Part shown: one piece after another, positions 1 through 64,000 of the stretch
Numbering within the stretch: the first letter of the stretch is position 1
Layout of the letters: each line of letters begins with the position of its first letter
Source of the DNA: Eubacteriales bacterium
GTDB taxonomy: Bacteria > Bacillota > Clostridia > Saccharofermentanales > UBA5734
NCBI GenBank assembly: GCA_028684955.1
Contig: JAQUEY010000001.1
Coordinates: 21,593-85,592 of the forward strand
Direction of reading: 5' to 3'
DNA length: 64,000 bases
The notes under the pieces: generated by a model
Seen by the model: the letters and a program-made list of their open reading frames with translations, nothing else
What the model was told of the DNA's origin: nothing
Database searches by the model: none
Position numbers and translations under genes: made by a program

Positions 1-378
1 GGCCACAGCCTTGAAATGGCGGTACAACCCCTCCTGGGACGCTTTGTTGTAATAGGGTGACACACACAACAGGCCGTCAACGCCAAGAGCGGCTGCCTTG
101 CGGCTGAGTTCGACGGCGTGATGGGTATCGTTGCTGCCAGTGCCGGCGATGACCGGAACCCGCCCGCGCACCGTCTTGACCACGTGGTCGATGATCGCCA
201 GATGTTCCTCATCAGGCATGGTCGATGCTTCACCAGTGGTGCCAGCGACAATAATCGCATCGGTGCCATGCTGGATCTGGAATTCACACAACTCGGACAG
301 GACGTCGAAATGGACACCCGATTCGGTAAACGGTGTGACGATGGCGACACCGGATCCTTGGAACAAGGGCTTTTTCAT
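1..378 (-). CDS. dapA: 4-hydroxy-tetrahydrodipicolinate synthase, N-terminal part (gene runs off the window start)
   Basis: Reverse-complement translation from the ATG at 378-376 reads [26 protein letters not shown]...[17 protein letters not shown]...[10 protein letters not shown], a DapA-family N-terminus with the GTTGE motif. SD GGAGGA lies 7 nt upstream. Not in the ORF track because there is no stop inside the window. Confidence 0.85.
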
Positions 379-528
379 AAGGTGATCCTCCAGAAAGGCT
401 TTATTTGAAAGATGCGAATGGAGTTCTTGCAAAAAATCAGTGGCAGTGAGATGGATAAAGCTTTAAAGCCTTGTGTCATGATACCATCGGCTATACTTTA
501 CCGTCAATTCTCGCTATAATGCCAATCT

Positions 529-2770
<2,242 letters not shown>

Positions 2771-2872
2771 TCCGTACTTCTTGCACATAAGCAAACGCTC
2801 GTGCTAAACTGTTTTAGCTAATCAGGAACCAGCCTGTCGGCTGGACCTCGACAGATTTTGGAGGATTTAACC

Positions 2873-3193
2873 ATGGATTTAGTGAAATTCGCGATGACCG
2901 ATGCAGCCGCAGGTAGCTGGACAGGCATGCTTGGCACCTTGCTGCCGCTGGTTTTGATGTTTGGATTGATGTACCTGCTGCTGATCCGTCCCCAGCGGAC
3001 CAAGGAGAAAAAACTGCGTGAGCAGATCAATGCCATGGCTGTCGGAGACAAAGTTGTCACCGCTGGTGGTGTTGTTGGCAAGGTCGTCAACCTCAAAGAT
3101 GACGAGGTCACCATCTCGACCAGTGTGGCCAATACCCTGATCACCTTCAAAAAGGCTTCGGTCAGCACAGTGATCAAGCCCATCAGCGAATAA
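2873..3193 (+). CDS. yajC: preprotein translocase subunit YajC
   Basis: LLPLVLMFGLMYLLLIRPQRTKEKKLREQINAMAVGDKVVTAGGVVGKV is the YajC signature. ATG 2873 lies 7 nt after GGAGGA, so the ORF-track TTG at 2858 is rejected. Confidence 0.85.
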   Translation: MDLVKFAMTDAAAGSWTGMLGTLLPLVLMFGLMYLLLIRPQRTKEKKLREQINAMAVGDKVVTAGGVVGKVVNLKDDEVTISTSVANTLITFKKASVSTVIKPISE

Positions 3194-3249
3194 TCAGCCA
3201 TTTTCCGTTCTGTTTCCAGAGCCATTCAAAGGAGAGGGGATTTAAACCT

Positions 3250-3396
3250 ATGAAACACATCCAGACCATCAGCGAAGCTTGCATCCATGTCTCAGCCAAC
3301 CAGAGCGCCTGCGGCGAATGCCAGACATCCTGCCAGTCCGCCTGCAAGACCAGCTGCACGGTTGCCAACCAGGCCTGCGAATCCTTCGAGCGCTGA
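3250..3396 (+). CDS. scfA: SCIFF-type (six cysteines in forty-five residues) radical-SAM-modified RiPP precursor peptide
   Basis: 48-aa ORF not in the track: MKHIQTISEACIHVSANQSACGECQTSCQSACKTSCTVANQACESFER. SD AGGAGAGGGGA lies upstream. The C-terminal CGECQTSCQSACKTSCTV-NQ-CE block is the SCIFF family signature, and the maturase gene follows. Confidence 0.85.
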   Translation: MKHIQTISEACIHVSANQSACGECQTSCQSACKTSCTVANQACESFER

Positions 3397-3477
3397 GCAA
3401 AGCATCCCTGACCCATTGTCAGGATTTCTGCCCGGCTCCCGAGATCCTATTGCACACCGTCTGATTTGAGACAGCGA

Positions 3478-3513
3478 GATAGTGGATAGCCGCCGGCTTT
3501 CCACTATCTTTTT
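3478..3513 (+). terminator. hairpin plus T-tract between precursor and maturase genes (candidate partial terminator/attenuator)
   Basis: GATAGTGGA (3478-3486) pairs with TCCACTATC (3500-3508) around a 13-nt loop, followed by TTTTT (3509-3513). Confidence 0.5.
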
Positions 3514-3580
3514 CAGTTCACCAAGGCGCCCATTCACGGGCGCCGCCCCATCGGCTGAACCTACAGTAAAGGAGACCCTC

Positions 3581-4933
3581 TTGGTCCATTTGTTTAATTT
3601 CCAGAAAGATACCCTTGCCTTCGACTCTGAAAGCGGTGCCCTGCACAAGCTTGATGACTTGTCCGCAGCGGTTGTCCAATCCTACATTGAACACGAAGGC
3701 CAGCGCCCGAGTGAAACGGCACTTCTCCAGCTGGAGGCCAGCCTGGGTCCGGATGTCCGTGAGTGCTGCAGCGACATCGACGAGCTGATTGCCCGGGGAG
3801 ATTTGTTTTCGACTGCCAAGACCATCACGCCTGACCAGCTTTACCCCGACCAGCCACGCATCAAGTCGATGTGTCTGCATATCTGCCATGACTGTAACCT
3901 GCGCTGCGAATATTGTTTTGCCAGCACAGGTGATTTCGGCACCGGGCATCGCACCATGCTCGATATCGAAACCGGGCGCAAAGCAATTGATTTCCTGATC
4001 GAGGCCTCTGGCCCGCGCCGCAATCTCGACATTGATTTTTTTGGCGGTGAACCACTCATGAACTGGCCGGTCGTGGTTGAGCTGGTCGATTATTGTGAGA
4101 AGAGGGGCCAGGAAACCGGCAAGATTCTGCGCCTGACCATGACCACCAATGGTGTCTTGCTGGACGAGGAAAAATCCCAGTTCATCAACCAGCATTTCAA
4201 AAATGTGGTCCTGAGCCTGGATGGTCGTCCTGAGGTCCATGACCGGATGCGTCCAGATGCCGGTGGAAAAGGCTCCTACCAGCGCATCGCCCCACATTTC
4301 AAGGATTTTGTCACGCTACGCGGCGATAAGGAATATTATTTGCGTGGCACATTCACCCGCCACAACCTTGATTTCACCGAGGATGTCCTGCATCTGGCTA
4401 CCATTGGCAACCAGCTTTCCATGGAGCCGGTCGTAGCACCGGCAGGTGTCGGTTATGAGATCCGCCCGGAAGATCTGCCAGCCATCGAAGCTGAATATGA
4501 GAAACTGGCCATCGAGATCCGCCAGGCGCGCGAAAAAGGTCAGCCTTTCAATTTCTTCCATTTCATGCTCGACCTGTCCCACGGCCCCTGTGCTTTCAAG
4601 CGGATCAAGGGCTGCGGCGTCGGTATCGAATACATTGCGGTGACGCCTGAGGGTGACATTTATCCTTGCCACCAGTTTGTCGGTGAAACCGAATTCAAGA
4701 TGGGCAGCGTCCATGATTCGCCCATCCAGATCGATCCGGCCGTCCAGAAGCCATTTTATTCGCTGCTGGTTCCGGACAAGCCCGAATGCAGCCAGTGCTG
4801 GGCCAAGTATTTCTGCAGCGGTGGCTGTGCTGCCAACAGCCTGCATGTCAATGGCCATGTTCACGGGGTGGATCCGATCAGCTGCCAGTTGCAAAAAAAG
4901 CGGCTGGAATGTGCCCTCTGGCTCAAGACTTGA
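3581..4933 (+). CDS. scfB: SCIFF peptide maturase, radical SAM/SPASM thioether-forming enzyme
   Basis: Radical SAM motif CNLRCEYC, and C-terminal SPASM cysteines (CGVGIEYIAVTPEGDIYPC; CSQCWAKYFCSGGC). Preferred start is TTG 3581, 6 nt after AAGGAG (3569-3574). The ORF-track start at 3482 would run through the upstream hairpin. Confidence 0.85.
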   Translation: MVHLFNFQKDTLAFDSESGALHKLDDLSAAVVQSYIEHEGQRPSETALLQLEASLGPDVRECCSDIDELIARGDLFSTAKTITPDQLYPDQPRIKSMCLHICHDCNLRCEYCFASTGDFGTGHRTMLDIETGRKAIDFLIEASGPRRNLDIDFFGGEPLMNWPVVVELVDYCEKRGQETGKILRLTMTTNGVLLDEEKSQFINQHFKNVVLSLDGRPEVHDRMRPDAGGKGSYQRIAPHFKDFVTLRGDKEYYLRGTFTRHNLDFTEDVLHLATIGNQLSMEPVVAPAGVGYEIRPEDLPAIEAEYEKLAIEIRQAREKGQPFNFFHFMLDLSHGPCAFKRIKGCGVGIEYIAVTPEGDIYPCHQFVGETEFKMGSVHDSPIQIDPAVQKPFYSLLVPDKPECSQCWAKYFCSGGCAANSLHVNGHVHGVDPISCQLQKKRLECALWLKT

Positions 4934-4973
4934 ATCAGGAACGGATCCGTGATCCCAAAGAAGGAGAACAGCC

Positions 4974-5540
4974 ATGCACAAACCTTTGATCCGCTCTTTC
5001 CAAGGCAAAAAACCGCAGGTTGACCCCTCGGCATTTATTGCCGAAACAGCCACCCTGATTGGTGACGTGACCATCGGGGCCGAAAGTACAATCTGGTATG
5101 GGGCCGTTTTACGCGGAGATGTCCACCCGATTGTGGTCGGTGCCCAAAGTAATATCCAGGACCAGTCGGTGGTCCATGACCAGGTTGTGATCGGTGACCG
5201 GGTCACCATAGGGCACGGGGTGATCCTGCACGGGTGCACGATTGAAGATGATGCGCTGGTTGGCATGGGCGCAGTGGTGCTGGATGGAGCCGTGATCCAG
5301 CGCGGGGCCATGGTCGCCGCAGGTGCCCTCGTTGCCGGGGGAACAGTGGTCGAGGCAGGATCCCTTTATGCCGGCACGCCGGCCACTTTCAAGCGAACGC
5401 TGGATCCGGGCCGGCTGGAACACAACCGGTTGATCGTCAAGCATCATTTGCAGCATCGGGCACAGTACCTGGAAAATCCAGCGGATCCCCTGGAGCAAGA
5501 GAAGGAAAACGGATCCAGCCTGTCGAATAGTAAAGTGTGA
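4974..5540 (+). CDS. gamma-class carbonic anhydrase-like / hexapeptide-repeat (LbH) protein
   Basis: PQVDPSAFIAETATLIGDVTIGAESTIWYGAVLRGDVHPIVVGAQSNIQDQSVVH matches the YrdA/PaaY-type left-handed beta-helix pattern. Confidence 0.75.
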   Translation: MHKPLIRSFQGKKPQVDPSAFIAETATLIGDVTIGAESTIWYGAVLRGDVHPIVVGAQSNIQDQSVVHDQVVIGDRVTIGHGVILHGCTIEDDALVGMGAVVLDGAVIQRGAMVAAGALVAGGTVVEAGSLYAGTPATFKRTLDPGRLEHNRLIVKHHLQHRAQYLENPADPLEQEKENGSSLSNSKV

Positions 5541-7399
5541 GCAATTCAACTTCCAGTCGCACGATCCCTGATGAGCTGATCGAGGAAATCAAGTCCAGGA
5601 ACGATATTGTCTCGGTCGTCGGGCAGTACGTTCGCCTTGACAAGCGCAGCAGTGCCAATCTCTTCGGGTTATGTCCCTTTCACCATGAGGACACACCTTC
5701 TTTCAGCGTGTCACCCAGCAAACAGATCTTCTATTGCTTTGGTTGCCACAAGGGAGGCAACGTCATCACCTTCATCCGCGAGATTGAAAAATGCACGTGG
5801 CCCCAGGCTTTGAAAATCCTGGCTGACCGCGTGGGCATCCAATTGCCGGAGCCTGATGACCAAGCCTATCGCGAGCGACTCGAACGCACTGCCTCGCTGC
5901 AGAAAATCTATCTGGAAGCAGCCCGCTATTTCTACCACAGCTTGCACAGTCCTGCGGGTGACGTTGCCCGCCGTTATCTGAAAGCACGGGCCATTTCTGA
6001 CAGCACAGCCAAAAAATTCGGCCTCGGATATGCTCTGGATGAATGGGATGGGCTGCTTTTGCATCTGCGTCGCCAAGGACTTGATGATCATCAGCTGATC
6101 AGCCAGTCCGGCCTGTTCAAGCGCGGCAAGTCGGATGGTTTCTATGATTTGTTCCGCAATCGCCTGATGTTCCCAATTTTTGACGCTATGGGCAAAATCA
6201 TCGCTTTTGGCGGGCGCGTCCTCGATGACTCGCAACCCAAATACCTCAACTCGCCTGAGACACCGCTCTACACCAAGGGCCGCCATCTCTACGGCCTGAA
6301 CCTGGCCAAGTCCAGTCAGGACAAGCGCCTCGTCCTGGTCGAAGGCTACATGGACACCCTGGCCATGCACCAGGCCGGGATCGACAACGCTGTAGCTGCC
6401 CTCGGCACGGCGATGACCGAAGCACAGGCCAACCTGATCCGCAAATACACCGACCAGGTCATCGTTGGCTTTGATGCGGACGCGGCTGGCCAGAACGCCG
6501 CTTTGCGCAGTTTGGACATCCTGACATCACGAGGGCTGAAAGTCACCGTTCTGCGTGTTCCGGATGGCAAAGATCCAGACGAATTCATCCGCAAGCACGG
6601 ACCGGAGCGTTTCAAGGTTCTGATCGACCAGGCGCTGCCGCTTCTGGATTTCAAGCTCGATGTGGCCAGGCGCTCCTGTGATGTTCATGGCAATCTCGAC
6701 ATCCTGGCTTTCCAGGACCAGGCTTGCACGATCCTGGCCAAGGAAGACAATGCCATTGTGCGCGAACTGTATGCAGGCAAGGTCAGCGAATGGCTCCATG
6801 CCTCGGCTGACAGCGTCGTGCGCGAGATCGAGCGGCGGCGCGAAGGCTCCGAATCCAGTCCGGCCGCAGATCTGCTGCATCAGCAGCTGGCTGCCCGGAA
6901 AAAGCCAGATGCAGCAGCGCCTCCAGACACGGCCCAGCCTGCTTCACAGCAAGCAACCCGCGAGGAGATCTACCTGTTGTGCTTCCTGGCTGAGCATCCC
7001 ACGCTCTGGGGACGTCTGGAGCAACAACCTGTCCCTGTGGATTTCTCAGAAGGTGTGATGCAGGCGGTAGCCAGCCGGCTGATCGAACATCTGGCCGCAG
7101 GAAAACCTGTCGACAGTGGCGGTCTGATGCTCTGGTCGGAAGCGCTGGTTGTACATGGCCGCTTCCTGACCGATTTGCTGGCCAAGGCCAGCATGAAACT
7201 CGACGAGACATTTGCCGGCCAGGATCCCCTCAAAACCATGAATGAGCTCGTGCGCACAGTCCGCCTCGAGAACTTGCGCCGCCAGCTCAAGGAAACAGCC
7301 GCCCTGGCCCAGGACCCGGATCGTCCGGCAGAAGCAGCCCTGGCCAGGAGGAAGCTCCTGGAAATCAACCAGATGATCCAGAAACTGCGGTCCCGCTGA
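5537..7399 (+). CDS. dnaG: DNA primase
   Basis: Zinc ribbon CPFHHEDTPSFSVSPSKQIFYCFGCHKGGNVITF and a TOPRIM region (LVEGYMD...VGFDADAAG). The GTG start overlaps the upstream stop (GTGA). Confidence 0.92.
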   Translation: MSNSTSSRTIPDELIEEIKSRNDIVSVVGQYVRLDKRSSANLFGLCPFHHEDTPSFSVSPSKQIFYCFGCHKGGNVITFIREIEKCTWPQALKILADRVGIQLPEPDDQAYRERLERTASLQKIYLEAARYFYHSLHSPAGDVARRYLKARAISDSTAKKFGLGYALDEWDGLLLHLRRQGLDDHQLISQSGLFKRGKSDGFYDLFRNRLMFPIFDAMGKIIAFGGRVLDDSQPKYLNSPETPLYTKGRHLYGLNLAKSSQDKRLVLVEGYMDTLAMHQAGIDNAVAALGTAMTEAQANLIRKYTDQVIVGFDADAAGQNAALRSLDILTSRGLKVTVLRVPDGKDPDEFIRKHGPERFKVLIDQALPLLDFKLDVARRSCDVHGNLDILAFQDQACTILAKEDNAIVRELYAGKVSEWLHASADSVVREIERRREGSESSPAADLLHQQLAARKKPDAAAPPDTAQPASQQATREEIYLLCFLAEHPTLWGRLEQQPVPVDFSEGVMQAVASRLIEHLAAGKPVDSGGLMLWSEALVVHGRFLTDLLAKASMKLDETFAGQDPLKTMNELVRTVRLENLRRQLKETAALAQDPDRPAEAALARRKLLEINQMIQKLRSR

Positions 7400-7480
7400 A
7401 TCGCAAGACCTTCCAGACAAAACTCAGACGAACCGTTTGAAACTCAAGTTAAATGAATTTATTGGAGGATACACACAACC

Positions 7481-8548
7481 ATGGCAGAGAAAAAACAAGG
7501 ACTCCTGACCGATCTGCTGAACAAAGCCCATGCCTCAAACAACCAGATTTCCTACAAGGATGTCATGAGTGCGATCGAGTCATCGGACATCGACCTGGAC
7601 CAGGCTGAAAAGGTCTTGGACCGTCTGGAAGCTATGGGCGTCGAAGTAGTCGCCGACGCGGTCGTCGAAGACGATACGTCATCGGAAAATGACCTCGACA
7701 TCAGCACCATCGAAGGCGTAGGCGTCGACGACCCGGTCCGCATGTACCTCAAGGAAATCGGCAAGGTCCCCTTGCTGACCGCTGACGAGGAAAAAGAACT
7801 GGCCCAGGCCATGCTGGAAGGTGACATGGACGCCAAGGAACGTTTGTGCAACGCCAATTTGCGCCTGGTTGTCAGCATTGCCAAGCGCTACGTCGGCCGC
7901 GGTATGCAGTTTCTCGACCTGATCCAGGAAGGCAACCTGGGCCTGATCAAGGCTGTCGATAAATTCGATTATGAAAAAGGCTTCAAATTCAGCACGTATG
8001 CCACCTGGTGGATCCGCCAGGCCATCACCCGGGCCATTGCTGACCAGGCCCGCACGATCCGCATCCCGGTCCATATGGTGGAAACGATCAACAAGCTGAT
8101 CCGCATCCAGCGCCAGCTGATCCAGGAACTGGGCCGCGAACCGGAAGCCGAGGAACTGGCCCAGGAAATGGGCATGACCGTAGAGAAGGTCCGCGAAATC
8201 ATGAAAATCTCCCAGGAGCCCGTTTCCCTGGAAAAACCGATCGGTGAAGAAGAAGACAGCCATCTGGGCGATTTCATTCCGGATGATGACGCGCCGTCAC
8301 CGGCAGACCAGGCCGCGTTCACCCTCCTGAAGGAACAGCTGCTTGAAGTCCTGAAAGGCCTGACTCCGAGGGAGGAAAAGGTCTTGCGCCTGCGTTTCGG
8401 CCTTGACGATGGCCGGACCCGGACCCTGGAAGAAGTGGGCAAGGAATTCAACGTCACCCGCGAGCGTATCCGCCAGATCGAGGCCAAAGCCCTGCGCAAG
8501 ATGCGCCACCCCAGCCGCAGCAAAAAGCTCAAGGACTACTTGGACTGA
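7481..8548 (+). CDS. sigA: RNA polymerase primary sigma factor (sigma-70/SigA)
   Basis: [64 protein letters not shown], and [30 protein letters not shown]. Follows dnaG. Confidence 0.95.
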
Positions 8549-8571
8549 TCCGTCCAGGCAAAGACAACGGC

Positions 8572-9315
8572 ATGCAAAAACAGTCGCGGCTCCCCGTTCT
8601 TTCGGCTCGCCTGGAGACAGTTGCCAGGCTGGTCAAACCCTGCGCACGGGTGTTTGACATTGGCACTGACCATGCATTTTTACCCATCGAACTGGTCCGG
8701 CGCGGCATTTGCCGCTCGGCTACGGCTTCGGATATCCGGCCGGGACCGATTGCCGTCGCCCAGCGCAACATAGCCCGGGCAGGCCTGGCCGACCAGATCG
8801 AAACCAAAGTGACCGCTGGCCTGTTCGGCCACGCGGTCGGTCCAGATGATGCGGTGGTCCTGTCCGGCCTCGGCGGCCTGGAAATGATCGATATCCTGGC
8901 TGTTTTGCCCGGTCCCTGCAGCCAGGTCATCCTGCAGCCCCAGAAATCAGCCATGGAGCTGCGGCTGTGGCTCGACGCCAACTTGTACCTGATTGACAGC
9001 GAAGCGCTGGTGCTGGACCGGGACCGGATCTACGTCATCCTCCGGGCAATCCCCAGACTGGCCGCTGGCAACAGGGAAGAGGGTGCTCCGGCAGCACCTC
9101 TGACCCTGACCGAGGCTGTGCTGGGACCTGTTTTGCTCACACACAGACCGCCCTTGTTTGACGCCTACGTGCAGCAAGTGGTGCGTCACATCCAGGTTGC
9201 CAGGCGCCGGATGCCGGAGCTGGCTGACGTGCTTGCTGACATCAAGACTTGGCAGCATCCAGAGACCCTGGCTCAGTGTCCCAACAGCAGGAAGGAGAAG
9301 GCTCATGAATCATGA
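8572..9315 (+). CDS. trmK: tRNA (adenine22-N1)-methyltransferase TrmK-like (YqfN family)
   Basis: LSARLETVARLV....VFDIGTDHAFLPIELV matches the TrmK N-terminal pattern. Conserved position after sigA and before the nif3-like gene. Confidence 0.75.
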   Translation: MQKQSRLPVLSARLETVARLVKPCARVFDIGTDHAFLPIELVRRGICRSATASDIRPGPIAVAQRNIARAGLADQIETKVTAGLFGHAVGPDDAVVLSGLGGLEMIDILAVLPGPCSQVILQPQKSAMELRLWLDANLYLIDSEALVLDRDRIYVILRAIPRLAAGNREEGAPAAPLTLTEAVLGPVLLTHRPPLFDAYVQQVVRHIQVARRRMPELADVLADIKTWQHPETLAQCPNSRKEKAHES

Positions 9316-10210
9316 AAGCAGTGCCAATCCAGCCGGAACACCAGGATGGAACCGGGAACAGATGCCCCCCCATCCAGAAATCCGCCTCGGCGATCTGGTG
9401 GAACACATCGACCAGGCGATTCCTTATGCCCTGGCGGAAGCCTGGGACAAGGTCGGATTGCTGCTCGGTGATCCGGACGCCCTGCTCACGGGCGTTGTTG
9501 TCACCCTTGATGTCACCGACCGGACGATCGAACTGTGTGAGATCAACCAGGCCAATCTGATCGTGACGCATCATCCACTGATTTTTTCTCCGCTGGCGAC
9601 CTTGCGTGCAGACATTCCGGAACAGTCCCTGATCCGGACACTGATCCAGAAAGACATCGCTGTCCTGGCCCTGCACACCAATCTCGATGCTGCAGCTGGC
9701 GGCACCGCTGATTGTCTGGCCGATGCTCTGGACTTGGTTGAACAACAGCGCTCAGTCTTTATGCCTGTCAAGGTCGATGATCCGCTCATCTTGCAGGCGC
9801 TGGGCTCTGATCTGACCGAGGCTGGCCATGGCCGCGTGCTTGAGCTGTCAGAACCCCAAGACAGCCGGGAGCTGAAAGAACGGATCCGGACCAGCCTGGA
9901 AAGCAGCGGCGTCCGCCAGAACTCCGACGCTGTTGCCCTCGTGCACCGCCTGGCTGTTTTCCCGGGTTCATTTGACGAGAGCTGGGTTGATCGCCTCCTG
10001 GATCTGGAAGTGGACGCCATTGTCACAGGTGAGATCAAGCATCATGTTGGTTTGAAACTCGCTTTGCGCGGGATTGTCGCCCTGGATGCCGGACATGATG
10101 TCACCGAGCGAGTGGTCCTGCCCAACCTGGCGCATCACCTCTCCTTGATGGCGCCGGAATTGACCTTTGCTGTTGACTACGGCTTCGATTATAATAAGGT
10201 GACTTTCTGA
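9305..10210 (+). CDS. Nif3-like dinuclear metal center protein (YqfO family)
   Basis: AWDKVGLLLGD...NLIVTHHPLIF...VLALHTNLD...TGEIKHH is the NIF3 pattern. ATG 9305 was chosen because the track start at 9158 overlaps trmK by about 150 nt. Confidence 0.8.
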   Translation: MNHESSANPAGTPGWNREQMPPHPEIRLGDLVEHIDQAIPYALAEAWDKVGLLLGDPDALLTGVVVTLDVTDRTIELCEINQANLIVTHHPLIFSPLATLRADIPEQSLIRTLIQKDIAVLALHTNLDAAAGGTADCLADALDLVEQQRSVFMPVKVDDPLILQALGSDLTEAGHGRVLELSEPQDSRELKERIRTSLESSGVRQNSDAVALVHRLAVFPGSFDESWVDRLLDLEVDAIVTGEIKHHVGLKLALRGIVALDAGHDVTERVVLPNLAHHLSLMAPELTFAVDYGFDYNKVTF

Positions 10211-10546
10211 GCAAGCTGGACAACCGCGGGCGCAGCGCCGAAAGGCCGCGCGTGAGGAAAGTCCGGGCTCCACAGGGCAAGGGTGCCGGGTAATTCCCGG
10301 TGAAGGCGACTTCAAGGACAGTGCAACAGAAATAGACCGCCGGTTTTGGCCGGCAAGGATGGAAAGGTGAGGTAAGAGCTCACCAGCAGCCTGGCGACAG
10401 GCTGGCTCTGTAAACCCCACCTGGAGCAACACCGTGGAGGGACGTATTGTGGCCCGCAAGTCCCGGGGAGGTGGCTGGAGCCGTACAGAAATGTTCGGCC
10501 TGGATAGATGGTTGTCCACGACAGAACCCGGCTTACAGGCTTGCTC
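10209..10546 (+). ncRNA. rnpB: RNase P RNA, bacterial type A
   Basis: Universal P4 strands GAGGAAAGTCCGGGCTCC (5') and ACAGAACCCGGCTTA (3'), plus GTGCAACAGAAATAGACCGCC, GGTAAGAGCTCACC and GTAAACCCCACCTGGAGCAA. The P1 stem pairs GAGCAAGC (10209-10216) with GCTTGCTC (10539-10546). Confidence 0.92.
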
Positions 10547-10594
10547 AGGAAGTCACCCCATTATCTCAAACGGCGCCCCGGCGCGGAGGAACCT

Positions 10595-11767
10595 ATGAAA
10601 GCTGAAAGCTATCTTTCACGCGGCGTCTCGCCGACCAAAGACGATGTTAAAAAGGCCGTGGCCCGGCAGTCCAAGGGCTTGTTTCCGGGTTCGTTCTGCA
10701 AGATCATCCCGGACCTGGCCGGTGATCCGGAGTATTGCTGCGCGGTCCATGCTGACGGTGCAGGGACGAAATCCTCGGTGGCCTACCTGATGGCCCAGGA
10801 GACCGGCGATCCGGCCTGGTACAGGGGCATCGCCCAGGATTCCCTGGTCATGAACACCGACGATCTGATTTGCATCGGTGCGATCGACGATTTCAAGGTC
10901 TCCAACACGATTGGCCGCAACGCCCACCGTGTCGATGCCACTGCCCTGGCTGCCATCATCAATGGCTACGACGAAGTGATCGACGCCCTGGCCGCACAGG
11001 GCGTGACCGTCGAAATGACCGGTGGCGAGACTGCCGATGTCGGCGATCTGGTCCGGACCGTGATCTGCGATTCCACGGTTGTCGTTCGTCTGAAGCGCAG
11101 CGAGGTCATCCATGCCGCCAATATCCGGCCGGGCCTTACCATCGTTGGCCTGGCATCGTTTGGCCAGACGACCTATGAGACCAGGGAAAACAGTGGCATT
11201 GGCTCGAACGGCCTGACCGGAGCCCGCCATCTGCTCCTGCACAAGGATTACCTGGAGCAGTACCCCGAGTCCTGCTCGGATACCCTGCCAGCTGACAAAG
11301 CGTATTGTGGCCGTTATCATTTGTCCGACCCGCTCCCAGGCTCGACCCTGAGTGCAGGGGAGGCCATCCTGTCTCCGACCCGGACCTACTTGCCAGTCAT
11401 GAAAGAGGTCTTTTCCCGGTTCAGGGAGTCGATCGCCGGAATCATCCACTGCACGGGCGGTGGTCAGGTCAAATGCAAAGATTTTGGCAATGGCATTCGC
11501 TATGTCAAAGACAATCTGTTCCCGACTCCGCCGATTTTTGCTGCCATTCTCGAGTCTGGTGAAGTCGGCGCAGCCGAGATGTACCAGATCTTCAACATGG
11601 GCCATCGCCTGGAGATCTATTGTGATGACACAACTGCAACTGGAATCCTGGAGATCTGTGCCCGCTTTGAACTGCCTGCCAGGATCGTCGGCCGGACCGA
11701 AGCCAGTGCCTCTGCAGGGGAGAATGAGGTCGTCATCCAGGACCGTGGCCAGACTTTCACCTGGTGA
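10595..11767 (+). CDS. AIR synthase-related (PurM-superfamily, long form) protein
   Basis: RGVSPTKDDVKKAV...GLFPGSFCKIIPD...AVHADGAGTKS...MTGGETAD...IFNMGHRLE matches the PurM-like N- and C-domains. ATG 10595 lies after GGAGGA. The ORF-track N-terminus overlaps rnpB. Confidence 0.7.
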   Translation: MKAESYLSRGVSPTKDDVKKAVARQSKGLFPGSFCKIIPDLAGDPEYCCAVHADGAGTKSSVAYLMAQETGDPAWYRGIAQDSLVMNTDDLICIGAIDDFKVSNTIGRNAHRVDATALAAIINGYDEVIDALAAQGVTVEMTGGETADVGDLVRTVICDSTVVVRLKRSEVIHAANIRPGLTIVGLASFGQTTYETRENSGIGSNGLTGARHLLLHKDYLEQYPESCSDTLPADKAYCGRYHLSDPLPGSTLSAGEAILSPTRTYLPVMKEVFSRFRESIAGIIHCTGGGQVKCKDFGNGIRYVKDNLFPTPPIFAAILESGEVGAAEMYQIFNMGHRLEIYCDDTTATGILEICARFELPARIVGRTEASASAGENEVVIQDRGQTFTW

Positions 11768-11840
11768 CCCCGGTGACCTGCCGGTGACTTGTCACTGCAG
11801 GTGACCTGTCACTGCAGGTGACCTGTCACTGCAGGTGATT
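11763..11840. repeat. GTGAC-based tandem repeat array; three 17-bp units (two identical, the first differing at one base) plus degenerate copies
   Basis: Units are GTGACTTGTCACTGCAG (11784-11800) and GTGACCTGTCACTGCAG (11801-11817 and 11818-11834). Shorter GGTGACC copies sit at 11763 and 11772, and a truncated GTGA at 11835. Each unit contains the inverted pair GTGAC/GTCAC. Confidence 0.9.
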
Positions 11841-11869
11841 TTGACAAATCCATAACCTGATGCTAAAAT
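11841..11869 (+). promoter_or_regulatory. sigma-A type promoter for rpsO
   Basis: TTGACA (11841-11846), 17-nt spacer, TAAAAT (11864-11869). Confidence 0.55.
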
Positions 11870-11947
11870 ACCATGGAATATGCCGTGGCAAGGTCGTGGG
11901 ACAGTCCGACCCCAACGTTGCCAGAGGCGAATCATATGGAGGAAAAC

Positions 11948-12211
11948 ATGGACAAGACCCGCAAAGCAGAACTCATCAAAGAGTACGGCCTGAAAGAAGG
12001 CGACACCGGTTCACCGGAAGTCCAGATCGCCCTTTTGACCGAACGCATCAACCACCTGACCGAACATCTCAAGACCCACAAGGGTGATCATCACTCCCGC
12101 CGTGGCCTTCTGATGATGGTTGGTCGCCGCCGTGGCCTTCTTGACTACCTGACCAGCATCGATATCGAACGCTACCGTACGATCATCGCCAAGCTCGGCA
12201 TCAGAAAGTAA
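11948..12211 (+). CDS. rpsO: 30S ribosomal protein S15
   Basis: [71 protein letters not shown] follows GGAGGA. Confidence 0.95.
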
Positions 12212-12233
12212 GGCTCGATCAGACAAATGAATG

Positions 12234-12265
12234 TTGGCGGACGGGTCCACCGTTCGCCAATTTTT
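12234..12265 (+). terminator. intrinsic terminator after rpsO
   Basis: TTGGCGGACGG pairs with CCGTTCGCCAA (one G-U pair) around a 5-nt loop, then TTTTT. Confidence 0.65.
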
Positions 12266-12328
12266 CATTCATCAACTGATTCATCCCATCAAAACCGGAC
12301 TTTGCCAGTCTGTGTGTCGCTGTAGAGG

Positions 12329-12386
12329 GTAGATTGCACCTCTGGAACTTCTTATTTAGATCAAGTGTTCCAGGAGCGGAATCTAC
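12329..12386 (+). promoter_or_regulatory. long imperfect hairpin in the pnp 5' leader
   Basis: GTAGATTGCACCTCTGGAAC (12329-12348) versus GTTCCAGGAGCGGAATCTAC (12367-12386): 7-bp terminal blocks at both ends flank an internal loop. Confidence 0.35.
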
Positions 12387-12435
12387 AAACTACCGCCGTG
12401 CATGGATGACAGGTTCAAATCATGGAGGTATTCAC

Positions 12436-14781
12436 ATGAGTGCTCGTACATTCGAAACCGTCCTCGCTGGCCGCAAACTGGTCATCGAAACCGGCCATCT
12501 GGCCCAGTTCGCCAATGGCTCCTGTCTGGTCCGCTACGGCGAGACCGTCATCATGTCCAGTGTGACTGCATCAGCCACACCCCGTCCCGGCATTGACTTT
12601 TTCCCGCTCAGTGTCGATTACGAAGAAAAAATGTACAGCGTTGGCAAATTCCCCGGCGGCTTCATCAAGCGTGAAGGCCGGCCGACCGAAAAGGCCATCC
12701 TGACCTCCCGCGTCATTGACCGCCCGATCCGTCCACTGTTCCCGAAAGACCTTCGCAATGATTGCGCCGTCAGCAACCTGGTCATGTCAGTCGACCAGGA
12801 CAATGCGCCGGAAGTTGCCGCCATGCTCGGTACGTCGATTGCCATTTCGATCTCGGACATCCCGTGGAACGGTCCGATCGCTGGCGTCCATGTCGGACTG
12901 GTCGATGGCCAGGTCATCATCAACCCTGATGAAAAGCAGCGCGCCGAGAGCCAGATGCATGTCACCCTCGCCGGTACGGAAGACAAAATCTGCATGATCG
13001 AAGCCGGTGCCAACGAAGTCCCGGACGATGTCATGCTCAATGCCATCATCGAAGGCCACAAAGTCATCCAGGATCTTTGCCGCTTCATCAAAGGCATTGT
13101 CGCAGAAATCGGCAAACCGAAGTTCAGCTATGTTTCATCCGATCTGCCGGAAGACGTCTTCGCGGCTGTCAAAGAATTTGCCTACAGCGGCATGCGCATC
13201 GCTGTCTTGTCCGACGACAAGTCAGTCCGCGACGAAAAAGTCAGCCAGCTCAAAGCACAGACCACCGAGCACATCACCGCCCTCAATCCAGACTGGGCTG
13301 GTTATGTCGGCGATGCCATGTACAAGCTGGAAAAGAAAGTCGTCCGCGAATATCTGTTCAAAGAACATATTCGTGTCGATGGCCGTGCCCTTGACCAGAT
13401 CCGTCCCTTGTCGGCCGATGTCGGCATCCTGCCGCGCGTCCATGGCACCGGCCTGTTCCAGCGCGGCCAGACCCAAGTCCTGACCGCCTGCACCCTGGCA
13501 CCGCTCTCCAAAGTCCAGATGCTCGATGGCCTCGACAACGAAGACACCAAGCGCTACATCCACCACTACAATTTCCCGCCGTACAGCGTCGGCGAAGCCA
13601 AGGCCAACCGTTCCCCTGGCCGCCGCGAAATCGGCCACGGTGCCCTGGCAGAACGTTCCCTGATCCCCGTCCTGCCCAGCGAGACCGAATTCCCCTATGC
13701 CATCCGCTGCGTCTCGGAAATCCTGATGTCCAACGGTTCGACCTCCCAGGGCTCCGTCTGTGCCAGCACCCTGGCCCTGATGGATGCAGGTGTCCCGATC
13801 AAAAAACCGGTCGCGGGCATTTCCTCCGGCCTGATCGTCAATGAAGAGAACGAGAAGGATTACCTCGTTTTCATGGACATCCAAGGCATTGAAGACTTCT
13901 TCGGTGACATGGATTTCAAAGTCGCCGGCACCGTCGATGGCATCACCTCGATCCAGGTTGACATCAAAGTGGACGGTCTGACCTACGATATCATCCGCGA
14001 CGCTTTCGCCATGACCCAGAAGGGCCGCCTGCAGATCATCAACGAGGTGATGATGCCCGTCATCAGCGCCCCGCGCAGCGAGCTGTCCAAGTACGCCCCC
14101 AAAATCGTCCAGATCATCATTCCGGTTGACAAGATCCGTGAAGTCATCGGCTCCGGCGGCAAGGTCATCAACCGCATCATCGATGAAACCGGAGTCGAGA
14201 TCGATATCGAAGACGACGGCCGCGTCTTTGTCTCCTCACCTAACAGCGAAGCGGCTGACAAGGCCATCGCGATCATCCAGGGCATTGCCAATGATCCCGA
14301 GCCGGGACAGGTCTTTGAAGGCCGCGTCACCCGCCTGATGAATTTCGGCGCCTTCGTCGAATTCCTGCCGGGCAAAGAAGGCCTGGTCCATATCAGCAAA
14401 CTCTCCTGGAAACGGGTTGAGAAAGTTGAAGACGTTGTCAGCGAGGGCGACCTGGTCAAGGTCAAGGTCATGGAGATCGACGGCCAGGGCCGGATCAATC
14501 TCTCCATGCGCGACTGCATGGATAAACCGGCTGACTATGTCGAGTCTGACAGCAGCGAACGCCGTGGACCGATGCGCGACCGGGGTGACCATCGCGGTCC
14601 GCGTGATTCCGGCGACCGTGGACCCCGCAGCGGCGATCGTGGTGATCGTGGCGGAGATCGTGGTGATCGTCGTCCGCGTCCCCAGGGCCCCAGCCAGGGC
14701 CATTCCGAGCGCCCCCAGCGGTTCCAGGAACGCCAGGACAACACCGGCACACCTGAGAAACGCCGTGAGATCGAATTCTAA
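12436..14781 (+). CDS. pnp: polyribonucleotide nucleotidyltransferase (PNPase) with an Arg/Gly/Asp-rich C-terminal tail
   Basis: Two RNase PH domains, then KH (IREVIGSGGKVINRI) and S1 (GRVTRLMNFGAFVEFLPGKEGLVHIS). ATG 12436 follows GGAGG. Confidence 0.95.
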   Translation: MSARTFETVLAGRKLVIETGHLAQFANGSCLVRYGETVIMSSVTASATPRPGIDFFPLSVDYEEKMYSVGKFPGGFIKREGRPTEKAILTSRVIDRPIRPLFPKDLRNDCAVSNLVMSVDQDNAPEVAAMLGTSIAISISDIPWNGPIAGVHVGLVDGQVIINPDEKQRAESQMHVTLAGTEDKICMIEAGANEVPDDVMLNAIIEGHKVIQDLCRFIKGIVAEIGKPKFSYVSSDLPEDVFAAVKEFAYSGMRIAVLSDDKSVRDEKVSQLKAQTTEHITALNPDWAGYVGDAMYKLEKKVVREYLFKEHIRVDGRALDQIRPLSADVGILPRVHGTGLFQRGQTQVLTACTLAPLSKVQMLDGLDNEDTKRYIHHYNFPPYSVGEAKANRSPGRREIGHGALAERSLIPVLPSETEFPYAIRCVSEILMSNGSTSQGSVCASTLALMDAGVPIKKPVAGISSGLIVNEENEKDYLVFMDIQGIEDFFGDMDFKVAGTVDGITSIQVDIKVDGLTYDIIRDAFAMTQKGRLQIINEVMMPVISAPRSELSKYAPKIVQIIIPVDKIREVIGSGGKVINRIIDETGVEIDIEDDGRVFVSSPNSEAADKAIAIIQGIANDPEPGQVFEGRVTRLMNFGAFVEFLPGKEGLVHISKLSWKRVEKVEDVVSEGDLVKVKVMEIDGQGRINLSMRDCMDKPADYVESDSSERRGPMRDRGDHRGPRDSGDRGPRSGDRGDRGGDRGDRRPRPQGPSQGHSERPQRFQERQDNTGTPEKRREIEF

Positions 14782-14823
14782 GAAACGCCCTTGAAATCAA
14801 GGGCAAAGACCTCTCCCGATGAC

Positions 14824-14852
14824 TTGACACAGGCTGGGAATACCAGTAAAAT
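14824..14852 (+). promoter_or_regulatory. sigma-A type promoter for tRNA-Pro
   Basis: TTGACA (14824-14829), 17-nt spacer, TAAAAT (14847-14852), about 12 nt upstream of the tRNA 5' end. Confidence 0.55.
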
Positions 14853-14863
14853 CAACAAGTCGC

Positions 14864-14941
14864 CGGGGTGTAGCTCAGTTTGGCTAGAGTGCTTGCTTGG
14901 GGTGCAAGAGGTCGCCTGTTCGAGTCAGGTCACTCCGACCA
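14864..14941 (+). tRNA. tRNA-Pro (anticodon GGG), CCA encoded
   Basis: Manual cloverleaf: acceptor CGGGGTG/CACTCCG, D arm GCTC...GAGT, anticodon stem CTTGC/GCAAG with loop TTGGGGT, T arm GCCTG-TTCGAGT-CAGGT, then A-CCA. Confidence 0.9.
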
Positions 14942-14946
14942 CGATG

Positions 14947-14985
14947 AAAACCGTTGAAGTTAAGGCTTCAGCGGTTTTCTTTTTT
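14947..14985 (+). terminator. intrinsic terminator after tRNA-Pro
   Basis: AAAACCGTTGAAG pairs with CTTCAGCGGTTTT, followed by CTTTTTT. Confidence 0.75.
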
Positions 14986-15051
14986 GCCAGGCAGATGCAT
15001 TTTGATTACAATGGAAATGAATCGTTTTGACAGGTACAGGGAGCAACACAC

Positions 15052-18000
15052 ATGCCCTCACGCATTTTTCCCGGCCGTCCTGAACAGCCGGATTGGAATA
15101 GAATCGAGTGCCTGGAGCGGAATCGTTATCCGGCACATGCTTACCTGGTCCAGTTTCCGGACCAGGCGTCTTGTGAGCAGGCTCAGGAGGATAATCGACG
15201 CTACTTGTCACCCTTCATCCAGATGCTGACAGGTACCTGGGATTACAAATGGTTTGATTCGATCCTGCAACTGCCGGAGAATATTTTCTCCTATCGCAGC
15301 GGCTTTGACCGGATGACCGTCCCGGGTTCCCGGCTGGCTCGCGGCCGGTCACAAAGCGAGGCCCGAGCGTGGCCTTTTGTCCTGGACCCACCTCGTGTTC
15401 CTCAGACCCAGCCGGTTGCCGTCTACCACCGCAGTCTTGAACTGCCGAAAAACTGGAGTGCCCTGCGCAAAAAGCTGGTGCTTCAGGGGGTTCTATCGGC
15501 CTGCCATGTGGTCTTGAATGGAAAACTGGTCGGATATGTCCAGAACGGGCGCCATTTGAACGAGTTTGATATCACGTCGCGGGTCCATGACGGGGTCAAT
15601 GAATTATTCATCCTGGTCTATCCATACCATGCTGCCAGTTATCTGGACGGCCAGTGCCAGGCGAATCTGGCAGGGCTGGCCGGTGACATCTATCTGGAAG
15701 CAACGCCTGCTTTATCCGTCTTTGATTGTTCCGTGCATACCCGCCTGGATCCTTTGACGGGTCAGTGGGAACTGGCTGTCCGGGCGTTGGTTCTGACTTT
15801 CAAAGTGACCCAGGACCTGCCCCAGGTGCGATTCACGGTGGCCCGGGAAGGCCGGGTCATTCTGGAGGAGGCCATCAAACCGGAAAAAATTGAGCTGGAG
15901 CACGCTGGATTTGATGCGAAAGTCCAGCAGGCCGGTCTGGCGAGCTTGCACCAGGTTTGTCCGGATATTGATCCGTGGTCTGACGAGCAGCCTGAGCTCT
16001 ATGATCTTTTTATCACCTGCCTCGATGCCAGCGGCAGGGAAACCAGTTCAGTCCACCAGACCGTGGGCTTTTGCGAACGGTCAGTTCGTGACGGCAAGCT
16101 TTATCTCAATCACCAGCCGCTGTTTCTCCAGTTGGCCGATTATGATCCCTGGGATAGCCAGACCGGTCTGATGCGGCCACTTTCGAGTCTGGCCCGTGAC
16201 TTGCGCCTGGTGCGGCAGCATTTCAATGCGATCCGTCTCCTGGGTGGTTCTGTGGATCCCATCTTCTTTGAATTGTGCAATCACCTTGGACTTCTCGTCG
16301 TCATCGGTCCGACTGCTCAACCGATACCGGAATGGCTGTCTGCCGGGAAGTTCAAGGGGGAGGAGCCTTGGCTGAGCGAACCGTGGCGGACAGTCCAGCG
16401 AGATCGCTTGCAAAACCAGGTGATTTTGCTGCAAAACCAGCCTTGTGTCCTGGCCTGGACCACGCACGGCCCGACATCTGAACTGCACGCGCTGGCAGCG
16501 TTCGCCAGAAGTCTGGATCCTACCCGGCCTCTGGTTCTATTTGCCGCTGCCGAAGAAGAGATGGCAGGGAGTCCTGCTTTCGATGCCAGCCAAAACCAAT
16601 TCATCCACATCCTTGAACCAGGTTACAGTCTGCAAGGCGGTGGCACGCATCCGTTTCAGCAGACTCTTTCGGATATGGCCCAAAGCTCGCTCTATTCAGG
16701 GCTGGTCCTGGGCTCCTGGCAGGATGTGCGCACCCAGATGCACACCCCTCACGGCCGGTCCCAGTCAGTCGCACTGGCAGCGATCCGGCAAGCCAGCCGG
16801 CCTGCTGGCATCAGGCCGCTGGATCTTCTGGCCGGACAGTTTCGAGTGGACAACCGGACCCGGACGTTGAACCTGGATCTGTTTCGCCTGCATTGGCAGA
16901 TCGTAGCCAGCGGCCATCTGGTTCTGGCTGGCGAAATCGATTTGCCATCCGTCCTGCCGGGCGAAACCGCTGACCTTTTGATCCCGTATGCGGATGTCGA
17001 GCGCCCTCAGGATTTGCCCTGCCTGTTGCAGCTGACAGTTCACCAGATCGAGGCCAATCTGTGGTCTCCGGCTGACAGGATCGTATCGACTGACAGTTTT
17101 GAACTTGATCTCCTGCCGCCTGTCCGGGACCCGTTTCTCAAACAGCTGGTCCCCGTCATCGCTCCTGGCAGGAATCGACTCCGCCTGGAACAGGATCGCC
17201 ATTTGCTGGTCGTTTCCGGCCACCGCTTCTGGCTCGTGTTCAACCGGATCACCGCCCAGATCGAAAGCTGGCGCTGCAAAGACCATGAATACCTGGCATT
17301 TGTCCAGATGAATGGCCAGCTGGCACCTTCTGCACTTGTTTTCTGGCGACCATTTCTGAGCCAGGATCAGGATTGGGCCTGGGACTGGAACCAGCTGGGC
17401 CTGTCCGAACTGGAGCAAGTGGTTGACCGGATCGATGCCGACTGTGATGGCGAAACAGCTAAGATCGTGGCGCACTGCCGCTTTGGTTCAGCTGGAGCCA
17501 AAACTTGGCTTTCGGCCCGGCTTTCTTACACGATTCGCGAGAGTGGCAAGATTGAGATTTTTGTCAGCCTGCCGTGCAAAAGCCTGGACCTTCTGGCAGA
17601 GCTGCCCCGGATCGGCCTGCGTTTCCTGCTGCGCCGCCAATATGAACGGATCATCTGGTCTGGCCAGGGTCCGGGACCATCCTGGCCCGGTCTGCGCGGG
17701 ATGACTTACAGTGGACAATTCGAACAAGCCCTGTCCGATCTCGTGATGGACTCGAGCCAATCCTTCCAGATGGAAGTGCCACATGCCCAGACACAATGGG
17801 TTGCAGTTGCGGATGCCAGCGGCAGCGGCCTGCTGTTTGAAAGCAACCAGCCTTTCAGCTTTTGCGCCAATGACCGCCTGTCTGACCTTGGATTGCACCA
17901 GGGACACGAAGCACGAGCGACAAGCCAGAACCTGGTCGACTGGAAAATCGACTGGCATTACAAACCGTCCGGCGGTCAGCCTGGTCAAAAACTGGACCAA

Positions 18001-18069
18001 GACGATTTTACCGGAACACAGAACACAGCAGAGTTTTACGTCGCACTGACGCCTGTGACAGGACTCTGA
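15052..18069 (+). CDS. glycoside hydrolase family 2 (LacZ-like beta-galactosidase fold) protein, active site apparently degenerate
   Basis: 1005 aa, collinear by eye with E. coli LacZ: DWNRIECLERNRYPAHAY..., NAIRLLGG (LacZ NAVRCSHY), SLDPTRP (LacZ SVDPSRP), and C-terminal RIGLRFLL...IIWSGQGPGPSWPG (LacZ RIGLNCQL...VNWLGLGPQENYPD). Catalytic motifs are substituted (see findings). Confidence 0.7.
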   Translation: MPSRIFPGRPEQPDWNRIECLERNRYPAHAYLVQFPDQASCEQAQEDNRRYLSPFIQMLTGTWDYKWFDSILQLPENIFSYRSGFDRMTVPGSRLARGRSQSEARAWPFVLDPPRVPQTQPVAVYHRSLELPKNWSALRKKLVLQGVLSACHVVLNGKLVGYVQNGRHLNEFDITSRVHDGVNELFILVYPYHAASYLDGQCQANLAGLAGDIYLEATPALSVFDCSVHTRLDPLTGQWELAVRALVLTFKVTQDLPQVRFTVAREGRVILEEAIKPEKIELEHAGFDAKVQQAGLASLHQVCPDIDPWSDEQPELYDLFITCLDASGRETSSVHQTVGFCERSVRDGKLYLNHQPLFLQLADYDPWDSQTGLMRPLSSLARDLRLVRQHFNAIRLLGGSVDPIFFELCNHLGLLVVIGPTAQPIPEWLSAGKFKGEEPWLSEPWRTVQRDRLQNQVILLQNQPCVLAWTTHGPTSELHALAAFARSLDPTRPLVLFAAAEEEMAGSPAFDASQNQFIHILEPGYSLQGGGTHPFQQTLSDMAQSSLYSGLVLGSWQDVRTQMHTPHGRSQSVALAAIRQASRPAGIRPLDLLAGQFRVDNRTRTLNLDLFRLHWQIVASGHLVLAGEIDLPSVLPGETADLLIPYADVERPQDLPCLLQLTVHQIEANLWSPADRIVSTDSFELDLLPPVRDPFLKQLVPVIAPGRNRLRLEQDRHLLVVSGHRFWLVFNRITAQIESWRCKDHEYLAFVQMNGQLAPSALVFWRPFLSQDQDWAWDWNQLGLSELEQVVDRIDADCDGETAKIVAHCRFGSAGAKTWLSARLSYTIRESGKIEIFVSLPCKSLDLLAELPRIGLRFLLRRQYERIIWSGQGPGPSWPGLRGMTYSGQFEQALSDLVMDSSQSFQMEVPHAQTQWVAVADASGSGLLFESNQPFSFCANDRLSDLGLHQGHEARATSQNLVDWKIDWHYKPSGGQPGQKLDQDDFTGTQNTAEFYVALTPVTGL

Positions 18070-18113
18070 GGAGCCAAAGAATGCTCATACCATCATCAGG
18101 AGGAAGATAGAAG

Positions 18114-19391
18114 ATGTCTGTCAGAATCGAAACCCAGTGTATCCATGAAGGTTACAAGCCGGCCAAGGGTGAACCCAGGCAACTGCCCATCTATCAAAGC
18201 ACCACGTTCAAATACGATACCAGTGACGAGATGGGCCGGTTATTTGATCTCGAGGAAGCGGGCTATTTTTACACCCGCCTGCAAAACCCAACCAATGATG
18301 CTGTCGCTGACAAGATCCGGGCCCTGGAGGGTGGTGCGGCCGCCATGCTGACTGCCTCCGGCCAGGCAGCCAACTTCTATGCGATTTTCAACATCTGTGA
18401 ATCCGGGGACCATTTTATAGCTACTTCTTCGATCTATGGCGGTACGTACAACCTGTTCGGCGTCACCTTGAAAAAAATGGGCATCGAATGCACCTTTGTC
18501 AATCAGGATTTGCCGGAAAACGAGTTGGACCGGTATTTCCAGCCAAACACCAAAGCTGTTTTCGGCGAGACCATCACCAATCCGACCGTCGCCGTGTTTG
18601 ACATCGAGAAATTCGCCCGTCTGGCCCACAAGCACGGGGTGCCGCTGATCGTGGACAACACCTTTGCAACACCGATCAATTGCCGCCCCTTTGAATGGGG
18701 TGCCGACATCGTCACCCATTCGACAACCAAGTACATGGACGGGCATGCGGCCGGCGTGGGTGGCTGCATCGTCGACAGCGGCAAGTTCGACTGGCTGGCC
18801 CAGGCCGAAAAATTCCCCGGCCTGACCACACCGGATGACTCCTATCACGGCATCATCTACGCCGAACGGTTCGGTCCGGGTGCCTACATCACCAAAGCCA
18901 CCGCCCAGCTGATGCGCGACATCGGAGCCATCCAGTCGCCGCAAAATGCCTTCTATCTGAATTTCGGTCTGGAAACCCTGCATCTGCGCATGAAGCAACA
19001 CTGTGCCAATGCCCTGGCCGTTGCCCAATACCTGGCAAGCCATTCCAAGATCGCCTGGGTCAACTATCCGGATCTGCCAACCAGTCCATCCTTTGAGCTG
19101 GCTCAAAAATACCTGCCACACGGCTCTTGCGGCGTCCTGGCGTTCGGGGTCAAAGGCAGCCGCGAACAGGCCAATCGATTCATGGACAGTTTGCAGCTGG
19201 CATCGATCGTCACCCATGTGGCCGATAGCAAGACCTGCCTGCTCCATCCGGCCAGCCATACGCACCGCCAGTTGTCCAACGAGCAATTGCAGGCTGCAGG
19301 CATTGCGCCTGACCTGATCCGCCTGTCGGTCGGCATTGAAAATGTGGCAGATATCATCGAGGACTTGGAGCAGGCCCTCGGCAAGATCTGA
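18114..19391 (+). CDS. metY: O-acetylhomoserine sulfhydrylase / aminocarboxypropyltransferase (PLP-dependent)
   Basis: IHEGY...PIYQSTTFKYD...GYFYTRLQNPT...VDNTFATP...HSTTKYMDGH (PLP lysine)...LSVGIE. Confidence 0.88.
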   Translation: MSVRIETQCIHEGYKPAKGEPRQLPIYQSTTFKYDTSDEMGRLFDLEEAGYFYTRLQNPTNDAVADKIRALEGGAAAMLTASGQAANFYAIFNICESGDHFIATSSIYGGTYNLFGVTLKKMGIECTFVNQDLPENELDRYFQPNTKAVFGETITNPTVAVFDIEKFARLAHKHGVPLIVDNTFATPINCRPFEWGADIVTHSTTKYMDGHAAGVGGCIVDSGKFDWLAQAEKFPGLTTPDDSYHGIIYAERFGPGAYITKATAQLMRDIGAIQSPQNAFYLNFGLETLHLRMKQHCANALAVAQYLASHSKIAWVNYPDLPTSPSFELAQKYLPHGSCGVLAFGVKGSREQANRFMDSLQLASIVTHVADSKTCLLHPASHTHRQLSNEQLQAAGIAPDLIRLSVGIENVADIIEDLEQALGKI

Positions 19392-19415
19392 GTAAAAGGT
19401 CCAAGCTAGACAAAT

Positions 19416-19453
19416 AAAAAATCCTGGGGCCTCAATGAAGTCCCAGGATTTTT
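19416..19453. terminator. bidirectional intrinsic terminator (A-tract / hairpin / T-tract)
   Basis: AAAAATCCTGGG pairs with CCCAGGATTTTT around a 13-nt loop. Sits downstream of metY. Confidence 0.7.
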
Positions 19454-19457
19454 CGCT

Positions 19458-19492
19458 TGGCAAGGGAGACGCGATTCGAACACGCAACCCGC
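19458..19492 (-). pseudogene. 3' fragment of tRNA-Trp (T arm, acceptor 3' strand, CCA); no 5' half
   Basis: The reverse complement matches the 3' 35 nt of the intact tRNA-Trp at 20300-20334, with one acceptor-stem change. The sequence diverges inside the anticodon stem. Confidence 0.85.
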
Positions 19493-19601
19493 AGCTATTT
19501 AGCTTAGAGATAGTCAGAGAATAGTGCTTCATATCAGAAAATATGGTATTGTATTTGATATCATGTAATTAATTTCAATTTATTTCATCTAACAATAACT
19601 G

Positions 19602-19856
19602 TTGGAGGGGGTCATTGAGATTAGTACATATGAAAAGCTTGATGCCAAGGTTCGAAGTTTACCAAGTAATTTATCCATGAATGAAGCAGATCGTTTTTTA
19701 CGGCATTATGGATTTGTTAAAGTCAGGCAAAGAGGATCTCATTGTGTTTACAAAAGAGCGGCAGCACCAATCATCAATATCCAAGGCTCAATCATACCTG
19801 AATATCAAGTTGCTCAGATGATCATTGCTGTTGATCGTATTCAGAAAGAGGTTTAA
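19602..19856 (+). CDS. hicA: HicA-family mRNA interferase toxin (start codon uncertain)
   Basis: ADRFLRHYGFVKVRQRGSHCVYKR fits the HicA pattern (GF...R..GSH..Y). Track start is TTG 19602. Alternative is ATG 19677, giving a 59-aa protein of typical HicA size (see findings). Confidence 0.7.
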   Translation: MEGVIEISTYEKLDAKVRSLPSNLSMNEADRFLRHYGFVKVRQRGSHCVYKRAAAPIINIQGSIIPEYQVAQMIIAVDRIQKEV

Positions 19857-19860
19857 TAAC

Positions 19861-20259
19861 ATGTATCCAGAATACAAGAAACTCATTTTCCCGTATTCCA
19901 ATCGGGATGGATCCGTCTCATGGGTCGTTGACTTTCCTGACTTACCTGGCTGTTCAGCAGTCGGAAAAACTCAGGAAGAGGCCCTGGGCGAGTCTAAAAT
20001 AGCCAGTGAATTGTGGCTAGATGCTTATTATGATGAACATCATTGCTATCCTGAAGCAAAGCAAATGAGTCAAACATTTAGTGGCAGAATCGCTTTGAGA
20101 ATTCCCAAAACGTTACACAAAGAACTTAGCGAACAAGCGCAACTCGAGGGAGTCAGCCTGAATTCACTCATTATCACTCTGTTGGCACAAAATTTTGGTA
20201 AGCGTCTCAGTAGGCCTGTCATCAATATCAAAGAAAAGAGATATAGGGCAAGCGTATAA
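19861..20259 (+). CDS. hicB: HicB-family antitoxin with C-terminal ribbon-helix-helix domain
   Basis: N-terminal HicB fold pattern (SWVVDFPDLPGCSAVGKTQEEAL) and C-terminal RHH (GRIALRIPKTLHKELSEQAQLEGVSLNSLIITLL). ATG 19861 is 4 nt after the hicA stop. Confidence 0.8.
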   Translation: MYPEYKKLIFPYSNRDGSVSWVVDFPDLPGCSAVGKTQEEALGESKIASELWLDAYYDEHHCYPEAKQMSQTFSGRIALRIPKTLHKELSEQAQLEGVSLNSLIITLLAQNFGKRLSRPVINIKEKRYRASV

Positions 20260-20334
20260 AAAATCCTGGGGCCTCAATGAAGTCCCAGGATTTTTCGCTT
20301 GGCAGGGGAGACGCGATTCGAACACGCAACCCGC
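20256..20334. repeat. 79-bp direct repeat, copy 2 (part of the intact tRNA-Trp plus terminator)
   Basis: See copy 1. The hicB stop codon TAA (20257-20259) lies inside the repeat. Confidence 0.95.
20258..20295. terminator. bidirectional intrinsic terminator (duplicate copy) serving hicB (+) and tRNA-Trp (-)
   Basis: Same hairpin as 19416-19453. Confidence 0.7.
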
Positions 20335-20374
20335 GGTTTTGGAGACCGCTGCTCTACCGTTGAGCCACTCCCCT
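20300..20374 (-). tRNA. tRNA-Trp (anticodon CCA), CCA encoded
   Basis: Reverse complement: AGGGGAG-TG-GCTC-AACGGTA-GAGC-A-GCGGT-CTCCAAA-ACCGC-GGGTT-GCGTG-TTCGAAT-CGCGT-CTCCCCT-G-CCA. Confidence 0.9.
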
Positions 20375-20462
20375 AAGCGCGAAGTCAATGATAGCATTGC
20401 CGCCGGGAGCTGTCAATCTGGAAAATTTATTCGGTACAGACGATTCTATAAGTCCGTTCGAA

Positions 20463-20492
20463 TTGCCACGTGCTCGTTTGGAATGGTATGAT
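20463..20492 (+). promoter_or_regulatory. candidate promoter for proC
   Basis: TTGCCA (20463-20468), 18-nt spacer, TATGAT (20487-20492) with TG at -15/-14. Confidence 0.35.
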
Positions 20493-20555
20493 TTGTCTGC
20501 GACCGCCATTTTTGGCGGCTCTATTTGCTGTCAAAAACCTACAGGAGGATCTCCT

Positions 20556-21365
20556 ATGAAATTAGCAGTCATCGGTACCGGACAGATGGGCCAGGCTCTG
20601 GTTCACGCCATGATCAGCCAGGCGGCCATTCCTGCCGAGTCAATCATCTTGTATGACAGCCAGGCGGACAAAGCCCTGGCGCTGGCCGAGACTTTTGGTT
20701 GCGAAGTGTCCGCCTCGGGACGGGAGGCTGCCAGTTCTGCGGATGCCATTCTTTTAGCCGTCAAACCTCAGGTCATGAAAACAGTCCTCGAGGACTTGGC
20801 CGGAGATTTAAGGGCAGACGCTCTGCTGATATCGATCGCTGCCGGCGTCACGCTGGCTCAGCTGCGCAACTGGGCTGGTCCATCGGTAGCCCTCGCCCGG
20901 GTCATGCCCAATACGCCGGCCATGGTTCACAGTGGCGTCAGCGCAGTCTGTTTCGACCAGGCCAGCGAAGACCTGCAAGCCTGGACCGTGCACCTGCTCG
21001 AATCCAGTGGTCTCGTCTTCAAGGTGCCTGAATCAGCGATGGATGCGGTGACAGGCCTTTCCGGCAGTGGACCCGCCTATGTGATGCTGGTGATCGAGGC
21101 CCTCGCCGATGGCGGTGTGCGCATGGGATTGCCGCGCGACATGGCGTTGCAAATGGCTGCCCAGACGGTCTATGGCTCAGCCAAGCTGGTGCTGGCCACC
21201 GGTAAGCATCCAGGGGTTCTCAAGGACCAGGTCTGTTCTCCGGGTGGCACCACGATTGAAGCGGTTGCGACCTTGGAGAAAAATGGCCTGCGTTCGAGTC
21301 TGATCGAGGCGGTCACAGCTGCGACCGAACGTTCGCGGGAACTGGGTCGGGGATTGAAAGCTTGA
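20556..21365 (+). CDS. proC: pyrroline-5-carboxylate reductase
   Basis: MKLAVIGTGQMGQAL...LLAVKPQ...RVMPNTPA...SGSGPAY...VCSPGGTT. ATG follows AGGAGG. Confidence 0.9.
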   Translation: MKLAVIGTGQMGQALVHAMISQAAIPAESIILYDSQADKALALAETFGCEVSASGREAASSADAILLAVKPQVMKTVLEDLAGDLRADALLISIAAGVTLAQLRNWAGPSVALARVMPNTPAMVHSGVSAVCFDQASEDLQAWTVHLLESSGLVFKVPESAMDAVTGLSGSGPAYVMLVIEALADGGVRMGLPRDMALQMAAQTVYGSAKLVLATGKHPGVLKDQVCSPGGTTIEAVATLEKNGLRSSLIEAVTAATERSRELGRGLKA

Positions 21366-21367
21366 GT

Positions 21368-21817
21368 ATGCCGCAGGTCGAGATCTACACCGATGGTGCC
21401 TGTTCTGGCAATCCAGGACCCGGCGGCTGGGCAGCGGTCCTGATCGCCGGAGGCATTGAAAAGGAAATCTCAGGTGGGGAAGCGGCCACCACCAATAACC
21501 GCATGGAACTGACGGCCGCGATCGAGGCTTTGAAAAAACTGAACCGGCCCTGTCAAGTCAGGCTTTACAGTGACAGTGCCTATCTGGTCTCTGCCTTCAA
21601 CCAGGGCTGGATCCGCAACTGGCAGAGAAATGGCTGGCGCAATGCGGCTAATGATCCGGTCAGCAACCCGGATCTCTGGCGGGCCCTGCTCGACGCCGCC
21701 CAGCCCCACACCGTCGAATGGATCAAGGTCAAGGGCCATTCTGATAATGTTTACAACAATCGCTGCGATAAATTGGCTGTCGCTGAAATCAAAGGAAGAG
21801 GATCCAACAATGCCTGA
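21368..21817 (+). CDS. rnhA: ribonuclease HI
   Basis: VEIYTDGACSGNPGPGGWAAVL...TTNNRMELTAAIEAL...LYSDSAY...VKGHSDNVYNNRCDKLA. Confidence 0.9.
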   Translation: MPQVEIYTDGACSGNPGPGGWAAVLIAGGIEKEISGGEAATTNNRMELTAAIEALKKLNRPCQVRLYSDSAYLVSAFNQGWIRNWQRNGWRNAANDPVSNPDLWRALLDAAQPHTVEWIKVKGHSDNVYNNRCDKLAVAEIKGRGSNNA

Positions 21818-22373
21818 ATCCGAACACAATTTTCGTGAAGAAACGACTGGCATGGACCAGAAATTCGCTGGTCGTGTTTTCCAGGTCGAGGTCCATGAGG
21901 TGCGTCTGCCGGACGGCCGCCTGGCAAGCCGGGAGATCGTCCGCCATTCCGGCGGAGCCTGTGTGGTCGCTATCGATGACCAGGACCATGTCTACCTGGT
22001 CCGGCAATATCGCAAACCTTATGACACTGAGCTGCTCGAACTGCCAGCTGGCAAGCTGGAACCAGGAGAAGATCCGCTGGCCTGTGCCACCCGTGAACTG
22101 ACGGAGGAAACCGGCATGACTGCCAGGTCCATCGAGTGGCTGGCCACTGTCTACCCATCGCCAGGCTATTGCAGTGAAACCCTCTCCATTTATCTGGCGA
22201 CCGGTCTGACCTATGGCCAGAGCAATCTCGATGATGGAGAATTTCTCAGTGTCCATCCTTATCCGCTTGAGGAAGCACTGGCTATGGTGGACCGCGGCGA
22301 CATCCGTGATGCCAAAACCATCGTTGGCCTGCTGCGGGCCCAGCGTGTCCTTCTCCAAAGGAAGGGGACCTGA
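21810..22373 (+). CDS. NUDIX hydrolase, ADP-ribose pyrophosphatase-like
   Basis: Nudix box GKLEPGEDPLACATRELTEETG. ATG 21810 overlaps the rnhA end by 8 nt. Confidence 0.8.
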   Translation: MPESEHNFREETTGMDQKFAGRVFQVEVHEVRLPDGRLASREIVRHSGGACVVAIDDQDHVYLVRQYRKPYDTELLELPAGKLEPGEDPLACATRELTEETGMTARSIEWLATVYPSPGYCSETLSIYLATGLTYGQSNLDDGEFLSVHPYPLEEALAMVDRGDIRDAKTIVGLLRAQRVLLQRKGT

Positions 22374-22376
22374 TCC

Positions 22377-25130
22377 TTGGCCAGCCGCAAACAGGTCAAT
22401 CACCACAAAGAAGTGACAGCGGTTGTGCTGCTGGCTGTAGCGATCCTTTTTGGAGCTGCTTATTACTGGCCATCTGCCAAGACTGGCTGGCTGGGCCATC
22501 TGCTGTACGACCTGGGTCGTGGCCTGCTGGGCGTGGCGGCCTATTTGCTGCCGCCTCTGCTGCTGTTCTTTGCAATCGAATTCTTGCTGGGCCACAATCA
22601 GCGCAAGGCGAATGAACGCATGACGTTTGTAGCCGGACTGATTCTTTCGATCACCTCGGTCTTGCATTTGGTGACAGTCGACCAACTGGTCTTGCAGGCT
22701 CGTTTTGCCAGCAAAGATGGAGCGGCTACGGCGTTGAACGCACTGTCCGAACTGTGGCATACCGGGATCGATACGACCCTGGCTGGTGAAGGGATGGTCC
22801 TGACGGGCGGACTTGTCAGCGGCATCCTGGCCCAGTCCATGCTGGCCATTGCCGGACCTGTGGGAGCCCTGATTTTGACCATCGCTTTGGTCATGGCCTT
22901 TTTGGTCCTGATTTTCAATGTCTCCTACACGCAGACAGCCCAGTCGACGGCAGAGGTCATCAAACGGACCGGCACCAGGATGGACCAGGCGATCCGCCAG
23001 GGCCTCGACCAGGCCCGGGCGCGCGAAGATCTGGACCACATCCATTCTGTCCGCACCAGGGATTCCTATGACATCGAGTTGTCTCCTGGCAACGCGGAGG
23101 AAACGCGACGCTCCCTGCTCCAGGGCTGGCAAGATTTCTGGCAGCGCCGGACAGCTGCACGGGACGCGGAGGAGCACCTCCCCGAGATCCCCGCTGCGGG
23201 AGGATTTGCCAGTGTCACTGGCTCGACGGAGGGTGCATTTGCCGGTTTTTCAGAAGATGAAGCCAAAGTCGCCCAGTTCGTGACGGAAGCCAAATTGCCC
23301 TTCACCATCCAGAAAGACAAAAATGGTTTTTTGACGATTTCACCTGTCGAACAGGAAGCTGCAGACACCACCATGAAACCCGAGCAGCCCCTGTCTGTGC
23401 AGCACCCAGCACCCCCCGTGCCTGCGCCAGCACCGCCGCCGTCAGAATCTGTACTGGCGCCGGCGGACTTCAAGTTTCCACAAGCGCCCAAACCAGCCGA
23501 ACCTGCCCTCGACCGCTCGAGCTGGGCCGACCGTACGACCTCGGAATCGCCGGTGATTCCCCAGGTTCATGCCCCGGTCAAACGTCAGGCGGCTGTGGGC
23601 CCGGATGGCCAACTGCGGTTAGTCGTCCCCTATGAACCACCGCCACTTTCGCTTTTGCGCGAAGACCACCTCAAGCAAGCCATCAACAACAGCCAGCAAT
23701 CCATCCAGGCTTTAGGCCTCAAGCTCGAAAAAACGCTGGAGAGTTTCGGTGTCTCCGCCAAGGTGATCCATTTCACAACCGGTCCCACGATCACCCGGTT
23801 TGAATTGTCACCGGGTCCTGGCGTCAAGGTCAGCAAAATCGTCAATCTGGCCGATGACATCGCCCTCAACCTGGCTGCCATGGGCGTGCGCATCGAGGCT
23901 CCGATTCCAGGCAAGGCAGCGATCGGCATCGAAATCCCCAACAAAGAGACCATGCCGGTCCTTCTGCGCAGCCTGATCGATTCGCGTGAGTTCCATGAGG
24001 CCAAATCACCCCTGACTGCGGCAATCGGACGCGACATTCAGGGCTTCCCGCTGCTGTGTGACTTGACGCGAATGCCACACATGCTGATCGCCGGTGCCAC
24101 CGGATCCGGCAAATCGGTTTGCATCAATTCGATCCTGATGAGCATTCTGTTCAAAGCATCGCCGGATGAAGTCAAAATGCTCATGATCGATCCGAAAGTC
24201 GTCGAGCTGAACATTTACAATGGTATCCCGCACCTGATCCACCCAGTCGTGACCGATCCGAAAAAAGCCGCCGGCACGCTGCAATGGGCGGTCAATGAAA
24301 TGGTCCGCCGCTACAGCCTGTTTGCCGAAAAATCCGTGCGTGACATCAGCTCTTACAATGCATCGGTGGGGTTTGGCCTGGAAGGCGACGAGGAAGAAGA
24401 AGAGAAGCTGCCTTTGATTCTTCTGGTCATCGATGAATTATCCGACCTGATGGCCACCACTCCGACCGAGGTCGAAGATGCCATCGCCCGCCTGACCGCC
24501 ATGGCCCGTGCCGCTGGCATCCACCTGATCATCGCCACCCAGCGGCCATCGGTTGACGTCATCACCGGCGTCATCAAGGCCAATATTCCATCCCGCATCG
24601 CCTTTGCAGTCGCCTCGCAAGTCGATTCCCGGACGATCCTGGACATGGCCGGGGCAGAAAAGCTCTTGGGCAAAGGCGACATGCTCTATTATCCGCAAAG
24701 TGCCGCCAAACCGATCCGCGGCCAGGGCGCGTTCATCACCGATGCCGAAGTGGAACGGATCATTGGCCACATCAAGAGTTTGCACCAGTCGAGCTATGAC
24801 CAGAAAGTCGCCGATGCCATCTCGACGGCCGCTGTCTCGAACGGGCGCAAAGACAAAGACAAGGACAAGGATGAGGGGGACAGCGATGAACTCCTGCCCC
24901 AGGCCCTGCAGATCTGCGTTGAAACTGGCTATGCTTCGGTCTCGTTGCTGCAGCGCCGGATGACAGTCGGCTATCCCCGTGCAGCCCGCCTGATCGATCG
25001 CATGCATGAACTCGGCTATATTGGCGGTTTCGAAGGCAGCAAGCCGAGGAAAGTCTTGATCACCCTGAACCAACTGATGGAAATGCAAATAAAGGCGCAG
25101 AACGATGCGTCTGACGAGGACTTGATATGA
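22377..25130 (+). CDS. ftsK: DNA translocase FtsK/SpoIIIE
   Basis: N-terminal transmembrane segments, Pro/Ala-rich linker, Walker [29 protein letters not shown], and a C-terminal gamma winged-helix ([21 protein letters not shown]). TTG start follows GGAAGGGGA. Confidence 0.92.
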
Positions 25131-27193
25131 CCCCCCTGATCCCTTTGACCCGTCAAGACATGCTCGAGCGTGGCTGGGATGAACTCGATTTCCTGTTCAT
25201 CACCGGTGACGCCTACGTGGACCACCCCAGTTTTGGTGCCGCCCTGATTGCCCGTCTGCTGGAGCAGGAAGGCTTTCGCATCGGCATCATCGCCCAGCCC
25301 GCTCTTTACGACCCCCGGGCTTTGCTGACTTTCGGCAAGCCCCGCCTGGCCACCCTGGTTTCATCTGGCGTGGTGGATTCGATGGTCAACAATTACACAG
25401 CTGCTCGTAAACCGCGCTCAGATGACCGTTACTCTCCTGGCGGCCAGGGTGGCATCCGCCCTGACCGGGCTTTGATCCGCTACTGCAACCTGGTGCGTGA
25501 CCAACTGGGGGATGTACCGCTGATCATCGGCGGTGTCGAAGCCAGCTTGAGGCGCTTTGCCCATTACGATTACTGGGACCACACCGTCCGCCGCACCATT
25601 CTGCAGGATACCCAGGCGGATCTTCTGGTTTACGGCATGGGTGAACGAACCATCCTCCAGATCGCCCGCCTGCTGGAAAAAGGTGTCCCGGTCCACAAGA
25701 TCAACAAGATTGCGGGCACCTGCATCCTGGCCCGGCCCGACCGTCTGCCGTCCGACCTGCAGGATTTCCTGGCAGCAGAATCCGGTTTTGCTTTTTCCAG
25801 CCTGGGCCAGGACAAGAAAAAACTGCTTTTGCACCCTTTCCCGGAAAATGATGCCTACATCCTGCTGCCAGGCTATCAGGAGGTGAGTCAGGACAAATGG
25901 CTCTATGCCACGGCTTTCCGGATGCAATACCATGAACAGGCTCCGGTTGATGGCAAGACCCTGGTCCAGCGCCACAGTGACCGTTATTTGATCCAGAACC
26001 CACCCCAGCCGCCCCTGTCGACTCAGGAACTGGACCAGGTGTTCGCGCTGCCCTATACCCGCAAGATCCACCCCTCCTACATCGCCCAAGGCGGTGTGCC
26101 AGCGATCGAAGAAGTGCGTTTTTCAATCAACAGCCATCGTGGCTGCTATGGTGGCTGCCATTTCTGCGCCATCACCTTCCACCATGGCCGGATCGTCACG
26201 CGGCGCAGTGAGGCATCGATCCTGAACGAAGCCAAAACTTTGATCGCAGATCCAGATTTCAAAGGTTACATCCACGACCTTGGTGGCCCGACTGCCAACT
26301 TTTTCGAGCCAGGCTGCGCCAAACAGGAAAAGGGAAGGGTCTGCAAGGACCGCCAGTGCATCACGCCGGATCCCTGTCCGGCGCTGCGCACTGACCACCG
26401 GTCGTATCTAGGCATCCTGAAAAAAGTCCGTTCCCTCGATGGCGTCAAAAAGGTTTTCATCCGTTCCGGGATCCGGTTTGACACCGTCCTGATGGATGAG
26501 AAATCCGGTTTTCTGGAGGAGGTCTGCCGCCATCATGTCAGTGGACAGCTGAAAGTGGCCCCGGAACATATCAGCGAGGGTACCTTGCGGGCGATGGGCA
26601 AGCCGGGTCCGGCTGTTTACCAGAGATTCAAAAAGCGGTATGAGCAAATCAATGCCGAGCTGGGTAAGAAGCAGTTCTTGGTGCCTTATTTGATTTCTGG
26701 CCACCCCGGCACGAGCCTGGAGGATGCAATCGAACTGGCCCTCTACATCAAAGCCAACCGGGTGGTACCGGAGCAAGTCCAGGATTTCTATCCAACACCA
26801 GGAACCGTTTCCACCACCATGTATCACACCGGTCTCGACCCAGAAACGCTCAATCCCATCCATGTGCCTGATCTGGCTGAAAAACGCCTGCAGCGGGCTT
26901 TGCTCCAGTACGCCAAGCCCAAATACCACCCCCTGGCCTTGCAAGCCTTGCAAAAAGCGGGCCGGGACGATCTAATCGGCTATGGACCAGACTGCCTGGT
27001 CCCGCCAAAACCCTATTCAATCAAGAACCACTCAGATAAAGCCCAGACAAAGAGGGAGGAAAAAAGTCATGACCACCATGATTCGCGGCAAGGAGCTCGC
27101 CGCACACCTGCGCAGCCAGCTGGCCGTAAAGGTCCGGGAAACCTACGAACAGACGGGCAAAAGACCCGGCCTGGCCGTCGTCCAGGTCGGTGA
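25127..27193 (+). CDS. ygiQ: YgiQ-family radical SAM protein (UPF0313)
   Basis: [30 protein letters not shown]..., a radical SAM core (CYGGCHFC), and a basic C-terminal tail. The last 125 nt overlap folD in another frame. Confidence 0.8.
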
Positions 27194-27929
27194 GGACCCA
27201 GCTTCAGCGATTTATGTCAACAACAAGAAAAAGGCCTGTGAAGAAGCTGGACTGATGTCCTATGGCTACCATCTGCCAGCGGATATTGAAGAGCACGAGC
27301 TTCTGGAACTGATCGACCAGCTCAACCAGGATCCTTCTGTGCACGGCATCCTGTGCCAGCTGCCGCTGCCGGACCAGATCAGTGAATTCAAGGTCATCAA
27401 TGCGATCGATCCGAAAAAAGACGTTGACGGATTCCACCCGGTCAATGTCGGTTTGCTTTCCCTCGGCAAAGACGGCCTGGTGTCCTGCACCCCTGCCGGC
27501 GTTCTTGAGATGCTCAAAGCCTACAACATTCCCCTGGTTGGAGCCAACTGTGTCATCGTCGGTCGCAGCAATATTGTCGGCAAACCAGTCGCCCAGCTGT
27601 TGCTCAAGGAACACTGCACCGTCACCATCACTCACTCGCGGACCCGCGATCTGGCTGCCGTCTGTCGCCAGGCCGATGTCCTGATCGCTGCCATCGGCAG
27701 GCCGGAGATGATCACAGCCGACTATGTCAAGCCGGGTGCGGTAGTCATTGATGTCGGCATCAACCGCAATGCCGCCGGAAAAGTGGTCGGCGATGTCGAT
27801 TTTGCCAGTGTCGAACCGGTCGCTTCGGCGATTTCGCCTGTTCCTGGTGGCGTTGGTCCGATGACCATCGCGATGTTGCTGGAAAACACGTGGCAAACCT
27901 TTTTGCGCCAGGAAGGGATCACGGCATGA
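27069..27929 (+). CDS. folD: bifunctional methylenetetrahydrofolate dehydrogenase/cyclohydrolase
   Basis: IRGKELA...[26 protein letters not shown]...GILCQLPLP...DGFHP.N.G...[12 protein letters not shown]...[13 protein letters not shown] follows GAGGGAGGA. Confidence 0.92.
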
Positions 27930-29230
27930 GTGAACTGCAGGAGAAGGAATCCAGGTCCGGTGAGCCAGGCTTGATCCAGGCGATCCATGTCGGCGAAATC
28001 CTCTGTGTCGGTACGGAGCTGCTCCTGGGGCAGATCATCAATACGAATGCAGCGTGGCTGGCCCGCCAATTGACGCTCCTGGGAATTTCTTCCTATTATC
28101 AGACCGTGGTCGGTGACAATCCGGACCGGGTCCGCCTGGCCATGGAAACCGCTGCCAGCCGGTCGGATTTGATCGTGGTCACTGGCGGTCTCGGTCCAAC
28201 GGCAGATGACCTGACCATGGCCATTGCTGCGCAGGTAGCGGGCCAGCCCCTGGTCGAACATCGCGAAAGCCGAGCGGCCATCGCCGACTATTTTCACCGT
28301 CTGGGGCGCCTTGCGATCACGGAAAACAACTGGAAACAGGCCCTGCTGCCGCAAAACGCCCAGGTGATGCCCAATCACAATGGCACGGCACCAGGTGCGA
28401 TCCTGGAATTTACTTACCAGGGCAAGCCGAAAGTCATGATCCTTTTACCCGGACCGCCCTCCGAAATGAACTTGATGTTCCAGGAATCGGCTGCACCCTA
28501 TCTGGAAATGCGCACTGCAACCCGGTTCCGCCATCATTTTGTCCGCCTGATCGGCATCGGCGAATCAGCGGCCGAGACCCTGTTTCTCGACCTGATCGAC
28601 GGCCAGAACAATCCGACTCTGGCGCCCTATGCCTCCGAAGGGGAGGTCATGTTCCGGGTCACCCAGCTGATCCACGATGAAAGTGAACCGGACAACACCG
28701 CTGGACTGTTGGCCGAAATCCAGAAACGGGCAGGGGACTACATCTACGAGATCGGCCCCAGGAACATGCCGGCGCTGGTCAAAGATCTGCTTTTAGAACA
28801 AAATAAAACCATCAGTTTTGCCGAGTCCTGCACAGCAGGCCTTGTTGCAGCCACTTTTGGCGAAATTTCAGGTGTATCTGCTGTCTTCAAAGGCAGTATT
28901 GTTGCTTATGCCAATGAAGTCAAAGTCAACCAGCTCCAAGTTCCTGCTGACCTGCTTGCAGAATTTGGTGCCGTGAGCGAGGAAACAGCTGTTGCCATGG
29001 CCAAAGGATGTCGTGACGTCATGAAAACGGATCTGGCCGTGTCGATCACAGGAATTGCCGGTCCGGATGGCGGGACAGCGGACAAGCCGGTCGGTCTGGT
29101 TTATCTGGCTGTGGCCAGTGAACGTGGCGTTGAAGTGCGCCGGATGCAGATCCCGGGCAATCGGGCCCGTATCCGCAAAGTGTCCACCTTGAACGCATTT
29201 GACCTGGCGCGGCGGGAATTGCTGCGATGA
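27926..29230 (+). CDS. cinA: competence/damage-inducible protein CinA (NMN amidohydrolase domain)
   Basis: [25 protein letters not shown]...[12 protein letters not shown]...[10 protein letters not shown]...[10 protein letters not shown]. The start overlaps the folD stop (ATGA). Confidence 0.88.
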
Positions 29231-30819
29231 GCCAACGCCACTCCCACAACTTGCGCCTGGCCACCCTGATCATGATGGCGGGATTGTTGCTGTCCAAGCT
29301 CAGCGGCCATCTGCGCGAAATCCTGATTGTGCCCATGCTTGGCTATGGGGTGGTTTCCGATGCCTTCATCATTGGCTTCCAGATTCCGGATTTGTTCTAC
29401 CAGCTTCTGGTCGGAGGTGCGATCGGTGCCGCTGTGACGCCCAGCCTTTCCCATGCCTTGGAAAAAGGGGAGGAAGGCAAAGGCTGGCGCAGCCTGTCCA
29501 TCCTGATCAATTACGCCGCTCTGGCCATGCTGGCTGCTGTTCTGCTGGGCGAATGGCTGTCACCTCAGCTACTGGCTCTTTACAACAGCAGCAAAGACCC
29601 GGCCATTACGGATCTGGCAGTCCGGGTTTCCCGTGCCTTGTTCCCGCAAGTCTTTTTCATGATGCTGGCCGCCTTGTGCATCGGCATCCTGAATGCGTAC
29701 CGCCAGTTTGGCCGGACGTCTTTTGGTCCATCGATCTACAACATCGTGGTGGTTCTGGCGATGGTCCTGCTGGGAGAACGCAGTGAGAGCGGGGCGATCC
29801 GGGTTGCAGCCGGTGTGATGGGGGCTGCAGCGATCTATTTCATTTTCCAGGCGGTTATGGCGGCCCCCCTGCTGAAACAATACTCGCTGTCCCTGGATCA
29901 CCAGGATCCCGGATTTCGCCAGATGGTACGCCTGGCCGTGCCAACCTTGCTTTCTGGTTCAATCGTCCAAGTCAACACCATTATTTTGACCGGATTTGCC
30001 GACCAGTTTCCCGGAGCGGCCACATCACTGCGCAATGCAGCAACCACCTGGCAACTGCCCTACGGCATTTTCGTGGTCGCCATTGGCAATGTCATGCTGC
30101 CCTCGCTGGCACGCCACCATGCCGCCCAGGATGAAACCGGCAGCAGCCAGCTGTTCGGCCAGAGCCTGCGCCAGGCGTTGTTCTTGATGATTCCGTCTGC
30201 AGCTTTGATCTTGTCGATGCAAGAAGATGTCATCCGGGCCATTTTCCAATGGAGCAGCAGCTACACAGCCGAGCAAGTCACTACAGCAGCCAGCGTCTTG
30301 CGCTGGTACACCCTGGCCATGATCGCCCAGACCTTTGTCTTTCTAACCAACCAGGCTTTCTATGCCCGCAAGATGACGCGTGTTGCCCTGGTCAACGGGC
30401 TCTTGACTCTGGCGTTGAACCCACTCCTGTGCCTGCTTCTTTTGAAGGGTTTCCAGATGGACATCAGTGGTTTGTCACTGGCTTACACGCTGACCAGCAC
30501 GGTCAGTGCGATCTTTTTGTACAGGACGCATGCTTTTGTAGCCCCTCAGGCGACACCTCGCCACATCGGGGGATACTTGCTCCGACTGATGGCAGCAGCC
30601 AGTGCGATGATGGTGCTGCTGCTTTTCCTGAACCGGGTCGGCTATGACCCGCAGGGTAAGCTCAGCGAGCTGGTCTGGCTCTTTGTGCGCAGTGCCCTGG
30701 CCCTGCTGGTGTTTCTCGGTGTCGCGGTTCTCATGCATGTGAAAGAAGCCACAAATCTGCTGGCCATCGTGCATTCAAGGTTTTCGGCTCTGAAGGCCTT
30801 GTCGAAAAAGCGCGAATAA
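29227..30819 (+). CDS. murJ: lipid II flippase MurJ/MviN
   Basis: 530-aa polytopic membrane protein. LLSKLSGHLREILIVPMLGYGVVSDAFIIGFQIPDLFYQLLVGGA matches the MurJ N-terminus. Confidence 0.85.
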   Translation: MSQRHSHNLRLATLIMMAGLLLSKLSGHLREILIVPMLGYGVVSDAFIIGFQIPDLFYQLLVGGAIGAAVTPSLSHALEKGEEGKGWRSLSILINYAALAMLAAVLLGEWLSPQLLALYNSSKDPAITDLAVRVSRALFPQVFFMMLAALCIGILNAYRQFGRTSFGPSIYNIVVVLAMVLLGERSESGAIRVAAGVMGAAAIYFIFQAVMAAPLLKQYSLSLDHQDPGFRQMVRLAVPTLLSGSIVQVNTIILTGFADQFPGAATSLRNAATTWQLPYGIFVVAIGNVMLPSLARHHAAQDETGSSQLFGQSLRQALFLMIPSAALILSMQEDVIRAIFQWSSSYTAEQVTTAASVLRWYTLAMIAQTFVFLTNQAFYARKMTRVALVNGLLTLALNPLLCLLLLKGFQMDISGLSLAYTLTSTVSAIFLYRTHAFVAPQATPRHIGGYLLRLMAAASAMMVLLLFLNRVGYDPQGKLSELVWLFVRSALALLVFLGVAVLMHVKEATNLLAIVHSRFSALKALSKKRE

Positions 30820-30855
30820 TGTCGAACAAAAGTTTGGTAATCTGCCAAAGATGCG

Positions 30856-30884
30856 TTGACGGTATCTGAAGCGATCTCTATAAT
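30856..30884 (+). promoter_or_regulatory. sigma-A promoter of recA
   Basis: TTGACG (30856-30861), 17-nt spacer, TATAAT (30879-30884). Confidence 0.6.
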
Positions 30885-30896
30885 GAAATGAATACA

Positions 30897-30910
30897 AGAA
30901 CGAATGTTCT
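30897..30910. promoter_or_regulatory. LexA (Cheo/DinR-type) SOS box
   Basis: AGAACGAATGTTCT fits GAAC-N4-GTTC. It lies between the -10 element and the recA SD. Confidence 0.6.
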
Positions 30911-30924
30911 TTTTGGAGGTAAAC

Positions 30925-32034
30925 ATGGCCAGGACAGATAAAGGTGCCGGAAAATCAACTCAGGAGATCAGCCAGAAACAGGCCGCAGACCGCAACCGTG
31001 CGCTGGATGCCGCGCTGGGCCAGATCGAGAAGCAGTTTGGCAAAGGTGCCGTCATGAAACTGGGGGAGCGGACTGCCATGCAAGTCGAATCCATCTCCAC
31101 AGGTGCGCTCTCGCTTGACTTGGCCCTGGGGATCGGAGGTGTACCACGCGGACGTGTCGTCGAGATCTTCGGACCGGAGTCGTCCGGTAAGACCACCGTC
31201 GCCCTGCACATCATTGCAGAGGCCCAGCGAGCTGGCGGCACGGCGGCCTTCATTGACGCCGAGCATGCTCTCGACCCCAATTATGCAGCCAAGCTAGGCG
31301 TCGACATCGACAACCTGATCGTATCCCAGCCGGATACCGGTGAACAAGCTCTCGAGATCACCGAGGCCCTTGTCAGAAGTGGAGCCATCGATATCATCGT
31401 TGTGGACTCGGTTGCCGCCCTGGTGCCCAAGGCAGAGATCGATGGTGAGATGGGTGACTCCCATGTGGGCCTGCAGGCTCGCCTGATGTCGCAGGCCTTG
31501 CGCAAACTGGCCGGTGTCATTTCCAAGTCCAGCACCGTCGCCGTTTTCATCAACCAGCTGCGTGAAAAGGTCGGGATCATGTTCGGCAACCCTGAGACGA
31601 CACCGGGCGGACGCGCCCTCAAATTCTACGCCTCGGTCCGGCTCGATGTGCGCAAGATCGAGACCCTGCGCAATGGGACGGATGTTGTCGGTTCGAAAAC
31701 CCGGGTCAAGGTCGTCAAGAACAAAGTCGCCCCACCTTTCAAAGAGGCCGAGTTCGACATCATCTATGGTGAAGGCATTTCCAAGGAGGGTTGCATCCTT
31801 GATCTGGCCGTCTCCATGGACTTTGTTGAAAAGAGTGGCGCCTGGTTTTCGTACAAGGGTCAGCGGATTGGCCAGGGACGTGACAATACCCGCCTGTTTT
31901 TAAAAGCCAATCCCGAAATCCGAGACGAGCTGGACAGTAGAATCCGGGCCCAGATTGCCAGCCCGGGTGTGTCGGATGAACCGGTGTCCGAGGATGACGA
32001 CCGTGAAGAGGACATCCTGGGACTCGATCTCTAA
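30925..32034 (+). CDS. recA: recombinase RecA
   Basis: [22 protein letters not shown]...[16 protein letters not shown]...[10 protein letters not shown]...[32 protein letters not shown]. Confidence 0.97.
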
Positions 32035-32049
32035 GGACCGGTTGCGCCC

Positions 32050-32598
32050 ATGCCTCAGGACCCTTTCACTTTTTTAAGTCAGTCAGCCAAATCTGACACT
32101 GAAAAACAAGTCGAGGACGCCATGCGCACTGCGCGATCGGTTGCCGTGCGCTGGATCGGCTTGGGGCGCAAGCCATCGGGTCAGGTCCGCGATTATTTGC
32201 GCCGCCAGGGATTTGATGCGGATGTGATAGATCACGTGATTGACGAGTTGAAAGCCGAACAAAAAATCGATGACATGAGATTGGCACACAAGAAAGCAAA
32301 AGAGCGCCTGGGCGCAAAATCCGAATCAGCCCTGCGCGTGTCTTTGCGTCTGGCGGCCCAGGGACTGGAGCAGGAAGCGATCGACCAGGTCCTGGAAGAC
32401 CGCCCAGCAGACCAGGAGCTGGCCCTCGCTGCCTTGCAGGGCAAGTTTACTGTGCCCCAGCCTGGAGCAGGTGCCAATGACCTCAAACTAAGATACAATC
32501 GTTTTCTCATGAGTCGCGGGTTTTCTCCTGAATGCATCCGGGGAGCGATTCGGGAATTCTTGAAAGGTACATCAGAACCAGATGATTTCGATGACTGA
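32050..32598 (+). CDS. recX: RecX-like regulatory protein
   Basis: Position immediately after recA. Repeated helical pattern (SGQVRDYLRRQGFDADVIDHVIDELKAEQKIDDMRLA), about 180 aa. Confidence 0.55.
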   Translation: MPQDPFTFLSQSAKSDTEKQVEDAMRTARSVAVRWIGLGRKPSGQVRDYLRRQGFDADVIDHVIDELKAEQKIDDMRLAHKKAKERLGAKSESALRVSLRLAAQGLEQEAIDQVLEDRPADQELALAALQGKFTVPQPGAGANDLKLRYNRFLMSRGFSPECIRGAIREFLKGTSEPDDFDD

Positions 32599-33967
32599 TT
32601 CACTCCAATCCCTGGAAAACAGACAAGTTTTCCTGCTTTCCCTCGGTTGTGCCAAAAACCTGGTCGATTCTGAGTGCATGAGCCAGATTCTGCGCGAAGC
32701 CGGTTTTTTAATGGTAGACGAACCTTCACAGGCTGATATCTTGCTGGTCAATACCTGTGGGTTCATTGAGTCTGCCAAAAAAGAAGCCATCGAGAGCATC
32801 CTTCAGCTGGCCGATTACAAGCAGCCAGACGGCCGGGCCAGGTATCTCATCGTTGCAGGATGCCTGTCCCAGCGTTATGCCATGGACATTCTATCCCAGA
32901 TGCCGGAAGTCAATGCTGTTCTCGGTACAGCAGACTACAACAAGGTCCGCGAGGTGATCGACCAGCTGGACAGGGATATGACCCTTCCAGATGGACAGAT
33001 CTTGACTTTGCCAGGCCCAGGCGGTAGCCTCGATCACCTGGCAATCCCGCGCCAGCCGTCCACACCGGGCAACTATGCCTACATCAAAGTGGCCGAGGGC
33101 TGCTCTAATAATTGCTCCTATTGTGCCATTCCTGGCATAAGGGGGCCATTTGTCTCCCGGCCTTTTGATGAAATCGTCTCAGAGGCCGCCCGTCTCAGTG
33201 CCGCTGGTTATGGCGAGCTGATCCTGATCGCCCAGGATACGACCCGGTATGGTCTGGATCTCTATGGTCAGCGACGCTTGCCAGAATTGATCCGTGCCCT
33301 GTGCCGGATTCCTGAGGTCCGGATGGTCCGGATCCTATATGTCTATAACGACGGACTGACCGACGAATTGATCGCGTGCATGGCCAGTGAAACCAAAGTT
33401 TCCCATTATCTGGATTTGCCGATCCAGCACGCTGCCGATCCAGTCCTGCGTGCCATGAACCGCCGGGATACCCAGGCCAGCATCCGGGCCACGATTTACA
33501 AATTGCGCCAGGCCATGCCGGATCTGGTTTTGCGCACCACAGTCCTGGTTGGATTCCCTGGAGAGACCGAGGCTGATTTCACCACCCTGAAAGAGTTTCT
33601 TGCGGAGATCCAGTTCGACCGTCTGGGTTGTTTTGTCTTCTCATCTGAAGAAGGGACCGTTGCAGCCCGGATGAAACCAAAAGTCAAAAAGTCAGTTGCC
33701 CAGGCCCGAATGAAAGAAATCATGGCCCTGCAGCAGGGAATTTCCCTTCAGGCGAACCAGAAAAGACTGGGGCAGGTTCTGGATGTCACGCTTGAAAGCA
33801 TCTCTGAAGATGGTGTATTCTACAAAGGCCGCAGTTTTGCCGAAGCTCCGGAAGTCGACCCAGTCATTTGGGTCGCTGCATCCGAGGCGGACCTTAAGCT
33901 GGGCCAAACATTGCCTGTACGCATCGTCGATGCGGGAGAATACGAATTAACGGGAGTAACTCTCTGA
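32591..33967 (+). CDS. rimO: MiaB/RimO-family radical SAM methylthiotransferase, RimO-like
   Basis: N-terminal MTTase domain (LSLGCAKNLVDSE...NTCGFI), radical SAM CSNNCSYC, and a C-terminal TRAM domain. Start at ATG 32582 or 32591. Confidence 0.75.
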   Translation: MTDSLQSLENRQVFLLSLGCAKNLVDSECMSQILREAGFLMVDEPSQADILLVNTCGFIESAKKEAIESILQLADYKQPDGRARYLIVAGCLSQRYAMDILSQMPEVNAVLGTADYNKVREVIDQLDRDMTLPDGQILTLPGPGGSLDHLAIPRQPSTPGNYAYIKVAEGCSNNCSYCAIPGIRGPFVSRPFDEIVSEAARLSAAGYGELILIAQDTTRYGLDLYGQRRLPELIRALCRIPEVRMVRILYVYNDGLTDELIACMASETKVSHYLDLPIQHAADPVLRAMNRRDTQASIRATIYKLRQAMPDLVLRTTVLVGFPGETEADFTTLKEFLAEIQFDRLGCFVFSSEEGTVAARMKPKVKKSVAQARMKEIMALQQGISLQANQKRLGQVLDVTLESISEDGVFYKGRSFAEAPEVDPVIWVAASEADLKLGQTLPVRIVDAGEYELTGVTL

Positions 33968-34575
33968 TGAATCTGCCCAACAAACTCACCATTCTCCGGA
34001 TCATCCTGGTTCCTTTTGTTCTGGTTTTCATGTTGCCGATTCCGAGCCAGTCTCCTGCCTTTGCCGGCTGGAATGCGTTCATCATGGGCTATGGCCAAAT
34101 CATCGCCCTGGTGATTTTCATCGCTGCGTCCCTGACCGATCTGCTGGATGGAGCCATTGCCCGGAGCCAGAATCTGGTGACCAACCTGGGCAAGTTCCTC
34201 GATCCGATTGCAGACAAGATGTTGGTCATCTCCGTTTTGATTGCCCTGGTCCAGAACACCCGGATCCATGCATTGGTGGCAATCGTCATCATCATCCGTG
34301 AATTCATGGTCACTGGCATTCGTCTGCTGGCGTCTGATCATGGAGTGGTCATCGCAGCCGGCAAGCTCGGCAAACTGAAGACAGTGACTCAGATCATTGC
34401 GATCTCCCTCATGATGGTCGAAGGACTGGTCCTGATGCTTCTGGAACCGGTGGTGCCAACCCTGGCGGACAATTTACACTGGGTCGGTGATGGAGCCATG
34501 CTGATTGCGGTTATCATGACCATTATTTCAGGTTATGACTACATCAAACGTAACCTGCATTTCCTGCATGGCTGA
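33967..34575 (+). CDS. pgsA: CDP-diacylglycerol--glycerol-3-phosphate 3-phosphatidyltransferase
   Basis: NLPNKLTILRI...DLLDGAIAR......GKFLDPIADK is the CDP-alcohol phosphatidyltransferase motif. Confidence 0.9.
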   Translation: MNLPNKLTILRIILVPFVLVFMLPIPSQSPAFAGWNAFIMGYGQIIALVIFIAASLTDLLDGAIARSQNLVTNLGKFLDPIADKMLVISVLIALVQNTRIHALVAIVIIIREFMVTGIRLLASDHGVVIAAGKLGKLKTVTQIIAISLMMVEGLVLMLLEPVVPTLADNLHWVGDGAMLIAVIMTIISGYDYIKRNLHFLHG

Positions 34576-34707
34576 AATTCACAGGAAACAGGTTGAATTG
34601 ATTGGCCAACTGACTTGACAATTGCTTGATGATCAAATAAAAATAGGATAGGTTTGGAAACAGACCCTACACGATTTTGAAAACGCCCACTTGAGGAGGA
34701 GCACTTC

Positions 34708-34947
34708 ATGTCTACAGATAGCATTTTTGCCAGTGTCCAGAATATTCTGGTCGACCAGCTTGGGGTTGATGCTGACAGCGTCAACATGCAGTCTAATTTC
34801 ATCGACGATCTCAATGCCGACTCGCTCGACATCGTCGAACTGGTCATGGCGATGGAGCAGGAATTCAACATCTCGATTCCTGACGAGGATGCCGAGAAGA
34901 TCAAGTCAGTCGGAGATGCCGTCGAGTACATCAAAGCCAATACCTGA
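34708..34947 (+). CDS. acpP: acyl carrier protein
   Basis: 79 aa with the [19 protein letters not shown] phosphopantetheine-attachment motif. SD GAGGAGGA upstream. Confidence 0.93.
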
Positions 34948-34968
34948 ACAAAGACCTGATCAGACTGT

Positions 34969-34997
34969 AAAAAAGCCCCGGCCAGGGGCTTTTTTTT
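34969..34997 (+). terminator. intrinsic terminator after acpP
   Basis: AAAAAGCCCC-GGCCA-GGGGCTTTTTTTT. Confidence 0.75.
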
Positions 34998-35014
34998 CGA
35001 AACAGGGGGACATC

Positions 35015-35767
35015 ATGCAAGAACAATTCCGGGCTGGCTGTGATCGCCTTTGCCGGGCGATCGGCCATGAATTTGCCCAGCCGGACCTTCTGGTCCAGGC
35101 CATCACCCATTCCACTTATGCTTATGAGCACCGGGCTGAGAAAATCCCTGACAACGAGCGGCTTGAGTTTCTCGGTGATGCCGTCCTCGACCTGGTTGTC
35201 AGTGATTTTCTTTTCCGCGTCCCGGCCGCTATGTCTGAAGGGATCATGACTAAAACCCGGGCCCTGATTGTTTGTGAAAGCACCCTGGCCCGCGTGGCCC
35301 GGGAACTGGAACTTGGTCACTTGCTGATGCTGGGCAAAGGTGAGTGGACAACAGGAGGCGGAGATAAGTCATCGAATCTCGCCAATGCCATGGAGGCAAT
35401 TTTTGGTGCGGTCTATCTGGATGCCGGTTATGAAAAGGCACGCTCAGTCATCCTGGATTTGCTGGACGAATACATCCAGCATGCCTTGACGGGAGACATG
35501 GTTTACGATTACAAGAGCCGCCTTCTGGAAATGGTCCAGGGGACCCGTGGCAACAGCATCCTGCGGTTCGTCATTGTCAATGAAGAAGGACCCGTCCATG
35601 ATCGTGTCTTCACAGCTGCGGTGGTCGTGGATGATCGCCAGATAGCTACCGGCAGTGGCAGCAGCAAGAAAGATGCTGAACAAAAGGCTGCCCGTGAGGC
35701 CTTGCGCTACCTGTCCTGCAATCGTGAAGGCTGCCAGGTCCGGGATGACCAGGAATCCGAAGAATGA
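35015..35767 (+). CDS. rnc: ribonuclease III
   Basis: LLVQAITHSTY......NERLEFLGDAVLDLVVSDFLF, plus a C-terminal dsRBD (GSSKKDAEQKAAREAL). The track start at 34691 overlaps acpP and is rejected. Confidence 0.92.
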   Translation: MQEQFRAGCDRLCRAIGHEFAQPDLLVQAITHSTYAYEHRAEKIPDNERLEFLGDAVLDLVVSDFLFRVPAAMSEGIMTKTRALIVCESTLARVARELELGHLLMLGKGEWTTGGGDKSSNLANAMEAIFGAVYLDAGYEKARSVILDLLDEYIQHALTGDMVYDYKSRLLEMVQGTRGNSILRFVIVNEEGPVHDRVFTAAVVVDDRQIATGSGSSKKDAEQKAAREALRYLSCNREGCQVRDDQESEE

Positions 35768-35783
35768 GCCGGAGAGCAGACGC

Positions 35784-38700
35784 ATGCATCTGAAAACACT
35801 GGAGATCCAGGGTTTCAAATCTTTTCCCGAACGCACCGTGATCGATTTCCATCCCGGGGTGACTGCGATCGTCGGACCCAATGGCAGCGGCAAATCCAAT
35901 GTCACCGACGCCATCCGTTGGGTTTTGGGCGAGCAAAGTGTCAAGACTTTGCGCGGTGCTCGCATGGAGGATGTCATTTTTACCGGCACTCAGTCGCGCC
36001 GTGCGATGAGTTATGCCGAGGTCAGCATCACGTTTGACAATTCCGACCGGGCTTTGCCAGTGGAATACACCGAATTGTGTGTCACACGACGCCTGTACCG
36101 GTCCGGCGACAGTGAATACCTGTTAAACCAGACAACGGTCCGGCTCAAAGACATCACGACGCTGTTCATGGATACCGGACTTGGCCGCGACGGCTATTCC
36201 ATCGTCGGCCAGGGTCGAGTGGACGACATCCTGAGTCATCGTTCAGAGGATCGGCGCCGGATTTTTGAAGAAGCATCCGGCATTGTCAAATTCAAGACCC
36301 GGAAAGAGGAATCCGAACGCAAATTGCTCCAGACCGAGCAGAACCTGGTCCGGATCAACGACATTATCCAGGAATTGTCAGAGCGGATCGAACCTTTGAG
36401 CCAGCAAGCTGAAACTGCCAGGCAGTTCCTGCGCCTGTCGGATGAACTTAGAACACTCGATATTGCCTTGATCCTGGATTCGATCGACCAGCACGAACTC
36501 AGTCTGGCCACCGCTCGGGAAGAGAAGCAGCTGCTGGAAAACGACTGGATGATCGAGCAGGACAGATTGGTCACTTTGCGCGATGAACATCGCACAGCGA
36601 CGGAATCGATCCGGGCGATAGAACAGGAAATCGAAGGCCTCCGGGACCAGTTCAACCAGAAGAACAACCTGATGGGGCTATTATCGAGCCAGAAGGCAGC
36701 AAACTCGGAACGCGCCGATCAGCTTGCCAAAAGAATCGAGCAGAGTGGCTCGCTGCATCAGGATCTGGCAAGCCAGATCGAGTTGCTGCACATGGACTTG
36801 GAAGCACGTTCGAAAAAAGCTGAGACCCTGATGCGCCAGCAGGATCATTTTTCCCGCCAGCTGGAGTCTGCCGAACAAGCGATGCAAGCGATTCTGGCCC
36901 AGCTCTCCAGCAGTGAACAGCAGGTCGAAAGCCTCAAGAATGAACTGGAAACCAGAACCGAAGCCATCTATGAGCAGAAAAACCGGGCAGGACAGCTCAA
37001 AAGCCAACTGCCCATGATAGAAAACCGGCGCAAAACGATCAGCAATGATCTACAGGCCCAGGTCAGCGATGCCGACCGCATCCATCTCCAGCTCGAAGAT
37101 GTCACGGAAAGTCTTAGCCGGGTCCAGAATGCGCTCAAAGAAGAAACAGCGACTCAGGCGACCTTGCGCCAGGCCATCGAATCCGCACGTGAACAGCAGC
37201 GCCAGGCCCATGTCCAGACTGAAACCCTGCGCCAGGCCCAGCGCAACGATCACTATCGCCTGCAAACCTTAGTTGAACTGGAAAAAAGTCATGAAGGTTA
37301 CGCAGAATCGGTCAAGCGGATCATGAACCAGGCCAGCGAAAATCCGGAATTTGGCCAAGGAATCGTGGGAACGCTCGGTGAGCTGATCAGCGTCCAGCCA
37401 GATCTGGAATTGGCTCTTGAAACGGCCCTGGGTCCTGCAGTCTCAAACATCGTGACCGACACCGAAACGACCGCCAGCCGTTTGATCCGCTTTCTCAAGG
37501 ACAATCGGGCTGGACGGGCCACCTTCCTGCCACTGGCGACGATCCGGGGCCGGCGTCTGGATGGTTCGACATTGTCCCAGCTTAAATCCATGCCTGGATT
37601 CATCGGCCTGGCCAGTGACCTGGTTGAAGCGGATGATACTTTGCACGAGATCCTGGAATCGCTCCTGGGCCGGATTGTCATCGCCCGCCAGCTTGCGGAT
37701 GCTACGGCAATGGCCCGGAAAATCCAGTATTCATGCCGGATTGTCACTCTGGAAGGGGATGTGGTCAACCCGGGTGGCTCCCTGACCGGTGGATTCAACC
37801 GCCGCGGACCCAGCGGCCTTCTCGGACGTGCCCGGGAAATCGAAGCCATCCGGAGCCGTCTTGAAAATGCGGATTCGAAGATCAGTGATTCCATGCTCCT
37901 TGAGCAAGAACAAGATGAGCACCTCAAAGAGCTGGCCCGCCAGTTGTCCGCTGTCGAACATCAGTTGCTCCAGCTCTCCCATCAGAAAATCCGGGATGAA
38001 GCACAGATCGGATCGCTCCATGATCAACAGCAACAAACGGGCGCCCTGCGTTTGCGGCTGGAAGCTGAACAGAGTGCCTTGGGCAAGCAAGCACTAGGTC
38101 TCACAAGCCAGATCGGGGAACTGGAACAGGCCATCCTCCGGGAAGATCAGGAAATCGCAACGATTCGCCAGAAAATCAGCCAGCAAGAAGGCGTCAGCAA
38201 AGCAGAGCAGCAGCGGCGCGATGATGTGCGCGAAGAACTTTCAGATCTCAAAGTTTCCTTGCACTCCATCACGCAGTCTCTCCAGGCTTCCAGTGAAATC
38301 CTGGAACGAATCGAAAAGGAGCGCCTGGCTATCGAAGAACGCCAAGTCAGAGGACAGGCCGAAGTGGCTGAACATGCGGGCGAGATTGAACGGCTGACTG
38401 CAGAAATCCGCACCCTGGACCAGCAGGTCGCGCAGACTCATCAGGAGAGCCTTGCTCTGTCGGAACAGGTTCGCCAGCTCAACACCCAGCGGGAAGCCTT
38501 GGAAACCAGTCAGGCACGCTTTTTTGACACCCTGGAAGCCCAATCAACCCGGATCAGTTCCCTGCAGGCCGAAATCGCCAAGACCCAGGCCAAAATCGAG
38601 CGTTTGGAACAGACCGGTGATGAAGCCAGGAATCGCCTCTGGGAGTCCTATGAATTGACGGCTCAGTCCGCTCAGGCATGGCGCAAGCCGGTGGAAAACC

Positions 38701-39347
38701 GGGCCGAGGCCAGTAAAACCATCACAACGCTGAAAGCCAGCATCAAAGCCCTCGGGTCTGTCAACCTGGCTGCCATTGACGAATACCAGTCGGTTCATGA
38801 GCGCTTCGAATTCATGGTCCAGCAACGCGACGACATCGAAAGTTCACGCCAGAAACTGCAAAGTGTGATTGCTGAACTGACCGAAGCCATGCGCCAGCAG
38901 TTTGCCCAGCATTTCCAGCTGATCAACGAGAACTTCAAAGTCGTTTTTTCCGAACTGTTCGGCGGTGGCATGGCAGAAGTCCAACTGGAAAACCCGGACG
39001 ATGTCCTTTCGAGCGGGATCGAGATCAAGGCACAGCCACCGGGCAAGAAACTGCAGAGCCTGCTGTTGCTTTCTGGCGGCGAGCGCTGCCTGACTGCCAT
39101 TGCATTGCTGTTTGCCATCCTGAAACTTCGTCCCACACCCTTTTGCGTGCTGGACGAAGTGGAAGCTGCCTTGGATGATGCCAATGTCGTCCGCTTTTCC
39201 GAATATATCCGGCGTTATGCCGAAGAATCACAGTTCATCCTGGTCACCCATCGCAAAGGGACCATGGAATCAGCAGATCGGCTCTATGGTGTGACCATGC
39301 AGGAGCGCGGCATCTCTCGGATCTTGTCGATGCAATTGTCCGGCTGA
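35784..39347 (+). CDS. smc: chromosome segregation protein SMC
   Basis: [39 protein letters not shown], long coiled coils, a hinge, and C-terminal [19 protein letters not shown]...[12 protein letters not shown]. Confidence 0.95.
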   Translation: [1187 protein letters not shown]

Positions 39348-39422
39348 GCTCAGACGCGTCTGCTGGTCAGGGCCAGACCGGTCGATCCGGATCTGTAATG
39401 GCCTGGGAAAGGAAAGATTACC

Positions 39423-40343
39423 ATGGGAATTTTTGATACATTTCGCAAAGGTCTGCAAAAAACACGGGATTTTGTAGCCGATGGCATCAACCGGATCGCA
39501 GCCAACATGGGCTTTTTTGACGAAGACATGCTCGATGACCTCGAGATGCTGCTGGTCCAGGCCGATGTCGGGGCAGCTTGTTCGATCCATCTGATGTCCA
39601 AAGTCCGCCAGGAAATCAAAGCGACTGGAGATGCCTCGCGCAAAAATGTCATCTCGACGTTGCACCGGGAAATGCTGGACGTGCTCGGACAGGCCAAACC
39701 GCTGGCATTTGAGAAAGGCCAGTTGAACATCCTCCTGATGGTTGGTGTCAATGGCACGGGCAAGACAACGACCGCTGGCAAGATCTGCGCCCGTTACCGA
39801 AAGCAGGGGTTCAGGATCCTGCTCGGGGCGGCAGATACGTTCCGGGCTGCAGCCATCGAACAGCTGACTCATTGGGGGGATCGGACCGATACACCCGTCA
39901 TTGCTCACCAGGAAGGATCGGATCCGGCCGCTGTGGTCTTTGATGCCATCGCCGCCGCCAAGTCGCGGGGCGTGGATCTCTTGATTCTTGACACAGCCGG
40001 ACGGCTGCATAACAAAGCCAACTTGATGAACGAACTGGGCAAGATCCGCCGCATCATCCAGCGCGAAGCCGCTGCGGCCAAGGTGGAGACTTTGCTCGTG
40101 ATCGATGCGACGACCGGACAGAACGCTGTCACCCAGGCCAAGGTTTTCACCGAAGTGGCAGAAGTCACCAGCCTGGCCATCACCAAACTCGACGGCAATG
40201 CCAAAGGTGGGGTTGCCTTGGCTGTTGCACACGAAACACATACGCCGATTGCTCTGGCCGGACTGGGAGAAAAACTGGACGACCTGATGGACTTTGACCC
40301 CCAGGCCTTCGTCGAATCGTTGCTTCCCATACATCAGGCTTGA
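39423..40343 (+). CDS. ftsY: signal recognition particle receptor FtsY
   Basis: LMVGVNGTGKTTTAGK...AADTFRAAAIEQL...DTAGRL...TKLDGNAKGG. Confidence 0.93.
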   Translation: MGIFDTFRKGLQKTRDFVADGINRIAANMGFFDEDMLDDLEMLLVQADVGAACSIHLMSKVRQEIKATGDASRKNVISTLHREMLDVLGQAKPLAFEKGQLNILLMVGVNGTGKTTTAGKICARYRKQGFRILLGAADTFRAAAIEQLTHWGDRTDTPVIAHQEGSDPAAVVFDAIAAAKSRGVDLLILDTAGRLHNKANLMNELGKIRRIIQREAAAAKVETLLVIDATTGQNAVTQAKVFTEVAEVTSLAITKLDGNAKGGVALAVAHETHTPIALAGLGEKLDDLMDFDPQAFVESLLPIHQA

Positions 40344-40368
40344 TTCCAGTTTGCAATCATCCAACAAT

Positions 40369-40388
40369 GTCAAGTAAATATACTTGAC
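40369..40388. promoter_or_regulatory. perfect 8-bp inverted repeat overlapping a TTGACA box upstream of ylxM-ffh
   Basis: GTCAAGTA-AATA-TACTTGAC. TTGACA lies at 40384-40389. Confidence 0.4.
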
Positions 40389-40419
40389 ACAACAAGACGA
40401 TTCGGCTATCCTGAACAGG

Positions 40420-40767
40420 ATGAAACGCATTCAGACAGATATCCAGGATTACCGGACTGTTGTCCTGTGGCTCGATTTCTACAGCCAGCTGCTCACGGAT
40501 CGCACCCGTGAGGTCCTTGAGCTGCACTACAACGAGGACATGACGGTTTCTGAGATTGCAGAGCATCTTGCGATTACGCGTCAGGGTGTGCATGACAAGA
40601 TCCGCCAGGGCGTCAGCCAGTTGTCTGATTACGAAGCCAAACTCGGCCTGGTCCAGCGTTTTCTCACCCAGAAAGAACAGATTGCCCAGGTGATGGCAGA
40701 CCTTGACCAGGGACTGGCTGAAAAGGCCAGGACCACCCTGTCCCGGTTGTACCAGTCACTCGGTTAA
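40420..40767 (+). CDS. ylxM: YlxM-family (UPF0122) putative DNA-binding protein
   Basis: LDFYSQLLTDRTREVLELHYNEDMTVSEIAEHLAITRQGVHDKI (sigma region-4-like HTH). Conserved position between ftsY and ffh. Confidence 0.8.
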   Translation: MKRIQTDIQDYRTVVLWLDFYSQLLTDRTREVLELHYNEDMTVSEIAEHLAITRQGVHDKIRQGVSQLSDYEAKLGLVQRFLTQKEQIAQVMADLDQGLAEKARTTLSRLYQSLG

Positions 40768-40777
40768 CGGAGGCATC

Positions 40778-42133
40778 ATGGCACTTTTCGAAGGCCTGTC
40801 GGCAAAGCTGCAGGACATCACGGCAAAAATGCGCGGCAAATCCCGCGTCACCGAGCAGGATATCAAGGAGATGATGCGCGAGATCCGTCTGGCCCTTCTG
40901 GAGGCCGACGTCAATTTCACGGTCGTCAAAGAGCTGGTTGCCGAGATTTCCGAGAAGAGCAAGGGCGTCGAGGTCATGGAGAGTCTGACGCCGGGCCAGC
41001 AGGTGGTCAAGATCGTCCACGAATCGCTCGTTGACATCCTGGGCCAGACCAACAGCAAACTGCTGGTTTCTCCCTCTGGTTTCACCGTCATCATGCTCTA
41101 TGGTCTCCAGGGCGCTGGCAAGACGACCACCGCCGCCAAAATGGCCCTGATGCTCAAGAAAAAGGGCAAGAAACCGATGTTGACATCCGTCGACGTCCAT
41201 CGTCCGGCTGCTGCCCGCCAGCTCGAAATCCTGGCCAATTCCGTCGACATCCCCTGCTACATCCAGCCTGAGGAAAAAGACGCGGTCAAGATCGCCCGCC
41301 AGGCTGTCGACCGGGCCAGATACTTGCTCTGTGACACCCTGATCGTTGACACCGCTGGCCGGATGACCATCGACACCGAGATGATGGCAGAACTCAAAGC
41401 CATCGGCAAGGTCGTCAATCCCACCGAAAAACTCCTGATTGTCGATGCCATGATCGGCCAGGAAGCCGTCAACGTCGCGCTCGGATTTGATAAGGAAATC
41501 GGGCTGGATGGTTTCATCATGACCAAGCTCGATGGCGATGCCCGGGGTGGCGCAGCGTTGTCGATCCGCAAGATCACCGGCAAACCGATCAAACTGATCT
41601 GTGTCGGTGAGAAAATCGACGCCATCGAGGAGTATTACCCCGACCGCATGGCTTCCCGCATCCTCGGCATGGGCGATGTCCTGTCCCTGATTGAAAAGGC
41701 GACGGCCAACCTCGATGAGAAAAAAGCCGCGGAAGCGTTCGACAAGCTGAAGAAGAACCAGTTCACGCTCGAAGACATGCTGTCACAATTCGAGGAAGTC
41801 AAGAAAATGGGCTCGATCAAGGATGTTTTGTCGATGTTGCCAGGCATGGGTAACAAAGCCATTCCTGATGAGCACATTGATGAAAAAGCCATCGACCGCA
41901 GTGCGGCGATCATCCGCTCAATGACCAAAAAGGAACGGCACAACCCGGGGATCCTCAATGCCAGCCGCAGAAAGCGCATCGCAGCCGGATCCGGTACAAC
42001 CGTCCAGGAGGTCAACCGGCTGATCAAGCAATTCGAAGAGACCCAGAAAATGATGAAACAGTTCTCCGGCATGATGAAAGGCAAGGGCAGGATGCCCAAT
42101 CTAGGTTTTGGCAAACGCGGTTTTCCCTTCTGA
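40778..42133 (+). CDS. ffh: signal recognition particle protein Ffh
   Basis: [14 protein letters not shown]...[15 protein letters not shown]...DTAGR...[14 protein letters not shown], with a Met-rich C-terminal M domain. Confidence 0.95.
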
Positions 42134-42222
42134 AGCACTGCCAGCAGGCAGTGGCAAAGGCGAAACTGATATGCACATATAGGAAATCCACACAGGATGA
42201 ATCAATTTGGAGGTACCAGACA

Positions 42223-42468
42223 ATGGCAGTTAAAATCAGACTGAAGCGCATGGGCGCTAAGAAAGCACCGTTCTATCGCGTCGTGGTGGCAGATTCCCGC
42301 TATCCCCGTGATGGCCGCTTCATCGAAGAAATCGGCACCTACAATCCTCTGACCGATCCGGCTGATGTCAAAATCGACGCCGAAGCCGCCAAGAAATGGA
42401 TTGCCAACGGCGCCCAGCCCACGGACACCGTCCGCGCTCTCTTGAAGAAGAACGGCATCATCGGCTAA
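42223..42468 (+). CDS. rpsP: 30S ribosomal protein S16
   Basis: [42 protein letters not shown]. Confidence 0.95.
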
Positions 42469-42489
42469 GAAGATTATGGAGGTCAGGCT

Positions 42490-42717
42490 ATGAAAGAACT
42501 GCTCAGCACGATCGTGCGACCTTTGGTCAGCGATCCTGACGCTGTCAGCATCAAGCAGGTCGACCGTGGCCACACCATCGTGCTGGAATTGCACGTGGCC
42601 CCGACCGACATGGGCAAGATCATCGGCAAGCAAGGCCGCCGGGCCCAGGCCATCCGGGCGATTGTCAAGGCCCGGGCTGCCCGCCTGGGCAAGCGTGTGA
42701 TCGTCGACATCATCTGA
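42490..42717 (+). CDS. KH-domain RNA-binding protein (YlqC/UPF0109)
   Basis: 75 aa, with ...VAPTDMGKIIGKQGRRAQAIRAIVKA (GXXG KH motif). Conserved position between rpsP and rimM. Confidence 0.85.
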   Translation: MKELLSTIVRPLVSDPDAVSIKQVDRGHTIVLELHVAPTDMGKIIGKQGRRAQAIRAIVKARAARLGKRVIVDII

Positions 42718-43268
42718 TGATGAGCCAGACGACATCCCTGCGTGACATCCTTCATATCGGCCGGATCATTGGGGCCCACGGTCTCTCAGGGGAGCTGAAA
42801 ATCCTCCCCCTGACCAACGACCCGAAACGATTCCTGACCCTGGATGATTGCCTGATTACATCAGATGATGAAAAGGAGCGGGTGCCTGCACATGCACAAG
42901 GCGCCCGCTTTTCGGGCGACCAGGTGCTCCTGAAACTCCAGGGCATCTCGGACCGGACTGCTGCAGAACAGCTCAAGGGCCGCCTTCTGAGTGTCACCCG
43001 TGAACATGCGGTGGCTTTGCCGCCAGACACCTGGTTCATCTGTGATCTTCTGGGGTGCGAGGTTCATGACCAAGACCACGGCTATCTGGGACAACTCAAA
43101 GATGTCCAGACCGGACCGGCCCAGGATGTCTACGTCGTAGCCAAAGCCAAAGAAAAAGATCTGCTTTTCCCGGCCCGAAAAACAATCCTCAAACACGTCG
43201 ACCTGGAGCTGAGGCGGATCGATGTCGAATTGCCCGCTGGATTGTATGAGATCTACCGGGAATCGTAA
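42717..43268 (+). CDS. rimM: 16S rRNA processing protein RimM
   Basis: IGRIIGAHGLSGELKILPLTNDP.RF, plus a PRC-barrel C-terminus. Lies between the KH protein and trmD. Confidence 0.88.
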   Translation: MMSQTTSLRDILHIGRIIGAHGLSGELKILPLTNDPKRFLTLDDCLITSDDEKERVPAHAQGARFSGDQVLLKLQGISDRTAAEQLKGRLLSVTREHAVALPPDTWFICDLLGCEVHDQDHGYLGQLKDVQTGPAQDVYVVAKAKEKDLLFPARKTILKHVDLELRRIDVELPAGLYEIYRES

Positions 43269-43279
43269 GTGAGGCACTC

Positions 43280-44059
43280 ATGGCCATGCGCTTCTCAGTC
43301 CTGACGCTTTTCCCCGAACTGGTTGAAACGGTCGCCCGCACCAGCATCACCGGACGGGCGCTCAAGAATGGCCGGATCGAACTGGAAACCATCCAGATCC
43401 GGGATTTTGCCGTCAATGCGTATGGTCAGGTTGATGATACCCTGTATGGGGGCGGAACAGGCATGCTGTTACGTCCGGAACCGGTCTACCAAGCCTGGCT
43501 TGCGGCCACCGGTCAGTCTGACCGCACCGAGGTGATGCATCATCCGGAAAAGACCCGGACCATCTTTTTGTCTCCCAAAGGCCGCGTGCTCAACCAGTCC
43601 ATCGTCGAAGAACTTGCTGACTGCCCCCATGTGATCCTGATCTGTGGTCACTATGAAGGCGTCGACCAGCGCGTTCTGGACACGATCGTCGATGAGGATC
43701 TGTCGATTGGTGATTATGTCCTCACAGGGGGTGAAATCGCTGCCGCAGTGCTGATCGATGCTGTATCCCGGCTGGTCCCCGGCGTTTTGCCCGACCAGTC
43801 TGCCCATGAGCAAGAATCCCACAGCCTGGGCCGGCTCGAGCATCCCCAATACACCCGTCCGGCAGCCTGGATGGGCCGCACTGTCCCGGAGATCTTGCTG
43901 TCGGGCCACCAGGCCCGGATTGACCAGTTCCAATATCTGGCCAGTCTGCAGGATACCATGGTCAAAAGGCCTGATTTATTCAACCAGCTGCACCTGTCGG
44001 CTGAAGATTATCGCAAACTCATCGAATTCACTTGCCAGGATCCAAATCCACTGGTATAA
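43280..44059 (+). CDS. trmD: tRNA (guanine37-N1)-methyltransferase
   Basis: FSVLTLFPEL...GRALKNG...DFAVN.YGQVDDTLYGGGTGMLLRPEPV...ICGHYEGVDQRV...SIGDYVLTGGE. Confidence 0.94.
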   Translation: MAMRFSVLTLFPELVETVARTSITGRALKNGRIELETIQIRDFAVNAYGQVDDTLYGGGTGMLLRPEPVYQAWLAATGQSDRTEVMHHPEKTRTIFLSPKGRVLNQSIVEELADCPHVILICGHYEGVDQRVLDTIVDEDLSIGDYVLTGGEIAAAVLIDAVSRLVPGVLPDQSAHEQESHSLGRLEHPQYTRPAAWMGRTVPEILLSGHQARIDQFQYLASLQDTMVKRPDLFNQLHLSAEDYRKLIEFTCQDPNPLV

Positions 44060-44135
44060 TTTGCAAGGTTATCACGGATGGTCCGCTGCTCAATTGCGTG
44101 CATGAACGTCCTGAAAAAGAGAGGAGGAACGCAAT

Positions 44136-44486
44136 ATGAATCTGGTTTCAGTAATTGAAAACGAACAGCTCCGTTCGGATCTGCCCAAGGTCGAGATTGG
44201 TGATTACGTCAAAGTACACCTGAAGATCAAGGAAGGCAACCGCGAACGTGTCCAGGTCTTCGAAGGCACCATCATTGCCAAGAAGGGCGCTGGCCTGACC
44301 GAGACCATGACGGTTCGCCGTCTGTCCTATGGCGTCGGTGTCGAACGCATCCTGCCCGTGCACTCGCCCAAGATCGACAAGATCGAGATCGTGCGCAAGG
44401 GTAAAATCAGACGGGCCAAGCTTTACTACCTGCGCGATCGCGTCGGCAAAGCAGCCAAAGTCAAGGAAAAACTGGTCAGCAAGTAA
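44136..44486 (+). CDS. rplS: 50S ribosomal protein L19
   Basis: [62 protein letters not shown]. Confidence 0.95.
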
Positions 44487-44505
44487 TCTACACTCACTTG
44501 ATCTG

Positions 44506-44538
44506 GAAAGAGGCCTGTTGCAGGTCTCTTTTCTTTTT
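44506..44538 (+). terminator. intrinsic terminator after rplS
   Basis: AGAGGCCTG pairs with CAGGTCTCT (one G-U pair) around a 3-nt loop, then TTTTCTTTTT. Confidence 0.55.
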
Positions 44539-44602
44539 CATATCCTGTCTATAGGGTGGGTCTTGACCTCAAGATCCCTCATGGCCTCCTGGGAGGAGTA
44601 TC

Positions 44603-45454
44603 ATGGACGTCAACTGGTTTCCCGGCCACATGGCCAAGACTCTGCGCGAAATGCGCGACCACATCAAGCAGGTCGATCTGGTTGTCGAAACCTGTGATGC
44701 CAGAATCCCTGAAAGCAGCCGCAATCCTGAGCTGGACCGCCTTCTGGGCACCAAGCCACGGATCCTGGTCCTGAACAAGGCCGATCTGGCTGACCCTGTC
44801 CAGACCAGCCGCTGGCTCGACTATTACCAGAAGGCCCAGATTCCGGTCCTGGCTTGCGAAGGTAATCGCCGCACATCGCTGGAACCTTTGCGCAAGCTGA
44901 TCATCGCCATGAACCAGCACAAAATCGACGCAGCCAAGGCCAAGGGCCGCCTGATCCGGCCGATCCGGGTCATGGTGGTCGGCATCCCGAATACGGGCAA
45001 ATCGACCATCATCAACGCGCTGTGTGGGAAAAAGATTGCCGCCACTGCTGATCGGCCGGGTGTGACTCGTCATGCCAACTGGTCGAAGTCTGGCTCTGAG
45101 CTGGAGCTTCTGGATACGCCAGGTGTCCTCTGGCCCAAATTGGGCAGTCCTTCCAGCCAGCGGCGCCTGGCAGCCAGCGGTGCCATCAAGGATGACGTCC
45201 TGCCGATCGAAGAGATCGCCATGGAAGTCCTTTTTGACCTGAGCCAGGATTATCCCCAAAAGATCCAGGATCGTTACAAACTGGAGCAGCTGAATGAAGA
45301 ACCCCTCCAGTTGATGGAAGCCGCCTGTCGCCGCCGCGGCTGCCTGCTGCCGGGCAACAAACCAGACTACACCCGTTTTGCGGTTCTTTTCCTGGACGAA
45401 TTGCGGGCTGGCAAAATTGGCCGGATCACCCTTGAACGGCCTGTCCAGTCCTGA
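44603..45454 (+). CDS. rbgA: ribosome biogenesis GTPase A (YlqF/RbgA)
   Basis: WFPGHMAKTLREM......DLVVE..DARIP.SS.NP...LNKADL...GIPNTGKST.IN...DTPG is the circularly permuted GTPase order. Confidence 0.9.
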   Translation: MDVNWFPGHMAKTLREMRDHIKQVDLVVETCDARIPESSRNPELDRLLGTKPRILVLNKADLADPVQTSRWLDYYQKAQIPVLACEGNRRTSLEPLRKLIIAMNQHKIDAAKAKGRLIRPIRVMVVGIPNTGKSTIINALCGKKIAATADRPGVTRHANWSKSGSELELLDTPGVLWPKLGSPSSQRRLAASGAIKDDVLPIEEIAMEVLFDLSQDYPQKIQDRYKLEQLNEEPLQLMEAACRRRGCLLPGNKPDYTRFAVLFLDELRAGKIGRITLERPVQS

Positions 45455-45478
45455 ACACGAAAGAGGGGACGCAAGACC

Positions 45479-46117
45479 ATGCGAATGAGCGAACAGGAAC
45501 GCTACGTCCTTTTAGACCAGTATGAACAACAGGCACGTGCTACGGGCTATCGGGTGATTGCCGGCGTGGATGAGGCTGGCCGTGGCCCTCTGGCCGGTCC
45601 GGTGGCTGCTGCTGCCGTCATCCTCGATCCAGTCCGGCCCATCCTGGGCCTGAACGATTCGAAAAAGCTCAGCGAAGCCAAGCGCGAGCGGCTGTTTGAC
45701 CAGATCCAGGAACAGGCGCTGGCCTATGCCGTGATCCTGGTTGATGCTGGCGAGATCGACCGGATCAATATCCTGCAAGCAACCAAGCAAGCGATGAGGC
45801 AGGCCATTGCCAGCCTGGCGATCCAACCCGACTTGCTTCTGATCGATGCGGTCGCTCTGGACCAGGTCCCGGGCGATGTCTGGCCTATCGTCAAAGGGGA
45901 TGCCAAGTCCAATTCGATCGCTGCCGCCTCAATCCTGGCCAAGGTGACCCGGGACCGCCTGATGCAAGCTTACGACAGTCAATACCCTGACTATGGCTTT
46001 GCCCGGCACAAAGGCTATGGCACCGCCTTGCATTATGCAGCCATCCATCAGCATGGCCTGACCCCGATCCATCGCACAAGCTTTCTTACGAACCTGTCTG
46101 AGCATGTTGCCCCCTGA
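45479..46117 (+). CDS. rnhB: ribonuclease HII
   Basis: IAGVDEAGRGPLAGPV...DSKKLS...ASILAKV.RD......YP.YGF..HKGYGT..H. Confidence 0.92.
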   Translation: MRMSEQERYVLLDQYEQQARATGYRVIAGVDEAGRGPLAGPVAAAAVILDPVRPILGLNDSKKLSEAKRERLFDQIQEQALAYAVILVDAGEIDRINILQATKQAMRQAIASLAIQPDLLLIDAVALDQVPGDVWPIVKGDAKSNSIAAASILAKVTRDRLMQAYDSQYPDYGFARHKGYGTALHYAAIHQHGLTPIHRTSFLTNLSEHVAP

Positions 46118-46520
46118 TTTTGACATGGACCCTGCTCCAGATAACAAGACGCATCCCACACGTGGCCTCGCAAAAACCAGGGGAGATGCAGGAGAACGTG
46201 CAGTCGCCTTGCATTTGCAAGCGCATGGATTCAAGTTGCTTGCACACCAATACTTGGTCCCGCGCCTGGGCGAAATTGATCTGGTGATGAAAAAGGATGA
46301 CTGCCTCTATTTCATTGAAGTCAAGTCCCGGTCCGGACCAGCGTCCCATGGCAGCGGGCTGGAACAGATCACGTCAGCTAAAATCAGAAAGATTCGCAAG
46401 GCTGCTCTGGTTTTCTGCCAAAACACAGGAAATATGAATACTGAGACAAGAATTCTTGCAGCAGAAGTTCATCTGAAAAATGGCGAACCGAGTGGCGATA
46501 TCCAGATTGTGCCGATCTAA
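46104..46520 (+). CDS. yraN: YraN-family (UPF0102) endonuclease-like protein
   Basis: GDAGERAVALHLQAHGFKLLAHQYLVPRLGEIDLVMKKDDCLYFIEVKSR. Alternative start at ATG 46125. Confidence 0.8.
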   Translation: MLPPDFDMDPAPDNKTHPTRGLAKTRGDAGERAVALHLQAHGFKLLAHQYLVPRLGEIDLVMKKDDCLYFIEVKSRSGPASHGSGLEQITSAKIRKIRKAALVFCQNTGNMNTETRILAAEVHLKNGEPSGDIQIVPI

Positions 46521-46557
46521 TCGGGCTAAAACAAGCAATTATCGTCAATTGTACGAC

Positions 46558-46586
46558 TTGTTCACGTCGTCAGGATCCCTTATAAT
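46558..46586 (+). promoter_or_regulatory. candidate sigma-A promoter for the aminotransferase gene
   Basis: TTGTTC (46558-46563), 17-nt spacer, TATAAT (46581-46586). Confidence 0.45.
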
Positions 46587-46625
46587 GAAGCGGCAATCGC
46601 GTCCGTAGTGCAAGGAGGATACAAC

Positions 46626-47906
46626 ATGCTTTCATATTCTGCGATGAACCGTCAGCAACTCGAAAACGAGCTGAACGTGCAGGAAAACCGTTACCAGGCT
46701 TTTGCCGATCTCAAACTCAAGCTCAATATGACGCGTGGTAAACCGTGTTCCGAGCAGCTCGACTTGGCCAACGGCCTGCAGACTGCCCTGACTGAAAAGG
46801 ATTTCAAGGCACAGGATGGCACAGACTGCAGAAATTACGGCGGACTGGAAGGCATTCCTGAAGCTCGTCAGCTGTTTGCAGATTTGCTGGGCGTTGCGTC
46901 CAGCCAGATCCTGGTCTTGGGCAATTCCAGCCTCAATTTGATGTATGACACCATGGCTCGGGCCATGCTGTTTGCCCTGCCAGGAGCCGAGCGCCCCTGG
47001 AGCAAAGAAGAGACCATCAAATTCCTCTGCCCCGTGCCTGGCTATGACCGCCACTTTGCCGTGACCCAGTCATTGGGCATCGAAATGATTCCCGTGCCGA
47101 TGACCACCGAGGGTCCGGACATGGATCTGGTCGAGTCCCTGGTTGCTTCTGACCCCTCGATCAAAGGCATGTGGTCTGTCCCCGTCTACAGCAATCCGGA
47201 CGGTTACACCTATTCCGAAACAACTTGCCGCCGTCTCGCCGAGATGAAAACCGCCGCACCGGATTTCCGCATCTGGTGGGACAACGCTTATGTGGTGCAC
47301 CACTTGTTTGCCGACGACCGTGACAGCGTGCCGGATATCCTCGATTTGTGTGACACCGCCGGCCATCCTGACCGGGTGTTTGAATTCGCCTCGACTTCGA
47401 AAATCACCTATGCGGGCGCAGGGTTGGCCTGTCTGGCCACCAGCCCGGCCAACCTCGCCTGGTACAAGAAGCAGCTGACCATCCAGACCATCGGTCCGGA
47501 CAAAATGAACCAGCTGCGCCACATCCGCTACATTGCTGCGGCCGGCGGCATTGAGGCCATCATGAACCGGCACGCAGAAATCCTGCGGCCCAAATTCGAA
47601 CTGGTCTTGGAGCGCCTCGACGAAGAGCTGGCCTCTACCGGCCTGTGCACCTGGAAACGTCCGAAGGGTGGCTATTTTGTCAGTGTCAACGTCCCCACCG
47701 GAACGGCTTCCGAGGTGGTGCGCCTGGCCAAGGAATGCGGCGTCGAATTGACTCCGGCCGGTGCCACATACCCCTATGGCAAGGATCCCCTGGACAGCAA
47801 CATTCGCCTGGCACCCTCTTTCCCGCCGATGTCCGAATTGCGCCCGGCGATGGAAATTTTCTGCACCTGTGTTAAACTGGCAGCAATCCGCCAGTTACTG
47901 GCCTGA
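46626..47906 (+). CDS. PLP-dependent aminotransferase (class I/II fold), specificity unknown
   Basis: 426 aa. LNMTRGKPCSEQLDL...NYGGLEGIPEAR..., and FASTSKITYAGAGLA as a candidate PLP-lysine region. ATG follows AAGGAGG. Confidence 0.6.
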   Translation: MLSYSAMNRQQLENELNVQENRYQAFADLKLKLNMTRGKPCSEQLDLANGLQTALTEKDFKAQDGTDCRNYGGLEGIPEARQLFADLLGVASSQILVLGNSSLNLMYDTMARAMLFALPGAERPWSKEETIKFLCPVPGYDRHFAVTQSLGIEMIPVPMTTEGPDMDLVESLVASDPSIKGMWSVPVYSNPDGYTYSETTCRRLAEMKTAAPDFRIWWDNAYVVHHLFADDRDSVPDILDLCDTAGHPDRVFEFASTSKITYAGAGLACLATSPANLAWYKKQLTIQTIGPDKMNQLRHIRYIAAAGGIEAIMNRHAEILRPKFELVLERLDEELASTGLCTWKRPKGGYFVSVNVPTGTASEVVRLAKECGVELTPAGATYPYGKDPLDSNIRLAPSFPPMSELRPAMEIFCTCVKLAAIRQLLA

Positions 47907-47957
47907 GATTGAACACAAAGGGCCTCGTCCCGGGAATGCATGCAAGGAGTTAGAGAC

Positions 47958-49391
47958 ATGAAAAACAGCTATGAAAGTCCGTTCAATTCGCGCTATGCCA
48001 GCGAACAGATGCAAGCCATCTTTTCGCCGGACATGAAATTTCGGACTTGGCGCAAATTATGGATTGCTCTGGCTGAAGCCGAACAGACCCTGGGCCTGCC
48101 CATCTCGGATGAACAGATCGCTCAGCTCAAAGCCTATCAGGATGATATCAATTATGACGTCGCGGCCAGGGAAGAGGCACTCGTACGCCACGATGTCATG
48201 GCCCATGTCCATGCTTATGGTGAACAATGCCCCCTGGCCAAAGGAATCATCCACTTGGGGGCCACCTCCTGCTATGTCGGCGACAACACAGACTTGATCA
48301 TCATGTCTGAAGCCCTGAAACTGGTCCGGGCCAAACTGGTCGCAGTCATCGATCAGCTCTCCCGCTTTGCCGAGGCCAACAAATCCCTGCCAACTCTGGG
48401 TTTCACCCATTTCCAGCCGGCCCAGCTGGTTACCGTTGGCAAACGGGCCACCCTCTGGCTTTCTGAGCTCGTGTCTGACTTGGAGGACCTGGACTATGTG
48501 CTGGGTTCGCTGCGGCTTTTGGGCAGCAAGGGCACGACCGGAACCCAGGCCAGCTTCATGAGCCTGTTTGACAATGACCAGGACAAAGTCCGGCAAATCG
48601 ATACCCTCATTGCGGAAAAATTTGGCTTTTCCGGCATTTATCCGGTCAGCGGCCAGACGTATTCACGTAAAGTCGACACCCGGGTGGTCAATGTCCTTTC
48701 TGGAATCGCCCAGACTGCTCACAAATTCTCCAATGACATCCGCCTGCTCCAGCATCTCAAGGAGATTGAAGAACCCTTTGAAAAGAGCCAGATCGGTTCA
48801 TCGGCCATGGCTTACAAGCGTAATCCCATGCGCAGTGAGCGCATGGCGGCACTGGCCCGCTATGTCATTGTCAATGCCACCAATCCAGCCTTGACGGCTG
48901 CCGAACAATGGTTTGAGCGCACGCTCGACGACTCGGCCAACAAGCGGATCGCAATTCCTGAAGCATTTCTGGCAGTAGATGCCATCCTGATGCTGATGCT
49001 CAATGTTTCCAGTGGTCTCGTGGTCTATCCTGCGGTCATCGCCCGTCATATCCGTGATGAATTGCCTTTCATGGCGACCGAAAACATCATGATGGAGGCC
49101 GTCAAGCGCGGTGGCGATCGCCAGGACCTGCATGAGAAGATCCGCCAGCACAGCATGGCAGCCGGAGCCCGGGTCAAAATGGAAGGTGCGGCCAATGATC
49201 TGCTCGAGCGGATCGCAACAGACCCGGCCTTTGGCCTGGATAAAAATGAGCTGGACCAGCTGTTGGATGCCAATCTGTACATCGGACGCAGCCCGGACCA
49301 AGTTACGGAATTCATCCAGGATGTCATTGTTCCGATCCTAAATTCCCGCCCGGCTGACACTGGCCTGGTGTCAGCAGAATTGAAGGTCTGA
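47958..49391 (+). CDS. purB: adenylosuccinate lyase
   Basis: YESPFNSRYAS.EM...F...KF.TWRKLW..LAEAE..., and the GSSAMAYKRNPMRSE signature. Confidence 0.93.
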   Translation: MKNSYESPFNSRYASEQMQAIFSPDMKFRTWRKLWIALAEAEQTLGLPISDEQIAQLKAYQDDINYDVAAREEALVRHDVMAHVHAYGEQCPLAKGIIHLGATSCYVGDNTDLIIMSEALKLVRAKLVAVIDQLSRFAEANKSLPTLGFTHFQPAQLVTVGKRATLWLSELVSDLEDLDYVLGSLRLLGSKGTTGTQASFMSLFDNDQDKVRQIDTLIAEKFGFSGIYPVSGQTYSRKVDTRVVNVLSGIAQTAHKFSNDIRLLQHLKEIEEPFEKSQIGSSAMAYKRNPMRSERMAALARYVIVNATNPALTAAEQWFERTLDDSANKRIAIPEAFLAVDAILMLMLNVSSGLVVYPAVIARHIRDELPFMATENIMMEAVKRGGDRQDLHEKIRQHSMAAGARVKMEGAANDLLERIATDPAFGLDKNELDQLLDANLYIGRSPDQVTEFIQDVIVPILNSRPADTGLVSAELKV

Positions 49392-49459
49392 GTCACCCGC
49401 CACCCGGGTCTGGCCGCGAGTCCTGCAATGGACCGCATCTCCATTCCATGCTAAGATGT

Positions 49460-49498
49460 AAAGACAGGCAAACGTCTCGCGTGCCTGTCTTTATTTTT
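49460..49498 (+). terminator. intrinsic terminator after purB
   Basis: AAAGACAGGCA pairs with TGCCTGTCTTT around an 11-nt loop, then ATTTTT. Confidence 0.7.
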
Positions 49499-49516
49499 GA
49501 AAGGACAGCTTGTGTG

Positions 49517-50257
49517 ATGAAACTCGACAAACGCAGCAATATCCCCTTGTATGCCCAACTCAAAGACTGGATTCTGGAGCGGATCGCCTCCGGGCAATTT
49601 CCAGCTGGTCAACAGATCCCTTCCGAACTGGTTTTATGTGAAGATCTGGCTTTGAGTCGGCCGACCGTCCGCCAGGCAATTGCCGAACTGGTTGCCGAAG
49701 GCACCCTGGTGATCCAGAAAGGCAAAGGAACTTTTGTGTCCGCCGAACCTGAACGACTGGAGATCCGGCAGTTTTCACCTTTTTCCTATTCCTTGCTGGC
49801 TGCAAAAAGCCTGTCAGATTACAATTTCCAGTCGATTGAGCTACTTCCACCGGATGAAGAGACCTTGCGCCTGTTTGAAGGGGCAAAGGCCAGTGGCAGC
49901 CCTGGTTTCTGGTCCCTGACCTGGCCCATCCGGATCCATGGCCAGGAAATCGGGCTGGGTCATTCACTGATCCCGGTCAGCTTGTTCCCGGATTTTGGCG
50001 ACCAGGTCCAGAGTGGCAAATCCATGATTGATATCCTGGCCAACAAATACGCCTATTTGCCCAGCAAGGGCAGCTGCCAGCTGGCAGTGCGCGCTGCCAC
50101 CCATGCAGAAGCCCTGGCACTCGACATCAGCCGCCGCTCTCCCGTGTTGTGCGCCACCAGCCGGCTCACCTCCAGAAGTGGCCATATCTGTGAATGGATC
50201 GAACTGATCTGGCGCCCGGACTCTGTCACGTTGGGACTGGAAGCAGGGAGGATCTGA
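49517..50257 (+). CDS. GntR-family (HutC/UTRA-type) transcriptional regulator
   Basis: PLYAQLKDWILERIASGQFPAGQQIPSELVLCEDLALSRPTVRQAIAELVAEGTLVIQKGKGTFV is a winged HTH. About 170 aa of C-terminal effector-type domain follow. Confidence 0.8.
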   Translation: MKLDKRSNIPLYAQLKDWILERIASGQFPAGQQIPSELVLCEDLALSRPTVRQAIAELVAEGTLVIQKGKGTFVSAEPERLEIRQFSPFSYSLLAAKSLSDYNFQSIELLPPDEETLRLFEGAKASGSPGFWSLTWPIRIHGQEIGLGHSLIPVSLFPDFGDQVQSGKSMIDILANKYAYLPSKGSCQLAVRAATHAEALALDISRRSPVLCATSRLTSRSGHICEWIELIWRPDSVTLGLEAGRI

Positions 50258-50258
50258 G

Positions 50259-51401
50259 TTGGCCTTGATCTATCTGGACCACAGTGCCACGACCTGGCCA
50301 GCAGAGGAGACCATTGCTGACTATGCCAGAGACCTCGGCCTGTATGCGGCTAATCCAGCTTCCCTGCATCGATTAGGACAGCAGGCAGCGCGCCTGATCC
50401 GCGACAGCAAAACATCCCTGGCTCACTCTCTCAGCTGCCAGCCTAGTGAGGTCATCCTGACATCCGGTGGTTCTGAATCCATCAACATGGCTTTGAAAGG
50501 CACGGTCGCGGCCAACCCCAAACGGGGACGAACCATCGTCACCTTGGCTGGTGAACATGCTGCCACGCGTGAAACAGTAGCTTGCCTGGAAAAACAAGGC
50601 TTCATCATTCGCAAGGTTGCACTGCGGACAGATGGGCAGGTTGATCTCGACCAGCTGGCTGCTGCCATCGACGACGATACGGTCTTGATCACAGTTTTAC
50701 TGGTCAATAATGAGACAGGTGTGATCCAGCCACTGGATCAGATCGTTGCTATCCGCAACCGCAAACGTCCCCGGGCAGCCATCCATGTCGATGGGGTTCA
50801 GGCCTGTGGCAAAATCCCGGTTCGCTTTGACCAGCTGGGCGTTGAACTCTTCTCCGGCAGTGGTCACAAATTCGGCGCCCCCAAAGGCGTCGGGTTCCTG
50901 CTGGTGAAAAAGGGGCTGTCGATCCAGCCTCTGATTCATGGGGGTGGCCAGCAAAGCGGTCTGCGTGGAGGAACAGAAAATGCACCTCTGGCGGCATCGC
51001 TCGCCCGCAGCCTCGCCCGATCGGTCAGCGACCTGACGCGAAGCTCGATTCATTGCCAGAACCTGCAGGATATCTTGCTGCAGGAGCTCAGGCGCCTTGG
51101 TGTGGCCTTTGCCAGGATTTCACCCGAGACAGCCGTGCCGCAGATTCTTAACCTCGCTTTTCTGGGACTGCGTGGTGAAACCCTGCAGCATGCCCTGGAA
51201 CAAGAGGATCTGTTCGTCTCGACCGGTTCCGCCTGCTCATCGCATAAAAAGGGACCATCGGAGGTCCTTTTGGCGATGGGAGTCTCGCGTGCCGTGGCGG
51301 ACTGTTCGATCCGGATCAGCTTGTCCGAGTGCAATACAACAGAAGAGATGGTCCTGGCAGCCGGAGCGATTGCCCGCGCCTGCCAGAAATACCGGCGCTG
51401 A
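50259..51401 (+). CDS. cysteine desulfurase (class V aminotransferase, IscS/NifS-like)
   Basis: IYLDHSATT...TSGGSESIN...HVDGVQA.GKIP...SGSGHKFGAPKGVGFL...STGSACSS. TTG start follows GGGAGGA, 1 nt after the gntR stop. Confidence 0.85.
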   Translation: MALIYLDHSATTWPAEETIADYARDLGLYAANPASLHRLGQQAARLIRDSKTSLAHSLSCQPSEVILTSGGSESINMALKGTVAANPKRGRTIVTLAGEHAATRETVACLEKQGFIIRKVALRTDGQVDLDQLAAAIDDDTVLITVLLVNNETGVIQPLDQIVAIRNRKRPRAAIHVDGVQACGKIPVRFDQLGVELFSGSGHKFGAPKGVGFLLVKKGLSIQPLIHGGGQQSGLRGGTENAPLAASLARSLARSVSDLTRSSIHCQNLQDILLQELRRLGVAFARISPETAVPQILNLAFLGLRGETLQHALEQEDLFVSTGSACSSHKKGPSEVLLAMGVSRAVADCSIRISLSECNTTEEMVLAAGAIARACQKYRR

Positions 51402-51452
51402 ACCAGCGCGCAAAAGAGAGACAATCAGGGACACCTGCAAAGAGGGAAAACA

Positions 51453-52727
51453 ATGTCAGTACAGAGCTTGCTAACGAATACACCCTTGCCCAAAGACAAA
51501 ATCCTGCTGGTCCGTTTGGGCGAAATCACGCTCAAGGGCATGAATCGCCATAAATTTGAACAGCAAGTCATCCGGAACATGAAACACCGGCTCAAGGATC
51601 TGGGCCATTTTGCGATTTCACAAAGCCATTCCCGGATCTGGGTCGAACCGGACCCGGCCAGCGCATCCGGTGGATTTTCCACTGACAGCCAGATCGAACA
51701 CGTGATTGACCGGGTCAAGGATGTGTTTGGGGTTGTGTCCGTCAGCCCGGTCTGGCGCTTTGCAGGCGGTATCGAGGCCATCGAAGCCATGGCCTGCGAA
51801 TTCGTAAGCCAGCTGTTGTCGGATGGCCGTAAACAATCATTCAAAGTCGAATCCCGGCGTGGTCTCAAATCGTTTCCTTACCAGTCTCCTGAAATCAGTG
51901 GACGAGTGGGCGGCCTGCTGGCTGAGACGTTTTCCAGCCAGCTGACGGTCAATGTCAAAGAACCGGATTTCATCCTTTATGTTGAGGTCCGGGAGCACAA
52001 CTACCTGTACAGTTCGATCATCAAAGCCCAGCGTGGCTTGCCCGTGGGAACCAGTGGCCATGGTCTGTTGCTCTTGTCCGGTGGCATTGACAGCCCGGTG
52101 GCTGGTTACCTGATGGCTTCGCGCGGCATGATGCTCGACGCCATGTATTTTCATGCCTACCCTTTCACCAGTGACCAGGCCAGGGAAAAGGTGGTCGATC
52201 TGGCTCGCCTCATCGCCCGCTATGCTGGCCGGATCCGTCTCCATGTCGTAAACTTTACCGATATCCAGATCACTTTGCGTGATTTCTGTCCGCCGGAAAT
52301 GATGACCATTGTCATGCGCCGGATGATGATGCGGATCGCCGACCGCTTTGCCGAATCCAACCACCTCAAGGCCTTGATCACCGGCGAGAGCCTGGGTCAG
52401 GTGGCCAGCCAGACCCTGGAGGCATTGGTCACCACCGACCAGATCAGCACCCGTCCTGTTTTCCGCCCTCTGATCGGTCTGGACAAGGATGACACTGTGG
52501 CCATTGCCCGCCGCATCGGTACTTTTGAGACCTCGATTCTGCCTTTTGAGGATTGCTGCACCGTCTTTGTCGCCAAACATCCCAAGACCCACCCCAGTCT
52601 GACCGATGCGGTCGATGCCGAAAAAGAGTTGGATATCGACGCCTTGGTCACCCTGGGACTTGGAGCCATTGAAACCGAGGTCATCACGCCCCGGTATGAT
52701 GAGTCGGCCCCGCGAGGTGACGTATGA
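51453..52727 (+). CDS. thiI: tRNA uracil 4-sulfurtransferase ThiI
   Basis: Ferredoxin-like/THUMP N-terminal half, then the PP-loop LLLSGGIDSPVAGYLMASRG and ...ITGESLGQVASQT. Confidence 0.9.
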   Translation: MSVQSLLTNTPLPKDKILLVRLGEITLKGMNRHKFEQQVIRNMKHRLKDLGHFAISQSHSRIWVEPDPASASGGFSTDSQIEHVIDRVKDVFGVVSVSPVWRFAGGIEAIEAMACEFVSQLLSDGRKQSFKVESRRGLKSFPYQSPEISGRVGGLLAETFSSQLTVNVKEPDFILYVEVREHNYLYSSIIKAQRGLPVGTSGHGLLLLSGGIDSPVAGYLMASRGMMLDAMYFHAYPFTSDQAREKVVDLARLIARYAGRIRLHVVNFTDIQITLRDFCPPEMMTIVMRRMMMRIADRFAESNHLKALITGESLGQVASQTLEALVTTDQISTRPVFRPLIGLDKDDTVAIARRIGTFETSILPFEDCCTVFVAKHPKTHPSLTDAVDAEKELDIDALVTLGLGAIETEVITPRYDESAPRGDV

Positions 52728-53704
52728 AAGTAGGCAAACTTGATCCAGCCAATCTGGAAGACCTGGTCTTGCACCGTTTGCCCGTCCTGTCCGACGATAT
52801 CGTCTGTGGTCCGGCCACTGGCCTGGATTGCGCCGCCATCCGGTTCAAGGATGGCCTGGCGGTTCTTTCCACTGACCCCATCACCGGAGCCAGCGCCGAC
52901 ATCGGCAGCCTGGCGATCCATGTTTCCTGCAACGACTTGGCGGCATTCGGTATCCGGCCCAAAGGCATCCTTCTGGTTTTGATTGCGCCACCGTGGGCCA
53001 CGGCCGAGGATGTTGCAGCCGTGATCGAACAAGCCAGCCAGACGGCTGAAAAACTGGGCGTCAGCATTGCAGGTGGCCACACCGAGGTCAGCGATGCCGT
53101 CACTCGCTTCATCGTCACCACCACTGCAATCGGATTTGCCGAGACCGGCCATATGGTCCAAAGCGATGGTGGCCAGCCTGGGGATGCTTTGCTGATGACC
53201 AAGACCGGCGGCCTCGAGGGAACGGCTATTCTGGCAGCTGACCAGAAGGGCCGGCTGGAAAAGGTGTTGAGCGAAAAAGACCTGTCCGAGGCCAGGGATC
53301 TGATCGCCCAGATCAGTGTCGTGCCCGAAGGCATCATCGGCGGCCAGATGGGGGTCCATGCCATGCATGACGCAACCGAAGGCGGAATCCTGGGCGCTGC
53401 CTGGGAGATGGCTCAGGCATGCGGACTCGGCCTGGAAATCGAAATCGATGCGATCCCCCTGCATCCTCTTACAAGGCAAATCACCACGGAACTGGGCCTT
53501 GATCCCTATCGCCTGATTTCCAGCGGCAGTTTGCTCATTGCGACAGATCGGCCTGGTGATGTGCAAAAAACGCTGGCAGAGGCAGGGGTCCTGTGCAGCA
53601 AAATCGGCCGTTTGACCGAATCTGTACAATATGTCCAGATTGATTCAGGAATTGTTTCGGAATTGGCCCCGCCAGGACCGGATGAACTTTACAAAATCAC
53701 CTGA
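52724..53704 (+). CDS. AIR synthase-related, HypE-like PurM-superfamily protein of unknown function
   Basis: [15 protein letters not shown]...[11 protein letters not shown]......VLSTDPITG...HDATEGG matches the HypE/ThiL/PurM-type N- and C-domains. It lacks the HypE C-terminal Cys. The start overlaps the thiI stop (ATGA). Confidence 0.65.
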
Positions 53705-53745
53705 TTGTTTACAATGAAGGGGAAATTCCTAAGGAGAGGTACATT

Positions 53746-54987
53746 ATGACTTACCAGCATTTGGCCCAGGTTGATCCGGAAATCTACTCAGCTGTCCAGC
53801 TTGAGATCGGCCGCCAACGTTCCAAGATCGAATTGATCGCCTCAGAAAATTTCGTCAGTGAAGCGGTTCTCGAAGCTGTTGGCACCCCGCTGACCAATAA
53901 ATATGCCGAAGGTTATCCGGGCAAACGCTACTATGGTGGTTGCGAATACGTCGATATTGCTGAGAACCTCGCCATCGAGCGGGCCAAATTGCTGTTTGGT
54001 GCCGAGCATGTCAATGTCCAGCCTCATTCCGGTGCCCAGGCGAACACGGCGGTCTATTTTGCCATGCTGGAGCCAGGTGACACCATCCTGGGCATGGACC
54101 TGGCCCATGGCGGCCACCTGACCCACGGCATGTTCAAGAATGTTTCCGGCCGCACCTATCACGCGGAATCCTACAAAGTCACTGAGGACACGTGTCTGAT
54201 TGACTATGATCAGGTCCTCGAGGTCGCTCGCCGCACCAAGCCCAAAATGATTGTAGCTGGTGCCAGCGCCTATCCGCGGACCATCGATTTTGCCAAATTC
54301 CGCGCCATCGCCGATGAGGTCGGTGCCCTGTTGTTTGTCGACATGGCTCACATCGCTGGCCTGGTTGCTGCAGGCCTGCATCCCAATCCGGTCCCCTATG
54401 CGGATTTTGTCACGACGACCACCCACAAGACGTTGCGCGGACCGCGTGGCGGCATGATCCTGTGCAAAGCCGAATACGCCAGAGCCATCGATTCTGCTGT
54501 ATTCCCCGGCCAGCAAGGTGGCCCTCTGATGCATGTCATCGCCGGCAAGGCTGTCGCTTTCAAAGAAGCGCTCGACCCATCCTTCAAAGTCTACCAGCAG
54601 CACATCATCGACAATGCCAAAGCGCTGGCGGACGGCCTGATGAAGCGCAGCATCAATCTGGTCTCGGGCGGCACCGACAACCACCTGATGCTGGTCGATT
54701 TGCGTGGCACCGGAGTTTCGGGCAAAGAGCTTCAGCTGCGCCTCGACGAGGTCAACATCACCTGCAACAAGAACGGCATCCCCTACGATCCGGAGAAACC
54801 GACCATCACCAGCGGCATCCGCCTCGGAACCCCGGCCGTGACCAGCCGAGGCATGACCCCGGCTGACATGGATGAAATCGCTGACCTGATCGCCCTGACT
54901 TTGAACGATTACGAGGGTCATCACGAAATCATCCGCAATCGTGTCGCGGAACTGGTTGTGAAGTATCCGCTCTATCCCAGCCTCTGA
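53746..54987 (+). CDS. glyA: serine hydroxymethyltransferase
   Basis: [36 protein letters not shown]...[15 protein letters not shown]. Confidence 0.96.
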
Positions 54988-55014
54988 TCGCACTGATCCA
55001 TAGACAGGAAAATC

Positions 55015-56343
55015 ATGATACCCCACACCTCCCGGCAACCCCTCGCCTATAGGATGGCTCCTCGCATGCTTTCAGAGTATGTCGGTCAGGAGCATATCCT
55101 GGGCAAGGGCAAGATGCTGCGCCGGATGATCGAGGCTGACCGCCTGAGTTCGATCATCCTGTTTGGTCCGCCGGGCACCGGTAAAACATCGCTGGCCCGG
55201 GTGATCGCACAGACCACCCAGGCCAGTTTTGTCATGCTCAATGCCGTGACTTCCGGCGTGGCGGACATCAAGCGCGTCATCGCCGACAGCCAGAACCCCT
55301 TGCTCACCCCATCGGGCAAGACGGTCCTTTTTGTCGATGAAATCCATCGTTTCAACAAAGCCCAGCAGGATGCCCTGCTCCCATCCGTCGAGGACGGTAC
55401 CCTGATCCTGGTCGGTGCGACCACAGAAAATCCTTATTTCGAGGTCAACAAGGCCTTGATCTCCCGTTCAACTGTTTTCGCCCTTAAGCCTTTGGAGACC
55501 GGTCAGATCCGCCAGATCATCGAACAATCTCTGGCAGACCTGGAGAGGGGACTGGGCCAGTTCCAGGTTTCATGGGCCGACCAGGCACTGGATTTTCTCT
55601 GCGACATCGCCAACGGCGACGCCCGGATCGCCCTCAATGCGCTGGAGCTGGCCGTTGTCACCACGCCGCCAGGGGCTGATGGCATTGTCCATCTCGACAA
55701 AGATACCCTGCAGGACTGTGCCCAGAAGCGCAGCATCGCCTATGACGCAACTGGAGAGAGTCATTACGACAACATCAGTGCTTTCATCAAGTCGATGCGC
55801 GGCAGTGACCCCGATGCCACCGTGTTCTATCTGGCCCGGGCCTTGCATGGGGGAGAAGACATCGAGTTTCTGGCCCGCAGGATCCTGATCTGTGCTGCTG
55901 AGGATGTTGGCCTGGCCAATCCACAGATGATCCAGGTCGCCATGGCTGCCTACCAGGGGGCCATGGCTGTCGGCATGCCGGAAGCGCGGATCCTGCTTTC
56001 ACAAGCTGCTCTGGCTGTAGCCACCAGTCCGAAGTCCAACGCGGCTTATCTGGCCATCGACAAAGCCCTCGATGACGTCAATAATCGCCGTACGGGGGAG
56101 GTACCGCTGCATCTGCGCAATGCACCTGCCAAGGGGATGTCCGAACTCGGCTATGGGGTTGGTTACAAATATGCCCACGATTATCCTGGCCACATCGTTG
56201 ACCAGGACTATTTGCCTGCAGACATTGCCGGAACCATTTACTATGACCCCAGCCAGAATGGTTATGAGGCCAAAATAACGGAATGGCTGAAACAACGGCG
56301 CAAACCTGCCGGGAACAACACTCCAGGTAGTCCGCGGAAATAA
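55015..56343 (+). CDS. rarA: replication-associated recombination protein A (RarA/MgsA AAA+ ATPase)
   Basis: LAYRMAPR.L.EYVGQEHILG.GK.LRR.I......SIILFGPPGTGKTSLA...FVDEIHRFNKAQQDALLP.VEDGT..L.GATTENP. Confidence 0.9.
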   Translation: MIPHTSRQPLAYRMAPRMLSEYVGQEHILGKGKMLRRMIEADRLSSIILFGPPGTGKTSLARVIAQTTQASFVMLNAVTSGVADIKRVIADSQNPLLTPSGKTVLFVDEIHRFNKAQQDALLPSVEDGTLILVGATTENPYFEVNKALISRSTVFALKPLETGQIRQIIEQSLADLERGLGQFQVSWADQALDFLCDIANGDARIALNALELAVVTTPPGADGIVHLDKDTLQDCAQKRSIAYDATGESHYDNISAFIKSMRGSDPDATVFYLARALHGGEDIEFLARRILICAAEDVGLANPQMIQVAMAAYQGAMAVGMPEARILLSQAALAVATSPKSNAAYLAIDKALDDVNNRRTGEVPLHLRNAPAKGMSELGYGVGYKYAHDYPGHIVDQDYLPADIAGTIYYDPSQNGYEAKITEWLKQRRKPAGNNTPGSPRK

Positions 56344-56471
56344 AATCGCAGGAATTCATTCTATTCCTAGTAAATTTATAGGATATAGGCATTACCAGTA
56401 ACAGAAGTTACAACACAGCCGGTTTGAATCCCCTAAAGTGGAATCGTATCTCGAGGCAAGGGAGTTTTTTC

Positions 56472-57662
56472 ATGAGTGCCACCAAACGAGTCTATCTCGA
56501 TCATGCTGCGACAACACCCGTCCGACCAGAAGTCATGGACGCGATGCTGCCTGTTTTCCAGGAACAATTTGGCAATCCGTCATCCTTTTACCACCGCGGC
56601 CAGGAAGCCAAGCGACTGCTGGAGGATGCTCGCCAGCGCATTGCCTCCTGCATCCAGGCCCAATCACACGAAATCTATTTCACCTCCTGCGGCACAGAGT
56701 CCGACAACTGGGCGATCAAAGGGGTCGCACGGGCTCTGGAGAAAAAGGGCCGCCACATCATCACGTCCAAGATTGAACATCATGCAGTTTTGCACAGCTG
56801 CGAGGCCTTGGCTGCCCAAGGCTACGACATCACCTATCTCGATGTCGATGCGGACGGCCGGGTGGATCCACAGGCGGTCAGGCAGGCGATCCGTCCCGAC
56901 ACCATCCTGGTCACCATCATGATGGCCAACAACGAGATCGGCACGATCCAGCCGATCGCTGAAATCGGCTCCATCTGCCGCGAGCACAAAGTCACGTTCC
57001 ATTCCGATGCGGTCCAGGCAGCCGGTGCGATCCCGATTGATGTGTCGACCCTGCCTGTTGATTTGCTTTCATTTTCGGGCCACAAAATGTACGCCCCCAA
57101 AGGTGTCGGTGCTCTCTACATCCGCCGCGGCACCCGGATTGCCACCTTCATGGATGGTGGAGCCCAGGAACGCAACCGTCGGGGCGGCACGGAAAATGTG
57201 CCTTACATCGTCGGATTTGCCAAGGCCTTCGAACTGGCCATGGCTGAAATGGCCGAGAACACCCAGCGGTTGACCGCTTTGCGCGATGACCTGATCGAGA
57301 AAGTCTTGCAAGCCGTTCCACACACCCGTCTGAATGGCCACAGGACAGACCGCTTACCGAACAATGTCAATTTCTCTTTTGAATTCATCGAAGGTGAATC
57401 GATCCTGATTATGCTCGATCATTTCGGCTTTGAATGTTCCTCTGGTTCAGCCTGCACATCTGGTTCTCTGGACCCGTCCCATGTCTTGCTGGCGATCGGC
57501 CTGCCTCATGAAAAAGCTCATGGGTCGCTGCGGGTCACCTTCGGCAAGAGCAGTGATCCCGAGGACATCGACCGCCTGGTGGAATCCCTGGTTAAAATTG
57601 TTGCTCGTCTGAGGGACATCTCCCCCCTGTATGAAGCTTATCTAAAAGAAACACACGGTTGA
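56472..57662 (+). CDS. nifS: cysteine desulfurase NifS/IscS
   Basis: VYLDHAATTP......FGNPSS.........FTSCGTESDN...SGHKMYAPKGVGALYIR...SSGSACTSG. nifU follows. Confidence 0.9.
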   Translation: MSATKRVYLDHAATTPVRPEVMDAMLPVFQEQFGNPSSFYHRGQEAKRLLEDARQRIASCIQAQSHEIYFTSCGTESDNWAIKGVARALEKKGRHIITSKIEHHAVLHSCEALAAQGYDITYLDVDADGRVDPQAVRQAIRPDTILVTIMMANNEIGTIQPIAEIGSICREHKVTFHSDAVQAAGAIPIDVSTLPVDLLSFSGHKMYAPKGVGALYIRRGTRIATFMDGGAQERNRRGGTENVPYIVGFAKAFELAMAEMAENTQRLTALRDDLIEKVLQAVPHTRLNGHRTDRLPNNVNFSFEFIEGESILIMLDHFGFECSSGSACTSGSLDPSHVLLAIGLPHEKAHGSLRVTFGKSSDPEDIDRLVESLVKIVARLRDISPLYEAYLKETHG

Positions 57663-57678
57663 AAGAGAAAGGACCTTT

Positions 57679-58137
57679 ATGGAATACAGCGATAAAGTCA
57701 TGGACCATTTCATGAATCCGCGCAATGTCGGCGAGATTGCCGATGCATCGGCGACCGGCATGGTTGGAAACGCCAAATGCGGCGACATCATGAAAGTCTA
57801 CCTGAAAATTGAAAATGATATCATCGTCGATGCCAAGTTCAAGACCTTTGGCTGCGGTTCGGCAATTGCCACCTCGAGCATGGCCACGGAAATGATCAAA
57901 GGCAAAACGCTGGACGAGGCTTTGCACTTGACCAACAAGGCTGTCGCCGAAGCCCTCGATGGATTGCCGCCCGTCAAAATGCATTGTTCCCTGCTGGCGG
58001 AACAGGCCGTCAAGGCTGCGCTCCAGGAATATTTCGAATCCACAGGCCGGATGACCGACGAATACAGGAAACTGTTTGACATCCTCGATGATGACGCCCA
58101 TGACCACGGCCATGAATCAGGTGAAGATCACCCCTGA
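57679..58137 (+). CDS. nifU: Fe-S cluster assembly scaffold IscU/NifU (N-terminal domain type)
   Basis: YSDKVMDHFMNPRNVG...GMVGNAKCGDIMKVYL......DAKFKTFGCGSAIATSS...KMHCSLLAE has the three conserved Cys. Confidence 0.92.
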   Translation: MEYSDKVMDHFMNPRNVGEIADASATGMVGNAKCGDIMKVYLKIENDIIVDAKFKTFGCGSAIATSSMATEMIKGKTLDEALHLTNKAVAEALDGLPPVKMHCSLLAEQAVKAALQEYFESTGRMTDEYRKLFDILDDDAHDHGHESGEDHP

Positions 58138-58154
58138 ATCCATGCATAGTTCCA

Positions 58155-58994
58155 TCAGATGATGGGGGTCAGGACCGGTTTTTTACTGACAAAATGGGTC
58201 AACTGGCTTACGCCGACTGCTTTGAGAAATTCGAGCGCTTCCGGGAATAGTGTAGCTGCCTGTCCGATCTGGTGGGAGTCCGAACTCAGGCTGATGTATT
58301 GACCGCCCAACTCCAAGTAACGTTTGAAAATGGCAGGGTCTGGCCAGGCTTGATCGCCGGCCAGGCCCTGGCTTTTGAATTTCTGGACTGTCCGCGTGTT
58401 CAACTCCAGAGCCTTGCCGTGGATAATCAAGTGTTCAAATACGGCATCGAACTCTTTGGCAAGCGGCGCGTAATCCATCCGGGTGGTTTGGCCGGGGAAA
58501 TATCGGCTGACATAGTCGTAATGGCCCAGGATGGTGAAATCAGGACAACTAGACATCATGTCGACCATCTGGGTCAAGGCGCGGGAATAGGCAGCATAGG
58601 CTCCCTCATCATAAACAGAACGATCGACAAAGATATCCTTGTCACCGTCCATGTTGTGCAAGGATACAATGACACTGTCAAAGGGCCAGGTTGCGATGAT
58701 CTCGTTGAACAACCGGGTCAGGTGAGGCATCCAGCCCAGTTCAATCCCGATGTAAAGCTGTGGGTCTGCCGGGTCAGCAGCAGACCTGACCTGGTCCAAG
58801 TGCGAGAAATAGTCCGGTAAATCAAAAATGTGTTCGATCCCGGTGTAGTTGACATCCTTGTCGTAATGGTCGGTCAGGCAGATTCCAGCCAGATCATGGG
58901 CTTTGGCATCCTGGATCAATTCATCCACCGACTGCGCGGCATCGGTCGAATAATGGACGGTATGGGAATGGCAATCGACAAGTTTCATCATCAC
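58155..58994 (-). CDS. PHP-domain phosphoesterase, histidinol-phosphatase (HisJ/HisK)-like
   Basis: VDCHSHTVHYSTDA...CLTDH...GIELG... and C-terminal SSDSH match the PHP metal-binding pattern. Confidence 0.6.
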   Translation of the reverse strand: MMMKLVDCHSHTVHYSTDAAQSVDELIQDAKAHDLAGICLTDHYDKDVNYTGIEHIFDLPDYFSHLDQVRSAADPADPQLYIGIELGWMPHLTRLFNEIIATWPFDSVIVSLHNMDGDKDIFVDRSVYDEGAYAAYSRALTQMVDMMSSCPDFTILGHYDYVSRYFPGQTTRMDYAPLAKEFDAVFEHLIIHGKALELNTRTVQKFKSQGLAGDQAWPDPAIFKRYLELGGQYISLSSDSHQIGQAATLFPEALEFLKAVGVSQLTHFVSKKPVLTPII

Positions 58995-59145
58995 ACCTCT
59001 AAGTAACGAGTCTCACAACATCTGGGCAAACAAATCGATTATAATATGAAACAGTTGCCGTGGCGAGTCAAATCAGAGTTCTGATCGTGTAAAAAGCCAG
59101 CGGCAGTAGACAGCCACAAACAAGACAGACTATGGAGGAATGATC

Positions 59146-60624
59146 ATGGCAGCAGCCAAAAAAGACGAGGTCTCAAGCAAAAGCCTCAAAACGAAAAAGA
59201 GCCCCAAGGGCCCCAGTGCCAAGGATCTTAAGAAAGAATTAGCCAAAGACTATAAGAACGCCTGGGATTTCAACCGCGACGACGAGCAAGGTTTCGCCTT
59301 CGCCTTTGCGGATGAATACAAATCTTTCCTCGACCAGGCCAAGACCGAACGAGAATTTGTCACTCTGGCGAGCGAGACCCTGGAGAACATGGGTTTTGTC
59401 CCTTTGAACACCAAGGAGAAACTCACGGCAGGTGACAAGGTCTACAAAAACATCCGGGGCAAAGGCCTGGCCATTGCTGTCATTGGCCGCCAGAGTCCTG
59501 TGGATGGCTTCAACTTGATCGGTGCCCACATCGATGCCCCCCGGATTGATCTCAAAGCCAACCCCGTCTACGAAGATGGTGATCTGGCCTTTTTCAAGAC
59601 CCATTACTATGGAGGGATCAAGAAATACCAGTGGACCGCCATTCCGCTTTCCTTGCATGGCGTGGTCTACCGCAAGGATGGCTCCCTGCTGACCATCAGT
59701 CTCGGTGACCGCCCGGAGGACCCGGTCTTGACCATCACTGACCTGCTGCCTCACCTCGGTGCAGAGCAAATGCAGAAAAAGGCAACCGAAGTCATCCGTG
59801 GTGAGGATCTCAACATCCTCGTCGGAGGCATCCCGTTTGCCGACACAGAAGCCAGCGGACGGTTCAAGCTGGGCCTGCTGCAGGTCCTCAAAGAGCACTA
59901 CGACATCACCGAATCTGACCTGGTCACGGCTGAACTGGAAATAGTCCCCGCTTATCCGGCGCGAGATATCGGTTTTGACCGCAGCATGGTGGGTGCCTAT
60001 GGCCATGACGACCGGGCTTGTTCATTTCCGGCCTTCGTCGCCCTGACCAGTGTCGACCGGCTTGAACGCACAGGGATCACCTTTTTGTTTGACAAGGAAG
60101 AAATCGGCAGCGTCGGCAACACCGGCGCCAAGTCGCGCACCTATGAGCAGTTCATCTATGAAATCTACGCCCGCCAGGTCGAGCAGCCGACCCAGCTCGA
60201 TTTTTATGCGGTGCTCGAGAACAGCCGCATGCTATCCGGTGATGTCACCAATGCCTTCGATCCGACCTTTGCTTCGGTGTCAGACAGCCGCAACAATGCC
60301 TATCTGGGCAAGGGCATCAATTTCATGAAGTTCGGCGGTTCTCGTGGTAAATCCGGATCCTCGGACGCCAGTTCCGAATTCTATTTTGCCGTTACCCGGT
60401 TGATGGATGAACACAAGATTGCCTGGCAGGCTGGGGAACTGGGTAAGGTTGACGCCGGTGGCGGCGGCACCATTGCCGCCTACATGGCCAATCTGGGCAT
60501 TGAAGTCATCGACTGCGGCGTCCCCGTTCTTTCGATGCATTCACCTTTTGAGGTGATCAGCAAGATTGACCTCTACCACACTTTCCTGGCCTACAAGACC
60601 TTTTTCCAGCATATGAAGGCATGA
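59146..60624 (+). CDS. M18-family aminopeptidase
   Basis: FLDQAKTEREFV......GF..L....L..GDKVY...RGK.L.A...G......GF.LIGAHIDAPRIDLK...YGHDDRACSF...VLSMHSP.E. ATG 59146 lies 7 nt after GGAGG (the track start at 59140 is also possible). Confidence 0.65.
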   Translation: MAAAKKDEVSSKSLKTKKSPKGPSAKDLKKELAKDYKNAWDFNRDDEQGFAFAFADEYKSFLDQAKTEREFVTLASETLENMGFVPLNTKEKLTAGDKVYKNIRGKGLAIAVIGRQSPVDGFNLIGAHIDAPRIDLKANPVYEDGDLAFFKTHYYGGIKKYQWTAIPLSLHGVVYRKDGSLLTISLGDRPEDPVLTITDLLPHLGAEQMQKKATEVIRGEDLNILVGGIPFADTEASGRFKLGLLQVLKEHYDITESDLVTAELEIVPAYPARDIGFDRSMVGAYGHDDRACSFPAFVALTSVDRLERTGITFLFDKEEIGSVGNTGAKSRTYEQFIYEIYARQVEQPTQLDFYAVLENSRMLSGDVTNAFDPTFASVSDSRNNAYLGKGINFMKFGGSRGKSGSSDASSEFYFAVTRLMDEHKIAWQAGELGKVDAGGGGTIAAYMANLGIEVIDCGVPVLSMHSPFEVISKIDLYHTFLAYKTFFQHMKA

Positions 60625-61529
60625 GTGCCTGTCGCCTCTGCCCGCGCCAGTGCGACGCGGCACGGACGAGCCAGGAACCGGGACGATGCGGAATCCGCAC
60701 CGGTCCCGGTTTTTTCCGCGTCGCCAAGATCATGGCGCATCACTGGGAAGAGCCCTACATCAGTGGCACGCGCGGTTCGGGGACAGTCTTTTTTTCCGGC
60801 TGCCCGCTGGGGTGCCGGTTTTGCCAGAATCATGCAATCAGCCAGCCGATTCCGGACAAGCCTTTGCCCGGGACTGATTTTTCGGTCCGGGAACTGGCTT
60901 TTGAGCTGGTGCGGCTTGCAGGCGAAGGCGTCCACAACATCAACCTGGTGACGGCCAGCCACTTTGCCCAGGATGTGCCCGCCCTGGTCCGGCAGTTGCG
61001 CTCAGATGGCTTGGATCTCCCTGTCGTCTGGAACACCAGTTCTTACGAGACGGTCCAGGCCCTGCGGGCCCTGTCCGGTTCCGTGGATGTCTACCTGCCG
61101 GACTTCAAATTCTGGGATCGGGACGTCAGTGCAGGGCTGGCCCATGCACCTGATTATGCGCACGTGGCAACCCAGGCCATCCTGGAGATGCAACGCCAGC
61201 AGCCTCAAACGGTGTTCGATCCGGACGGGTTGATGGTTCGTGGCGTAGCCCTGCGTCTGCTGGTTTTGCCGGGGCACCATCGCGATGCCTTTTCGATCAT
61301 CGACTGGATCGCCCGGGAATTGCCACCCGATATTCCGCTGGCCATCATGAACCAGTACACACCGTTTTTGAATTTGCAGGACCAGATGGCTGACTATCCC
61401 GAAATGAAACGCAGGGTCACGACCTATGAATACCAGAAAGTCATTGAACATGCCGAGCAAAAAGGTCTGACTCGCCTGCTGGGCCAGGAACGGGCCGCGG
61501 CCAGCGCGGTCTACACACCGGATTTTTAG
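60621..61529 (+). CDS. radical SAM protein, PflX-like (pyruvate formate-lyase activase homolog family)
   Basis: N-terminal Cys cluster (CRLCPRQC...GRCG), HHWEEP, and FFSGCPLGCRFCQNHAIS (CX3CX2C). The start overlaps the aminopeptidase stop (ATGA). Confidence 0.7.
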   Translation: MSACRLCPRQCDAARTSQEPGRCGIRTGPGFFRVAKIMAHHWEEPYISGTRGSGTVFFSGCPLGCRFCQNHAISQPIPDKPLPGTDFSVRELAFELVRLAGEGVHNINLVTASHFAQDVPALVRQLRSDGLDLPVVWNTSSYETVQALRALSGSVDVYLPDFKFWDRDVSAGLAHAPDYAHVATQAILEMQRQQPQTVFDPDGLMVRGVALRLLVLPGHHRDAFSIIDWIARELPPDIPLAIMNQYTPFLNLQDQMADYPEMKRRVTTYEYQKVIEHAEQKGLTRLLGQERAAASAVYTPDF

Positions 61530-61612
61530 GACCAAAGGAACAACCAGCGCCCGGGGAAAGCAGCCGGATGGCTTAAAAACAGCCACTCAACTGCAAATTT
61601 CATGTGAACGTG

Positions 61613-62647
61613 TCAGCTCTTGCGTCGCCGTCTGCTGAGAGGATTGCTTTCCACGGCCTGGTGCAGGCTGTCCGCATCTACATGGGTGTAGATTTCGGTG
61701 GTCGCGATGCTGGAATGACCGAGGATCTCCTGGAGTGCCCGGATGTCGACTTTGCCGTATTTGTACATCAGTGTGGCAGCTGTGTGGCGTAATTTGTGCG
61801 TCGAATAGCGCTCTGGATCGAGTCCGGAAGCCGCGATGAAATTCTTGACCAGAAGCTGGACCCGTTTGGTGCTGATCCGGCGGTGGTTGCGACTGACAAA
61901 AAGCGCATCTGGATCGCTGTTTTGCTTGTCCGGCCTTACTATCAGGTAATCTTCGAGTGCATCGAGGCAGGCAGCATTGAGATAGATGGTCCGTTCCTTG
62001 CCACCTTTGCCCAGCACGCGCAACGTATCGCCCCGGATATCCGACCGGTCGATGTTGCACAGCTCGGACAAGCGCATGCCACAGTTGAGAAACAAGGTCA
62101 GGATGCAGTAATCCCGGGCAGACCAGGCATGATTCGATTCTGCTGCGGTCTCGAGGAGCTTCTCGCTTTCCTCAAGTGACAAATGGCGGGGCAGGCGGCG
62201 CAACAAACGCGGAGATTCTAGTTCCAAGGCAATGTTTTCGTCGAGGATCCGGGCTTTGTTTTTCAGATAGCCGAAAAAAGTCCGGATCGATGCAACGCGC
62301 CGGGCCCGGATGGCCGGGCCGTTTTTGCGTTCGACCGACAGGAAGGTGATGAAAGCGTACAAGTCCGCCAGACTGATGGAACGGATCAGGTTCTCATCGA
62401 CAGGGGCCAGTGAGGTTTCATCAAAGGACAGGTCAGCGGGGCACAAGCGCCGACGCCGGACCATGAAACGGAAGAAGAGGACCAGGTCATACCGGTACTC
62501 TTTGATTGTCAGGGGAGACCGTTCCTTGATCGACTGGAAATAGCCCAGGAACTGGTCGAGCCAGATAAAACTGTCCTGCGGCTTCGGTACAGGTTGCTTT
62601 TTCGTTTTCCTGGCAGCCTGTTGGTGGGGCAATGCATGACCGGTCAT
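61613..62647 (-). CDS. tyrosine site-specific recombinase (XerC/XerD-type)
   Basis: Catalytic pattern CGMRLSEL (Arg), LGKGGKERT (Lys), HKLRHTAAT (His-x-x-Arg), and LGHSSIATTEIYTHV (His, Tyr), with an N-terminal SAM-like core-binding domain. ATG 62647 follows GGAAGGA; the ORF-track TTG at 62713 is less likely. Confidence 0.85.
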   Translation of the reverse strand: MTGHALPHQQAARKTKKQPVPKPQDSFIWLDQFLGYFQSIKERSPLTIKEYRYDLVLFFRFMVRRRRLCPADLSFDETSLAPVDENLIRSISLADLYAFITFLSVERKNGPAIRARRVASIRTFFGYLKNKARILDENIALELESPRLLRRLPRHLSLEESEKLLETAAESNHAWSARDYCILTLFLNCGMRLSELCNIDRSDIRGDTLRVLGKGGKERTIYLNAACLDALEDYLIVRPDKQNSDPDALFVSRNHRRISTKRVQLLVKNFIAASGLDPERYSTHKLRHTAATLMYKYGKVDIRALQEILGHSSIATTEIYTHVDADSLHQAVESNPLSRRRRKS

Positions 62648-62700
62648 GTTCACAGTCCTTCCAGATGAGGTGAATTCATTGTCCCTTAAAGGCCAGTCGC

Positions 62701-62729
62701 TTGTCAAAGGCAACCTGCTATGTTACAAT
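62701..62729 (+). promoter_or_regulatory. candidate sigma-A promoter for asd
   Basis: TTGTCA (62701-62706), 17-nt spacer, TACAAT (62724-62729). Confidence 0.5.
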
Positions 62730-62788
62730 TCACGCGATAAAGACAAATGTCCGCGATGGATGGACATATGAGCACGAGGAGAAGCATC

Positions 62789-63874
62789 ATGGAGAAAAAA
62801 TTCAAAGTTGGCGTCATCGGCGGCACCGGATATGTCGGCCAGCGCTTTTTGACTTTGCTGGACCAGCATCCCTGGTTCGAAACCGTGGCGATTGCTGCAT
62901 CGCCGCGCTCGGCTGGCAAAACCTACGCCGAGGCCGTCTCTGGCCGCTGGAAGATTGAACGCGACCTGCCCGGATCGATGGCCGGGATCACCGTCCAGAG
63001 CACCGATGACATGGCTGCATTTTGCGAACAGGTTGATTTTGTCTTCTGTGCCGTCGATATGAAAAAAGATGAGATCAGGGCCCTTGAGGAACAGATTGCC
63101 CGTTACGAGACCCCGGTCGTTTCCAATAATTCAGCCCATCGCTGGACATCGGATGTCCCGGTGATCATCCCGGAAATCAATCCGGAGCATGCACAGCTGA
63201 TCGAAGCCCAGCGGCGCCGTCTCGGCACCAGCCGCGGCTTCATCACCGCCAAACCCAATTGCTCGATCCAGAGCTATGTCCCGGCCTTGGCAGCCCTCCA
63301 GGAATTCGGACCCGAGCAGGTCTTCGTCAGCACCTACCAGGCCATTTCCGGCGCTGGCAAGACTTTCCAGGATTGGCCGGAAATGGTCAACAACCTGATC
63401 CCGTACATCGGTGGTGAAGAAGAGAAGAGCGAACAGGAACCTTTGAAAATCTGGGGCACGATGCAGGATGGCCAGATCGTCAAAGCCACAAGCCCGGTCA
63501 TCTCCGCCCAGTGCTACCGCGTGGCTGTCCAGGAAGGCCATACAGCCTCCGTTGCCGTCAAGTTCAAAAGCAAACCCAGCCAGGAGGAGATCCTCTCCCG
63601 TTGGGCCAGTTATGAAGGCATCCCGCAGCAAGCCAAGCTGCCCTCCGCTCCGACCCCTTTCCTGACCTATTTTTCCGAAGACAACCGGCCCCAGCCGATT
63701 CTCGACCGAGAAGTTGGCCATGGCATGGGCATCGCCATTGGCCGCCTGCGCGAGGATCCACTGTTTGACTACAAATTTGCCTGTCTCTCGCACAACACCA
63801 TCCGCGGAGCCGCTGGTGGTGCCGTCCTGACCGCCGAGCTGCTCGTCCATCTGGGCTACATCGGAAATAAATAG
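62789..63874 (+). CDS. asd: aspartate-semialdehyde dehydrogenase
   Basis: KVGVIGGTGYVGQRF..LL..HPWFE...AS.RSAGK.Y...KPNCSIQSY (active-site Cys)...SHNTIRGAAGGA. Confidence 0.9.
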   Translation: MEKKFKVGVIGGTGYVGQRFLTLLDQHPWFETVAIAASPRSAGKTYAEAVSGRWKIERDLPGSMAGITVQSTDDMAAFCEQVDFVFCAVDMKKDEIRALEEQIARYETPVVSNNSAHRWTSDVPVIIPEINPEHAQLIEAQRRRLGTSRGFITAKPNCSIQSYVPALAALQEFGPEQVFVSTYQAISGAGKTFQDWPEMVNNLIPYIGGEEEKSEQEPLKIWGTMQDGQIVKATSPVISAQCYRVAVQEGHTASVAVKFKSKPSQEEILSRWASYEGIPQQAKLPSAPTPFLTYFSEDNRPQPILDREVGHGMGIAIGRLREDPLFDYKFACLSHNTIRGAAGGAVLTAELLVHLGYIGNK

Positions 63875-63943
63875 GACCAGGCATGGACCGGATGACCTAT
63901 TCTGCGCTACAATTGGCATCATGAAGGTATCCGGGAGGACAGC

Positions 63944-64000
63944 ATGATTACCATCAAAGATATTGCGGAGCGTGCCGGTGTTTCTTACGCCACCGTATCC
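63944..64000 (+). CDS. LacI/PurR-family transcriptional regulator, first 19 codons only (runs off the window end)
   Basis: MITIKDIAERAGVSYATVS is the LacI-family HTH N-terminus. ATG lies 5 nt after GGGAGG. Confidence 0.55.
   Translation, partial: MITIKDIAERAGVSYATVS

Follow-up and report, generated by a model that had tools for sequence, protein, structure and literature searches.

The window (the whole 64-kb stretch of DNA analysed in this work) harbours a hicAB toxin-antitoxin cassette between two copies of a terminator/tRNA-Trp repeat, C1 and C2 (Table 1). The neighbouring genes encode a GH2 glycosidase, MetY, ProC, RNase H, NUDIX and FtsK proteins. C1 and C2 form a 79-nt direct repeat that is identical at 78 of its 79 positions and has a repeat-to-repeat spacing of 842 nt; the sole mismatch is an A at position 19463 in C1 vs. 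a G at 20305 in C2. A match of such length at this spacing is far beyond chance, and neither half of the repeat had an extra copy in the window, even with 6-8 mismatches. ORF reading and Pfam domains revealed hicA and hicB as the only coding content of the 763 nt between the repeats, and the GC content of this interval was 31-45%, compared to approximately 57% in the flanks and the genome. A preliminary description of this DNA had reported the direct repeat, its composition (a hairpin plus the 3' 35 nt of tRNA-Trp) and the AT-rich 763-nt hicAB interval, and all of these were confirmed.

Table 1. Features of the hicAB locus, with their positions in the window.
Feature	Position	Strand	Evidence and details	Remarks
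metY, O-acetylhomoserine sulfhydrylase-type PLP enzyme	18114-19391	+	PF01053, E = 4e-128; synteny	host-side left neighbour
C1, repeat copy 1	19414-19492		hairpin 19417-19453, spacer, orphan tRNA-Trp 3' 35 nt 19458-19492	attR-like end
AT-rich leader	19493-19601	+	palindrome TGATATCA 19556-19563; RBS GGAGG at 19604	
hicA, toxin gene	19602-19856	+	PF07927; 84 codons, start TTG; GSH motif	long-N-terminus HicA form
hicB, antitoxin gene	19861-20259	+	PF15919 + PF05534; 132 aa	identical to NCBI MDD2456907.1
C2, repeat copy 2	20256-20334		hairpin 20259-20295, spacer, 3' 35 nt of intact tRNA-Trp	attL-like end
tRNA-Trp(CCA), intact, CCA encoded	20300-20374	-	ARAGORN; Rfam 64 bits	
proC	20556-21365	+		host-side right neighbour

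The hairpin of C1 folded with -23.5 kcal/mol on the plus strand (z = -4.2) and -24.4 kcal/mol on the minus strand (z = -5.0), and the A/T runs on both of its sides indicate a bidirectional terminator; its internal mismatch caused a simple terminator scan to overlook it. Besides the 3' 35 nt of the intact tRNA-Trp gene, C2 comprises 44 nt past the tRNA 3' end; it also includes the TAA stop codon of hicB (20257-20259). The tRNA-Trp gene is preceded by a promoter-like site (20416-20388, TTGACA-17-TATCAT, 11/12 matches), and its adjacency to proC, with the tRNA on the minus strand, was kept in about 20 related loci fetched, mostly from Clostridia. The orphan tRNA part of C1, whose tRNA sense is also the minus strand, was not called as a tRNA by ARAGORN or Rfam; its A at 19463 would give a G2-U71 wobble pair. 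The match to the tRNA ends within the anticodon stem, on its 3' strand. ARAGORN, Rfam and the alignment all agreed with the earlier statement that copy 2 completes an intact tRNA and that copy 1 is an orphan diverging in the anticodon stem.

HicA matched PF07927 marginally (28 bits vs. a cut-off of 27), with the GSH motif present, while HicB scored 41.9 bits against PF05534 and 34.9 bits against PF15919 and has an RNase-H-like N-terminal domain followed by a C-terminal HicB domain. The HicA-family gene lies immediately upstream of the HicB-family gene with a gap of 4 nt, and gene order, GSH motif and domain architecture are those of chromosomal HicAB type II cassettes. The dN/dS ratios from three lineages were 0.09-0.12 for hicA and 0.07-0.15 for hicB, and both genes are held by purifying selection; hicA looks truncated in one lineage (L106). 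The leader palindrome TGATATCA is a candidate HicB operator. Leader bases 19493-19524 were found in the repeat-flanked type only and evolve fast (approximately 75% identity to L107), and from approximately 19525 onward the leader is homologous across every hicAB-bearing lineage. The nearest HicB relatives beyond the genus (58-71% identity, L005-L015) are found in other, unrelated gene settings, none of them close to a tRNA, and therefore carry no information on att structure. The HicA and HicB proteins themselves showed nothing unusual.

The window derives from a metagenome-assembled genome (98.6-kb contig, to which MDD2456907.1 belongs), in which a mis-join might have doubled a single terminator/tRNA end. 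This explanation is effectively refuted. The same structure was present in two further independent assemblies of another lineage (L107 and L110), and C1 and C2 differ by a SNP. Moreover, two short-read contigs from other samples with identical MetY and ProC (L001 and L002) both break at the repeat: L001 stops 1 nt short of the A/G mismatch, and L002 begins 30 nt before it, which is what a k=31 assembly graph would give if both copies exist.

The L107/L110 assemblies represent a second species-level lineage with the repeat-flanked hicAB cassette. Its core DNA is approximately 80-84% identical to that of the window. Here the repeat is 82 nt long, its copies are 100% identical and it ends with GCGGTT on the first anticodon-loop base; in the window, mutation has turned the last 4 nt into AGCT. 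The C1 loop positions matched the tRNA at 4 of 7 in both lineages, so that the original crossover point is not sharply defined. The window and L107 have both junctions in common, as well as a 10-nt deletion that puts the hicB stop inside C2. Despite these common junctions, hicAB has diverged to a dS of 0.28-0.31 between the two, indicating that the cassette is old.

In a third group of lineages (L096/L112, L106, L121 and L004), hicAB occupies the same site, but the orphan copy is missing and two extra genes ('region A') are present instead. Region A is GC-poor (40-51%) in these sister lineages, and its genes remain intact in L106/L121, whereas those of L096/L112 have decayed, a pattern of decay and low GC that fits differential deletion of a larger ancestor. 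In all, hicAB was at the site in five of the five metY-bearing lineages (the window, L107/L110, L096/L112, L106 and L121). The L097-L105 contigs, with an L096-type ProC, terminate within a repeat-rich insert that precedes proC, short of the tRNA. Since region-A arrangements are the commoner ones among the sampled lineages, C1 might be secondary: in the window/L107 lineage, an ancestor with the order metY, two genes, hicAB and tRNA would have undergone tandem duplication of hicAB with the terminator and the tRNA 3' half, followed by deletion and without any integration. A recent origin of this kind would account for the near-identity of C1 and C2. We regard it as very unlikely, as it needs two events with end-points that happen to mimic an island signature, and neither the 22-24 nt between metY and C1 nor the 32 nt to the right of C1 have a counterpart in region-A genomes. 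The structure is also common to the window and L107 at a dS of approximately 0.3, so its origin is not recent and homogenisation of the copies would still be needed.

A second insertion was found at the same tRNA-Trp position. L111-L120 are conspecific with L096 (98-99% nucleotide identity, tested for L112), and here it is the terminator and tRNA 3' half beside hicB that form an orphan, followed by hsdM-hsdS-hsdR. In these contigs, L112 among them, the identity of this orphan to the tRNA breaks off precisely where the anticodon loop begins on its 5' side. This type I restriction-modification (RM) block is an independent and recent insertion. An integrase remnant was sought in the 365 nt between the L112 orphan fragment and hsdM, and no convincing ORF was detected.

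The preliminary description had noted no integrase or transposase next to the cassette, and none lies within approximately 10 kb of it. Across the window, the sole recombinase is Xer-like and encoded 41 kb away, and no version of the locus examined contained an integrase or an integrase remnant. The empty site expected by the preliminary description (metY-terminator-tRNA-Trp-proC) was not seen among the five metY-bearing lineages sampled; such an absence was half of what it had listed as counting against an inserted element, the other half being the lack of a compositional contrast, and that contrast is evident at this locus. Two lineages lack metY at the locus and have different terminators, with the orders GH2-terminator-tRNA-Trp (L017) and GH2, approximately 400 nt and tRNA-Trp (L016). 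A 70-aa ORF in this L016 interval was considered as a possible hsdR C-terminal remnant, which would have tied L016 to the RM-bearing lineage, and this idea was dropped as it had no support in Pfam, NCBIfam, plasmid tblastn or a large protein search.

Searches for a donor were also negative. When JGI metagenome contigs were scanned for exact copies of the terminator/tRNA junction GTCCCAGGATTTTTCGCTTGGCA, there were 0 matches because the JGI relatives have the other spacer allele. The exact scan of IMG/VR for the tRNA-Trp 3' 33-mer gave 0 matches, the HicB search of IMG/VR gave no relatives, and phage and plasmid collections contained distant HicB homologues only (46% identity or less). As these IMG/VR, phage and plasmid searches were empty of close matches, no donor element can be named. 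An exact look-up of the window HicA and HicB in a contig index returned nothing, even though HicB is on record.

The arrangement of the locus, with a regenerated tRNA gene and a displaced 3' fragment in direct orientation, is the canonical signature of a genomic island. The Islander survey describes tRNA islands as a regenerated tDNA plus a displaced fragment and reports anticodon-centred attP as the commonest class (PMC4383910), which fits the end of the repeat at the anticodon loop in L107/L110. Here, an intact tRNA and a displaced 3' fragment of the same tDNA bound a cargo of foreign composition, and the fragment starts at the anticodon stem/loop, one of the recognised crossover sublocations (anticodon loop, T loop and T/acceptor junction). 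The locus differs from Islander islands in two respects: it would fail the integrase-gene filter, as hicA and hicB alone lie between the repeats, and the identity block extends at least 44 nt, and ancestrally approximately 54 nt, past the tRNA 3' end. The 44-bp extension was already part of the preliminary description, which had likewise considered it longer than a typical att core; it is long for an attP/attB block. On balance, the locus is probably the stump of a long-ago genomic island in the tRNA-Trp 3' half, most likely inserted by a tyrosine integrase at the anticodon loop, whose machinery was lost. Layout, anticodon boundary, AT-rich cargo and the second insertion at the same tRNA all favour the decayed-island half of the earlier proposal; its other half, a module currently moved in trans, is not supported.

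The long identity block would also fit an insertion without integrase, in which a hicAB fragment would have entered and duplicated approximately 80-90 nt of host terminator and tRNA 3' half; a block containing the lineage-specific terminator would follow automatically from such a duplication of host sequence. Insertion of RM cassettes with long target duplication is described in bacteria such as Helicobacter and Haemophilus (Nobusato et al. 2000, cited by Furuta et al. 2010, PMC2853133). Like those inserts, the cassette is of the addiction type, has no mobility gene and is flanked by host-like direct repeats longer than 30 bp, far longer than the target duplications of transposases and reaching into the host-specific terminator. 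The T1 insert also spans from the eroded 32 nt beside C1 to the hicB stop, and in single-copy lineages the approximately 10-nt spacer past the hicB stop matches the left flank of C1. By contrast, the cargo is a toxin-antitoxin pair and not an RM system, no empty site that would show a single-copy target was found in the sampled lineages, and the repeat is a tRNA 3' half, where repeats matching a tRNA are read by Furuta et al. as likely products of site-specific recombination (PMC2853133). The right boundary at the anticodon stem/loop lies within 6 nt of the independent RM boundary, a coincidence that a random staggered break would rarely give. This type of insertion is thus unlikely, and the decayed island is the reading retained below.

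We compared divergence within the repeat and around it. In the tRNA part of C1, 1 of the 35 positions differed between the window and L107, against an expectation of about 8.6 at the synonymous rate of hicAB (Poisson P of approximately 0.002), while the adjacent non-coding flanks were 75-80% identical. The spacer variants TTTTTCGC and TTTTTTACAC separate the genomes, and within each genome both copies carry the variant of that genome. Mirrored spacer variants and an undecayed orphan indicate that the copies are homogenised or constrained; the case for concerted evolution consists of one or two mutational events in the spacer together with the absence of decay. Gene conversion is the homogenising mechanism that we infer, and selection on C1 for some function would yield the same pattern. 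Between lineages, the flanking core genes had a dS of 0.46-0.95 vs. 0.3 in hicAB, and among the region-A lineages the hicAB block was 97-98% identical in nucleotides vs. 84-90% in the flanking core, with variable left ends of the similar block within region A and no C1. Some exchange of the cassette between lineages by recombination has probably taken place.

This lower divergence of hicAB, together with the perfect or near-perfect identity of C1 and C2 and the element active at the same tRNA position in the sister lineage, might also reflect an active cis-mobilizable element. Such an element would use C1 and C2 as working att sites, an integrase in trans, for example from an incoming tRNA-Trp-specific element, would excise and re-insert the 0.84-kb hicAB unit, and selection for att function would keep the copies identical. 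It is a quite unlikely explanation. Two lineages with a dS of approximately 0.3 between them are both fixed for the repeat-flanked arrangement and have homologous junctions, which with the unseen empty site weakened the earlier suggestion of a minimal mobile module. Moreover, 3 of 7 loop positions at the C1 edge differ from C2, and the window shows additional erosion there, which would probably impair a tyrosine recombinase with its overlap in the loop. The variable left ends of the region-A block and its lack of C1 point to homologous recombination and not to site-specific transfer, and phages, plasmids and IMG/VR contigs provided no close HicB, nor IMG/VR the tRNA-Trp 33-mer.

The decayed island nevertheless resembles a CIME in structure, and the two readings offered by the preliminary description, stump or CIME, do not exclude each other, since CIMEs are remnants of ICEs or IMEs, decayed elements that keep attL and attR (PMC5704250). 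As far as can be judged from sequence, the hicAB unit has retained att-like tRNA-3'-end direct repeats of 79-82 nt and would have lost its recombinase, integration and transfer genes, as the structural definition of a CIME has it (PMC5704250). Tandem accretion at tRNA 3' ends is reported in streptococci (PMC5704250), and the second block at the tRNA-proximal att beside a resident remnant in L111-L120 resembles such a step. The unit differs from CIMEs in that neither a parental ICE or IME nor its excision or mobilisation is known, the accreting lineage has no distal repeat, and the loop-side edge of the orphan is eroded. Its size of 0.84 kb, with a toxin-antitoxin pair as the whole cargo, is below that of the streptococcal CIMEs known to us.

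In a wider version, the tRNA-Trp 3' half of this genus would be a capture site for addiction or defence cassettes lacking integrases, such as hicAB in the window and the type I RM block of the sister lineage, which a recombinase encoded elsewhere would insert, stack and exchange, with C1 and C2 still acting as att sites and staying identical for that reason. We consider this distinctly unlikely; if true, the hicAB pair would be a mobile unit of its own of 0.84 kb and, to our knowledge, the smallest cis-mobilizable element. The hicAB element is most likely an old, decayed, structurally CIME-like stump at tRNA-Trp, with no sign of continued movement.

The history of the decayed island was probably as follows. 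An island would have integrated at the tRNA-Trp 3' half, most likely by tyrosine-integrase crossover at the anticodon loop, displacing the original tRNA 3' half and the downstream terminator to become C1, which would now serve as the metY terminator, while the island supplied C2 as a replacement that completed a working tRNA. Later deletions would have taken the integrase and the other cargo, leaving hicAB abutting C2, and the cassette would then have been inherited within the genus with some recombinational exchange between lineages. Gene conversion from the constrained tRNA copy may keep C1 and C2 near-identical while the outer edges erode. hicAB probably remains a functional type II pair, in which HicA is predicted to be an RNase toxin and HicB an antitoxin and probable autorepressor, and it plausibly disfavours loss of the segment by deletion between the repeats. 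Both the involvement of an integrase and addiction as the cause of retention are what we infer from this arrangement.

No new mechanism is revealed here, and the locus is a genuine genomic scar, though of a fairly ordinary type. Near-identical att repeats at this locus do not mean recent integration, a caution for island-finding programs that date islands by fragment identity or require an integrase. The displaced tRNA fragment has tracked the live tRNA over approximately 0.3 synonymous substitutions per site, with eroding edges and no pseudogene-like decay. The locus would show the fate of a tRNA-integrated island long after the loss of its machinery, when only a toxin-antitoxin pair by the tRNA survives under selection, and it makes tRNA-Trp a recurrent insertion hotspot in this uncultured clostridial genus.

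A repeat finder returned one outstanding family between 18000 and 22000: two 79-nt copies (C1 and C2), identical at 78 of 79 positions and 842 nt apart, start to start. Fuzzy matching across all 64 kb of the window turned up no third copy of either repeat half. C2 consists of the 3' 35 nt of the intact tRNA-Trp plus the 44 nt downstream of it; C1 is an orphan copy of both parts. The sole mismatch (A at 19463 vs. G at 20305) would turn the acceptor-stem pair G2-C71 into G-U. Within the 44 nt, an imperfect palindrome of 37 nt, with an A-run on one side and a T-run on the other, folds stably on both strands (-23.5 and -24.4 kcal/mol, z-scores -4.2 and -5.0) and therefore looks like a bidirectional intrinsic terminator; it was absent from the output of a simple consensus terminator scan. 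The 763 nt between the copies (31-45% GC vs. approximately 57% outside) encode only hicA and hicB, and the hicB stop codon falls within C2. All the factual statements of the preliminary description (repeat, hairpin, complete and orphan tRNA copies, AT-rich hicAB interval, no adjacent integrase) were correct. The window has 47 ORFs of 150 codons or more. Among the 20 of these that were tested, the only integrase-like product was one Xer-like tyrosine recombinase, which has a SAM-like domain at its N terminus and scores 213 bits with the XerC model, short of the equivalog cut-off (335). Its gene lies between a radical-SAM gene and asd, in housekeeping surroundings, and it is probably a chromosome-dimer resolvase, not an island integrase.

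Features of the hicAB locus and of related loci (positions without a prefix are those of the window)
Feature	Location	Strand	Description
C1	19414-19492		orphan repeat copy, attR-like
C2	20256-20334		repeat copy, attL-like
tRNA-Trp(CCA)	20300-20374	minus	intact; ARAGORN and Rfam
hicA	between C1 and C2		84 codons; PF07927 just above threshold; GSH motif visible
hicB	between C1 and C2		132 aa; PF15919 and PF05534
Palindrome TGATATCA	19556-19563		candidate operator
metY	18114-19391		
Other neighbours	window		GH2 glycosidase, proC, rnhA, NUDIX gene, ftsK
Xer-like recombinase	61613-62713	minus	
Arrangement T1	window, L107, L110		metY - C1 - hicAB - C2/tRNA
Arrangement T2	L096, L106, L121, short contig L004		metY - region A - hicAB - terminator/tRNA
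Arrangement T3	L111-L120		T2-like; terminator and tRNA 3' half beside hicB orphan
Arrangement T4	L016		GH2 - ~400 nt - different terminator - tRNA-Trp; no metY, no hicAB
Arrangement T5	L017 (more distant relative)		GH2 - terminator - tRNA-Trp directly
Region A gene pair	L106:3978-4532, 4748-5542; L121:4547-5101, 5374-5913	L106: minus, plus	
Shortened hicA	L106:5738-5941		67 codons
Type I restriction-modification (RM) block	L112:2811-7594; also L111, L113-L120		hsdM 695 aa, hsdS 433 aa, hsdR start
Site without metY	L016:9336-9743; L017:9606-9653		
70-aa ORF	L016:9391-9603		between GH2 and tRNA-Trp
Non-coding insert	L096:9010-9990		between tRNA-Trp and the proC promoter

Related loci were fetched via ProC and HicB; the nearest species representative was 'Mageeibacillus sp. 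UBA5747' (ProC 89% identical to that of the window). Five arrangements were found between a conserved GH2 gene and a conserved tRNA-Trp(-)/proC pair. The T1 contigs L107 (ENA sediment assembly, 609 kb) and L110 (JGI, 314 kb) are identical to one another. T2 genomes have no orphan tRNA fragment and carry region A (40-51% GC) beside hicAB. In L106, region A comprises the gene of a 184-aa protein that has Cys-rich motifs resembling zinc ribbons and a membrane segment at its C terminus, that of a 264-aa predicted lipoprotein, and its own hairpin. Neither gene matched a Pfam family; both are intact in L106 and L121 and fragmented in L096 and L112. At least 24 contigs, from metagenomes of wastewater and other sources, represented T3. 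ARAGORN called no tRNA at the terminator/tRNA 3' half beside hicB, which is followed by 365 AT-rich bases, hsdM, hsdS and the start of hsdR. The tRNA-Trp/proC adjacency was kept in approximately 20 fetched related loci, mostly Clostridia, none with a second tRNA-Trp fragment within 10 kb.

In the two loci without metY, GH2 is followed almost directly by tRNA-Trp; the 70-aa ORF of L016, which is followed by very AT-rich DNA, has only two short homologues in 5.8 billion proteins and no family match. metY is less diverged between lineages than its neighbours (dS 0.38-0.57 vs. 0.70-0.95 for proC), and metY-hicAB as a whole may not share the history of the flanking core genes. The insert of approximately 1 kb in the L096 lineage has internal direct repeats (38-nt and 24-32-nt families), and many assemblies break inside it. 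It also stands at the starts of L097, L100, L104 and L105, while L098-L103, from other samples with the same ProC, carry a different, shorter sequence at this position.

The preliminary description had raised the possibility of an assembly artefact. Two short-read contigs from other samples, with identical MetY or ProC, both break off within the repeat, L001 with its last base 1 nt short of the A/G mismatch and L002 with its first base 30 nt ahead of it, at the k=31 assembly-graph branch positions expected with both copies present. More decisively, L107 and L110, two further assemblies that belong to a different lineage, have the same architecture, and the artefact was therefore dismissed.

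The window and L107 are well separated (approximately 80% identity in GH2 and 84% in proC-ftsK; dS 0.95 in proC, 0.46 in rnhA, 0.38 in metY and 0.28-0.31 in hicA/hicB). Both junctions are nevertheless homologous (22-24 nt from the metY stop to C1; 32 nt right of C1), and the two share a 10-nt deletion placing the hicB stop in the A-run of C2. The repeat-flanked structure thus arose once, before the lineages split. The L107/L110 repeat is perfect over 82 nt and reaches GCGGTT, taking in the complete 3' strand of the stem of the anticodon arm and the first base of its loop; the last four of these bases read AGCT in the window C1. Approximately 10 nt kept left of C1 (AGACAAAT...) match the spacer that follows the hicB stop and precedes the terminator in T2/T3 genomes, the match to L004 being the clearest. 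The ancestral duplicated block therefore measured about 90 nt and started directly after the hicB stop.

A functionless displaced fragment should have decayed. However, C1 is 95% identical between the window and L107, vs. 80% in the non-coding left flank and approximately 75% in the first 50 nt or so right of C1. Only 1 of 35 positions differs in its tRNA part, where approximately 8.6 differences are expected at the hicAB synonymous rate (Poisson P approximately 0.002, our calculation), and the spacer differences (TTTTTCGC in the window, TTTTTTACAC in L107) appear in both copies of each genome. The simplest explanation would be that C2, in which selection acts on the tRNA part, has repeatedly converted C1, whose two edges, seldom reached by conversion tracts, erode. 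Alternatively, C1 may itself be under selection: it is the metY terminator, and it could conceivably be a surviving att site. In alignment A1 (C copies of the window, L107, L004, L112, L096, L106 and L121), the terminator downstream of tRNA-Trp is a mosaic: its upper stem/loop is either CCTCAATGAAGT-type or CATCTAAGAYG-type, its spacer either CGC or ACAC, and these alleles are variously combined. Even L112 and L096, otherwise 98-99% identical, differ in their alleles here. The pattern points to recombination at that spot, or to multi-base changes templated by the hairpin.

The empty site predicted in relatives (metY-terminator-tRNA-Trp-proC) was found in none of the five metY-bearing lineages, all of which have hicAB here, and phages, plasmids and viral contigs yielded no close relatives of the cassette. 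HicB homologues at a greater distance (58-71% identity) lie in unrelated contexts without tRNAs. Between T1 lineages, hicAB dS is approximately one third of that of proC, and the stretch that runs from within region A via hicAB to the tRNA is 97-98% identical among T2 lineages, with flanks at 84-90%; the island segment is therefore younger than the surrounding core. The similar T2 blocks begin on the left at points within region A that vary by pair, and a distal repeat is lacking in T2. Such a pattern resembles homologous recombination, with related lineages exchanging alleles, and not transfer by an integrase. As far as these data go, hicAB is not moving as a discrete att-bounded unit. The preliminary interpretation is thus partly supported: its stump reading stands, and the locus is a CIME (a decayed cis-mobilizable element retaining attL and attR; PMC5704250) by structural definition, but mobility was not borne out.

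L112 (T3) and L096 (T2) are 98-99% identical across metY-hicAB, so the RM block, absent from L096, is a recent gain within one species. It is inserted at the tRNA-Trp anticodon loop and leaves the orphan terminator and tRNA 3' half beside hicB, with TTGCA replacing TGGCA; the contigs all stop inside hsdR, short of the far end of the block. Identity to the tRNA continues in L112 through GCGGTTTTGGAG and ends precisely where the anticodon loop begins on its 5' side, 6 nt from the T1 C1 boundary. Within tRNA genes, integrases cross over most often at the anticodon loop (PMC4383910). That two independent events hit the same few bases of this tRNA favours site-specific recombination, with tRNA-Trp as its target in this genus, over random long target duplication. 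For streptococci, three steps have been proposed (integration, decay to CIME, new element accreted at the tRNA-proximal att; PMC5704250); the accretion step is likewise seen in T3, where the resident remnant is hicAB.

The most economical history can be told in five steps. An island poor in GC, carrying hicAB at the end nearest the tRNA, would have integrated at the anticodon loop of a GH2 - metY - terminator - tRNA-Trp site, and its integrase would then have been lost. Lineage-specific deletions would have left T1 with the distal repeat and only hicAB of the cargo, and T2 with two more genes and no distal repeat; the RM block would have been added later in one lineage (T3). Because neither an empty site nor an integrase was found and the identity block is unusually long, two rivals remain alive. 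Against integrase-independent long target duplication (as in PMC2853133) stand the closely spaced T1 and T3 boundaries, and against a still-active CIME the T2 exchange, which involves no distal repeat.

Both hicA and hicB are maintained by selection, as dN/dS is 0.07-0.15 in all comparisons; the HicB protein is identical to MDD2456907.1. In L106, hicA has lost its final 17 residues and hicB is intact, which may represent a decaying toxin in one lineage. HicA proteins are ribosome-independent RNases, and HicB neutralises HicA and represses the operon. Every lineage with hicAB conserves the leader that holds the candidate operator. With the toxin stable and the antitoxin labile, a deletion between the 79-nt copies would carry a penalty, which could explain why hicAB is the gene pair left. 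As the copies appear homogenised, their near-identity carries no information on recent integration here. Concerted evolution of attL/attR-like repeats, together with the survival of a toxin-antitoxin pair alone, is worth a note, if unsurprising to specialists.
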